Of a stretch of DNA of 10,872 nucleotides, positions 1 through 10,872 are shown piece after piece. The DNA is taken from IMG/VR virus record IMGVR_UViG_2737471833_000011; one strand, given 5' to 3'. Source of the stretch: a virus (lineage: Duplodnaviria; Heunggongvirae; Uroviricota; Caudoviricetes). The first letter of the stretch is position 1. Every line of letters starts with the position of its first letter. The translations under genes and the position numbers were made by a program. Below the pieces are notes generated by a model. It was given only the letters and a program-made list of their open reading frames with translations. It searched no databases and had not been told where the DNA came from.

Positions 1-1260
1 ATGCCAAAACTCACAGATATGCAGATCCGCGCATGGATAAAGGCGGGAGACAGATTTGATGGCAAGGCAGACGGCAACGGCCTTTATATTTGCTACCCCA
101 AAAACTACACAGTCCCGTTCTGGCGATTCCGATATAAGCTCGCAGGAAAACAGCGGGCTATGGTTATCGGCTCTTACTCCGAACTGTCACTATCAAAAGC
201 CAGAGAAACAGCAAAAGAGCTGTCAGCCAGAGTTGCTCTTGGCTATGACGTAGCAGCAGAAAAACAGGAACGAAAAGCTGAAGCACTGGCAAAAATGGAG
301 GCTGAGAAAAACGCCATGCGCGTTTCAGATCTGGCCGCCGAATACTTCGAGCGACAGATACTTCCGAGATGGAAACATCCCGATATCCTTCGCCGGAGAA
401 TTGATAAGGATATTAACCCCTGCATTGGGCATATGAAGGTAGAGGACGTTAAGCCACGCCACATTGACGACATGTTGAAAGGTATCGTTGACCGAGGAGC
501 ACCAACGATAGCAACAGATGTATTACGCTGGACACGCCGTATCTTTGACTATGGGATAAAACGCCACGCTCTGGAGATAAACCCTTGTTCAGCGTTTGAA
601 GTATCTGATGCTGGTGGTAAAGAGGTTTCCCGCGACCGTTGGCTAACTCGCGATGAGCTTATCAGGCTATTCGAGGCTATGCGCACCGCAAAAGGATTCA
701 GCCGCCAGAACGAACTGACATTTAAGCTATTGCTGGCACTATGCGTTCGTAAGATGGAGTTATGCGCCGCACGATGGGAAGAGTTTGATTTAGATGGTGC
801 GGTATGGCATTTGCCGGAAGAACGCAGCAAAAACGGAGCCCCTATTGATATACCTCTACCTTCCCCAGCCGTTGAATGGTTGAGAGAGCTACACACCTTT
901 TCATGTAATAGCGCATGGGTGCTTCCGGCCAGGAAGATGCAAAACAGAATGATTCCACATATTCAGGAAAGCACTTTACCCGTAGCACTGGCTAAGGTTC
1001 GCGCCGAAATGCCGGATGTGCCTAATTTCACGATTCACGACTTCCGACGCACCGCACGTACTCATTTAGCAGCGCTGGGCGTTGATCCGGTAGTGGCTGA
1101 AAGATGCCTCAATCACCGCATAAAAGGCGTTGAGGGTATCTATAACCGTCACCAATACTTTGACGAGCGCCGGGCTGCGTTAACACAGTGGGCGGGCTTG
1201 CTGGTGGCTCTGGAGAAGGGCGAAGATTACAACGTGACGCCTATCAGAAAGGCAAAGTAA
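1..1260 (+). CDS. int: P4-type tyrosine integrase / site-specific recombinase
   Basis: 419-aa ORF ending at TAA 1258-1260. C-terminal catalytic-domain signatures: HDFRRTARTH (H-x-x-R box) and a terminal Tyr in GIYNRHQY. Length and layout match phage P4 Int-like recombinases. The window starts at the ATG, so the upstream promoter and att/tRNA are not visible. Confidence 0.93.
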   Translation: MPKLTDMQIRAWIKAGDRFDGKADGNGLYICYPKNYTVPFWRFRYKLAGKQRAMVIGSYSELSLSKARETAKELSARVALGYDVAAEKQERKAEALAKMEAEKNAMRVSDLAAEYFERQILPRWKHPDILRRRIDKDINPCIGHMKVEDVKPRHIDDMLKGIVDRGAPTIATDVLRWTRRIFDYGIKRHALEINPCSAFEVSDAGGKEVSRDRWLTRDELIRLFEAMRTAKGFSRQNELTFKLLLALCVRKMELCAARWEEFDLDGAVWHLPEERSKNGAPIDIPLPSPAVEWLRELHTFSCNSAWVLPARKMQNRMIPHIQESTLPVALAKVRAEMPDVPNFTIHDFRRTARTHLAALGVDPVVAERCLNHRIKGVEGIYNRHQYFDERRAALTQWAGLLVALEKGEDYNVTPIRKAK

Positions 1261-1267
1261 CCGAACA

Positions 1268-1323
1268 GACCGGAACTAGCCCGACGGGGCGAAAAGCGGA
1301 AAGCCTTACCGCCTGTTCCGGTC
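1268..1323. other. 9-bp perfect inverted repeat (GACCGGAAC ... GTTCCGGTC) directly after the int stop
   Basis: Arms at 1268-1276 and 1315-1323 are exact reverse complements, separated by about 38 nt. No convincing U-tract follows, so it is not a classic intrinsic terminator. Confidence 0.3.
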
Positions 1324-1353
1324 ACTCTTTAAGGCAGCGCGAAAGGTTACGCT

Positions 1354-2235
1354 ATGAGCAAATTGTTCCAGTTCAAAAGTTGGTTGACCATAGAGGAAAC
1401 CGCAAACAGGTTAAGCACAACACTCGGTGAAAGGGTATCTGTAGCCGATTGCCTGCAATTGGCTGTAGAAGGCCACATTACAATTTCAGCGATATTGGAC
1501 GAAGGCCGTTACGCTATCGCTGCTCAAGTCATCAAAAACTCGCAACGAAGAGTTTTTGAAAAGTGGATTGTTGAAAATACTAACGAAGGTGCGGTAATTA
1601 GAACTCCTGCCGGTGATGAATTCTATACTAATGAACAATTGGATTATGAATACGAAGATATAGAAAGAGTCAGTGATGTTTTTCGTATTAATCATGGCAT
1701 ATACGATCTACCGATGGTTGGGGCTGAATCTTTAGATGTTATGCACGAGTTTGACCTTTCACGCGACAAGGTTCCCCGTGAATTTCACAACATGGAAGGT
1801 GCTTTCCTCTTAACAGAATTTGGTCTGGTGAATATTCTGAACGCGTTCAATGAATATGCCATCAAGTCAGATGAAAATGGCAAACCTAAACTGTACGACA
1901 AAGAATCACAGAGGTTTGTTGACTTTAGCCTCGATGGTTATCATCCCTTTTTCTATCCTGCTGATGGGCTGGGTAATGTCGAGTTCGTATTCAGAAAAGA
2001 AAATATTGCAGAATTTGAAAAGAAAACACTCAGTGATAACAACAGTCTCCTGAACCTCGATGAAAGCCTTTTACTGCTTGGCGCGGTGCTCAACGCTTTA
2101 AAGAAAGCCGAACCAACTTCTAAAAGGTGGACACAAGAAGCCCTCAAAGCAGAAATGCTGGATAGGGGTTTAAAATTAAGCTCCCGCTTACTGGATGAAT
2201 ATTTCTCATCAGCTAACAAATCTTTTAAATCATAA
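1354..2235 (+). CDS. Hypothetical 293-aa acidic protein, AT-rich cargo gene, function unknown
   Basis: ATG at 1354 with AAAGG 7 nt upstream; stop TAA 2233-2235. Visibly AT-richer than the flanking int and alpA genes (by inspection, not computed). No recognisable catalytic motif. The N-terminal stretch LTIEETANRLSTTLGERVSVADCLQL is loosely HTH-like. Confidence 0.8.
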   Translation: MSKLFQFKSWLTIEETANRLSTTLGERVSVADCLQLAVEGHITISAILDEGRYAIAAQVIKNSQRRVFEKWIVENTNEGAVIRTPAGDEFYTNEQLDYEYEDIERVSDVFRINHGIYDLPMVGAESLDVMHEFDLSRDKVPREFHNMEGAFLLTEFGLVNILNAFNEYAIKSDENGKPKLYDKESQRFVDFSLDGYHPFFYPADGLGNVEFVFRKENIAEFEKKTLSDNNSLLNLDESLLLLGAVLNALKKAEPTSKRWTQEALKAEMLDRGLKLSSRLLDEYFSSANKSFKS

Positions 2236-2243
2236 AGATAATT

Positions 2244-2272
2244 TCGCAACGAAAATCCATTTTTCGTTGCGA
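2244..2272. other. Perfect 12-bp stem / 5-nt loop hairpin between the cargo gene and alpA
   Basis: TCGCAACGAAAA (2244-2255), loop TCCAT, TTTTCGTTGCGA (2261-2272). It begins 9 nt after the cargo stop. No clear T-run follows on the + strand. Confidence 0.45.
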
Positions 2273-2340
2273 TGACATCTAATCCCCCTGCTCACATGAT
2301 TACCGTAACTTCAACAGCTATCACAGGAGTTACAGAACAT

Positions 2341-2559
2341 ATGACAGCACACAAGCCAGCATCATCAGCTATCCCAACAACTGGATACATCCGTCGCTTT
2401 CGCATGCCGGAATTGCTAGGTGTTTCACTGCCTACTATTGATAGATGGGTTAAAAATGGCACTCTTCCACGCCCAGTGAAGCTAACAGATAACGTGACTG
2501 CGTTTGATGCGGTGGAAATTAATAACTGGCTGGCAGAACGTCGGGGAAAGGTGGCCTGA
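2341..2559 (+). CDS. alpA: AlpA/Vis-family helix-turn-helix prophage regulator (excisionase-like)
   Basis: The core MPELLGVSLPTIDRWVKNGTLPRPVKLTDNVTAFDAVEINNWL matches the AlpA/Vis HTH pattern (L..T.YR..K.G.FPKPVKLG...W...E...W). Start chosen at ATG 2341 (AGGAG at 2325-2329); in-frame ATGs at 2272 and 2296 lack an SD. The stop TGA 2557-2559 overlaps the next start (TGATG). Confidence 0.8.
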   Translation: MTAHKPASSAIPTTGYIRRFRMPELLGVSLPTIDRWVKNGTLPRPVKLTDNVTAFDAVEINNWLAERRGKVA

Positions 2560-2990
2560 TGGAAAAGAAAAACCGCCCATTACAGGCGGCTAATTCAGAT
2601 ATTCGCGTATCTGATATTACGCCCCTTACAAAATCCCTTCAAGCACCAAAGCGCACACCGAAAAAGCATCGTGCCCGAGTCTATATGCTGCGTACTGGTA
2701 TAGAGGGATGGACAGAAAATGACATTCTTCGCTACTGCCGTCTGTCTTCTGGTCGTAACTATGCAACAGAGTTAGAACGCCAGCTTGGAATCACTCTGGA
2801 GCGTATCGACGAAAAGAATCCTGATGGTATCGGAACACACCTTCGCTACCGTTTCTCCTGCCGTGGTGATGTTCTGAAAGTGATCACTCATGTTAACCAT
2901 CTTGCGAACATAAATGATCACAACGGACTTTCTCAGCAGGAAATTGCCGACATTCTGAAACTCTACCCGGACGCGTTTAACGCCGCCTAA
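2559..2990 (+). CDS. Hypothetical protein, 143 aa
   Basis: ATG 2559 overlaps the alpA stop, indicating translational coupling. Stop TAA 2988-2990. No motif recognised. Confidence 0.75.
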   Translation: MEKKNRPLQAANSDIRVSDITPLTKSLQAPKRTPKKHRARVYMLRTGIEGWTENDILRYCRLSSGRNYATELERQLGITLERIDEKNPDGIGTHLRYRFSCRGDVLKVITHVNHLANINDHNGLSQQEIADILKLYPDAFNAA

Positions 2991-3002
2991 CGGAGACTAA
3001 AA

Positions 3003-3836
3003 ATGAACATCGAAAAAAGCAGATTAATTTCTGAGGCCGCCCCTCATCTGAACGCCTATCAGGGCACAATTAACGGTAATGAATTTGCCGCAATTGTCCC
3101 GGTTATTTCTGGTCATATAGGTGGGCGTGAAACCAATATTGTTAGCGCAAAAGCGTTACACAAAGCGTTGGGCGTGGGAAAAGACTTCTCTACATGGATC
3201 ACTGATCGCATCTCTGAATATGACTTCACCATTGGTCACGATTACTCAGTCCATAAAACAATTTCCCCAAATTTGGGGAAAAGCCCGAATGGCGCGGCTT
3301 ACAGCAAGATTAAGCACTCTGGCAGACCCGGCAAAGACTATCTGTTAAGTGTCGGAATGGCGAAAGAACTGGCAATGATCGAACGCAATGATCAGGGTCG
3401 CGCTATCCGCCGTTATTTCATCCAGTGCGAGGAAGAATTACAGCGTAGCGTGCCTGAAATCGCCGCCCGCTATCGTCGCCAGCTAAAAGCCCGTATCAGT
3501 GCCGCAAACAACTTTAAGCCAATGTGCGATGCGCTGAATATGGCCCGTGCCGAGATGGGTAAAGCGACGCAGCAGCGCCACTACAGCAACGAGAGCAACA
3601 TGATCGCCCGTATCGTGCTGGGTGGCATGACGGCGAAGCAGTGGGCGCAGGCAAATGGCATTACTGGCGAACCACGGGACAGCATGAACGCAGCACAGCT
3701 TGAACACCTCGCCTATCTCGAAAGCACCAATATCACGTTAATTGATATGGGCATGGAATATGAGCAGCGCAAAGGAGAACTCACCCGCCTGTCGCAACGC
3801 TGGCTCGCTAAACGTCTGGAGGTAAACCATGCGTAA
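3003..3836 (+). CDS. Putative phage antirepressor-like protein (Ant/KilAC/Rha-type motifs), 277 aa
   Basis: GGAG at 2992-2995, 7 nt before the ATG. The segments SAKALHKALGVGKDFSTWITDRI and KDYLLSVGMAKELAMIERNDQGRAIRRYFIQCEEEL resemble phage antirepressor / Rha-type regulators. Family assignment is by eye only. Confidence 0.8.
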   Translation: MNIEKSRLISEAAPHLNAYQGTINGNEFAAIVPVISGHIGGRETNIVSAKALHKALGVGKDFSTWITDRISEYDFTIGHDYSVHKTISPNLGKSPNGAAYSKIKHSGRPGKDYLLSVGMAKELAMIERNDQGRAIRRYFIQCEEELQRSVPEIAARYRRQLKARISAANNFKPMCDALNMARAEMGKATQQRHYSNESNMIARIVLGGMTAKQWAQANGITGEPRDSMNAAQLEHLAYLESTNITLIDMGMEYEQRKGELTRLSQRWLAKRLEVNHA

Positions 3837-4011
3837 CCATAATCCGATGCCGGGAAGCCGTTACAAGGACAGTCACGGGGCTGTAGTGACCGTACAGCGC
3901 GTCGAGCATAACCGAGTGACCTTTTACCGCGAGGGCTATCAGTCGCCATGTGTTCAGCCTTTGGAGAGATTCGTTAATGAGTTCGTGGAGGTGCGCCGTG
4001 ATACTGAATGA
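3829..4011 (+). CDS. Small hypothetical protein, 60 aa
   Basis: ATG 3829 sits inside the CCATGCGTAA junction with the upstream stop; GGAGGT lies 5 nt upstream. Stop TGA 4009-4011. Confidence 0.6.
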   Translation: MRNHNPMPGSRYKDSHGAVVTVQRVEHNRVTFYREGYQSPCVQPLERFVNEFVEVRRDTE

Positions 4012-4915
4012 ACCTGCCGCCCAGAAAGAAGCCTTTAATCTGGCTAGCCTGTTAACAAATGTTAACCCTTACAACCTTATAAAACCAAAGGTCGCGAACG
4101 GCTGCCTGTTATCAATTGTTATGGTTAATGACTTAGCAAAACTTAGCCTGAACCTCACAAAACCTGACATCCACGCACGGGGAATGACGACAAATGATGA
4201 CATTTTAAACCAAGAAATAATCACCTCTAAAAAGCTGATTGTGGGGAATAAATTCCCCCTGCTGGCTGGTGGTATGAACTGGATTGCTACCGTTGTGAAC
4301 CGTTCCACATCGACTTTCGCGACAAATACGCGTGCGCTGGAAGATTTATTAGGGGTCGTTACGCGAGAAGGTGAGTATTCGGAGTCCATAAAAAAGGGCA
4401 GTGCCAGCAGGTCGGACCACCAGCACCGGAAACCGTGTTATATTTCCCCCGCTGGTGTAAATCCACCAGCCGGGCGTGAGAACCTGTTTAATGAGCAAAA
4501 GGCGACACAGACGCGCCCAGCGTCTTTTTTTGTGTCATGCCATCGCGCAACCATACCCAGCGGCAAAGCCCGCACAGTATCTATGGTGGCGCTGGTGGGG
4601 CAGCCGAAAGGCTGGCCGGTTTCCTTTTGCGCCGGTTTTCTCACCCCTGCCAGCGTCACCGCCCCTTATGAGTGTGAGAACTCAGGCGGTGACTCCTTAA
4701 ATTTGCAAAAGGAGGCTGCCATCATGGCTACTACCCCTACCCAAAAACCGCAATTTATCTGGATTATCGCCGCAGTTCGCCGCGATTGCCCGACAATTAC
4801 CGCCAAAATTCATCATATCGCCGCAGAGACTGAGCAGGAAGCACGCCGCTCACTGGCACGCGAGCACGTCACCTTTTTCGCAGGCCGTATCCGTCAGGAG
4901 GTGCGCCATGCGTAA
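3977..4915 (+). CDS. Alternative long reading of a stop-free frame (about 312 aa); may be a real gene, a fused/pseudogenised gene, or partly non-coding
   Basis: The frame is stop-free from 3950 to 4915. Candidate starts are ATG 3977 (GGAG at 3963-3966) and GTG 3998, the latter preceded by GGAGGTGCGCC, the same 11-mer that precedes ATG 4908. Against a single gene: hairpin 4448-4474, terminator-like 4509-4531, inverted repeat 4655-4693 and a strong internal SD+ATG at 4724 all fall inside it. Mutually exclusive with the 4724-4915 call. Confidence 0.35.
   Translation: MSSWRCAVILNEPAAQKEAFNLASLLTNVNPYNLIKPKVANGCLLSIVMVNDLAKLSLNLTKPDIHARGMTTNDDILNQEIITSKKLIVGNKFPLLAGGMNWIATVVNRSTSTFATNTRALEDLLGVVTREGEYSESIKKGSASRSDHQHRKPCYISPAGVNPPAGRENLFNEQKATQTRPASFFVSCHRATIPSGKARTVSMVALVGQPKGWPVSFCAGFLTPASVTAPYECENSGGDSLNLQKEAAIMATTPTQKPQFIWIIAAVRRDCPTITAKIHHIAAETEQEARRSLAREHVTFFAGRIRQEVRHA
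4509..4531 (+). terminator. Candidate rho-independent terminator (6-bp stem AGACGC/GCGTCT, loop GCCCA, then T7)
   Basis: Stem 4509-4514 pairs with 4520-4525, followed by the T-run 4525-4531. The short stem makes it weak to moderate. It is orientation-specific to the + strand. Confidence 0.4.
4655..4693. promoter_or_regulatory. 9-bp perfect inverted repeat GTCACCGCC / GGCGGTGAC with a nested 5-bp stem, 15 nt upstream of a strong SD
   Basis: Arms at 4655-4663 and 4685-4693. Inner stem TGAGT (4669-4673) / ACTCA (4680-4684). The SD AAGGAGG is at 4709-4715. Could be an operator or an RNA structure gating translation. Confidence 0.35.
4724..4915 (+). CDS. Small hypothetical protein, 63 aa (short alternative to the long frame)
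   Basis: Strong SD AAGGAGG (4709-4715) 8 nt before ATG 4724. Product MATTPTQKPQFIWIIAAVRRDCPTITAKIHHIAAETEQEARRSLAREHVTFFAGRIRQEVRHA. Stop TAA 4913-4915 lies inside the CCATGCGTAA junction. Confidence 0.5.
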   Translation: MATTPTQKPQFIWIIAAVRRDCPTITAKIHHIAAETEQEARRSLAREHVTFFAGRIRQEVRHA

Positions 4916-5087
4916 TTACTTCCGTGTTACTGGCTACGCCGTCAATAAGCGCGGGCTGACCGTTGGTATTCATTATGACATCACGGCGAGTCGTGCCAGA
5001 GAAGCCATTAGCCACGCCACTCTACAGGCGCAGCGTGATGGACTGACTCACGTCCGCATTACCTGCATTCAGGAGGTGGCAGCATGA
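4908..5087 (+). CDS. Small hypothetical protein, 59 aa (absent from the supplied ORF track, just under its apparent length cutoff)
   Basis: ATG 4908 preceded by GGAGG (4897-4901). Reads MRNYFRVTGYAVNKRGLTVGIHYDITASRAREAISHATLQAQRDGLTHVRITCIQEVAA. Stop TGA 5085-5087 overlaps the next start (ATGA at 5084). Confidence 0.55.
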   Translation: MRNYFRVTGYAVNKRGLTVGIHYDITASRAREAISHATLQAQRDGLTHVRITCIQEVAA

Positions 5088-5398
5088 GCATATACAACGA
5101 CTTATCACCACTTACGCTTGATGGTTGCACGCCTGACGACCTGAAAGGAATTGAGGAGCGAGCCAGTGAAGCCGCTAGCGATTTATTGGTGGGCGTTAGC
5201 GCCATTGGCAACCTCATGTTTTGGGCGGCAGCCAGTGAAGGCTATCCAGAGAAAGCCGCTAAGGATGATATGTACAGAATCGGCGCAATGTTGGGAACCG
5301 TCGGAGAGGTGGCGCGGGCGCTGAATGATACAGCGCAAAACGCTGCGTTTTTGATATTCGACGGTGAGAAAAAAACCAAAGGGAGGGCGGGCAAATGA
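5084..5398 (+). CDS. Hypothetical protein, 104 aa
   Basis: ATG 5084 with AGGAGG upstream. Start overlaps the upstream stop (ATGA), and its stop TGA 5396-5398 overlaps the next ATG 5395. Confidence 0.75.
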   Translation: MSIYNDLSPLTLDGCTPDDLKGIEERASEAASDLLVGVSAIGNLMFWAAASEGYPEKAAKDDMYRIGAMLGTVGEVARALNDTAQNAAFLIFDGEKKTKGRAGK

Positions 5399-5658
5399 AC
5401 ATTAATACCATCTATCGCCACCCGGCAGAGCTGGAAGCCGAAGCGATGTTATCCCGCGAGCAGGCTTACCCGGATGATTTTACGCTGGCAGACCGAACGG
5501 CAGAACGCATGACCCGCGCCCGCAATGGGCTGGCTCACGTTATGACCGAATTAGCCCCGCACATGGACGCAGAGCAAACAGCAGCCGTCCAGTGCTGGCT
5601 GATGAAGGTTTTGGCTATTGTCGATGCCACCCTGATTGATGCGGAGGGCAGCGCATGA
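5395..5658 (+). CDS. Hypothetical protein, 87 aa
   Basis: ATG 5395 preceded by GGGAGGG. ATGA overlaps at both ends link it to the neighbouring genes. Confidence 0.75.
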   Translation: MNINTIYRHPAELEAEAMLSREQAYPDDFTLADRTAERMTRARNGLAHVMTELAPHMDAEQTAAVQCWLMKVLAIVDATLIDAEGSA

Positions 5659-6281
5659 GCAACGCACCGACCATTAAATCGGGAAATGCCGACTTATTAC
5701 ACGCCGAAGCCACACCGCACGGCGTCAATATCATGACCCGCAATGATGCCGGGGGATATGAGCAGGTTGCTCTTATCAGCTACGAGAGCGCCGTGAACGG
5801 CCTTGACGCCGGAGAGTACGACGATAAGCCAGATATCGGATACGCCATTCATTTTGCCGTTGCTGATGGCGGGGCGCGTGGCTGGTTCGACTTCACCGCG
5901 CAGCATAACGTCACTATGTGGCGCTGGCTGATTGCTGCGACGTTCATTTCTGAGATGAAGCGCGAAAACGGCACAACCACGGTAACTGAGTCTGACGGCA
6001 CTTCATCGCAGGTGGCGATTTACTCCAATGGCACGGCGGGGATTGTGGTTTACCCGTTCGCGGAACGTCTGGCGATGGCTAACAACATGGAGGGCGCAAT
6101 GGTTGAGCGCTACGGCATTGAGCAGGGAACAGCGAACGCCATTGTTTTTTATCAGGCCATGATCGACACGGAGCGCGGCGAGTTGACCCCGTTCGGGCGT
6201 GAAACGCTTGCTGAACTTCACAACAGCTTTATAGCTGAACTGGATGAAAACGGCTGGCCTGAAATGCCGCTGCCGCACTGA
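5655..6281 (+). CDS. Hypothetical protein, 208 aa
   Basis: ATG 5655 preceded by GGAGGG. Stop TGA 6279-6281. No motif recognised. Confidence 0.8.
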   Translation: MSNAPTIKSGNADLLHAEATPHGVNIMTRNDAGGYEQVALISYESAVNGLDAGEYDDKPDIGYAIHFAVADGGARGWFDFTAQHNVTMWRWLIAATFISEMKRENGTTTVTESDGTSSQVAIYSNGTAGIVVYPFAERLAMANNMEGAMVERYGIEQGTANAIVFYQAMIDTERGELTPFGRETLAELHNSFIAELDENGWPEMPLPH

Positions 6282-6290
6282 GGGGGCGAC

Positions 6291-6632
6291 ATGATTACTA
6301 AAAATTTCCGACTTAATGCGCTGGCGAATAAGTATGCGTCGGCACTGTATAACCACATTACGGCTATCAATGGTGGCAATTACTTCATGGTTGACGCGGC
6401 AGGCCAGCAAATCCGTGTGGAAATCGTCAATGGAGTAAAAGGCGTTCGCAGCCTGATCGATAGCTACACACTGGCAGCCATGAAAGTGTCCTACCCGCAG
6501 TGGGAAACCGTGGGGATCGAGATTCTTGATCGTTGCGTCACTAATGACGGATTGACTGACGTAGGGCGCGAGATATGGCAAAGCATGGTTAAAGACATGG
6601 GCGCGACCGTGGCAGGGGGCAACCATGCGTAA
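6291..6632 (+). CDS. Hypothetical protein, 113 aa
   Basis: ATG 6291 preceded by a G-run SD (6282-6286). Stop TAA 6630-6632 lies inside the CCATGCGTAA junction that contains the primase start. Confidence 0.8.
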   Translation: MITKNFRLNALANKYASALYNHITAINGGNYFMVDAAGQQIRVEIVNGVKGVRSLIDSYTLAAMKVSYPQWETVGIEILDRCVTNDGLTDVGREIWQSMVKDMGATVAGGNHA

Positions 6633-9066
6633 TATCGACCTTATCCGCGAAGTGACCAGTGCCGCCGCCGGGCGCTGGCCTTATGTGCTGGCTGGATTGT
6701 CTATCGACGTGCCTGATTCATCGCGCCGCCATTCTCCATGCCCTGCATGTGGTGGAAAAGACCGTTTCAGATTCGACGACAACGGGCGCGGTAGCTTTAT
6801 CTGCAATCAGTGTGGCGCTGGTGACGGTTTAGACCTGATTAAGAAGGTGAACAACTGCGACACTACGGAGGCGGCACAGCTTGCCGCTGATGTGCTGGGT
6901 ATTGATTACCGGGCAGCGGAAACCGACCCGGTGGCAGCGAGCCATAGAAGAGAGCAACTGGAAGCTGACCGCCAGCAGCGTGAGCAGGAGCGCCAGAAAC
7001 AGGCAGCAGAGGATGCAGAGCAGCGAAGGGCTACGTTTGCCCGTCTGTATGCCGGAATGCGCCAGAGTGCCACACAGGGAGAATCTGATTACCTGCAATC
7101 AAAAGGGCTGACCGGGTTTAACTATCCGGTTATGCCGGATGGTTCGTTATTGCTGGAGCTGGTGGACGAATCCGGCGCAGTGGCAGCAGCGCAAACCATT
7201 ACACCGCAGGGAGAGAAGCGACTCCTGACAGGTTCAGCAAAGCGCGGGGCATATCACGCCGTAAACGCACCAGAACAGCCGCAGAGCGTATTAATTGCCG
7301 AGGGGCTGGCGACGGCCCTGTCCGTTCACCTGATGCGCCCGGACGCGCTTACAGTGGCGGCAATTGACGCCGGGAACCTGATCCACGTTGCCGGAGTAAT
7401 GCGCCGGAAACACCCGCAGTCGCAAATTATCATTGCCGCAGATAACGACCACCAGCAGGACGAACAGGCGAACACGGGCAAAGATGCCGCAGAGAAAGCC
7501 GCCTTATCCGTGGCTGGCTGGGTGGCGCTGCCGCCGACAGACTACAAAGCCGACTGGGACGACTACCGCCAGCAAAACGGGCTGGAAGTCGCTACGGCTG
7601 CGTTTAACGATTCGATGTACCAGATTCAGGGGGAAGCCGTGAAACCACAACTACAGGCCATTGTGGGCGGTAAATCCCGCCGTAAAGCCGAAGTCGGAGA
7701 TATTGCACAAATGGCAGCCAGCCAGAAAGCGCGGTTGCTTTCATCTCGCTGGGATATGTTGGCGGTCAACCCTGATAGTGGCACTGTTTACTGCTACGAA
7801 TCTGGCGTATGGGTGAAGCTACCAGACAGCGAATTAGAAAGGGTTATGGTGGCAATTTTCGACGAGCACGAAGCCCACTACACCGAAAAGGGGATTAAAT
7901 CGGTTGTCGCAACCATGAAGCTGCAAATACCGGTAATTGGTGAGCGGAGCGGGGATCTGATTGGTTTTGATAACGGCGTTTATGACCTCGCTACGCAGAC
8001 GTTTTCCGCCCATTCGCCGGGTAACTGGCTGATGAACCACAATGGGATCACCTACACCCCGCCAGCGCCGGGGGAAAATATTACCACCAGCGCCCCCAAT
8101 TTTACCCGTTGGCTGAATCATGCAACGGCTGGCGACCATCATAAGGCCGAGCGTATCAAAGCAGCCTTGTTTATGGTGCTGGCGAAGCGTCACGACTGGC
8201 AGCTATTCATTGAGATAACTGGCGAGGGCGGCAGTGGGAAATCCGTATTCAGCAGCATAGCAACCACGCTGGCAGGTGAACACAACACCGCCAGCGGTAG
8301 CATGATGACGCTGGACACCGCACGGGGACGGGCGCAGTTCGTAGGGAAAAGCCTGATTATTATGCCTGACCAGACCCGCTACGTTGGAGAGGGTGCGGGG
8401 ATTAAAGCCATTACGGGCGGCGATCCGGTAGAGATTGATGGGAAATATGAAAAGCAGTTCACAACCGTGATAAATGCCGTTGTTATGGCAACCAATAACG
8501 AGCCGATGACATTCACGGAGCGAAACGGGGGCATTGCCCGCCGCCGCGTGATATTCCCGTTTAATAACCCGGTATCAGACGCAGACAAAGACCCGGATTT
8601 AACCGCAAAAATCAGGCGAGAAATCCCGGTGATTATCCGCCACCTGCTAACCACCTTTGCCGACCAGAACAAAGCAAAGGCACTATTACTAGAGCAGCGC
8701 GATTCGCAGGAGGCGCTAGAGGTTAAACGCGGCACAGATCCGGTTATCGATATGTGTGCGGCACTTTTTTTCATGAACGAACCCAAAGGCATGATGATGG
8801 GCGGAGGTACATGGGCAGGCCAGCCAGAGCCTAGGACGTATCTTTATCATCTTTATCTGGCGTTTATGGAGTATCACGGTTTGGGTAAACCGCTTTCCGT
8901 CAATAAGTTTTCACGCGCCATAAAATCAGCAGCAAAAGAGTACCGAGCCAGCTACCTGACGAGAAGCATTAACGGCAGAGCGCAAACCAACGTTGGCTAT
9001 AACGAGAAGGCTGAGGAGTTCATGCCACGCGCTTACGGTGTGGAGAGCGGGCAGAGTGATGATTGA
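6625..9066 (+). CDS. P4 alpha-like bifunctional DNA primase / helicase (zinc ribbon + Toprim + P-loop NTPase)
   Basis: 813-aa ORF. N-terminal zinc-ribbon cysteines CPACGG...CNQCG. Toprim-like acidic motif IIIAADNDHQQDEQ. Walker A GEGGSGKS at nt 8221-8244. Domain order is as in P4 alpha and PICI pri-rep proteins. Stop TGA 9064-9066. Confidence 0.93.
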   Translation: MRNIDLIREVTSAAAGRWPYVLAGLSIDVPDSSRRHSPCPACGGKDRFRFDDNGRGSFICNQCGAGDGLDLIKKVNNCDTTEAAQLAADVLGIDYRAAETDPVAASHRREQLEADRQQREQERQKQAAEDAEQRRATFARLYAGMRQSATQGESDYLQSKGLTGFNYPVMPDGSLLLELVDESGAVAAAQTITPQGEKRLLTGSAKRGAYHAVNAPEQPQSVLIAEGLATALSVHLMRPDALTVAAIDAGNLIHVAGVMRRKHPQSQIIIAADNDHQQDEQANTGKDAAEKAALSVAGWVALPPTDYKADWDDYRQQNGLEVATAAFNDSMYQIQGEAVKPQLQAIVGGKSRRKAEVGDIAQMAASQKARLLSSRWDMLAVNPDSGTVYCYESGVWVKLPDSELERVMVAIFDEHEAHYTEKGIKSVVATMKLQIPVIGERSGDLIGFDNGVYDLATQTFSAHSPGNWLMNHNGITYTPPAPGENITTSAPNFTRWLNHATAGDHHKAERIKAALFMVLAKRHDWQLFIEITGEGGSGKSVFSSIATTLAGEHNTASGSMMTLDTARGRAQFVGKSLIIMPDQTRYVGEGAGIKAITGGDPVEIDGKYEKQFTTVINAVVMATNNEPMTFTERNGGIARRRVIFPFNNPVSDADKDPDLTAKIRREIPVIIRHLLTTFADQNKAKALLLEQRDSQEALEVKRGTDPVIDMCAALFFMNEPKGMMMGGGTWAGQPEPRTYLYHLYLAFMEYHGLGKPLSVNKFSRAIKSAAKEYRASYLTRSINGRAQTNVGYNEKAEEFMPRAYGVESGQSDD

Positions 9067-9084
9067 AACTTTTACGGCGGCACT

Positions 9085-9332
9085 TATCCCTACTGCCCTA
9101 CTAAAAACGAGACGAGGCCAGACGTAGCAAGGCTTTAAACTAGGTAGGGATATATATTTTTATCCCTACTTATCCCTACATATCCCTACCAAATAAAACA
9201 GGCAGTAAAATGCCGTTGAAGTGATTTAGTAGGGATAAGTAGGGTTATGTAGGGCAACAAAATTGAATGCCTACCAGTCTGAAAGCCTTGCCATTCGTGG
9301 CATGAGCCAGTTAGTAGGGATTGGTAGGGATA
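9085..9332. repeat. Iteron array (putative origin of replication / crr-like region): at least 10 copies of the GTAGGGA / TCCCTAC core
   Basis: TATCCCTAC at 9085, 9161, 9171 and 9181, the last three as 10-bp tandem units. The complement GTAGGG(A/T/C) at 9144, 9229, 9239, 9249 (another 10-bp tandem triplet), 9314 and 9324. Degenerate copies at 9094 and 9271. Flanked by a C5/G8 hairpin (9336-9365) and an AT-rich stretch (about 9431-9520). Sits immediately 3' of the primase gene. Confidence 0.75.
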
Positions 9333-9405
9333 TTACACCCCCAAAAAGATTCTATGGGGGGGGTGAGCTTAAAACGAAACTTGTCAAAACTTGACACACA
9401 GAACG

Positions 9406-9438
9406 ATGCCACCAGCTACTGAGCGGCGGCATTTTTTT
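9406..9438 (+). terminator. Possible intrinsic terminator (imperfect stem ATGCCaCC / GGcGGCAT + T7); may instead be part of the origin's AT-rich unwinding element
   Basis: ATGCC (9406-9410) pairs with GGCAT (9428-9432); the inner pairs have a mismatch. T-run 9432-9438. Confidence 0.3.
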
Positions 9439-9494
9439 GTGCTATTTGTTTCATATTTTGCAATTACGGTGATAAATATTGCTATTTGTGAAAC

Positions 9495-9500
9495 TATAAT
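9495..9500 (+). promoter_or_regulatory. Consensus -10 hexamer TATAAT upstream of the RHH-like gene
   Basis: Perfect TATAAT 33 nt upstream of ATG 9533. No good -35 at 17 bp. An upstream TGTCAA-N3-TTGACA palindrome (9382-9396) and a direct repeat GCTATTTGT (9441-9449, 9481-9489) are candidate operator elements. Confidence 0.35.
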
Positions 9501-9532
9501 AACTGTTGTTTTATACAGTTCTAAGGGGCGTT

Positions 9533-9706
9533 ATGGCTATTTCAGTAAAGCCGGTATTGATAAGTGAGAAGCAAATGGAAGCGATAAAGAAAATTCAGGA
9601 GGAGCAGCGTAAAAAATCAGAGGTAGGAGTTGCGCCAACGATCCACGAAATTGCTCGGGGATTAATGGATAAGGCGCTAGCCTCACTGGCAAGCGAGGGC
9701 GCGTAA
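9533..9706 (+). CDS. Small ribbon-helix-helix-like DNA-binding protein, 57 aa
   Basis: ATG 9533 with AAGGGG at 9523-9528; the track's 9506 start is a TTG upstream of that SD. The pattern PVLISEKQMEAIKKIQEE ... PTIHEIARGLMDKALASL is consistent with a beta-strand plus two helices (RHH/CopG/Arc-like). Stop TAA 9704-9706 overlaps the next ATG (TAATG). Confidence 0.65.
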   Translation: MAISVKPVLISEKQMEAIKKIQEEQRKKSEVGVAPTIHEIARGLMDKALASLASEGA

Positions 9707-10377
9707 TGGGCGCCATTCACCAGATATATGAGCATGAAATGTTCTATAACTGGATAGGTGATGGTAAACGATGTGTAGCATTCCACGAAGCGGGACATGC
9801 GGTAGCTGCATGGCTTATTCGCTTAGATATACAGGTTATCGCCGTTATGGATGAATACGGTTACGTTGCTGGCGAACATGTACATGAGGCCAAGTGTTTG
9901 GGCGTTGTTAAACACAGCATAATTCACAGCCACGATCTCGGGCGTTTGCGGGATAGTAAATCTGGTGTAGTTGGGCAGAATGGTAAAGTTATCCCTTTCA
10001 TACGTTACTATGCGGATGGTATAAAGCGCGATGCAAAAAAGGCCGCTTTTGTATCCCTCGCCGGACCAGTAAGCGAAGCCCTTTACGAAAACAACGATAT
10101 TTTCAACAAAAAGTATTCGCTACCTCATCGCTATGACATGGCTAACGTAAATGACATGCTCGATTTAATCTGCGCTACAGATAAGCAAATTAACAGGGAG
10201 TTAATGCTTTCTAAACTCGTTGAAAAGACCAAAGCCCTCATGGCTCAATACTGGTATGAAGTAGAAAAAATAGCGCATTTGCTTGAACGGGATAGCATTG
10301 TGAATGGTCGAAATGTTAGCTCGTTAATTGGCATCAACGTCATAGACCGGGCAACGCCATTTTTGCTGGTGGAATAA
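9706..10377 (+). CDS. Stand-alone HEXXH zinc metallopeptidase, FtsH (M41)-like protease domain without an AAA+ module, 223 aa
   Basis: GAGGG SD 6 nt before ATG 9706. Exact FtsH-type motif FHEAGHAV at nt 9781-9804. Downstream SLAGPVSEALYE and MANVNDM resemble the FtsH third-ligand Glu region and the GASNDI motif. No Walker motifs. AT-richer than the primase gene. Confidence 0.85.
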   Translation: MGAIHQIYEHEMFYNWIGDGKRCVAFHEAGHAVAAWLIRLDIQVIAVMDEYGYVAGEHVHEAKCLGVVKHSIIHSHDLGRLRDSKSGVVGQNGKVIPFIRYYADGIKRDAKKAAFVSLAGPVSEALYENNDIFNKKYSLPHRYDMANVNDMLDLICATDKQINRELMLSKLVEKTKALMAQYWYEVEKIAHLLERDSIVNGRNVSSLIGINVIDRATPFLLVE

Positions 10378-10590
10378 CTCCAGACCAAACTCATTCGATG
10401 ATTCATTTCTCCACGGGTAAGCTATGCCGGTAGACCTAACTCCGCAGTATTACCGGAATCAGCCAGGCTACAGGCACACAGGAGGCCACGCAACACAATC
10501 CGCGCCTGGATGGGAGTTATATAATACCCCTGATGATTTTGACCAACGCCCACCATTCGACGATGAAACGCCATTCTGGGGGAGATAAAC

Positions 10591-10872
10591 ATGGTAAACG
10601 ACAGTAAAGCCGAGGATCTGGAAGCAAAAGGGCTGTACCGACGCGCCGCAGCGCGATGGATGGAAGTCATGCTGTTATGCACCGAGGACGATGATCGGGA
10701 ATGGATAAAGCGCCGCCGTGAAACGTGTCTGGAGAACGTGAAGCGCCCGCCCGTGAAGGTTGAGGACTTTGGCGACCTACATAAAGCTGTTACCGAAACG
10801 CAACACCGCATGGGGATAGCGCAACCGAACGGTAACGCCTTCAGGTTAAATGGCGGCAATAGGCAAAGGTAG
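10591..10872 (+). CDS. PerC-like small transcriptional regulator, 93 aa (family assignment tentative)
   Basis: GGGGGAG SD 6 nt before ATG 10591; stop TAG 10870-10872. The N-terminal EDLEAKGLYRRAAARWMEVM resembles the conserved PerC-family N-terminus, recalled from memory and not searched. A possible TATAAT at 10520-10525 lies upstream. Confidence 0.7.
   Translation: MVNDSKAEDLEAKGLYRRAAARWMEVMLLCTEDDDREWIKRRRETCLENVKRPPVKVEDFGDLHKAVTETQHRMGIAQPNGNAFRLNGGNRQR

Follow-up and report, generated by a model that had tools for sequence, protein, structure and literature searches.

An exchangeable gene of a large unnamed family between int and alpA of a PICI-like island may encode an adaptor of the int/alpA switch

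[quoted passage not shown] Helper induction, packaging and transfer have been demonstrated for EcCIMP1 and EcCICFT073 (PMC11773190, PMC6092414). Activation through AlpA differs from the de-repression that is seen with Stl (PMC6092414). In the model for Stl, a conserved docking domain is combined with a variable part that recognizes a specific helper protein (PMC6092414). The hotspot of P4 is located between psu and int, beside cos (PMC9122126), whereas earlier reports place the defence genes of PICIs in the att-int interval or at the 3' end (PMC13586616, PMC11364771). Six of eight P4-hotspot loci with unknown function protected against phages (PMC13586616). Several immune hotspots have been described in PICIs, along with Tai proteins that are not enzymes (PMC11364771). 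EcCIMP1 shows an unexplained superinfection immunity that has no PADLOC or DefenseFinder match (PMC11773190). Reference PICIs in yicC have been mentioned (bioRxiv 10.1101/2022.07.18.500453).

We analysed a stretch of 10,872 nucleotides (the window) from IMG/VR virus record IMGVR_UViG_2737471833_000011, with a focus on the gene between int and alpA, here called X (Table 1). The carrier is a PICI-like island at yicC; all copies examined in E. coli and Yersinia are located directly 3' of this gene. The gene order is int, X, alpA, the gene of a 143-aa protein, the AntA antirepressor, DUF4222, an 'ash/icd' region, small ORFs, a P4-type primase, variable genes and PerC. The genes of the integrase, AlpA, AntA and the P4-type primase (Zn-ribbon, Toprim, D5_N) are all on the + strand, and no phage structural genes were found in the 10.9-kb window. 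Rfam models locate isrK and C4 antisense RNAs within the 'ash' region. The island thus has the unidirectional int-alpA-primase backbone and the specific attachment site of Gram-negative PICIs. Its architecture is like that of EcCIMP1, EcCICFT073 and EcCIEDL933, which contain int, alpA, an antirepressor, an Ash region with immunity RNAs, a P4-type primase and PerC. By analogy with these relatives, the island may be induced and transferred by a helper phage. The gene between int and alpA in EcCIMP1 encodes a tiny protein mis-annotated as UvrB, which had no phenotype (PMC11773190) and is unrelated to X. X-family genes are not described in the papers on EcCIMP1 and Gram-negative PICIs (PMC11773190; bioRxiv 10.1101/2022.07.18.500453).

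Table 1. Features between the start of int and the end of alpA; positions are those of the window.
Feature	Position	Strand	Description
int	1..1260	+	P4-type tyrosine integrase; Arm-DNA-bind_3, Phage_int_M, Phage_integrase (Pfam E 1e-19 to 1e-17)
int-alpA RNA (Rfam RF02996)	1269..1335	+	66.1 bits against a gathering score of 35.8
Small hairpin	1337..1352	+	Loop with the X ribosome-binding site AAAGG (1342-1346)
X	1354..2235	+	293-aa acidic three-part protein; ATG start
Perfect 12-bp hairpin	2244..2272	+	2244-2255 pairs with 2261-2272; 5-nt loop; probable terminator or insulator
Tentative candidate sigma-70 promoter of alpA	2272..2300	+	ATGACA, 17-nt spacer, CATGAT; 9/12 consensus matches
8-bp hairpin	2305..2333	+	GTAACTTC/GGAGTTAC; sequesters the alpA ribosome-binding site GGAG (2326-2329)
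alpA	2341..2559	+	72 aa, pI 10.5; Pfam Phage_AlpA; PGAP start site

X is a genuine gene and not a chance ORF, as indicated by its many homologs, a dN/dS of 0.14 against a 95%-identical Enterobacter copy, which reveals purifying selection, and a confident AlphaFold model (mean pLDDT 88.3). It is on the same strand as int and codirectional with alpA. A preliminary description of the window, made from the sequence alone, had called X a complete gene with an SD, with a GC content below that of int and alpA and an acidic product lacking a recognizable enzymatic motif. All of this holds. The ribosome-binding site is 7 nt before the ATG, and PGAP calls the identical ORF in E. coli genomes (hypothetical protein WP_001705540.1). 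The GC content of X is 0.407, compared with 0.499 for int, 0.489 for alpA and 0.551 for the primase gene, and both this value and its GC3 (0.391) are the minimum among the genes in the window. The protein has a net charge of -15 and a pI of 4.9. Family searches with X in Pfam, PHROG, NCBIfam and PADLOC gave zero matches. In PADLOC-DB v2, no match with E up to 0.1 was found for X, its alleles or its Neptunomonas homolog.

Comparison of islands in E. coli revealed that the position of X is a polymorphic slot. This int is present in ~321 of 5,426 complete E. coli genomes. X DNA was found in 37 genomes, in 21 of them at ≥99.9% identity, in 13 at ~68% and in 3 with only the last 172 nt. Each inspected island has exactly one gene between int and alpA, and the identity of this gene varies. 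Family A includes the 293-aa protein of our island (A1) and two further 293-aa alleles with 60% and 54% identity (A2 and A3). B1 and B2 are proteins of 321 and 316 aa that have only a 74-residue C-terminus in common, and C is a protein of 216 aa. Counted by genome, the slot is occupied by family A in 37 (A1 in 21), B1 in 77, B2 in 41 and C in 112, with family A representing only about 11% of E. coli islands of this type. All occupants are AT-rich (GC 0.36-0.43). The B1 protein gave only a marginal match in PADLOC-DB v2 (PDC-S31, E 0.002).

The flanks of the slot are 92-98% identical between islands. Homology between islands ends at 1241, 1248 or 1357 and restarts at 2305 or 2369, so that the exchanged unit consists of X, the downstream hairpin and the region just 5' of alpA. 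X is 100% identical in an island in which int is only 92% identical, and X is therefore exchanged as a cassette; the primase in that island is 46% identical. Conversely, X is 55-60% identical at the amino acid level where int is 91-93% and antA 94-96% identical. X is the fastest-diverging gene between sister islands and alpA is often the second. The region 5' of int follows the int lineage and not the slot allele. Recombination is also apparent inside the gene. Against the Enterobacter copy, dS is 0.80 in residues 56-114, 0.22 in residues 1-55 and 0.03-0.07 in most of the rest, and residues 56-114 are an intragenic recombination patch. Both the body and the tail of the slot protein are family-specific, and recombination reshuffles them. 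A search for operator-like repeats common to the P_int region and the spacers on either side of X (int-X and X-alpA) gave no allele-specific ones.

These data support the variable slot that the preliminary description had proposed, with at least four kinds of occupant, and X behaves as an exchanged cassette whose identity is uncoupled from int. The slot is of an already known kind, a variable accessory slot in a phage satellite. As in the hotspots of P4 and PICIs, AT-rich unrelated cassettes interchange and many occupants are unannotated (PMC9122126, PMC13586616, PMC11364771), and unrelated genes are found at the same position between conserved flanks, with the reservation that families A and B have homologous N-terminal domains (see below). 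The position, however, differs from the known ones, which are psu-int/cos in P4 and the att-int, pri-adjacent and 3' regions in PICIs. To regard the slot as the equivalent of the P4 hotspot position was therefore loose (PMC9122126). The slot also differs from other hotspots in that families A and B have a common leader RNA and in that the X family is missing from phages and defence islands.

X belongs to a large unnamed family that occupies the int/alpA interval across Proteobacteria. A word-index search found homologs in 54 clusters throughout Enterobacterales. An exhaustive profile search with X found 2,209 representative clusters at E ≤0.001, 390 of them at ≤1e-30, and the gene can no longer be considered an orphan. 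Synteny was assessed at 51 loci on contigs from Gamma-, Beta- and Deltaproteobacteria, with one genome per species. An integrase gene is directly upstream of the X homolog and on the same strand at 31 of 43 evaluable loci, and the remaining evaluable loci mostly have an integrase gene elsewhere inside the fetched flanks. An AlpA-like gene is located 30-220 nt 3' of the X homolog at about 34 of 49 loci. Neptunomonas keeps the int-X-alpA order at 25% protein identity to X. No consistent co-travel with X was found for the 143-aa protein, AntA, the primase or PerC. The family has zero matches in 50,697 phage genomes and a single match in 72,556 plasmids; X does not circulate in other mobile elements or defence islands as hotspot occupants do. 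The synteny, the lack of co-travel of other island genes and the near-confinement outside phages and plasmids show that the conserved unit is specifically int-X-alpA. The preliminary description had reasoned that X would not be cargo if it was syntenic in essentially all related elements with a known housekeeping role, or gave no phenotype and was under the purifying selection of a core regulator. The deep synteny and the purifying selection are there; the presence in about 11% of islands and the lack of a known housekeeping role speak the other way. HMMs built from 49 and from 191 members of the X family did not detect the B and C slot proteins or YfjH of CP4-57. YfjH, which is encoded between intA and alpA in E. 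coli K-12, was considered as a relative of X and rejected; it is unrelated and its gene is on the opposite strand.

X is preceded by a structured RNA. We know of no function for the int-alpA RNA, which is filed in Rfam as a candidate small RNA and named after its flanking genes. The 93-nt spacer between int and X contains this RNA, and X is thus not alone behind the int stop as had been described. The match covers the full Rfam model (1-71), which consists of two hairpins within stem P1. In other E. coli alleles, Yersinia and Neptunomonas, the RNA stops ~19 nt 5' of the X start. The small hairpin that follows it lies outside the Rfam model. The stem of this hairpin is GCG/CGC in our island, GCGT/ACGC in E. 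coli relatives and CAC/GTG in Neptunomonas. It is helix 4 of a covariance model that we built, with compensatory changes in 4/4 pairs and 94% of cells paired. In the leader alignment, compensatory changes are found in all three Rfam stems, and 21/21 pairs are changed on both sides, with 94.5% of cells paired compared with 37-40% for slid partners, in an alignment that was fitted to the covariance model itself. Our model matches at least 20 of the 51 X loci, including those in Nitrosomonas, Advenella and Polaromonas, and the match nearly always ends exactly at the X start codon.

The int-alpA RNA likewise precedes the B1 gene. It is absent before the B2 and C genes, which abut or overlap the end of int. 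Viral or satellite contigs gave five independent, exact matches of the RNA core, of which four could be evaluated. All four have an ORF at the same spacing, one of family A and three family-B-like. In contrast to the Rfam filing, the RNA here stops ~19 nt 5' of the start of X or of a family-B gene in all instances examined, and is followed by the covarying hairpin with the ribosome-binding site. This fixed spacing and the covarying hairpin suggest that the RNA acts in cis on X, as a leader or as an intercistronic element. No sigma-70-like promoter was predicted between int and X, so X is most simply expressed from the int transcript through the structured RNA. In the Rfam consensus, P1 is also followed by a U-run, a feature that would be compatible with a conditional terminator.

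The perfect hairpin downstream of X starts eight bases past the stop codon and lacks a T-tract on the + strand. At this position, ordinary T-tract terminators are found in the cassettes of B1 and B2 (L004 and L005), and the A3 variant (L007) maintains the pairing of the hairpin through a G-U change. The hairpin in L003 has one mismatch. The terminators in other cassettes and the preserved pairing in A3 suggest that the hairpin is probably a terminator or insulator that closes the int-X transcript and moves with the cassette, and the earlier proposal that it insulates the alpA operon remains the best reading. We also considered the hairpin as a palindromic operator and rejected this on the same grounds, the G-U pairing in L007 and the T-tract terminators elsewhere. 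The right breakpoints at 2305 and 2369 place the candidate alpA promoter inside the swapped segment, which may be simply the result of recombination in the conserved flanks. The hairpin at the alpA ribosome-binding site is kept with every type of slot gene in MFE folds of the slot-to-alpA spacer from six islands.

The AlphaFold model of X has three parts. Residues ~8-48 form a beta-alpha-alpha-beta unit similar to the winged helix of Xis, AlpA and MerR (N-domain), residues ~50-230 form a beta-rich acidic core with a net charge of -10, and residues 235-292 form a tail of three helices, the only basic part of the protein (pI 9.2). Across 191 diverse members of the family, the N-terminal 50 residues are the most conserved, followed by two motifs in the core, G115-x2-D-L-x-M-x-G-x-E-x-L-D128 and Y201-P-A-x-G-L...V212-x-R214. 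Residues 60-110, residues 170-200 and the C-terminus are variable. A Foldseek search of the PDB with X gave no significant match, and library and structure searches found no enzymatic fold or motif and no effector domain in X.

The N-domain was compared with excisionase, AlpA and MerR winged-helix proteins (Xis of phage Pukovnik 4j2n, the AlpA-family excisionase of GIsul2 8c3t, RdfS 8dgl, BldC 6amk and the small-terminase N-domains 7lxs). The N-domains of families A and B both match Xis (4j2n), BldC and MerR N-domains, and that of family A additionally matches the AlpA-family excisionase 8c3t. The N-domain fold of X also matches RdfS 8dgl. X has the ~50-60-residue winged-helix fold of the excisionase/AlpA proteins, but it is not a small basic protein. 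With a length of 293 aa, it contains two domains besides the N-domain. The N-domain itself ranges from neutral to acidic, and its 'recognition' helix opens with an invariant Asp; the AlpA of the island, in contrast, is strongly basic (Table 1). The Pfam models HTH_17 and Phage_AlpA do not match X, whereas the neighbouring alpA is matched. The net charge of the N-domain is -3 in X, with a family median of -1, and Glu26 and Asp32 are invariant. Since the N-domain is non-basic, ordinary operator binding is doubtful. It is equally possible that the N-domain binds protein or RNA.

Families A and B are related through this domain. In a comparison of whole profiles, only the N-termini align. A domain-level comparison with hhalign indicates that the two N-domains are homologous at 77% probability (E 2e-5), in a register that matches their invariant Asp, Ala, Gly and Ser/Cys residues. 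All cross-controls, and the comparisons of the middle and C-terminal parts, gave probabilities <1%. The models of A and B also have the same three-part layout. Therefore, families A and B have the leader in common, and in both a homologous N-domain is joined to a body unrelated to that of the other family. No similarity to the N-domain was detected in family C.

Based on these observations, we tentatively propose, at somewhat less than even confidence, that X is an exchangeable, specificity-carrying, non-enzymatic adaptor of the int/alpA switch in the PICI-like island. The N-domain would dock to a fixed partner in the island, which could be Int, AlpA, the leader RNA or the DNA of this leader. 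The beta-rich, variable body would recognize a target that changes and that most plausibly belongs to a phage, either a helper or a competitor. X would thereby modulate the int/alpA switch, affecting excision or induction, or would interfere directly with a phage by binding and not by catalysis. As an island-bound adaptor that evolves under conflict, X would then differ both from housekeeping core genes and from free-floating defence cassettes. This proposal fits both the cargo-type facts and the integration-module facts. It is favoured by the int-X-alpA synteny, the absence from phages and plasmids, the conserved leader and the homology of the A and B N-domains. The fast divergence under purifying selection, the variable subdomains and the lack of an enzymatic fold also favour it.

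Several observations do not fit an adaptor well. The N-domain is non-basic, no allele-specific operator-like repeats were found, and the swap of the alpA promoter is perhaps flank recombination. X is not required for the basic PICI cycle, because EcCIMP1 lacks X and is still helper-induced through alpA (PMC11773190). B2 and C lack the leader RNA, and C in addition lacks a detectable similarity to the N-domain. These islands also already carry an RNA-based immunity system (isrK and C4).

A more specific form of the adaptor proposal, which we consider a long shot, is that X and its family-B cousins are the missing helper-sensing regulators of Gram-negative PICI-like islands, and that the int-alpA RNA is the autoregulatory leader of the sensor and not a trans-acting small RNA. 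Once the variable body has captured a specific phage protein, the N-domain on the leader RNA, Int or AlpA would turn this capture into alpA activation and excision. Such a sensor would resemble the master repressors Stl/Rpr of SaPIs and Gram-positive PICIs, which, like X, are encoded adjacent to int, are cotranscribed with int and are divergent between similar islands. However, Stl is divergent from the xis/rep operon, all-helical and bound to its operator through a basic HTH, whereas X is beta-rich with a non-basic N-domain. No match in sequence or fold was found between X and Stl, and no operator was found for X. The resemblance is thus a functional analogy only.

The strongest alternative to an adaptor is that X is a stand-alone, single-gene, non-enzymatic anti-phage or anti-defence cargo in an int-alpA recombination hotspot. 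A gene of this kind would be expressed from the quiescent island and would block a phage component by binding, as in Tai-type and packaging-interference proteins, and the int and alpA flanks would be homology arms for exchange only. Clean cassette exchange, in a slot that holds four or more kinds of gene in near-identical islands, is expected of such cargo, as are the lowest GC content in the window, a terminator of its own and the mosaic evolution of the variable subdomains. Precedents in satellites add weight (PMC13586616, PMC11364771), among them the immunity of EcCIMP1 (PMC11773190). The preliminary description had suggested a defence or anti-defence role, which finds no direct support here: X has no PADLOC match and no effector domain, is absent from phages and is nearly absent from plasmids. 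Most defence genes change contexts, but X is confined to int-X-alpA. A dedicated, deeply conserved structured leader that is common to family B is not expected of cargo, and the best-conserved part of X is an excisionase-type domain typical of integration modules. In addition, the documented hotspots of P4 and PICIs are located elsewhere (PMC9122126, PMC13586616). On balance, we regard the cargo explanation as somewhat less likely than an adaptor, and it deserves serious weight.

Alternatively, X could be a recombination or maintenance accessory of the integrase module that does not recognize phages. It would modulate Int or AlpA, as an inhibitor of premature excision, a directionality co-factor or an anti-activator, and would be autoregulated through the int-alpA RNA; its diversity would reflect co-evolution with int/alpA partners together with drift. 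This role is consistent with the conserved trio and the operon-like layout with int, with an N-domain fold like that of recombination directionality factors (4j2n, 8c3t, 8dgl), with a conserved leader that suggests feedback control and with purifying selection on X. However, X alleles are uncoupled from int, since identical X proteins are found with a 92% identical int, and X proteins with 60% identity are found with a 93% identical int. A fixed mechanistic partner of the entire protein is not easily squared with slot bodies that lack detectable similarity, and related PICIs without X are functional (PMC11773190). An accessory role of this type is therefore rather improbable. It is very improbable that X is a capsid-related decoy whose core is derived from a phage major capsid protein and disturbs helper capsid assembly: the one sequence match of the family profile in the PDB, to the T7 major capsid protein gp10A (E 0.027, query residues 54-182), is borderline, has no backing from structure searches and aligns to the most variable part of the X family.

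In the literature searched, we found no description of the int-alpA slot position, of a family of >2,000 clusters tied to it or of the link of this family to the int-alpA RNA and, through a shared N-domain, to a second family, and no mention of the RefSeq accessions of the slot proteins. If X were instead stand-alone defence, the defence repertoire of satellites would grow by a new non-enzymatic system and by a new hotspot position. If the adaptor proposal is true, an unnamed family of >2,000 clusters that has no Pfam model or solved fold would gain a role as the middle member of int-X-alpA. The int-alpA RNA would gain a testable assignment as the leader of X and of a second family that shares its N-domain. 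X would then be a direct candidate for helper sensing by Gram-negative phage-inducible islands.

The int-alpA interval carries structured RNA ahead of the gene that it holds and again ahead of alpA. The first element combines the int-alpA RNA with an additional hairpin that also covaries and displays the ribosome-binding site of X, the 293-aa acidic protein encoded between int and alpA. The same layout is seen again in E. coli through Neptunomonas and Nitrosomonas, and it likewise precedes family-B genes, which occupy this interval in other islands. This recurring placement before the X and family-B starts suggests that the int-alpA RNA motif acts in cis, as a leader or an intercistronic element, and is not a free small RNA. 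The second element is the hairpin at alpA, the gene for the master activator of Gram-negative PICIs (phage-inducible islands). All six islands that were compared have an equivalent GTAAC...GTTAC hairpin, irrespective of the gene in the interval, and it may exert translational control over alpA. Its loop contains AGCTATCA, which occurs twice more upstream of int.

Features of the window discussed in this part
Feature	Coordinates	Position or property	Support
int-alpA RNA (RF02996) with extra RBS-presenting hairpin	1269-1352	directly 5' of X start codon	Rfam, covariation
8-bp hairpin (GTAACTTC/GGAGTTAC)	2305-2333	sequesters alpA ribosome-binding site	
143-aa protein gene	2559-2990	directly after alpA	
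isrK RNA gene	4451-4530	inside ORF 3950-4915	56.7 bits
C4 antisense RNA gene	4579-4666	inside ORF 3950-4915	79.6 bits
Second AT-rich stretch	9150-10377	downstream of primase; GC 0.39-0.44	
66-aa ORF	9506-9706	overlaps ORF 9706-10377	
223-aa protein ORF	9706-10377	FHEAGHAV zinc-protease-like motif	

The start of the 143-aa gene overlaps the alpA stop codon (ATGA), and the two are therefore probably translationally coupled. Some RefSeq records call its product 'PM1773 family protein'; no model in NCBIfam, Pfam or PHROG matched it. A match to PDC-S22, a candidate family in PADLOC (E 2.5e-11), covers the C-terminal half of the AntA-domain protein (3003-3836), at residues 166-266. The region of the long ORF that contains the isrK and C4 RNA genes probably specifies an RNA immunity system of the P1/P4 type. 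PGAP names this ORF 'ash family protein' or 'Icd-like', an annotation that is doubtful.

Upstream of the window start, the 190-nt interval between yicC and int (11806-12000 in the related island L001; equivalents in L002-L007) holds four TGTACA-centred repeats (GTGTACAT / ATGTACA). They come in two sequence variants, which go with the lineage of int and not with the allele in the slot, and the repeats are likely arm-type or regulator binding sites.

Within X, residues 56-114 (window 1519-1695) show a dS of 0.80 against the Enterobacter sichuanensis copy, compared with mostly 0.03-0.07 across the remainder of the gene. This difference marks an intragenic recombination patch, which coincides with one of the two variable subdomains. 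The sole PDB sequence match of the X family profile is gp10A, the major capsid protein of T7 (E 0.027), covering X residues 54-182 (window 1513-1899); structure searches gave no support for this similarity.

The AT-rich stretch after the primase is the counterpart of the pri-adjacent accessory region described in PICIs. Its 223-aa protein has weak M41/FtsH matches only, and a PADLOC search returned no match for it. In L001 this region encodes DUF2824 and P22-like ejection proteins, and L002 carries other genes again.

Several marine and environmental Proteobacteria (loci L027-L029, L031, L034, L035, L042, L051 and L054) have another integrase-like gene (~365 aa) after X and alpA; it shares their strand and lies roughly 0.8-1.6 kb downstream of X. 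This arrangement indicates that the int-X-alpA unit can form part of a larger recombinase-rich module.

Follow-up and report, generated by a model that had tools for sequence, protein, structure and literature searches.

Regulatory RNAs inside a conserved reading frame in the probable immunity-control region of a P4-type satellite

RNAs of the C4 family are processed from a leader transcript, by RNase P and others, to a stable immunity RNA of about 80 nt. In phage P1, the a' and b' loops of this RNA reportedly pair with the targets a1b1 and a2b2, the latter covering the icd ribosome-binding site, and Icd is said to be a small cell-division inhibitor that is required for downstream expression. 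The Rfam families C4 and isrK/a1b1 are common to the P1/P7 immI operon (c4, icd, ant) and to the 10,872-nucleotide stretch of viral DNA analysed here, which we call the window. The closest described system is the immunity region of P4 (X02534 2304-2903). Its eta gene (ORF199) starts at an ATG that overlaps the vis stop, holds PLE, seqA, CI and seqC, and ends with the nested kil gene. P4 genetics has given eta translation a function, and the mechanism is summarised in PMC10111431, citing Forti et al., 1999; IsrK has been equated with seqA, and C4 with CI, in published work (PMC3632133; PMC4825925). In the Salmonella prophage locus Gifsy-1 isrK-orf45-anrP, downstream expression depends on a short ORF being translated, and conservation is higher at the nucleotide than at the amino-acid level (PMC4825925).

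We found that the window reproduces the order and spacing of all elements of the P4 region. It carries, in succession, an alpA-AntA-DUF4222 operon with its promoter before alpA at about 2213-2242, a long frame containing the RNAs and an icd gene, several small ORFs and a primase of the P4 family. In P4 as in the window, the long frame sets out from the end of the upstream gene and runs through an internal constitutive promoter (a candidate one in the window), an isrK/seqA-like leader with a T-run terminator, a C4/CI RNA and a downstream target that overlaps a Shine-Dalgarno sequence, and in both a nested gene of about 65 codons lies in frame. The three Rfam matches of the window recur in P4 in identical order, inside a 214-codon open frame. 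DNA identity is 73-80% over the RNA part, and the translated frames are 41% identical (BLASTP), with icd and kil aligned within them. This agrees with the preliminary description, which had taken the region for the counterpart of the P4 vis-alpha interval with its RNA-based immunity.

The window differs from P4 in an extra AT-rich segment before the promoter, about 110 codons long, in the coupling of the frame to a DUF4222 gene that follows the AntA gene (in P4 it is coupled directly to vis/alpA), in an extended -10 promoter lacking the TTGCC(T/G) -35 hexamer, and in the absence of an epsilon homologue downstream; the b specificity site is also different, whereas the a sites are identical. P1-like phages have stops on either side of C4 and no frame through the RNAs, and their downstream cargo is an antirepressor rather than the small ORFs and P4-family primase of the window. 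The Gifsy-1 IsrK leader resembles that of the window in its leaky terminator and in pairing in cis with a downstream C4-like segment, as the predicted fold of 4451-4730 does here. In Gifsy-1, however, the short RNA acts in trans as an activator of translation, the locus delivers first an antirepressor and then the AntQ antiterminator, and a long frame initiated upstream has not been described. We consider that 3998-4915 is probably the immunity-control region of a P4-type satellite, in which one DNA is put to two uses, as RNA elements and as a reading frame.

The leader RNA (4451..4531, +) matches the IsrK/P4 seqA-like family RF01394 with 56.7 bits against a gathering score of 50. It consists of a first hairpin (4451-4470, +), a second (4471-4486, +) that carries target a1 (GUGAGAA, 4476-4482) in its loop, target b1 GCAAAAGG (4495-4502, +) and an intrinsic terminator (4509-4531, +) made of a stem at 4509-4525 followed by seven T/U (4525-4531). 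The terminator and a bulged hairpin at 4448-4474 had been noticed earlier; both exist, the hairpin with arms at 4447-4457 and 4464-4474 that are 91% complementary. With 37.5 bits, the match to the c4-a1b1 model RF03163 falls short of the gathering score of 46.7, as that of P4 itself just barely does (44.1), and the a1/b1 complementarity is still present. A spacer of variable sequence and length among relatives (4532..4578, +) separates the terminator from the C4/P4 CI-type antisense RNA at 4579..4666 (+), which matches all of RF01695 (model positions 1-87 of 87, 79.6 bits against a gathering score of 45, E = 9.8e-15). Its minimum free energy structure is the Rfam consensus, a long closing stem around two inner hairpins, and its fold of -48.2 kcal/mol (z -4.8) was equalled by none of 200 shuffles. 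Both Rfam matches thus lie above their gathering scores, and the option of a structured regulatory RNA or attenuator, one of three that had been offered for this DNA, holds for 4438-4723.

C4 carries site b' UCCUUUUGC (4622-4630, +) in the loop of its second hairpin and site a' UUCUCAC(CCC) at 4638-4647 (+). The former is exactly complementary to 4705-4713 and the latter to 4473-4482; the heptamer GTGAGAA occurs twice, at 4476-4482 and 4674-4680. Between immunity types there is three-way covariation at the a and b sites. In 15 of 17 types no C4 core pairs better with a1b1 than the type's own, and in 12 of 17 the same holds for a2b2.

The second GTGAGAA lies in a conserved RNA hairpin (4655..4693, +) with perfect arms at 4655-4663 and 4685-4693. 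In the closing stem of C4 its 5' arm serves as the 3' strand, and an inner stem (4669-4673 with 4680-4684) displays target a2 (GUGAGAA, 4674-4680) at the loop. This is the 9-bp inverted repeat that the preliminary description had called operator-like; the repeat is there, but it is a covarying RNA hairpin with G-U pairs. Across loci, 90% of its positions are paired and 9 of 14 pairs have changed on both sides; on four of five measures none of 500 shuffles matched the observed value, and the signal collapsed when the partners were slid. A DNA operator at 4655-4693 was rejected on the compensatory changes, which include G-U pairs that are not complementary in DNA, on the sharing of the 5' arm with the C4 stem, and on the position of a2 in the loop.

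The nested icd-like gene, a homologue of P4 kil, occupies 4724..4915 (+, 63 codons) in the frame of the long ORF. It matches NF033153 with 70.7 bits (73.3 for P4 kil) against a cutoff of 25, and its stretch has the strongest C-over-G skew within the profiled 3400-5400. The strong Shine-Dalgarno sequence and ATG previously placed here are present, as GGAGG at 4711-4715 and, 8 nt further on, ATG 4724. Initiation could be controlled within 4694..4715 (+), where an anti-Shine-Dalgarno sequence UCCUU (4694-4698) can pair with AAGGA (4709-4713), and target b2 GCAAAAGGA (4705-4713, +) overlaps the GGAGG.

A candidate internal promoter, the analogue of P4 PLE, consists of an extended -10 element TGtTATATT (4436..4444, +) that aligns with the annotated P4 PLE -10 (TATAGT) and lies 6 nt upstream of the predicted start of the leader, G 4451. 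A consensus promoter scan of the + strand of 3700-5000 found no site, and the candidate came from the P4 alignment and from conservation across genera, where the promoter reads AAAAAAGGGC-TTGCCG-N18-TATGGT-N6-+1. The variant in the window is without the conserved -35 hexamer. An A-tract AAAAAAGGG (4390..4398, +) adjoins the -35 hexamer TTGCCG in most relatives and is for this reason UP-element-like; in the window a 15-nt insertion has displaced it from the promoter. The A-tract also reads as an in-frame A_AAA_AAG. This is a classic dnaX-type slippery motif.

All of these RNA elements lie inside a single reading frame (3998..4915, +; 305 codons), the analogue of P4 eta, that ends at the icd/kil stop. 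The stop-free + frame seen earlier at 3950-4915 is present as an ORF of 321 aa, within a stop-free run that begins at 3920. ATG 3977 and GTG 3998, both proposed as starts, are both in frame, but GTG 3998 is the likelier because GGAGGT (3987..3992, +) lies 6 nt upstream of it, because PGAP uses it in relatives and because distant homologues have an ATG there. This start lies within the end of the DUF4222 gene, 14 nt before its stop (4009-4011). The start cassette, GGAGGTGCGCC(G/A)TG, is found again at 4897-4910, ahead of the next gene. A minus-strand ORF of 106 aa (4069-4389) was dismissed as a gene; it has no Pfam or NCBIfam match and a codon score near 0, and is a typical shadow of the + frame.

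Between 3998 and 4723 the long frame has no stop in 242 codons, whereas the other two + frames have 16 and 19, and none of 20,000 dinucleotide-preserving shuffles was free of stops (mean 10.6; P < 5e-5). The openness of the AT-rich 5' part had been judged unlikely by chance, and rightly so: over 141 codons (GC 0.47) that part by itself would be stop-free with P = 2e-4. For the 95 codons of the RNA part alone the corresponding value is P = 0.044. Another earlier suggestion, a gene fused by frameshift, we reject because P4 and 12 of 22 species-level loci share the in-frame nesting of icd/kil, which is the ancestral arrangement. The other 10 of the 22 have a 1-nt offset and constitute a separate variant.

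The frame is retained among relatives despite much change in length. From the GTG to the icd stop it is open in all nine E. coli loci, in seven different lengths (219-305 aa), and its net indels are all multiples of 3. At the species level, an ORF of at least 187 codons spans the point about 120 nt upstream of the icd ATG in 22 of 22 loci, and C4 lies there in the 18 that have one. The distance from isrK to C4 falls into six classes (98, 101, 125, 128, 140 and 185 nt), all 2 mod 3; none of 23 distinct isrK-to-C4 segments has a stop in the long frame, but in the other two frames 21 and 18 of them do. The P1-like phages D6, RCS47 and JL22 served as a negative control: they share the RNAs, but their frame is broken, with 45 codons remaining, and isrK and C4 are 123 nt apart, or 0 mod 3. 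Judging from these comparisons, the long frame is under selection and not open by chance.

These data bear directly on one alternative, namely that the RNAs and the nested icd are the sole functional elements and that the open frame is never translated, being a by-product of RNA conservation, composition and annotation bias. The chance value for the RNA part is consistent with this, as are its weak codon score (+0.11 bits per codon) and its GC content, which is flat across codon positions. So is the nature of the Pfam family PF10554 (Phage_ASH, PGAP 'ash family protein'), which matches residues 148-250 of the long frame with 78.6 bits. What PF10554 represents is the translation of the promoter, the leader and CI/C4 (residues 22-146 of P4 Eta), whereas P4 epsilon matches PF25738 instead; membership therefore means 'contains immunity RNA region in this frame' and does not define a folded family. 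Upstream of icd there is, moreover, neither amino-acid constraint nor a confident fold. Against an RNA-only region stand the 141 stop-free AT-rich codons, the survival of the frame through seven length variants and module swaps, the 2 mod 3 rule and the absence of stops in the long frame across the spacer between the RNAs, the loss of the frame in P1-like phages with equal RNAs, the strong Shine-Dalgarno sequence with a start codon overlapping the upstream stop, and the function that P4 genetics assigns to eta translation (PMC10111431). We regard an RNA-only region as unlikely. The three options first offered for this DNA (protein, frameshift fusion or structured RNA) had been posed as alternatives, but two of them hold together: the RNAs are real, and the frame through them is conserved and, by analogy with P4 eta, probably translated. 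Since regulatory RNAs lie inside a frame that evolution has kept open, the region can be called 'a gene' and 'a structured RNA region' at once, like the eta/kil genes of phage P4.

A further alternative takes the long frame as a true multi-domain protein, with the 134-residue N-terminal part (3998..4399, +) as a functional domain, a regulator in the style of the 'Bro network', fused to Icd, and with the RNAs merely overlapping the linker. This part is AT-rich (GC 0.38-0.43 at 4000-4300, about 0.55 in the flanks), variable and mosaic, with in-frame indels among relatives. Its codon usage is gene-like (+0.31 bits per codon) with a GC1>GC2<GC3 pattern; codon periodicity, which the preliminary description had proposed to score, is coding-like here and weak in the RNA part. 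It has full-length homologues at 48-68% identity with the recurring motifs LLSIVMV, NLTKPDI, MTTNDDI and ESIKKG, and Phage_ASH proteins such as Eta have been counted in the Bro network (PMC10111431).

The pattern of change nevertheless argues against a conserved protein domain. Variable sites are spread evenly over the three codon positions of the N-terminal part (11/9/9, versus 19/13/43 in the neighbouring AntA gene), although 29 variable sites are few, and mosaic recombination makes the rates hard to compare. Its dN/dS is about 0.5 to above 1, with nonsynonymous changes far exceeding synonymous ones, unlike AntA and unlike icd, whose orthologues are under purifying selection (0.05-0.35). Relatives lose 26 to 70 codons or exchange whole modules. 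Pfam and NCBIfam profile searches gave no family match for the N-terminal part, and a sequence search found only 18 matches among 1.8 billion representatives, those retrieved sharing the gene context. In an AF2 model of the 305-aa product, pLDDT is about 25 over residues 1-249, the N-terminal part included, with every one of them below 50, whereas the Icd part reaches 56-70 from the same alignment; this has only 40 rows, and the low values are weak negative evidence. The conserved peptide motifs coincide with tandem 10-bp DNA units (4151-4169 and 4183-4202) and with the promoter A-tract, which suggests that the N-terminal part is conserved at the DNA level. Upstream of icd the amino-acid sequence looks unconstrained, and a multi-domain protein seems to us quite improbable. 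The 'real protein of about 310 aa' of the preliminary description is accordingly doubtful as a folded functional protein for its first 240 residues, given the even substitutions, the dN/dS and the pLDDT. The alignment of orthologous islands that it had also proposed gave evidence of both kinds: the frame stays open with indels in multiples of 3, while substitutions in the N-terminal part are even over codon positions and the a2 stem covaries.

A programmed -1 frameshift at the in-frame A_AAA_AAG (4390-4396), which would yield a short product terminated within the leader by TGA 4477-4479, can be set aside as highly improbable: in 22 of 25 distinct promoter-region sequences the heptamer stands in frame and its G occupies codon position 3, but the fold of the + strand downstream of it is not significant (MFE -11.4 kcal/mol, z +0.59), the heptamer is absent from P4, and promoter function suffices to explain an A-tract that sits at a fixed 40 nt upstream of the leader start and beside the -35 in most loci.

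Our tentative reading, which we hold as possible rather than probable, is that the roughly 240 codons upstream of icd, and above all the 134 codons of the N-terminal part, are a 'translated spacer' selected only for openness, through which ribosomes from the upstream operon override immunity.

We infer the mechanism by analogy with P4 and P1. The internal promoter would start the leader, with a1, b1 and the intrinsic terminator, at about 4451, and the C4/CI-type antisense RNA would be carried on read-through transcripts. In the immune state, with the internal promoter alone active, C4 RNA would pair with a1b1 and a2b2, leaving icd untranslated; transcription would stop early, and the downstream small ORFs and the primase would be off. 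When transcription comes from alpA-AntA-DUF4222, ribosomes starting at 3998 would cross the leader, the terminator, C4 and a2b2. Their passage would block the structures and pairings and shield the transcript from Rho, which would make expression from the upstream operon insensitive to immunity. Most likely, then, translation from the upstream operon overrides RNA-mediated termination here as it does in P4, and selection upstream of icd would preserve the act of translation and not the protein sequence.

The ambiguity in the annotation of this region is thereby resolved. Pipelines err at such loci in hundreds of genomes, since PGAP calls the whole frame 'Icd-like' or 'ash family' and leaves the RNAs unmarked. 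The Pfam Phage_ASH profile, a marker in the literature for P4 'epsilon', in fact tracks the immunity-RNA region. If the translated-spacer reading is true, the 'Ash' family and the PGAP 'ash family / Icd-like' proteins of 220-300 aa would not be proteins in the usual sense. In islands of this type, the coordinates of the elements help to interpret immunity types, cross-talk with helpers and the way in which replication genes are expressed.

The locus is a further example of the already known P4-type immunity switch. The comparative evidence suggests that the eta/kil device of P4, an override switch worked by translation through an RNA immunity locus, has been conserved far beyond P4; its signature is a frame conserved without amino-acid conservation, missing in P1-like phages with the same RNAs. 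If the spacer is indeed translated and selected only for openness, its amino-acid sequence would be free to drift, to swap modules and to gain or lose whole codons, and throughout Enterobacterales a strict mod-3 rule would hold for P4-like satellites and PICI-like islands, even in the spacer between their RNAs.

The window belongs to the P4-satellite/PICI type of integrative island; its integrase gene (1-1260) is followed directly after the stop by an int-alpA RNA motif (1269-1335; RF02996, 66.1 bits against a gathering score of 35.8), present in several related loci too. Downstream lie an AlpA-type HTH gene (2272-2559), an AntA gene (3003-3836) and a DUF4222 gene (3829-4011), and between the last of these and a P4-family primase gene (6625-9066) come the long frame, which runs on the plus strand from GTG 3998 to the stop at 4915, and then several small ORFs. 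A promoter-like site, CTAACA-18-GATAAT, lies within 2213-2272 upstream of the alpA-like gene, and directly after it an inverted repeat of 12 perfectly matched bp (2244-2272) adjoins the ATG; 2213-2272 is a candidate regulated upstream ('PLL-like') promoter with operator. Several complete E. coli chromosomes match the first 400 bp of the long frame at 100% identity, whereas the sequence from 4400 onward is of a different immunity type. The locus is thus a mosaic.

The preliminary description read the region as a protein of about 310 aa, a gene fused by frameshift or, on the analogy of P4, a structured regulatory RNA. The RNA reading is borne out by Rfam matches above gathering scores to the C4 antisense RNA (4579-4666; 79.6 bits against 45) and isrK RNA (4451-4530; 56.7 bits against 50), with an a1b1 target motif (4438-4490) just under threshold; the analogy holds too, since phage P4 gives the same three matches in identical order. 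IsrK corresponds to P4 seqA and C4 to the P4 CI RNA (PMC3632133; PMC4825925). The C4 loop UCCUUUUGC (b', 4622-4630) has its exact complement in b2 (GCAAAAGGA, 4705-4713), which overlaps the Shine-Dalgarno sequence GGAGG (4711-4715) of the nested 63-codon gene icd and is copied in b1 (GCAAAAGG, 4495-4502), while a' (UUCUCAC, 4638-4644) is complementary to a1 and a2 (both GTGAGAA, 4476-4482 and 4674-4680). These sites covary over 17 distinct immunity types, and when duplex partners were compared, the cognate C4 core ranked first for its own a1b1 in 15 types and for its own a2b2 in 12. The predicted fold of the leader (4451-4730) pairs a1b1 in cis with the C4 loops (z = -4.6) and is similar to the fold that PMC4825925 describes as inactive at Gifsy-1 isrK. 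The proposed hairpin (4447-4474), terminator (stem 4509-4525 plus T7) and strong Shine-Dalgarno with ATG (GGAGG-N8-ATG at 4724) are all found in the sequence.

Related loci vary around these elements. The 62-nt terminator-to-C4 spacer variants (L007, L009, L013, L019, L020, L025 and others; about 2795-2856) hold a second T-run and, in a small hairpin just 5' of C4, GGTTATAATCC with a perfect TATAAT, possibly a second C4 promoter; at 47 nt, the spacer of the window (4532-4578) is without this element. In four loci (L016, L018, L021 and L023, 2000-3190; two Tatumella, one Rosenbergiella and one MAG), an ORF of 290-394 codons shares the icd frame, but searches for C4 and isrK gave nothing at E <= 0.01; the RNA system there may be a different one or have diverged strongly.

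The perfect 9-bp inverted repeat (arms 4655-4663 and 4685-4693) is present as described, but its reading as an operator is unsupported given RNA-type changes on both sides and G-U pairs among its variants. Judged by these changes, 4655-4693 is a hairpin at the RNA level, whose 5' arm doubles as the 3' strand of the stem closing C4 and whose inner stem displays a2 at the loop. Over 20 sequences, 90% of cells are paired and 9 of the 14 pairs show both-sided changes (arms such as CACCGCC/GGCGGTG, CACCACC/GGTGGTG, CATCACC/GGTGATG and UAUCGCC/GGCGAUA). None of 500 shuffles matched the observed percentage paired, either both-sided-change count or the covariation score, and the signal was lost when partners were slid; the count of extra pair types was unexceptional. 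Just 3' of the hairpin, UCCUU (4694-4698) can pair with the icd Shine-Dalgarno region.

When promoter regions of the window, P4 and 25 related loci (25 distinct sequences) were anchored on the isrK start, their alignment revealed the conserved layout of a putative internal promoter, AAAAAAGGGC-TTGCCG-N18-TATGGT-N6-+1. The P4 counterpart is TTGCCT-N18-TATAGT, with TATAGT annotated as the consensus -10 in the GenBank record. An insertion of 15 nt and an extended -10, TGtTATATT (window 4436-4444), occur here in the window as in L030 and L031; in the window this -10 lies 6 nt 5' of G 4451. The annotated P4 -10 is presumably that of PLE. Transcripts from this promoter would start downstream of GTG 3998, and only icd could be translated from them. 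On the minus strand, within the insertion variant and just upstream of this promoter, a terminator-like 12-pair hairpin followed by T6 (4399-4428, -22.1 kcal/mol) is not significant against shuffles.

The long stop-free frame that had been noted is real: the plus frame has no stop from 3920 to 4915, and the 242 codons between GTG 3998 and the icd ATG contain 0 stops, compared with 16 and 19 in the other plus frames and a mean of 10.6 in 20,000 dinucleotide shuffles, none of which was stop-free. By the same shuffles, the AT-rich 141 codons alone would be open with P = 2e-4 and the RNA part alone with P = 0.044. GTG 3998 has GGAGGT 6 nt upstream, and the DUF4222 stop lies 14 nt further on. The cassette GGAGGTGCGCC(G/A)TG occurs twice, at 3987-4000 for the long frame and at 4897-4910 for the gene after icd.

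In P4, eta (199 codons) is opened by an ATG overlapping the vis stop, encloses PLE, seqA, CI and seqC, and ends with the in-frame 65-codon kil. The long-frame product is 41% identical to Eta, and both nested genes, icd and kil, match NF033153 (Icd-like model). Fusion by frameshift is unsupported, since kil is likewise nested in frame within eta. Nine of nine E. coli loci keep this frame open between the GTG and the end of icd, at seven lengths (219-305 aa), even where modules have been swapped or 78 or 210 nt lost, and all net length differences are multiples of 3. Each of 22 loci, drawn from 21 species, has an ORF no shorter than 187 codons across the position about 120 nt 5' of the icd ATG, which is the C4 site in the 18 loci having C4. 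Six distances separate the starts of isrK and C4 (98, 101, 125, 128, 140 and 185 nt), all 2 mod 3, and among 23 distinct isrK-to-C4 segments the long frame never contains a stop, the other two frames doing so in 21 and 18. The P1-like phages D6, RCS47 and JL22 keep both RNAs (123 nt apart) but not the frame, C4 lying in a 45-codon run flanked by stops; the open frame is therefore no mere by-product of the RNAs. As in P4, the long frame is conserved.

Ten of the 22 species-level loci (L007, L010, L011, L013, L015, L017, L020, L022, L024 and L026, about 2850-3400 each) differ by 1 nt between C4 and the icd ATG, so that the C4-spanning frame is +1 to icd. This frame is open over all of icd into the next gene (ORFs of 215-619 codons); icd is therefore overprinted there. 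In the window the +1 frame is stop-free from 4701 to 5087 and merges with the gene that follows (ATG 4908), TAA 4698-4700 being its sole break from the open stretch upstream. In an Stx2a-converting lambdoid phage (L036, 676-1584), the same frame is open for 302 codons from a point just 5' of isrK through C4 and into a gene with an antirepressor-like product; its isrK-to-C4 distance, 101 nt, is 2 mod 3, unlike that of the P1-like phages.

A folded protein of about 310 aa is doubtful, given AF2 pLDDT of about 25 for residues 1-249 (40-row alignment; 56-70 for the Icd part) and the even spread of substitutions over codon positions. The variable N-part (3998-4399) has 29 variable sites, 11/9/9 by codon position, against 19/13/43 in the adjacent AntA gene, and nonsynonymous to synonymous codon differences of 9:3, 12:1 and 16:4; these counts are small and recombination is rife. 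A second N-part module, common to four genera, is as variable at position 2 as at position 3, with dN/dS of 0.4 to >3 compared with 0.05-0.35 for icd in the same loci. The N-part matched no Pfam or NCBIfam family and had only 18 relatives among 1.8 billion representatives, those retrieved sharing its gene context. Its codon usage is nonetheless gene-like, with GC1>GC2<GC3, so that the N-part could still have a protein role; its substitutions show no third-position excess. Tandem 10-bp units (AACCTSACAA and AATGAYGACA, two copies each, 4151-4169 and 4183-4202) underlie the peptide motifs 'NLTKPDI' and 'MTTNDDI', which reappear in distant homologues, at times in several copies; the units may be protein-binding or DNA-bending sites. 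The conserved peptide motifs coincide with these units and the promoter A-tract, which hints at constraint on the DNA. The amino-acid sequence upstream of icd seems unimportant.

Pfam PF10554 ('Phage_ASH') matches exactly the translation of promoter, leader, CI/C4 and seqC (window 4439-4747, long-ORF residues 148-250; P4, X02534, 2367-2741, Eta residues 22-146). P4 epsilon matches PF25738, not PF10554; PMC8628076 nevertheless employed PF10554 as the 'epsilon (Ash)' marker of P4-like satellites.

Altogether, the locus adds a member to the P4 eta/kil-CI class, differing from P4 in a longer, mosaic N-terminal spacer, a different gene upstream of the long frame and a promoter variant; it has its RNA parts in common with P1 immI and Gifsy-1 isrK but differs from both in coding layout. 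The sequence evidence shows RNAs, targets, terminator, promoter homology, nested gene and conserved frame, to which a mechanism of immunity switching and translational override can be added by analogy with P4 and with the logic of the P1 immI operon. In the immune state, leader and C4 would be made from the internal promoter, C4 would pair with a1b1 and a2b2 to block icd translation, and transcription would stop early, at the intrinsic terminator or through Rho in the C-rich icd region (GC skew -0.28). In P4, according to PMC10111431 (citing Forti et al. 1999), translation of eta overrides immunity-specific termination. Here, transcription from the upstream operon would bring ribosomes from 3998 through the whole region, and their passage would prevent the structures and pairings, so that the downstream replication genes would be expressed despite immunity.

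Follow-up and report, generated by a model that had tools for sequence, protein, structure and literature searches.

The 10,872-nucleotide stretch of viral DNA analysed here (the window) carries 12 iterons of the GTAGGGA type that form a 250-bp pseudo-palindrome around an AT-rich centre. This array (9082-9333, within a module spanning 9067-9377) is very probably a PICI-type origin that is recognised by the C-terminal winged-helix domain of the adjacent primase-helicase. A cognate origin of the adjacent primase-helicase had already been proposed in a first-pass annotation of the same DNA, and the proposal is now supported by homology to the EcCICFT073 origin, by a match of the protein to the structure 1KA8 and by co-variation between the iteron and the origin-binding domain.

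Organisation of the iteron array and its flanks

The primase-helicase gene is directly followed by 467 bp of non-coding DNA, and the array is located there. The stop codon of this gene ends at 9066, the first iteron starts at 9084, and no ORF of at least 50 aa is present in 9067-9390. The earlier placing of the origin downstream of the primase is therefore upheld, as the array directly follows a gene of the P4-alpha type. In a count of exact matches, we observed nine copies of GTAGGGA in the window, compared to 0.59 ± 0.71 expected, and none of the 200 shuffled sequences reached nine. Eight of these exact cores (GTAGGGA or TCCCTAC) fall in 9087-9330. Four further cores have one mismatch (GCCCTAC at 9095-9101, GTAGGGT at 9239-9245, GTAGGGC at 9249-9255 and TGCCTAC at 9268-9274), so that the array comprises 12 sites; the original estimate had been at least 10 in both orientations. 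The ninth exact copy (8341-8347, + strand) lies inside the primase gene, is missing from the copy of the island in PK6, and probably occurs by chance.

Tandem Repeats Finder reported a period of 10 both at 9160-9189 (3.0 copies, 95% matches) and at 9228-9254 (2.7 copies), so the two opposed, 10-bp-phased triplets described earlier are real. Motif counts, the repeat finder and the symmetry together define the following arrangement. An outer left pair on the minus strand (TTATCCCTAC and the one-mismatch GCCCTAC, 8 bp apart; 9084-9101) is followed by a single inward-facing iteron, GTAGGGATA, on the plus strand (9144-9152) and by the left triplet on the minus strand (9160-9189), in which TTATCCCTAC occurs three times with a 10-bp period. 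The right triplet consists of GTAGGGATAA, GTAGGGTTAT and GTAGGGCAAC, also at 10-bp spacing, on the plus strand (9229-9258). It is followed by the degenerate iteron TGCCTAC on the minus strand (9268-9274), which is the mirror partner of 9144-9150, and by the outer right pair, GTAGGGATT and GGTAGGGATA, on the plus strand (9314-9332). The order of orientations, 2<,1>,3< and then 3>,1<,2>, is mirror-symmetric about ~9209. Each of the six mirror pairs has its centre at 9207.5-9209, so that the symmetry is common to the whole array, a property that the first-pass annotation had missed. The 68-nt arms 9127-9194 and 9224-9291 are 75% complementary, and the region 9140-9280, taken as a single strand, folds with a z-score of -6.6 relative to shuffled sequences.

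The spacers between the iterons also have structure. The block CTGAAAGCCTTGCCATTCGTGGCATGAGCCAGT (9279-9311) is mirrored in the left spacer (9113-9141) and contains a small GCCA/TGGC hairpin, the fold being weak (z = -2.0). This block is common to EcCICFT073 and to the L036 locus, and it is kept in EcCICFT073 and Symbiopectobacterium despite their different iterons; the elements that the window shares with EcCICFT073 are CTGAAAGCC, GCCATT, GGCATG and GCCAGT, in this order. A host factor might bind here, or the initiator might make a second contact. Other stretches are candidates for melting. The tract TATATATTTTTA (9151-9162, 0% GC), a candidate unwinding spot, separates the left triplet from the single iteron that precedes it, and its mirror at 9256-9267 (17% GC) is a candidate as well. 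The central 39-bp spacer (9190-9228, 33% GC), a candidate DNA-unwinding element, occupies the dyad centre and holds a small GGCA/TGCC inverted repeat.

We located the right end of the origin module from the coverage of E. coli matches. Matches to the query 9067-9530 cover either query positions 1-312 or 311-462, which puts a mosaic breakpoint at about 9377/9378. Of 5,426 complete E. coli genomes, 77 are matched by a query restricted to the origin, which is not annotated in any of them, and 434 by the whole query. A further ~360 E. coli genomes carry the segment 9377-9528 without GTAGGGA iterons and in different, phage-like surroundings. In strain G749 (L085), two ORFs separate this segment from a gene ~1.6 kb upstream that encodes a primase-helicase-like protein with a DUF5906 domain. 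A 10-bp direct repeat, AAACTTGTCA/AAACTTGACA (9377-9396), is located exactly at the mosaic junction.

The AT-rich stretch that had earlier been counted as part of the origin (9441-9532, 29% GC) lies beyond this breakpoint, in a separate and widely shared module, and we rejected it as an unwinding element for this reason. Melting is more likely at the two sites inside the array (9151-9162 and 9190-9228). The AT-rich stretch is directly upstream of the 57-aa ORF (9533-9706, + strand) and is probably the regulatory or leader region of this next transcription unit. Between the breakpoint and the AT-rich stretch, and hence outside the origin module, a terminator-like stem followed by seven T residues (GATGCCACC...GGCGGCATTTTTTT; 9405-9440, + strand), identified by folding only (-7.7 kcal/mol, z = -2.0), is the probable end of the primase transcript. 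A scan of 8900-9750 for consensus promoters and terminators returned nothing, with no consensus sigma-70 promoter in this region; the element at 9405-9440 was missed by the scan because of an interior mismatch.

The C5/G8 hairpin that had been noted after the repeats (9336-9365) was only partly borne out. The stem exists (7 bp with a 16-nt loop, -6.9 kcal/mol), but it is weak (z = -1.6; 15 of 200 shuffled sequences fold as well), and its C-rich arm is not conserved, the left arm in the relatives being G-rich, hence without a hairpin. It was therefore rejected as a functional element. Folding and alignment of the region 9336-9368 also revealed a post-iteron motif at 9341-9368, which is composed of an A-run, TT and a G-rich run ending in TAAG or TGAG. 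This motif follows the last iteron pair in all the GTAG-type origins that we aligned (the L008, L036 and L002 equivalents). It is possibly a priming or loading site or, in some islands, the ribosome-binding region of the downstream gene.

The primase-helicase and the co-variation of its origin-binding domain with the iteron

The presumed initiator is the 813-aa product of the primase-helicase gene (6625-9066, + strand). Its Pfam domains, in the order Zn-ribbon, Toprim, D5_N, SF3 helicase (DUF5906) and Pox_D5 C-terminus, reproduce the architecture of P4 alpha, to which it is 39% identical over the full length. Residues 360-800 show 55% identity to the Pri-Rep protein of EcCICFT073 (over 441 aa, E = 6e-172), which makes it a homologue of the PICI Pri-Rep proteins, and 47% to that of EcCIRM13514. 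Residues 704-796 (coding region 8734-9012, + strand) match PDB 1KA8, the solved origin-binding domain of P4 (phmmer, E = 2.9e-8). By its domain set, its overall identity and this match, the protein is an initiator of the P4 alpha type. The winged-helix fold of its origin-binding domain is assigned from sequence similarity to 1KA8, because a single-sequence AlphaFold model of residues 699-813 was unusable (pLDDT 49.7). This domain is 32% identical to that of P4 and 47% identical to that of EcCICFT073. Residues 389-649 match PDB 7OLA, deposited only as 'DNA primase', which we take to be a SaPI primase-helicase.

The Pri-Rep proteins of EcCICFT073 (L002, 5242-6996) and EcCIRM13514 (L003, 6231-8054) have the D5_N, DUF5906 and Pox_D5 domains only. 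No Pfam primase domain was matched in either of them, whereas the window protein has both the Zn-ribbon and Toprim domains; the priming route of the short proteins is not obvious from their sequence. Among the loci that we fetched, the Zn-ribbon motif is present in 47 of the 51 proteins of at least 700 aa, and several full-length initiators are associated with the palindromic layout (e.g. L009, L014 and L036). A P4-type primase N-terminus together with a palindromic origin is therefore not unusual in nature.

We compared 666 pairs of loci. At matched helicase identities of 0.7-0.9, the identity of the origin-binding domains was 0.75 in pairs with the same iteron and 0.56 in pairs with different iterons. 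Natural variants agree with this trend. The Rosenbergiella protein (L008) is 85-95% identical to the window protein throughout, except at residues 780-800, where TRSINGRAQTN is replaced by TRLVKGKTQTN (L008 sequence, KTRLVKGKTQTNVSF), and its iteron is GGTAGAG. In L007, TRSINGRAQTN is kept and so are iterons of the GGTAGGG type. The Tatumella protein (L009) is 80-95% identical to that of the window up to residue ~700 and 15-35% thereafter, and the iteron is TGTTCACC. As these variants and the locus pairs agree, the iteron follows the C-terminal origin-binding domain and not the rest of the protein or of the island. This co-variation is the strongest computational support for cognate binding, from which we infer that the C-terminal domain of the primase binds the iterons next to its gene. 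The earlier suggestion of a distinct specificity is reasonable, given that the iteron is not of the P4 TGTTCACC type and that the origin-binding domain is only 32% identical to that of P4.

Two of these loci deserve a separate description. When residues 360-813 of the window protein are compared with L009 (Tatumella morbirosei), the helicase is 81% identical and the origin-binding domain 33%. L009 is a natural domain swap, with P4-type TGTTCACC iterons in the palindromic layout, and in this locus the origin-binding domain and the origin appear to have moved together as one module. L007 is on a contig labelled Chryseobacterium sp. 18061, and it has an enterobacterial-type primase, 85% identical to that of the window, in an ORF truncated to 483 aa. 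This suggests that the taxonomic label is doubtful, due to either contamination or misassignment.

Since the initiator is a full-length homologue of alpha, and since the cluster directly 3' of alpha in P4 is crr, with ori ~4.5 kb away, the array could also be a crr-like cis-acting enhancer that serves a separate origin elsewhere in the island. However, neither the window nor the entire PK6 island holds another GTAGGGA cluster, the copy at 8341 being solitary, and the layout matches the single-site origin of EcCICFT073 rather than the 120-bp tandem units of crr. We consider an enhancer of this kind very unlikely.

A mainly regulatory array, bound by the primase or by another protein of the island such as AlpA or the Ash/Icd-like regulator and acting in copy control or handcuffing, in autoregulation or as a roadblock to read-through transcription, appears equally unlikely. 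Iteron arrays of plasmids are generally known to act in copy control as well, and transcription of the primase gene must cross the array before it reaches the terminator-like element at 9405-9440. On the other hand, the iteron tracks changes that are confined to the C-terminal domain of the primase and not those in other genes of the island, and the homologous region of EcCICFT073 is needed for replication (PMC6092414). A regulatory role would, moreover, be compatible with origin function.

Host island, integrity of the probable origin and proposed mechanism

The window corresponds to an E. coli chromosomal island between yicC and dinD, a site already listed for EcCIRM13514 (Table S1 of PMC6092414). 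All of its genes are on the + strand: a tyrosine integrase (1-1260), AlpA, an AntA-type gene, an Icd/Ash-like gene, small ORFs, the primase-helicase, the 57-aa ORF, a 223-aa ORF and PerC. This organisation matches the description of Gram-negative PICIs (PMC6092414); int and alpA are present, the genes all run rightward, and the insertion site is PICI-specific. The host element is an E. coli PICI-type phage-satellite island. The PK6 island (L001) has an identical origin and is devoid of the window ORFs 5084-5398 and 5655-6281.

An Rfam scan gave no RNA family within the origin, and tRNA genes were not found. Elsewhere in the window, matches above the gathering score were obtained for isrK (4451-4530, + strand, 56.7 bits) and for the C4 antisense RNA (4579-4666, + strand, 79.6 bits), both located within the Icd/Ash-like ORF (3950-4915) or a short distance upstream of it. 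The region looks like a P1/P7-style c4-icd-ant immunity module carried on the island. The Rfam family int-alpA was matched directly after the integrase gene (1269-1335, + strand, 66.1 bits).

The island may have decayed as a satellite and ceased to use its origin. In its strongest form, this reading takes the array as an inactive relic in an element that neither excises nor replicates. Neither the window nor its PK6 counterpart showed recognisable capsid, terS, cos, packaging or interference genes. The PK6 island borders on an ISL3 element next to dinD, and the att core GAGCAGATTCAA was found in one copy only, with one mismatch (GAGCAGATTCAG), at the yicC end of PK6. Against decay, the 813-aa primase ORF is intact, eight of the 12 sites are perfect, and the module is 95-100% identical in the 77 E. 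coli genomes and is also found in Kluyvera and Atlantibacter. A relic therefore seems slightly less probable still than an enhancer or a regulatory array. Least probable of all, to the point of being negligible, is an array that has no part in replication and serves in packaging (pac/cos), in partition or as integrase arm sites: short repeats in both orientations do occur in such sites and the integrase carries an arm-binding domain (Pfam), but the array is ~8 kb from int and attL whereas the arm repeats of P4 flank attP, the published PICI cos sequences differ, and the co-variation with the origin-binding domain would be left unexplained.

For an origin that is recognised by the adjacent primase-helicase, the features of the array suggest the following mechanism. 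Through their origin-binding domains, initiator protomers would bind both triplets, which are opposed, in helical phase and on one face of the helix, as well as the sites around them. SF3 hexamers would then assemble on either side of the dyad centre, possibly as a head-to-head pair by analogy with the double hexamer of mpox E5. The AT-rich spacers or the centre would melt, and the Zn-ribbon/Toprim domain of the initiator itself would prime synthesis. Replication of P4 is independent of DnaA, DnaB and DnaG; the window replicon would likewise dispense with all three and require the host Pol III, as P4 does. Because its iteron differs from those of other islands, it would be orthogonal to co-resident satellites.

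A more far-reaching proposal is offered tentatively. The 2-1-3/3-1-2 palindrome might be a head-to-head template for two hexamers, its specificity might be set by a few residues in the last ~20 aa of the origin-binding domain, and satellites might diversify as orthogonal replicons in this way. If true, initiator and iteron would constitute a reprogrammable code, in which small, readable changes (TRSINGRAQTN versus TRLVKGKTQTN at 780-800) yield orthogonal replicons.

Our data leave the current understanding of the replication of such elements unchanged. They add GTAGGGA as a previously unannotated origin specificity in the Pri-Rep/ori family of Gram-negative phage satellites, and the comparative set, which contains domain swaps that arose in nature as well as nearly isogenic pairs whose iterons differ, points to the location of specificity in the initiator. 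Possible uses are the automatic annotation of satellite origins, the prediction of incompatibility between co-resident satellites and the design of orthogonal replicons.

Comparison with known origins

The likeness to SV40 large T antigen, papillomavirus E1 and mpox E5 is one of mechanism: an SF3 helicase with its own origin-binding domain. Short inverted repeats surround the melting region in these systems, and the hexamers pair head to head (PMC12137749). In particular, mpox E5, a relative in the D5 family, assembles on dsDNA as two hexamers placed head to head, and the double hexamers of SV40 T-antigen and MCM are discussed alongside it (PMC12137749). The origin sequences are unrelated, however, and E5 has an AEP primase in contrast to the Toprim domain of the window protein, so that the double-hexamer step of a P4-alpha-type initiator is put forward as an analogy.

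Classical plasmid iteron origins of the RepA/pi/TrfA type have direct iterons of 17-22 bp, DnaA boxes and a WH1-WH2 Rep protein, and the window origin does not belong to this class. Its iterons are 7-10 bp long and mirrored, and its initiator is an SF3 primase-helicase. No DnaA box with up to one mismatch was found in 9067-9533 and no IHF site above chance in the origin, so an array for the host initiator was rejected. A distant-mode search of a phage collection gave no match. Among plasmids, we obtained five partial matches (H76-H80) to the right half of the origin module at ~79% identity, all on conjugative plasmids of Klebsiella and Salmonella of 270-340 kb, with no annotation at the matched part; these may be related origins on plasmids.

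SaPIs, such as SaPIbov1, are similar in having the origin 3' of pri-rep and a self-loading helicase as initiator, and in having two iteron sets that flank an AT-rich region, as described in PMC6092414. They differ in iterons, host and lineage, and the similarity of the proteins is distant and confined to the helicase core.

P4 is closer. It shares with the window a full-length homologous initiator (39% identity) composed of primase, SF3 helicase and 1KA8-type origin-binding domain, and a cluster of short iterons (7-10 bp) in both orientations that comes directly after the initiator gene. The differences are in the DNA. The P4 iteron is TGTTCACC whereas that of the window is GTAGGGA, which is not a type I iteron; GGTGAACA is carried by P4 and RM13514. 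P4 has separate ori and crr sites, and its crr is a 120-bp unit of five sites that is duplicated in tandem, in contrast to one palindromic cluster and no 120-bp repeat in the window. With a different iteron, a single cluster and no such duplication, the window origin is not a P4 ori/crr system. The P4 iteron and the palindromic layout are combined in EcCIRM13514, Ecol_224 and L009.

The closest counterpart is EcCICFT073. Its pri-ori segment maintains a temperature-sensitive plasmid, and deletion of pri or ori impairs this maintenance (Fillol-Salom 2018, ISME J, PMC6092414); the legend of Figure 2 in that paper describes the AT-rich region flanked by two iteron sets as a possible melting site. 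We found that the DNA 3' of the Pri-Rep gene in both EcCICFT073 and EcCIRM13514 has the identical 2-1-3/3-1-2 arrangement, with GGTAGA(C/T)A iterons in the former and TGTTCACC, the P4 type, in the latter. In the window, the triplets 9160-9189 and 9229-9258 flank the 33% GC spacer, as expected for a Gram-negative PICI origin. The window and EcCICFT073 origins can be aligned directly, with invariant GTAG/CTAC cores at the iteron positions, the orientation string --+---+++-++ or one near it, and, beyond the last iteron pair, an A-run and then a G-rich run; the two layouts are homologous. Each origin immediately follows its initiator gene, the proteins share 55% identity over the helicase and origin-binding domain, and the islands are of one type (int, alpA, unidirectional genes and perC). 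The differences are in the iteron, GTAGGGA(TA) in the window and GGTAGA(C/T)A in EcCICFT073, in the P4-type Zn-ribbon/Toprim N-terminus, which the CFT073 and RM13514 proteins do not have, and in the downstream region, where capsid or packaging genes are not seen in the window. Initiator-dependent autonomous replication has been shown for EcCICFT073 only (PMC6092414) and is predicted for the window copy.

GTAGGGA iterons are absent from all seven published E. coli PICIs that we fetched for comparison (CFT073, RM13514, 042, ATCC 25922, IHE3034, Ecol_224 and D i14), out of the 14 islands listed in PMC6092414. A literature search on the iteron sequence was uninformative, since TTATCCCTA belongs to the I-SceI site. 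The published PICIs of E. coli 042 (L086) and clone D i14 (L090) have a RepA-family helicase instead, with different downstream repeats (AAAGTGAGG and AAAGTGGGGA), indicating a second, unrelated class of initiator and origin within the same island family.

Scanning one genome per species, we obtained 80 further loci that code for relatives. The same orientation string occurs in ~20 of them, which together use at least eight different iterons and belong to several genera, many of them other Gammaproteobacteria (Rosenbergiella, Tatumella, Xenorhabdus, Symbiopectobacterium, Rahnella, Raoultella, Kluyvera, Enterobacter, Edaphovirga, Morganella, Serratia and others). The window origin is of a type already described for Gram-negative PICIs, and is less novel than the first-pass annotation had implied; in every feature that could be compared, it agrees with a Gram-negative PICI Pri-Rep origin.

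Follow-up and report, generated by a model that had tools for sequence, protein, structure and literature searches.

In ICEBs1, the repressor ImmR is paired with ImmA, a metallopeptidase of the COG2856/M78 type, and DdrO/IrrE and CapH/CapP are relatives of this pair. Comparison with ImmR/ImmA and IrrE centres on an operator promoter, a DNA-binding gene and an overlapping HEXXH gene, carried together on an inducible element (PMC2701414). The M41 peptidases, to which FtsH belongs, also use an HEXXH helix, with an Asp further downstream as the third ligand of the zinc (PMC5939537). In phage satellites of the PICI type, the slot 3' of the primase is described as the 'packaging module', and ejection-, DUF2824- and tape-measure-like genes have been placed in it (PMC11773190).

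How does an FtsH-like gene in that slot fit with these systems? The DNA analysed here, referred to as the window, is a stretch of 10,872 nucleotides (IMG/VR record IMGVR_UViG_2737471833_000011) in which two overlapping genes, ORF1 and ORF2, follow the primase gene. A sequence-only reading had described them as a coupled regulator-protease module on a phage satellite.

The carrier island and its post-primase operon

The island is about 13 kb long and lies between yicC and dinD in L001. Pfam models on it match Phage_AlpA, AntA, the series Zn_Ribbon_Prim, Toprim_3, D5_N, DUF5906 and Pox_D5, and PerC; Rfam models match int-alpA RNA and C4 RNA. An integrase is also present and structural genes are absent. 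PICIs are recognised by an integrase, an AlpA-family regulator, a primase-helicase, the absence of structural and lysis genes and a length of about 10-15 kb, all of which were found here. Judged by its gene content, the element is a PICI-type phage satellite of E. coli, and with AlpA, AntA, primase-helicase and PerC in place the earlier assignment to a satellite holds.

An iteron-type replication origin, part of the island backbone, occupies positions 9082-9333. It contains 11 GTAGGG/CCCTAC repeats in inverted arrays between 9088 and 9329, many of them with a 10-bp spacing, and ORF1 and ORF2 lie just past it, as had been noticed. An intrinsic terminator-like hairpin followed by a U7 tract is found at 9397-9441 (+ strand). 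Its folding energy is -22.3 kcal/mol (z = -5.6), and none of 200 shuffled sequences folded as stably. The hairpin is kept in upstream regions belonging to the E. coli group and stands at the start of a block common to EcCIMP1-type islands (9377-9681). Hairpin and U7 run together would insulate the ORF1-ORF2 unit from the primase operon.

The pair had been credited with a TATAAT element of its own. This -10 element, at 9495-9500 (+ strand), is conserved, and in most cases invariant, when 53 different sequences from upstream of ORF1 homologues are aligned. A generic sigma-70 promoter scan did not call it because the -35 consensus is absent. Upstream lies an operator-like dyad (9448-9494, + strand), an inverted repeat with two 17-nt arms at 9448-9464 and 9478-9494. 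Each arm contains a near-palindromic site resembling ATTGCAAT, one at 9457-9464 and one at 9478-9485, and these abut the -10 element; allowing one mismatch, the window holds only three ATTGCAAT sites, two of which are those of the dyad, 21 bp apart. A TTTCAT-N4-TTGCAAT block is almost invariant over the 53 upstream regions. Elsewhere, ATTGCAAT repeats are present in the promoters of A-B-RHH-M41 cassettes and absent from those of RHH-less A-B-M41 cassettes. RHH proteins act as dimers on repeated or palindromic operators; the ATTGCAAT-like sites, found together with the gene family, are candidate operators to which ORF1 may bind.

At the transcription start, a CTGT-N8-ACAG palindrome (9503-9518, + strand) is a possible LexA (SOS) box and the sole match in the window, where 0.14 would be expected. 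The palindrome, AACTGTTGTTTTATACAGTT, has both arms in common with AACTGTATATAAATACAGTT, the box upstream of dinD in L008 and L022, and LexA may control the ORF1-ORF2 promoter through it. The E. coli and L039-L041 groups have a perfect core, and the Klebsiella-type groups one that falls short by a single base. The imperfect core outside the E. coli groups counts against SOS control.

ORF1 (9533-9706, + strand) starts with ATG, encodes an RHH-like protein of 57 aa, and is the leader gene kept at the head of the post-primase operon; its Shine-Dalgarno sequence, AAGGGG, is at 9523-9528. ORF2 (9706-10377, + strand) encodes a standalone M41 (FtsH-type) zinc metallopeptidase domain of 223 aa. The two genes are joined, as previously read, by a TAATG overlap at 9704-9708 (+ strand), in which the ORF1 stop and the ORF2 start have one base in common, an arrangement that would allow translational coupling. 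The Shine-Dalgarno sequence of ORF2, GAGGG (9693-9697), falls within the ORF1 3' codons for ...EGA. The TAATG junction recurs in L009, L010, L022 and L023, and the TAATG start of ORF2 is kept in four independent cassettes; some RefSeq genomes annotate ORF2 from Met12 and not from this start. The pair is AT-richer than the primase, again in line with the first reading (GC 0.471 for ORF1 and 0.438 for ORF2 vs 0.551). By their dN/dS (about 0.08 for ORF1 and 0.2 for ORF2), both are real genes under purifying selection.

The peptidase domain and the leader protein

ORF2 had been read as a protease domain detached from its unfoldase, and this description is supported by fold, catalytic residues and profile homology. 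The FHEAGHAV zinc motif was rightly recognised and lies at residues 26-33. HEAGH (residues 27-31, nt 9784-9798) is the same in all of 16 close homologues and throughout a set of 86 close and distant ones; H27, E28 and H31 do not vary in the ORF2 homologue alignments. The third ligand had been placed at the Glu of PVSEALYE, which was not borne out: this residue (Glu124 of PVSE, nt 10075-10077) pairs with the Glu of FtsH 'LAGRAAE' and was rejected. The predicted third zinc ligand is instead Asp144 (RYDMANV; nt 10135-10137), which is conserved in at least 90% of the 86 homologues and in the profile alignment pairs with the FtsH 'END' Asp, the third-ligand position.

The ORF2 family profile matches Thermus thermophilus FtsH with an E-value of 8e-18. 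The alignment is colinear through HEAGH, LAGxxAE, the Asp and the C-terminal helices, and the latter (residues 165-209 of ORF2) are homologous to the FtsH C-terminal region. In Pfam, the single ORF2 sequence stays below the threshold of M41 (PF01434), scoring 21.2 bits where the cut-off is 29.9 and with only 20 residues matched, while many relatives do match PF01434. Foldseek returned only FtsH-type folds: for the AlphaFold2 model (pLDDT 86, pTM 0.84), the top 50 PDB matches are all FtsH, AFG3L2, YME1 or FtsHi, the best with an E-value of 4e-5 and a TM-score of about 0.5 over some 220 columns. ORF2 has no Walker A motif and, at 223 aa, is too short for an ATPase module; the N-terminal membrane anchor and AAA+ ATPase that go with ATP-dependent proteolysis in M41/FtsH proteins were not found in it. 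ORF2 is an M41/FtsH-type metallopeptidase domain without an AAA+ unfoldase, and a domain-level relative of FtsH rather than an FtsH orthologue. We infer both a peptidase activity for ORF2 and the class of substrate considered below.

Two further Pfam matches of ORF2 are at chance level, namely RPN5_C (22.3 bits, over a 23-residue helix only) and Peptidase_M50B (16 bits, at the level of a motif or helix). Peptidase_M78/ImmA gave no match to ORF2 in Pfam or NCBIfam at E-values up to 10, and neither COG2856 nor the PADLOC capP models matched it.

Is ORF1 an RHH protein, as proposed? It has 45 homologues, all from Enterobacterales, with the invariant pattern GVAP...IARGL..KAL; in ORF1 itself, VKPVLISE...IARGLMDKAL resembles RHH. 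The predicted model (pLDDT 75) is extended over residues 1-11 and has helices at 12-28 and 37-55, a topology compatible with the N-terminal beta-strand and two helices of RHH; the inter-helix loop is unusually long. Pattern and topology thus favour the proposal, and the searches do not: Pfam and NCBIfam gave no RHH match, a PDB profile search did not find RHH, Foldseek returned no match for the model, and hhalign gave no significant alignment between the ORF1 family and three true RHH proteins that partner distant M41 genes. Matches of ORF1 to Cas11a/Csa5 (PADLOC, E 0.017) and to a glutaredoxin-like family are at chance level. ORF1 is therefore best called a candidate RHH protein, RHH-like by pattern and predicted topology, and DNA binding by it is presumed.

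Spread of the peptidase and mosaic origin of the pair

Family searches with ORF2 returned 569 and 2,221 matches, nearly all of 150-250 aa, and the family amounts to more than 2,200 clusters. All but one of the contexts examined were phage, prophage or satellite, with integrases, primases and phage structural genes as surroundings. The gene is present in 53 of 5,426 genomes; its frequency among complete E. coli genomes is about 1%, and the carriers include EPEC E2348/69, where the cassette adjoins RosmerTA. The family extends to Actinobacteria-like phages, the FtsH of whose hosts is very different. By tblastn, neither ORF1 nor ORF2 has a match in 50,697 phage genomes. A DNA-pattern scan of viral contigs added 20 M41 loci, mostly of high GC. 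An alignment-based scan confirmed six of 340 pattern matches; confirmation was against the first sequence of the M41 alignment only, and distant relatives were lost for this reason. The peptide pattern around HEAGH is common to housekeeping FtsH.

The module had not been recognised as a named system, and it has no name in PADLOC, PHROGs or the literature searched. PHROGs gave nothing for ORF1, ORF2, the cassette partners A and B or a 350-aa lipoprotein, and NCBIfam and PDB gave nothing for partner A. In PADLOC-DB v2, candidate families included, ORF2 was unmatched at E-values up to 10, and ORF1-ORF2 matches none of the known defence systems there; ORF2 is listed in neither the defence nor the anti-defence databases searched. 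In the satellite, defence and toxin-antitoxin literature searched, neither a standalone M41 peptidase nor an RHH and M41 pair is described, and no experimental study of the ORF2 family was found.

A survey of the pair in related islands had been suggested, and its outcome is divided: the peptidase gene lies immediately 3' of an ORF1-family gene in all E. coli genomes examined, but ORF1 is commonly found alone. ORF1 is absent from a clade of A-B-M41 prophages (about 45% identical) and from most distant viral M41 contexts, and about 13 standalone M41 genes on viral contigs have no small DNA-binding neighbour. Among ten distant standalone M41 genes, four come immediately after an RHH or XRE gene. 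The partners comprise an above-threshold Antitox_RHH gene (33 bits), an overlapping NikA-like RHH gene (33 bits), an RHH gene below threshold, and an XRE HTH_3 gene that overlaps M41 by 4 nt, with an HTH_17 gene and an integrase coming after it. Three of these four pairs lie at a divergent junction facing a replication or early operon. The cassette occurs at three different positions among islands, in some next to the integrase and far from structural genes, and has a terminator and promoter of its own, in the manner of a moron. In prophages, M41 cassettes lie directly 5' of small-terminase-like or capsid genes. M41 alleles P0040-P0042 are truncated or frameshifted.

The promoter and ORF1 occur without M41 in roughly 550 E. 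coli genomes and at 57 IMG/VR loci, where the genes 3' of ORF1 are usually ejection-, DUF2824- or tape-measure-like and often have overlapping starts. Promoter and ORF1 are thus a leader unit in general use at the head of the post-primase operon. By blastn, the window itself is a four-piece mosaic with a crossover inside ORF1. Terminator, promoter and the 5' part of ORF1 (9377-9681) are 92-97% identical to L006 and L007, so that ORF1 is a chimera, of EcCIMP1 type up to about 9681 and of M41-cassette type from 9626. Over the origin region, the window matches a sister island's backbone (L008, which lacks the module) at 96% identity; in a sister island, an SSB gene takes the slot occupied here by ORF2. 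The last 36 residues of a small ORF at 10424-10588 (+ strand) are the SSB C-terminus, as seen by blastn and by translation against the L008 SSB, and the island backbone resumes at 10479. A family search gave nothing for this ORF, and the idea that it belongs to the module as a third member was dropped: it is what the cargo swap left of SSB.

By these comparisons the ORF1-ORF2 pairing is a recent recombinant, and the idea of a dedicated two-part system is weakened. The proposed module stands as regards its TAATG coupling; it is less convincing as a dedicated pair, since each gene is found alone and the window is chimeric.

Possible functions and comparison with known systems

What might the recombinant operon do? 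Tentatively, we favour a promoter and leader regulator, possibly under SOS control, driving a swapped-in soluble peptidase cargo. This account builds on what was observed: how the genes are arranged, the fold and its catalytic residues, the mosaic origin, the distribution and the conserved promoter. ORF1 and ORF2 would form the head of a separately transcribed operon, with the terminator closing the primase operon upstream. The conserved promoter would act through its TATAAT element, the ATTGCAAT-like dyads across the -35 region and the SOS-box-like palindrome at the start site; most likely, ORF1 binds the dyads and sets the level of operon expression. Promoter and ORF1 would be the general expression cassette and recombination handle of this satellite family, driving virion, ejection or tape-measure-like genes in most relatives, and a crossover within ORF1 would have brought ORF2 in.

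Once the operon fires, upon helper or SOS induction, translational coupling would yield ORF2 as a soluble M41 endopeptidase with a full catalytic set, without ATPase or membrane anchor. Having no unfoldase, it would be limited to cutting specific proteins where they are exposed or only loosely folded. It may serve as a trans-acting accessory payload against a helper-phage or host protein, in interference, exclusion or counter-defence. An isolated M41 domain might also be inactive or partner-dependent. Since M41 directly follows an ORF1-family gene in all E. coli genomes examined and an RHH or XRE gene in four of ten distant cases, the small DNA-binding protein 5' of it could itself be a substrate.

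The last point leads to a switch of the ImmR/ImmA type, which is possible but rather unlikely. ORF1 would repress its own promoter and the co-translated ORF2 would cleave ORF1 on a signal, such as DNA damage or helper infection, opening the operon, including PerC, with positive feedback. An operator-bearing promoter, a small DNA-binding-like gene and an overlapping HEXXH gene on an integrative element recall the known switches (PMC2701414), and a protease without an unfoldase would suit small repressors with flexible parts. The reading keeps some standing because some distant M41 genes directly follow Antitox_RHH, NikA-like, sub-threshold RHH or XRE genes, mostly at the divergent junctions described above. 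However, promoter and ORF1 operate where M41 is absent, in roughly 550 E. coli genomes and on 57 viral contigs, so that ORF1 does not require M41 for its own regulation. Against the switch there are also the A-B-M41 clade without an ORF1 homologue, the M41 genes without a small DNA-binding neighbour, the chimeric ORF1 produced by the swap and the lack of an M78/COG2856 match for ORF2.

A type II toxin-antitoxin or abortive-infection pair, in which ORF2 degrades essential host proteins and ORF1 is an RHH antitoxin and autorepressor, is improbable and is the weakest of the interpretations first offered. It would fit the antitoxin-first order, the one-base overlap, the small DNA-binding-like partner and the mobile-element location, as well as the one distant partner in Pfam Antitox_RHH, the broken M41 alleles and the RosmerTA and other toxin-antitoxin genes close by at some loci. 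But co-occurrence is not obligate in either direction, PADLOC is empty for ORF2, ORF1 also partners virion-protein cargo that is not toxic, M41 works together with an ORF1 that is a chimera, and the dN/dS of ORF2 is that of an ordinary enzyme. Slightly less probable again is a broader proposal, in which M41 domains that stand alone form a new class of protease effectors, used by phages and satellites in conflicts and without an unfoldase of their own. These might borrow or co-assemble with host FtsH or another AAA+ machine and so redirect proteolysis, or they might clip exposed loops directly, and their targets might be helper-phage, rival-phage or defence proteins; an RHH-gated, SOS-box-bearing promoter would time their action to induction.

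It is very unlikely that ORF2 is a morphogenetic or processing protease that trims virion, ejection or packaging proteins of helper, satellite or prophage. The suggestion arises because ORF2 occupies the PICI packaging module (PMC11773190), a place otherwise taken by genes of this kind; sister islands have ejection- or tape-measure-like genes there. It also draws on the prophage cassettes next to terminase and capsid genes. Against this, M41 neighbours vary between phage types, some cassettes are integrase-adjacent, the cassette has its own terminator and promoter, and the 50,697 sequenced phages hold no homologue. Least probable of all is a modulator that uses its conserved C-terminal helices to mix into the FtsH hexamer of the host, or to dock on it, and poisons or retargets FtsH-dependent turnover: these helices are homologous to those of FtsH and the whole domain superposes on FtsH protomers, but a pure decoy would not need the catalytic set that is conserved here, and the family occurs in phages whose hosts have a very different FtsH.

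On the favoured reading of a leader unit with exchangeable cargo, the locus shows how promoter and leader gene can act as a handle for payload exchange behind the primase in PICI-type satellites, with direct LexA control of the post-primase operon as a possibility. More than 2,000 clusters of motor-less FtsH-type peptidases exist on phages, prophages and satellites. With this family size and its presence in about 1% of E. coli, the gene is a clonable candidate for a new form of regulated proteolysis between phage, satellite and host. If ORF2 cleaves its upstream partner, ImmR/ImmA logic would have been reinvented independently with different protease and DNA-binding folds.

Among known systems, ORF2 is closest to the M41 domain of FtsH (MEROPS M41; T. 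thermophilus 2DHR, T. maritima 2CE7, the isolated A. aeolicus domain 2DI4 and human AFG3L2 6NYY), with which it shares, in the same order, the HEXXH helix, the LAGxxAE helix, the downstream Asp and the C-terminal helical bundle. It differs in having no transmembrane segment or AAA+ module, in lacking about 40 residues that in FtsH separate the Asp helix from the C-terminal helices, and in being encoded by satellites and prophages, whereas FtsH is a housekeeping protein. Compared with ImmR/ImmA, the peptidase fold is M41 and not M78, and the partner in the window is RHH-like rather than XRE and is widespread without the peptidase. RHH-antitoxin type II modules and RosmerTA likewise have a small DNA-binding partner 5', overlapping genes and a mobile-element setting; in contrast, the ORF1-ORF2 pairing is not obligate and has no database match, and in RosmerTA the peptidase is in the antitoxin, RmrA being an XRE-peptidase fusion with an M78-like fold. 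The island as a whole resembles EcCIMP1-type PICIs (PMC11773190) in its integrase, AlpA, antirepressor, primase and PerC, and in the nearly identical terminator, promoter and ORF1 5' part. Where those islands carry DUF2824 and DNA-ejection or transfer genes after ORF1, the window carries the M41 gene and an SSB stump.

The satellite and its gene pair

The window is a PICI-type integrative satellite. Its integrase gene (1-1260) is separated from the following ORF by an int-alpA RNA (1269-1335; 66 bits, Rfam). An AlpA-family regulator, an AntA antirepressor, a primase-helicase of Zn-ribbon/Toprim/D5 type (6625-9066) and a PerC regulator (from 10591) are also encoded; structural genes are absent. 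Downstream of the primase lie 11 GTAGGG/CCCTAC iterons (9088-9329), a stable U7-tailed hairpin (9397-9441; dG -22.3, z -5.6) and a TATAAT element (9495-9500). A near-identical island of ~13 kb is found between yicC and dinD in E. coli FLI21, where IS903B has inserted into the antA/antB antirepressor gene (L001:7587-8555) that is intact in the window.

Two further regions deserve comment. The 321-aa ORF at 3950-4915 overlaps Rfam matches to isrK RNA (56.7 bits) and C4 antisense RNA (79.6 bits) at 4451-4530 and 4579-4666, and is therefore unlikely to represent a single protein; the region looks like the P1-type c4-icd-ant immunity arrangement. Directly after the integrase, a 293-aa ORF (1354-2235) of low GC content (0.41) has no match in Pfam or PADLOC. 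Its position corresponds to the integrase-adjoining cargo hotspot where other islands hold the M41 cassette and Rosmer.

ORF1 (9533-9706, 57 aa) and ORF2 (9706-10377, 223 aa) have one base in common within TAATG; the last codons of ORF1 contain a GAGGG ribosome-binding site. Their GC contents are 0.47 and 0.44, compared with 0.55 for the primase, and purifying selection acts on both (dN/dS ~0.08 for ORF1 and ~0.2 for ORF2). The sequence-only reading had described two genes joined by TAATG, with their own TATAAT, AT-richer than the primase and placed past the origin; this observation is confirmed by the gene layout and its coordinates, both motifs, the iterons, GC content and dN/dS.

ORF2, an M41 peptidase without a motor

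As a single sequence, ORF2 matches Pfam M41 at 21 bits (threshold 30) and over the HEXXH motif only. RefSeq entries called 'peptidase M41 family protein' from Escherichia, Salmonella, Enterobacter, Shigella and Dickeya are close homologues (74-99% identity), and a second clade of ~45% identity occurs in Klebsiella, Raoultella and Citrobacter. A profile of the homologues retrieved 569 proteins from one database and 2,221 cluster representatives from another, almost all of 150-250 aa and many with Pfam M41 matches. An 86-sequence family profile matched Thermus FtsH (E 8e-18), pairing HEAGH with HEAGH, LAGPxAE with LAGRAAE and Asp144 with the Asp of 'END', and aligning the C-terminal helices as well. 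The AlphaFold2 model is confident (pLDDT 86, pTM 0.84) and has as its 50 best PDB matches only protease domains of FtsH, AFG3L2, YME1 or FtsHi; another standalone M41 protein, of 214 aa and from an uncultured phage, is its best match in a viral structure set. It is firmly established that ORF2 is a soluble zincin of the M41 fold with a full catalytic residue set and without an unfoldase. The proposal of a protease domain detached from its unfoldase is thus borne out by the FtsH profile match, the FtsH-type fold and the absence of a Walker motif from ORF2; family-profile and structure searches agree on a metallopeptidase fold, with HEAGH conserved relative to FtsH.

Which residue provides the third zinc ligand? 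Glu124, in the PVSEALYE region, had been suggested. In M41 peptidases the ligand is a downstream Asp (PMC5939537), so Asp144, which is conserved in the family, is the likely ligand on alignment grounds, and Glu124 is not.

Variants of the peptidase gene also circulate. A metagenomic viral contig carries two tandem standalone M41 paralogues of 196 and 188 aa that both contain HEAGH (L027:3857-5138 and L028:3857-5138). In protein P0022 (27 member sequences, 66 contigs), the first ~46 residues of AntA are fused in frame to M41 from residue 45 (window positions 3003 and ~9840), which implies an internal deletion of ~6.8 kb that took out the primase, the origin, ORF1 and the HEXXH motif. Other M41 alleles (P0040-P0042) are truncated or carry frameshifts.

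ORF1, its promoter and their exchangeable payloads

Do the two genes form a dedicated system, as the idea of a coupled regulator and protease module implied? In this lineage they do not: each is common without the other. A survey of 5,426 complete E. coli genomes found the M41 gene in 53 and the full window arrangement in ~26, while block 9377-9687 (terminator, promoter and most of ORF1) recurs without M41 in roughly 550 further E. coli genomes at 90-97% identity. In those loci ORF1 is followed by DUF2824 and P22-like DNA-ejection genes. This arrangement is known from EcCIMP1, a PICI that uses the P22-like phage Kapi1 as helper; the post-primase slot is termed the 'packaging module' (PMC11773190). 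M41 follows ORF1 homologues in none of 57 IMG/VR loci, where the next gene is ejection-, DUF2824- or tape-measure-like, often with overlapping start and stop codons. The ~45%-identity prophage M41 clade has partners A (~185 aa) and B (~62-74 aa) and lacks an ORF1 homologue. No small DNA-binding gene adjoins ~13 standalone M41 genes from viral contigs, mostly of high GC. ORF1 and its promoter are firmly identified as a conserved leader unit that functions without M41, and ORF2, equally firmly, as patchy mobile cargo.

The ejection homologues in the EcCIMP1-type satellites, encoded with DUF2824, have gp7/gp20/gp16-like sizes (L006:6158-9907, L007:6158-10994). In other genera, ORF1 homologues precede tape-measure-like proteins of 560-690 aa.

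The 45 homologues of ORF1, all from Enterobacterales, have an invariant core (...S-x-x-GVAP-x-x-H-x-IARGL-x-x-KAL). Modelled as a monomer, the protein consists of an extended N-terminus and two helices, a predicted topology equivalent to half of an RHH dimer, and the sequence appears to resemble the CopG/Arc pattern. The suggestion that ORF1 is an RHH DNA binder fits in these two respects; profile, fold and profile-profile searches returned no match in its support.

In an alignment of 53 distinct upstream regions, TATAAT is conserved and mostly invariant, a TTTCAT-N4-TTGCAAT block is nearly invariant, a second related block abuts the -10, and a further conserved element lies immediately 3' of it. 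The two blocks form 17-nt inverted arms in the window. Only three ATTGCAAT-like sites occur in the 10.9 kb, and two of them are in these blocks, spaced 21 bp apart. ATTGCAAT repeats mark A-B-ORF1-like-M41 promoters and are absent from those of ORF1-less A-B-M41 cassettes. This co-occurrence of gene and sites suggests that ORF1 may bind ATTGCAAT-like sequences as candidate operators.

The downstream element in the E. coli groups is CTGT-N8-ACAG (9503-9518), the sole such site in the window (0.14 expected by chance); in Klebsiella-type groups the motif is one base short. It reads AACTGTTGTTTTATACAGTT, at the predicted transcription start, and both arms are identical to those of AACTGTATATAAATACAGTT upstream of the dinD gene beside these islands (L008:5851-5870, L022:17621-17640). 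dinD is annotated as DNA damage-inducible, and this box upstream of it is its LexA box. Because the arms match, LexA control is plausible, and LexA may directly repress the operon that follows the primase in this PICI family.

How did ORF2 come to lie behind this promoter? Positions 9000-9378 and 10479-10872 are island backbone, with 96% and 98.5% identity to the sister island L008, which lacks the module; 9377-9681 is an EcCIMP1-type block (97% identity to L006), and 9626-10442 is of M41-cassette type (95.7% identity to L009). Judged by these identities the window is a mosaic, with the crossover inside the 56 bp of ORF1 common to both sources. The sister island has a 100-aa gene and an SSB gene in this slot, and the last 36 codons of the latter survive in the window within ORF 10424-10588. 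This 54-aa ORF, ending in residues identical to the SSB C-terminus with its acidic tail (...FDDETPFWGR), was rejected as an independent gene; it is a stump left where the ORF1-M41 segment replaced the 100-aa gene together with the 5' portion of ssb. Given the crossover and the stump, ORF1 genes serve as recombination handles for payload exchange.

A native four-gene cassette, A-B-ORF1-like-M41, exists with the same TAATG junction. Satellites carry it directly behind the integrase or else behind PerC, prophages at the replication/late-gene boundary. Partners A and B (L009:5154-5906; L002:6986-7750; L005:7215-7941) are kept across prophages and satellites, accompany M41 even without an ORF1 homologue, and have no match in Pfam, PHROGs, NCBIfam, PADLOC or PDB. 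The RosmerTA defence system (RmrA 414 bits, RmrT 56 bits, PADLOC) directly adjoins the cassette in EPEC E2348/69 (L022:9780-11647) and at a second locus (L010:7991-9832), in the integrase-proximal variable region of a different island type that occupies the same yicC-dinD site.

Possible functions and known systems

The best reading, held tentatively, is that ORF1 would gate an induction-responsive promoter, and ORF2 would be a payload acquired by exchange, cutting a helper-phage or host protein at exposed segments while the satellite is active; the main argument against this reading is that it names no substrate. A switch of the ImmR/ImmA kind, in which ORF2 would cleave ORF1, is rather unlikely given how often each gene occurs alone. 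It is kept alive by an adjacency that is recurrent though not obligate: four of ten distant standalone M41 genes with usable context directly follow a small DNA-binding gene. Three of these partners are RHH genes, of which one is Antitox_RHH (33 bits, above threshold), one is NikA-like and overlaps M41 (33 bits), and one is sub-threshold; the fourth is an XRE HTH_3 gene that overlaps by 4 nt, at a locus where an HTH_17 gene and an integrase come next. In three of the four cases M41 is at a divergent junction opposite replication or early genes. The remaining six either stand alone or come after an integrase or a protein of 195 or 70 aa. The same independence of the two genes makes a toxin-antitoxin or abortive-infection pair improbable. 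That ORF2 processes virion proteins is very improbable, and that it modulates host FtsH is the least probable of all.

The earlier view that the module is not a named system holds, as no record in the defence databases, PHROGs or literature searched describes it; the pair is a well-defined, directly testable candidate and not a demonstrated new system. ORF2 has the M41 domain in common with FtsH; however, it lacks the membrane anchor and ATPase, and is therefore not an FtsH. We rate the feature as an HEXXH peptidase carried by a mobile element together with a small regulator. Its pair architecture is like that of ImmR/ImmA, DdrO/IrrE and CapH/CapP, but ORF2 falls outside the M78 family and its partner is of another class.
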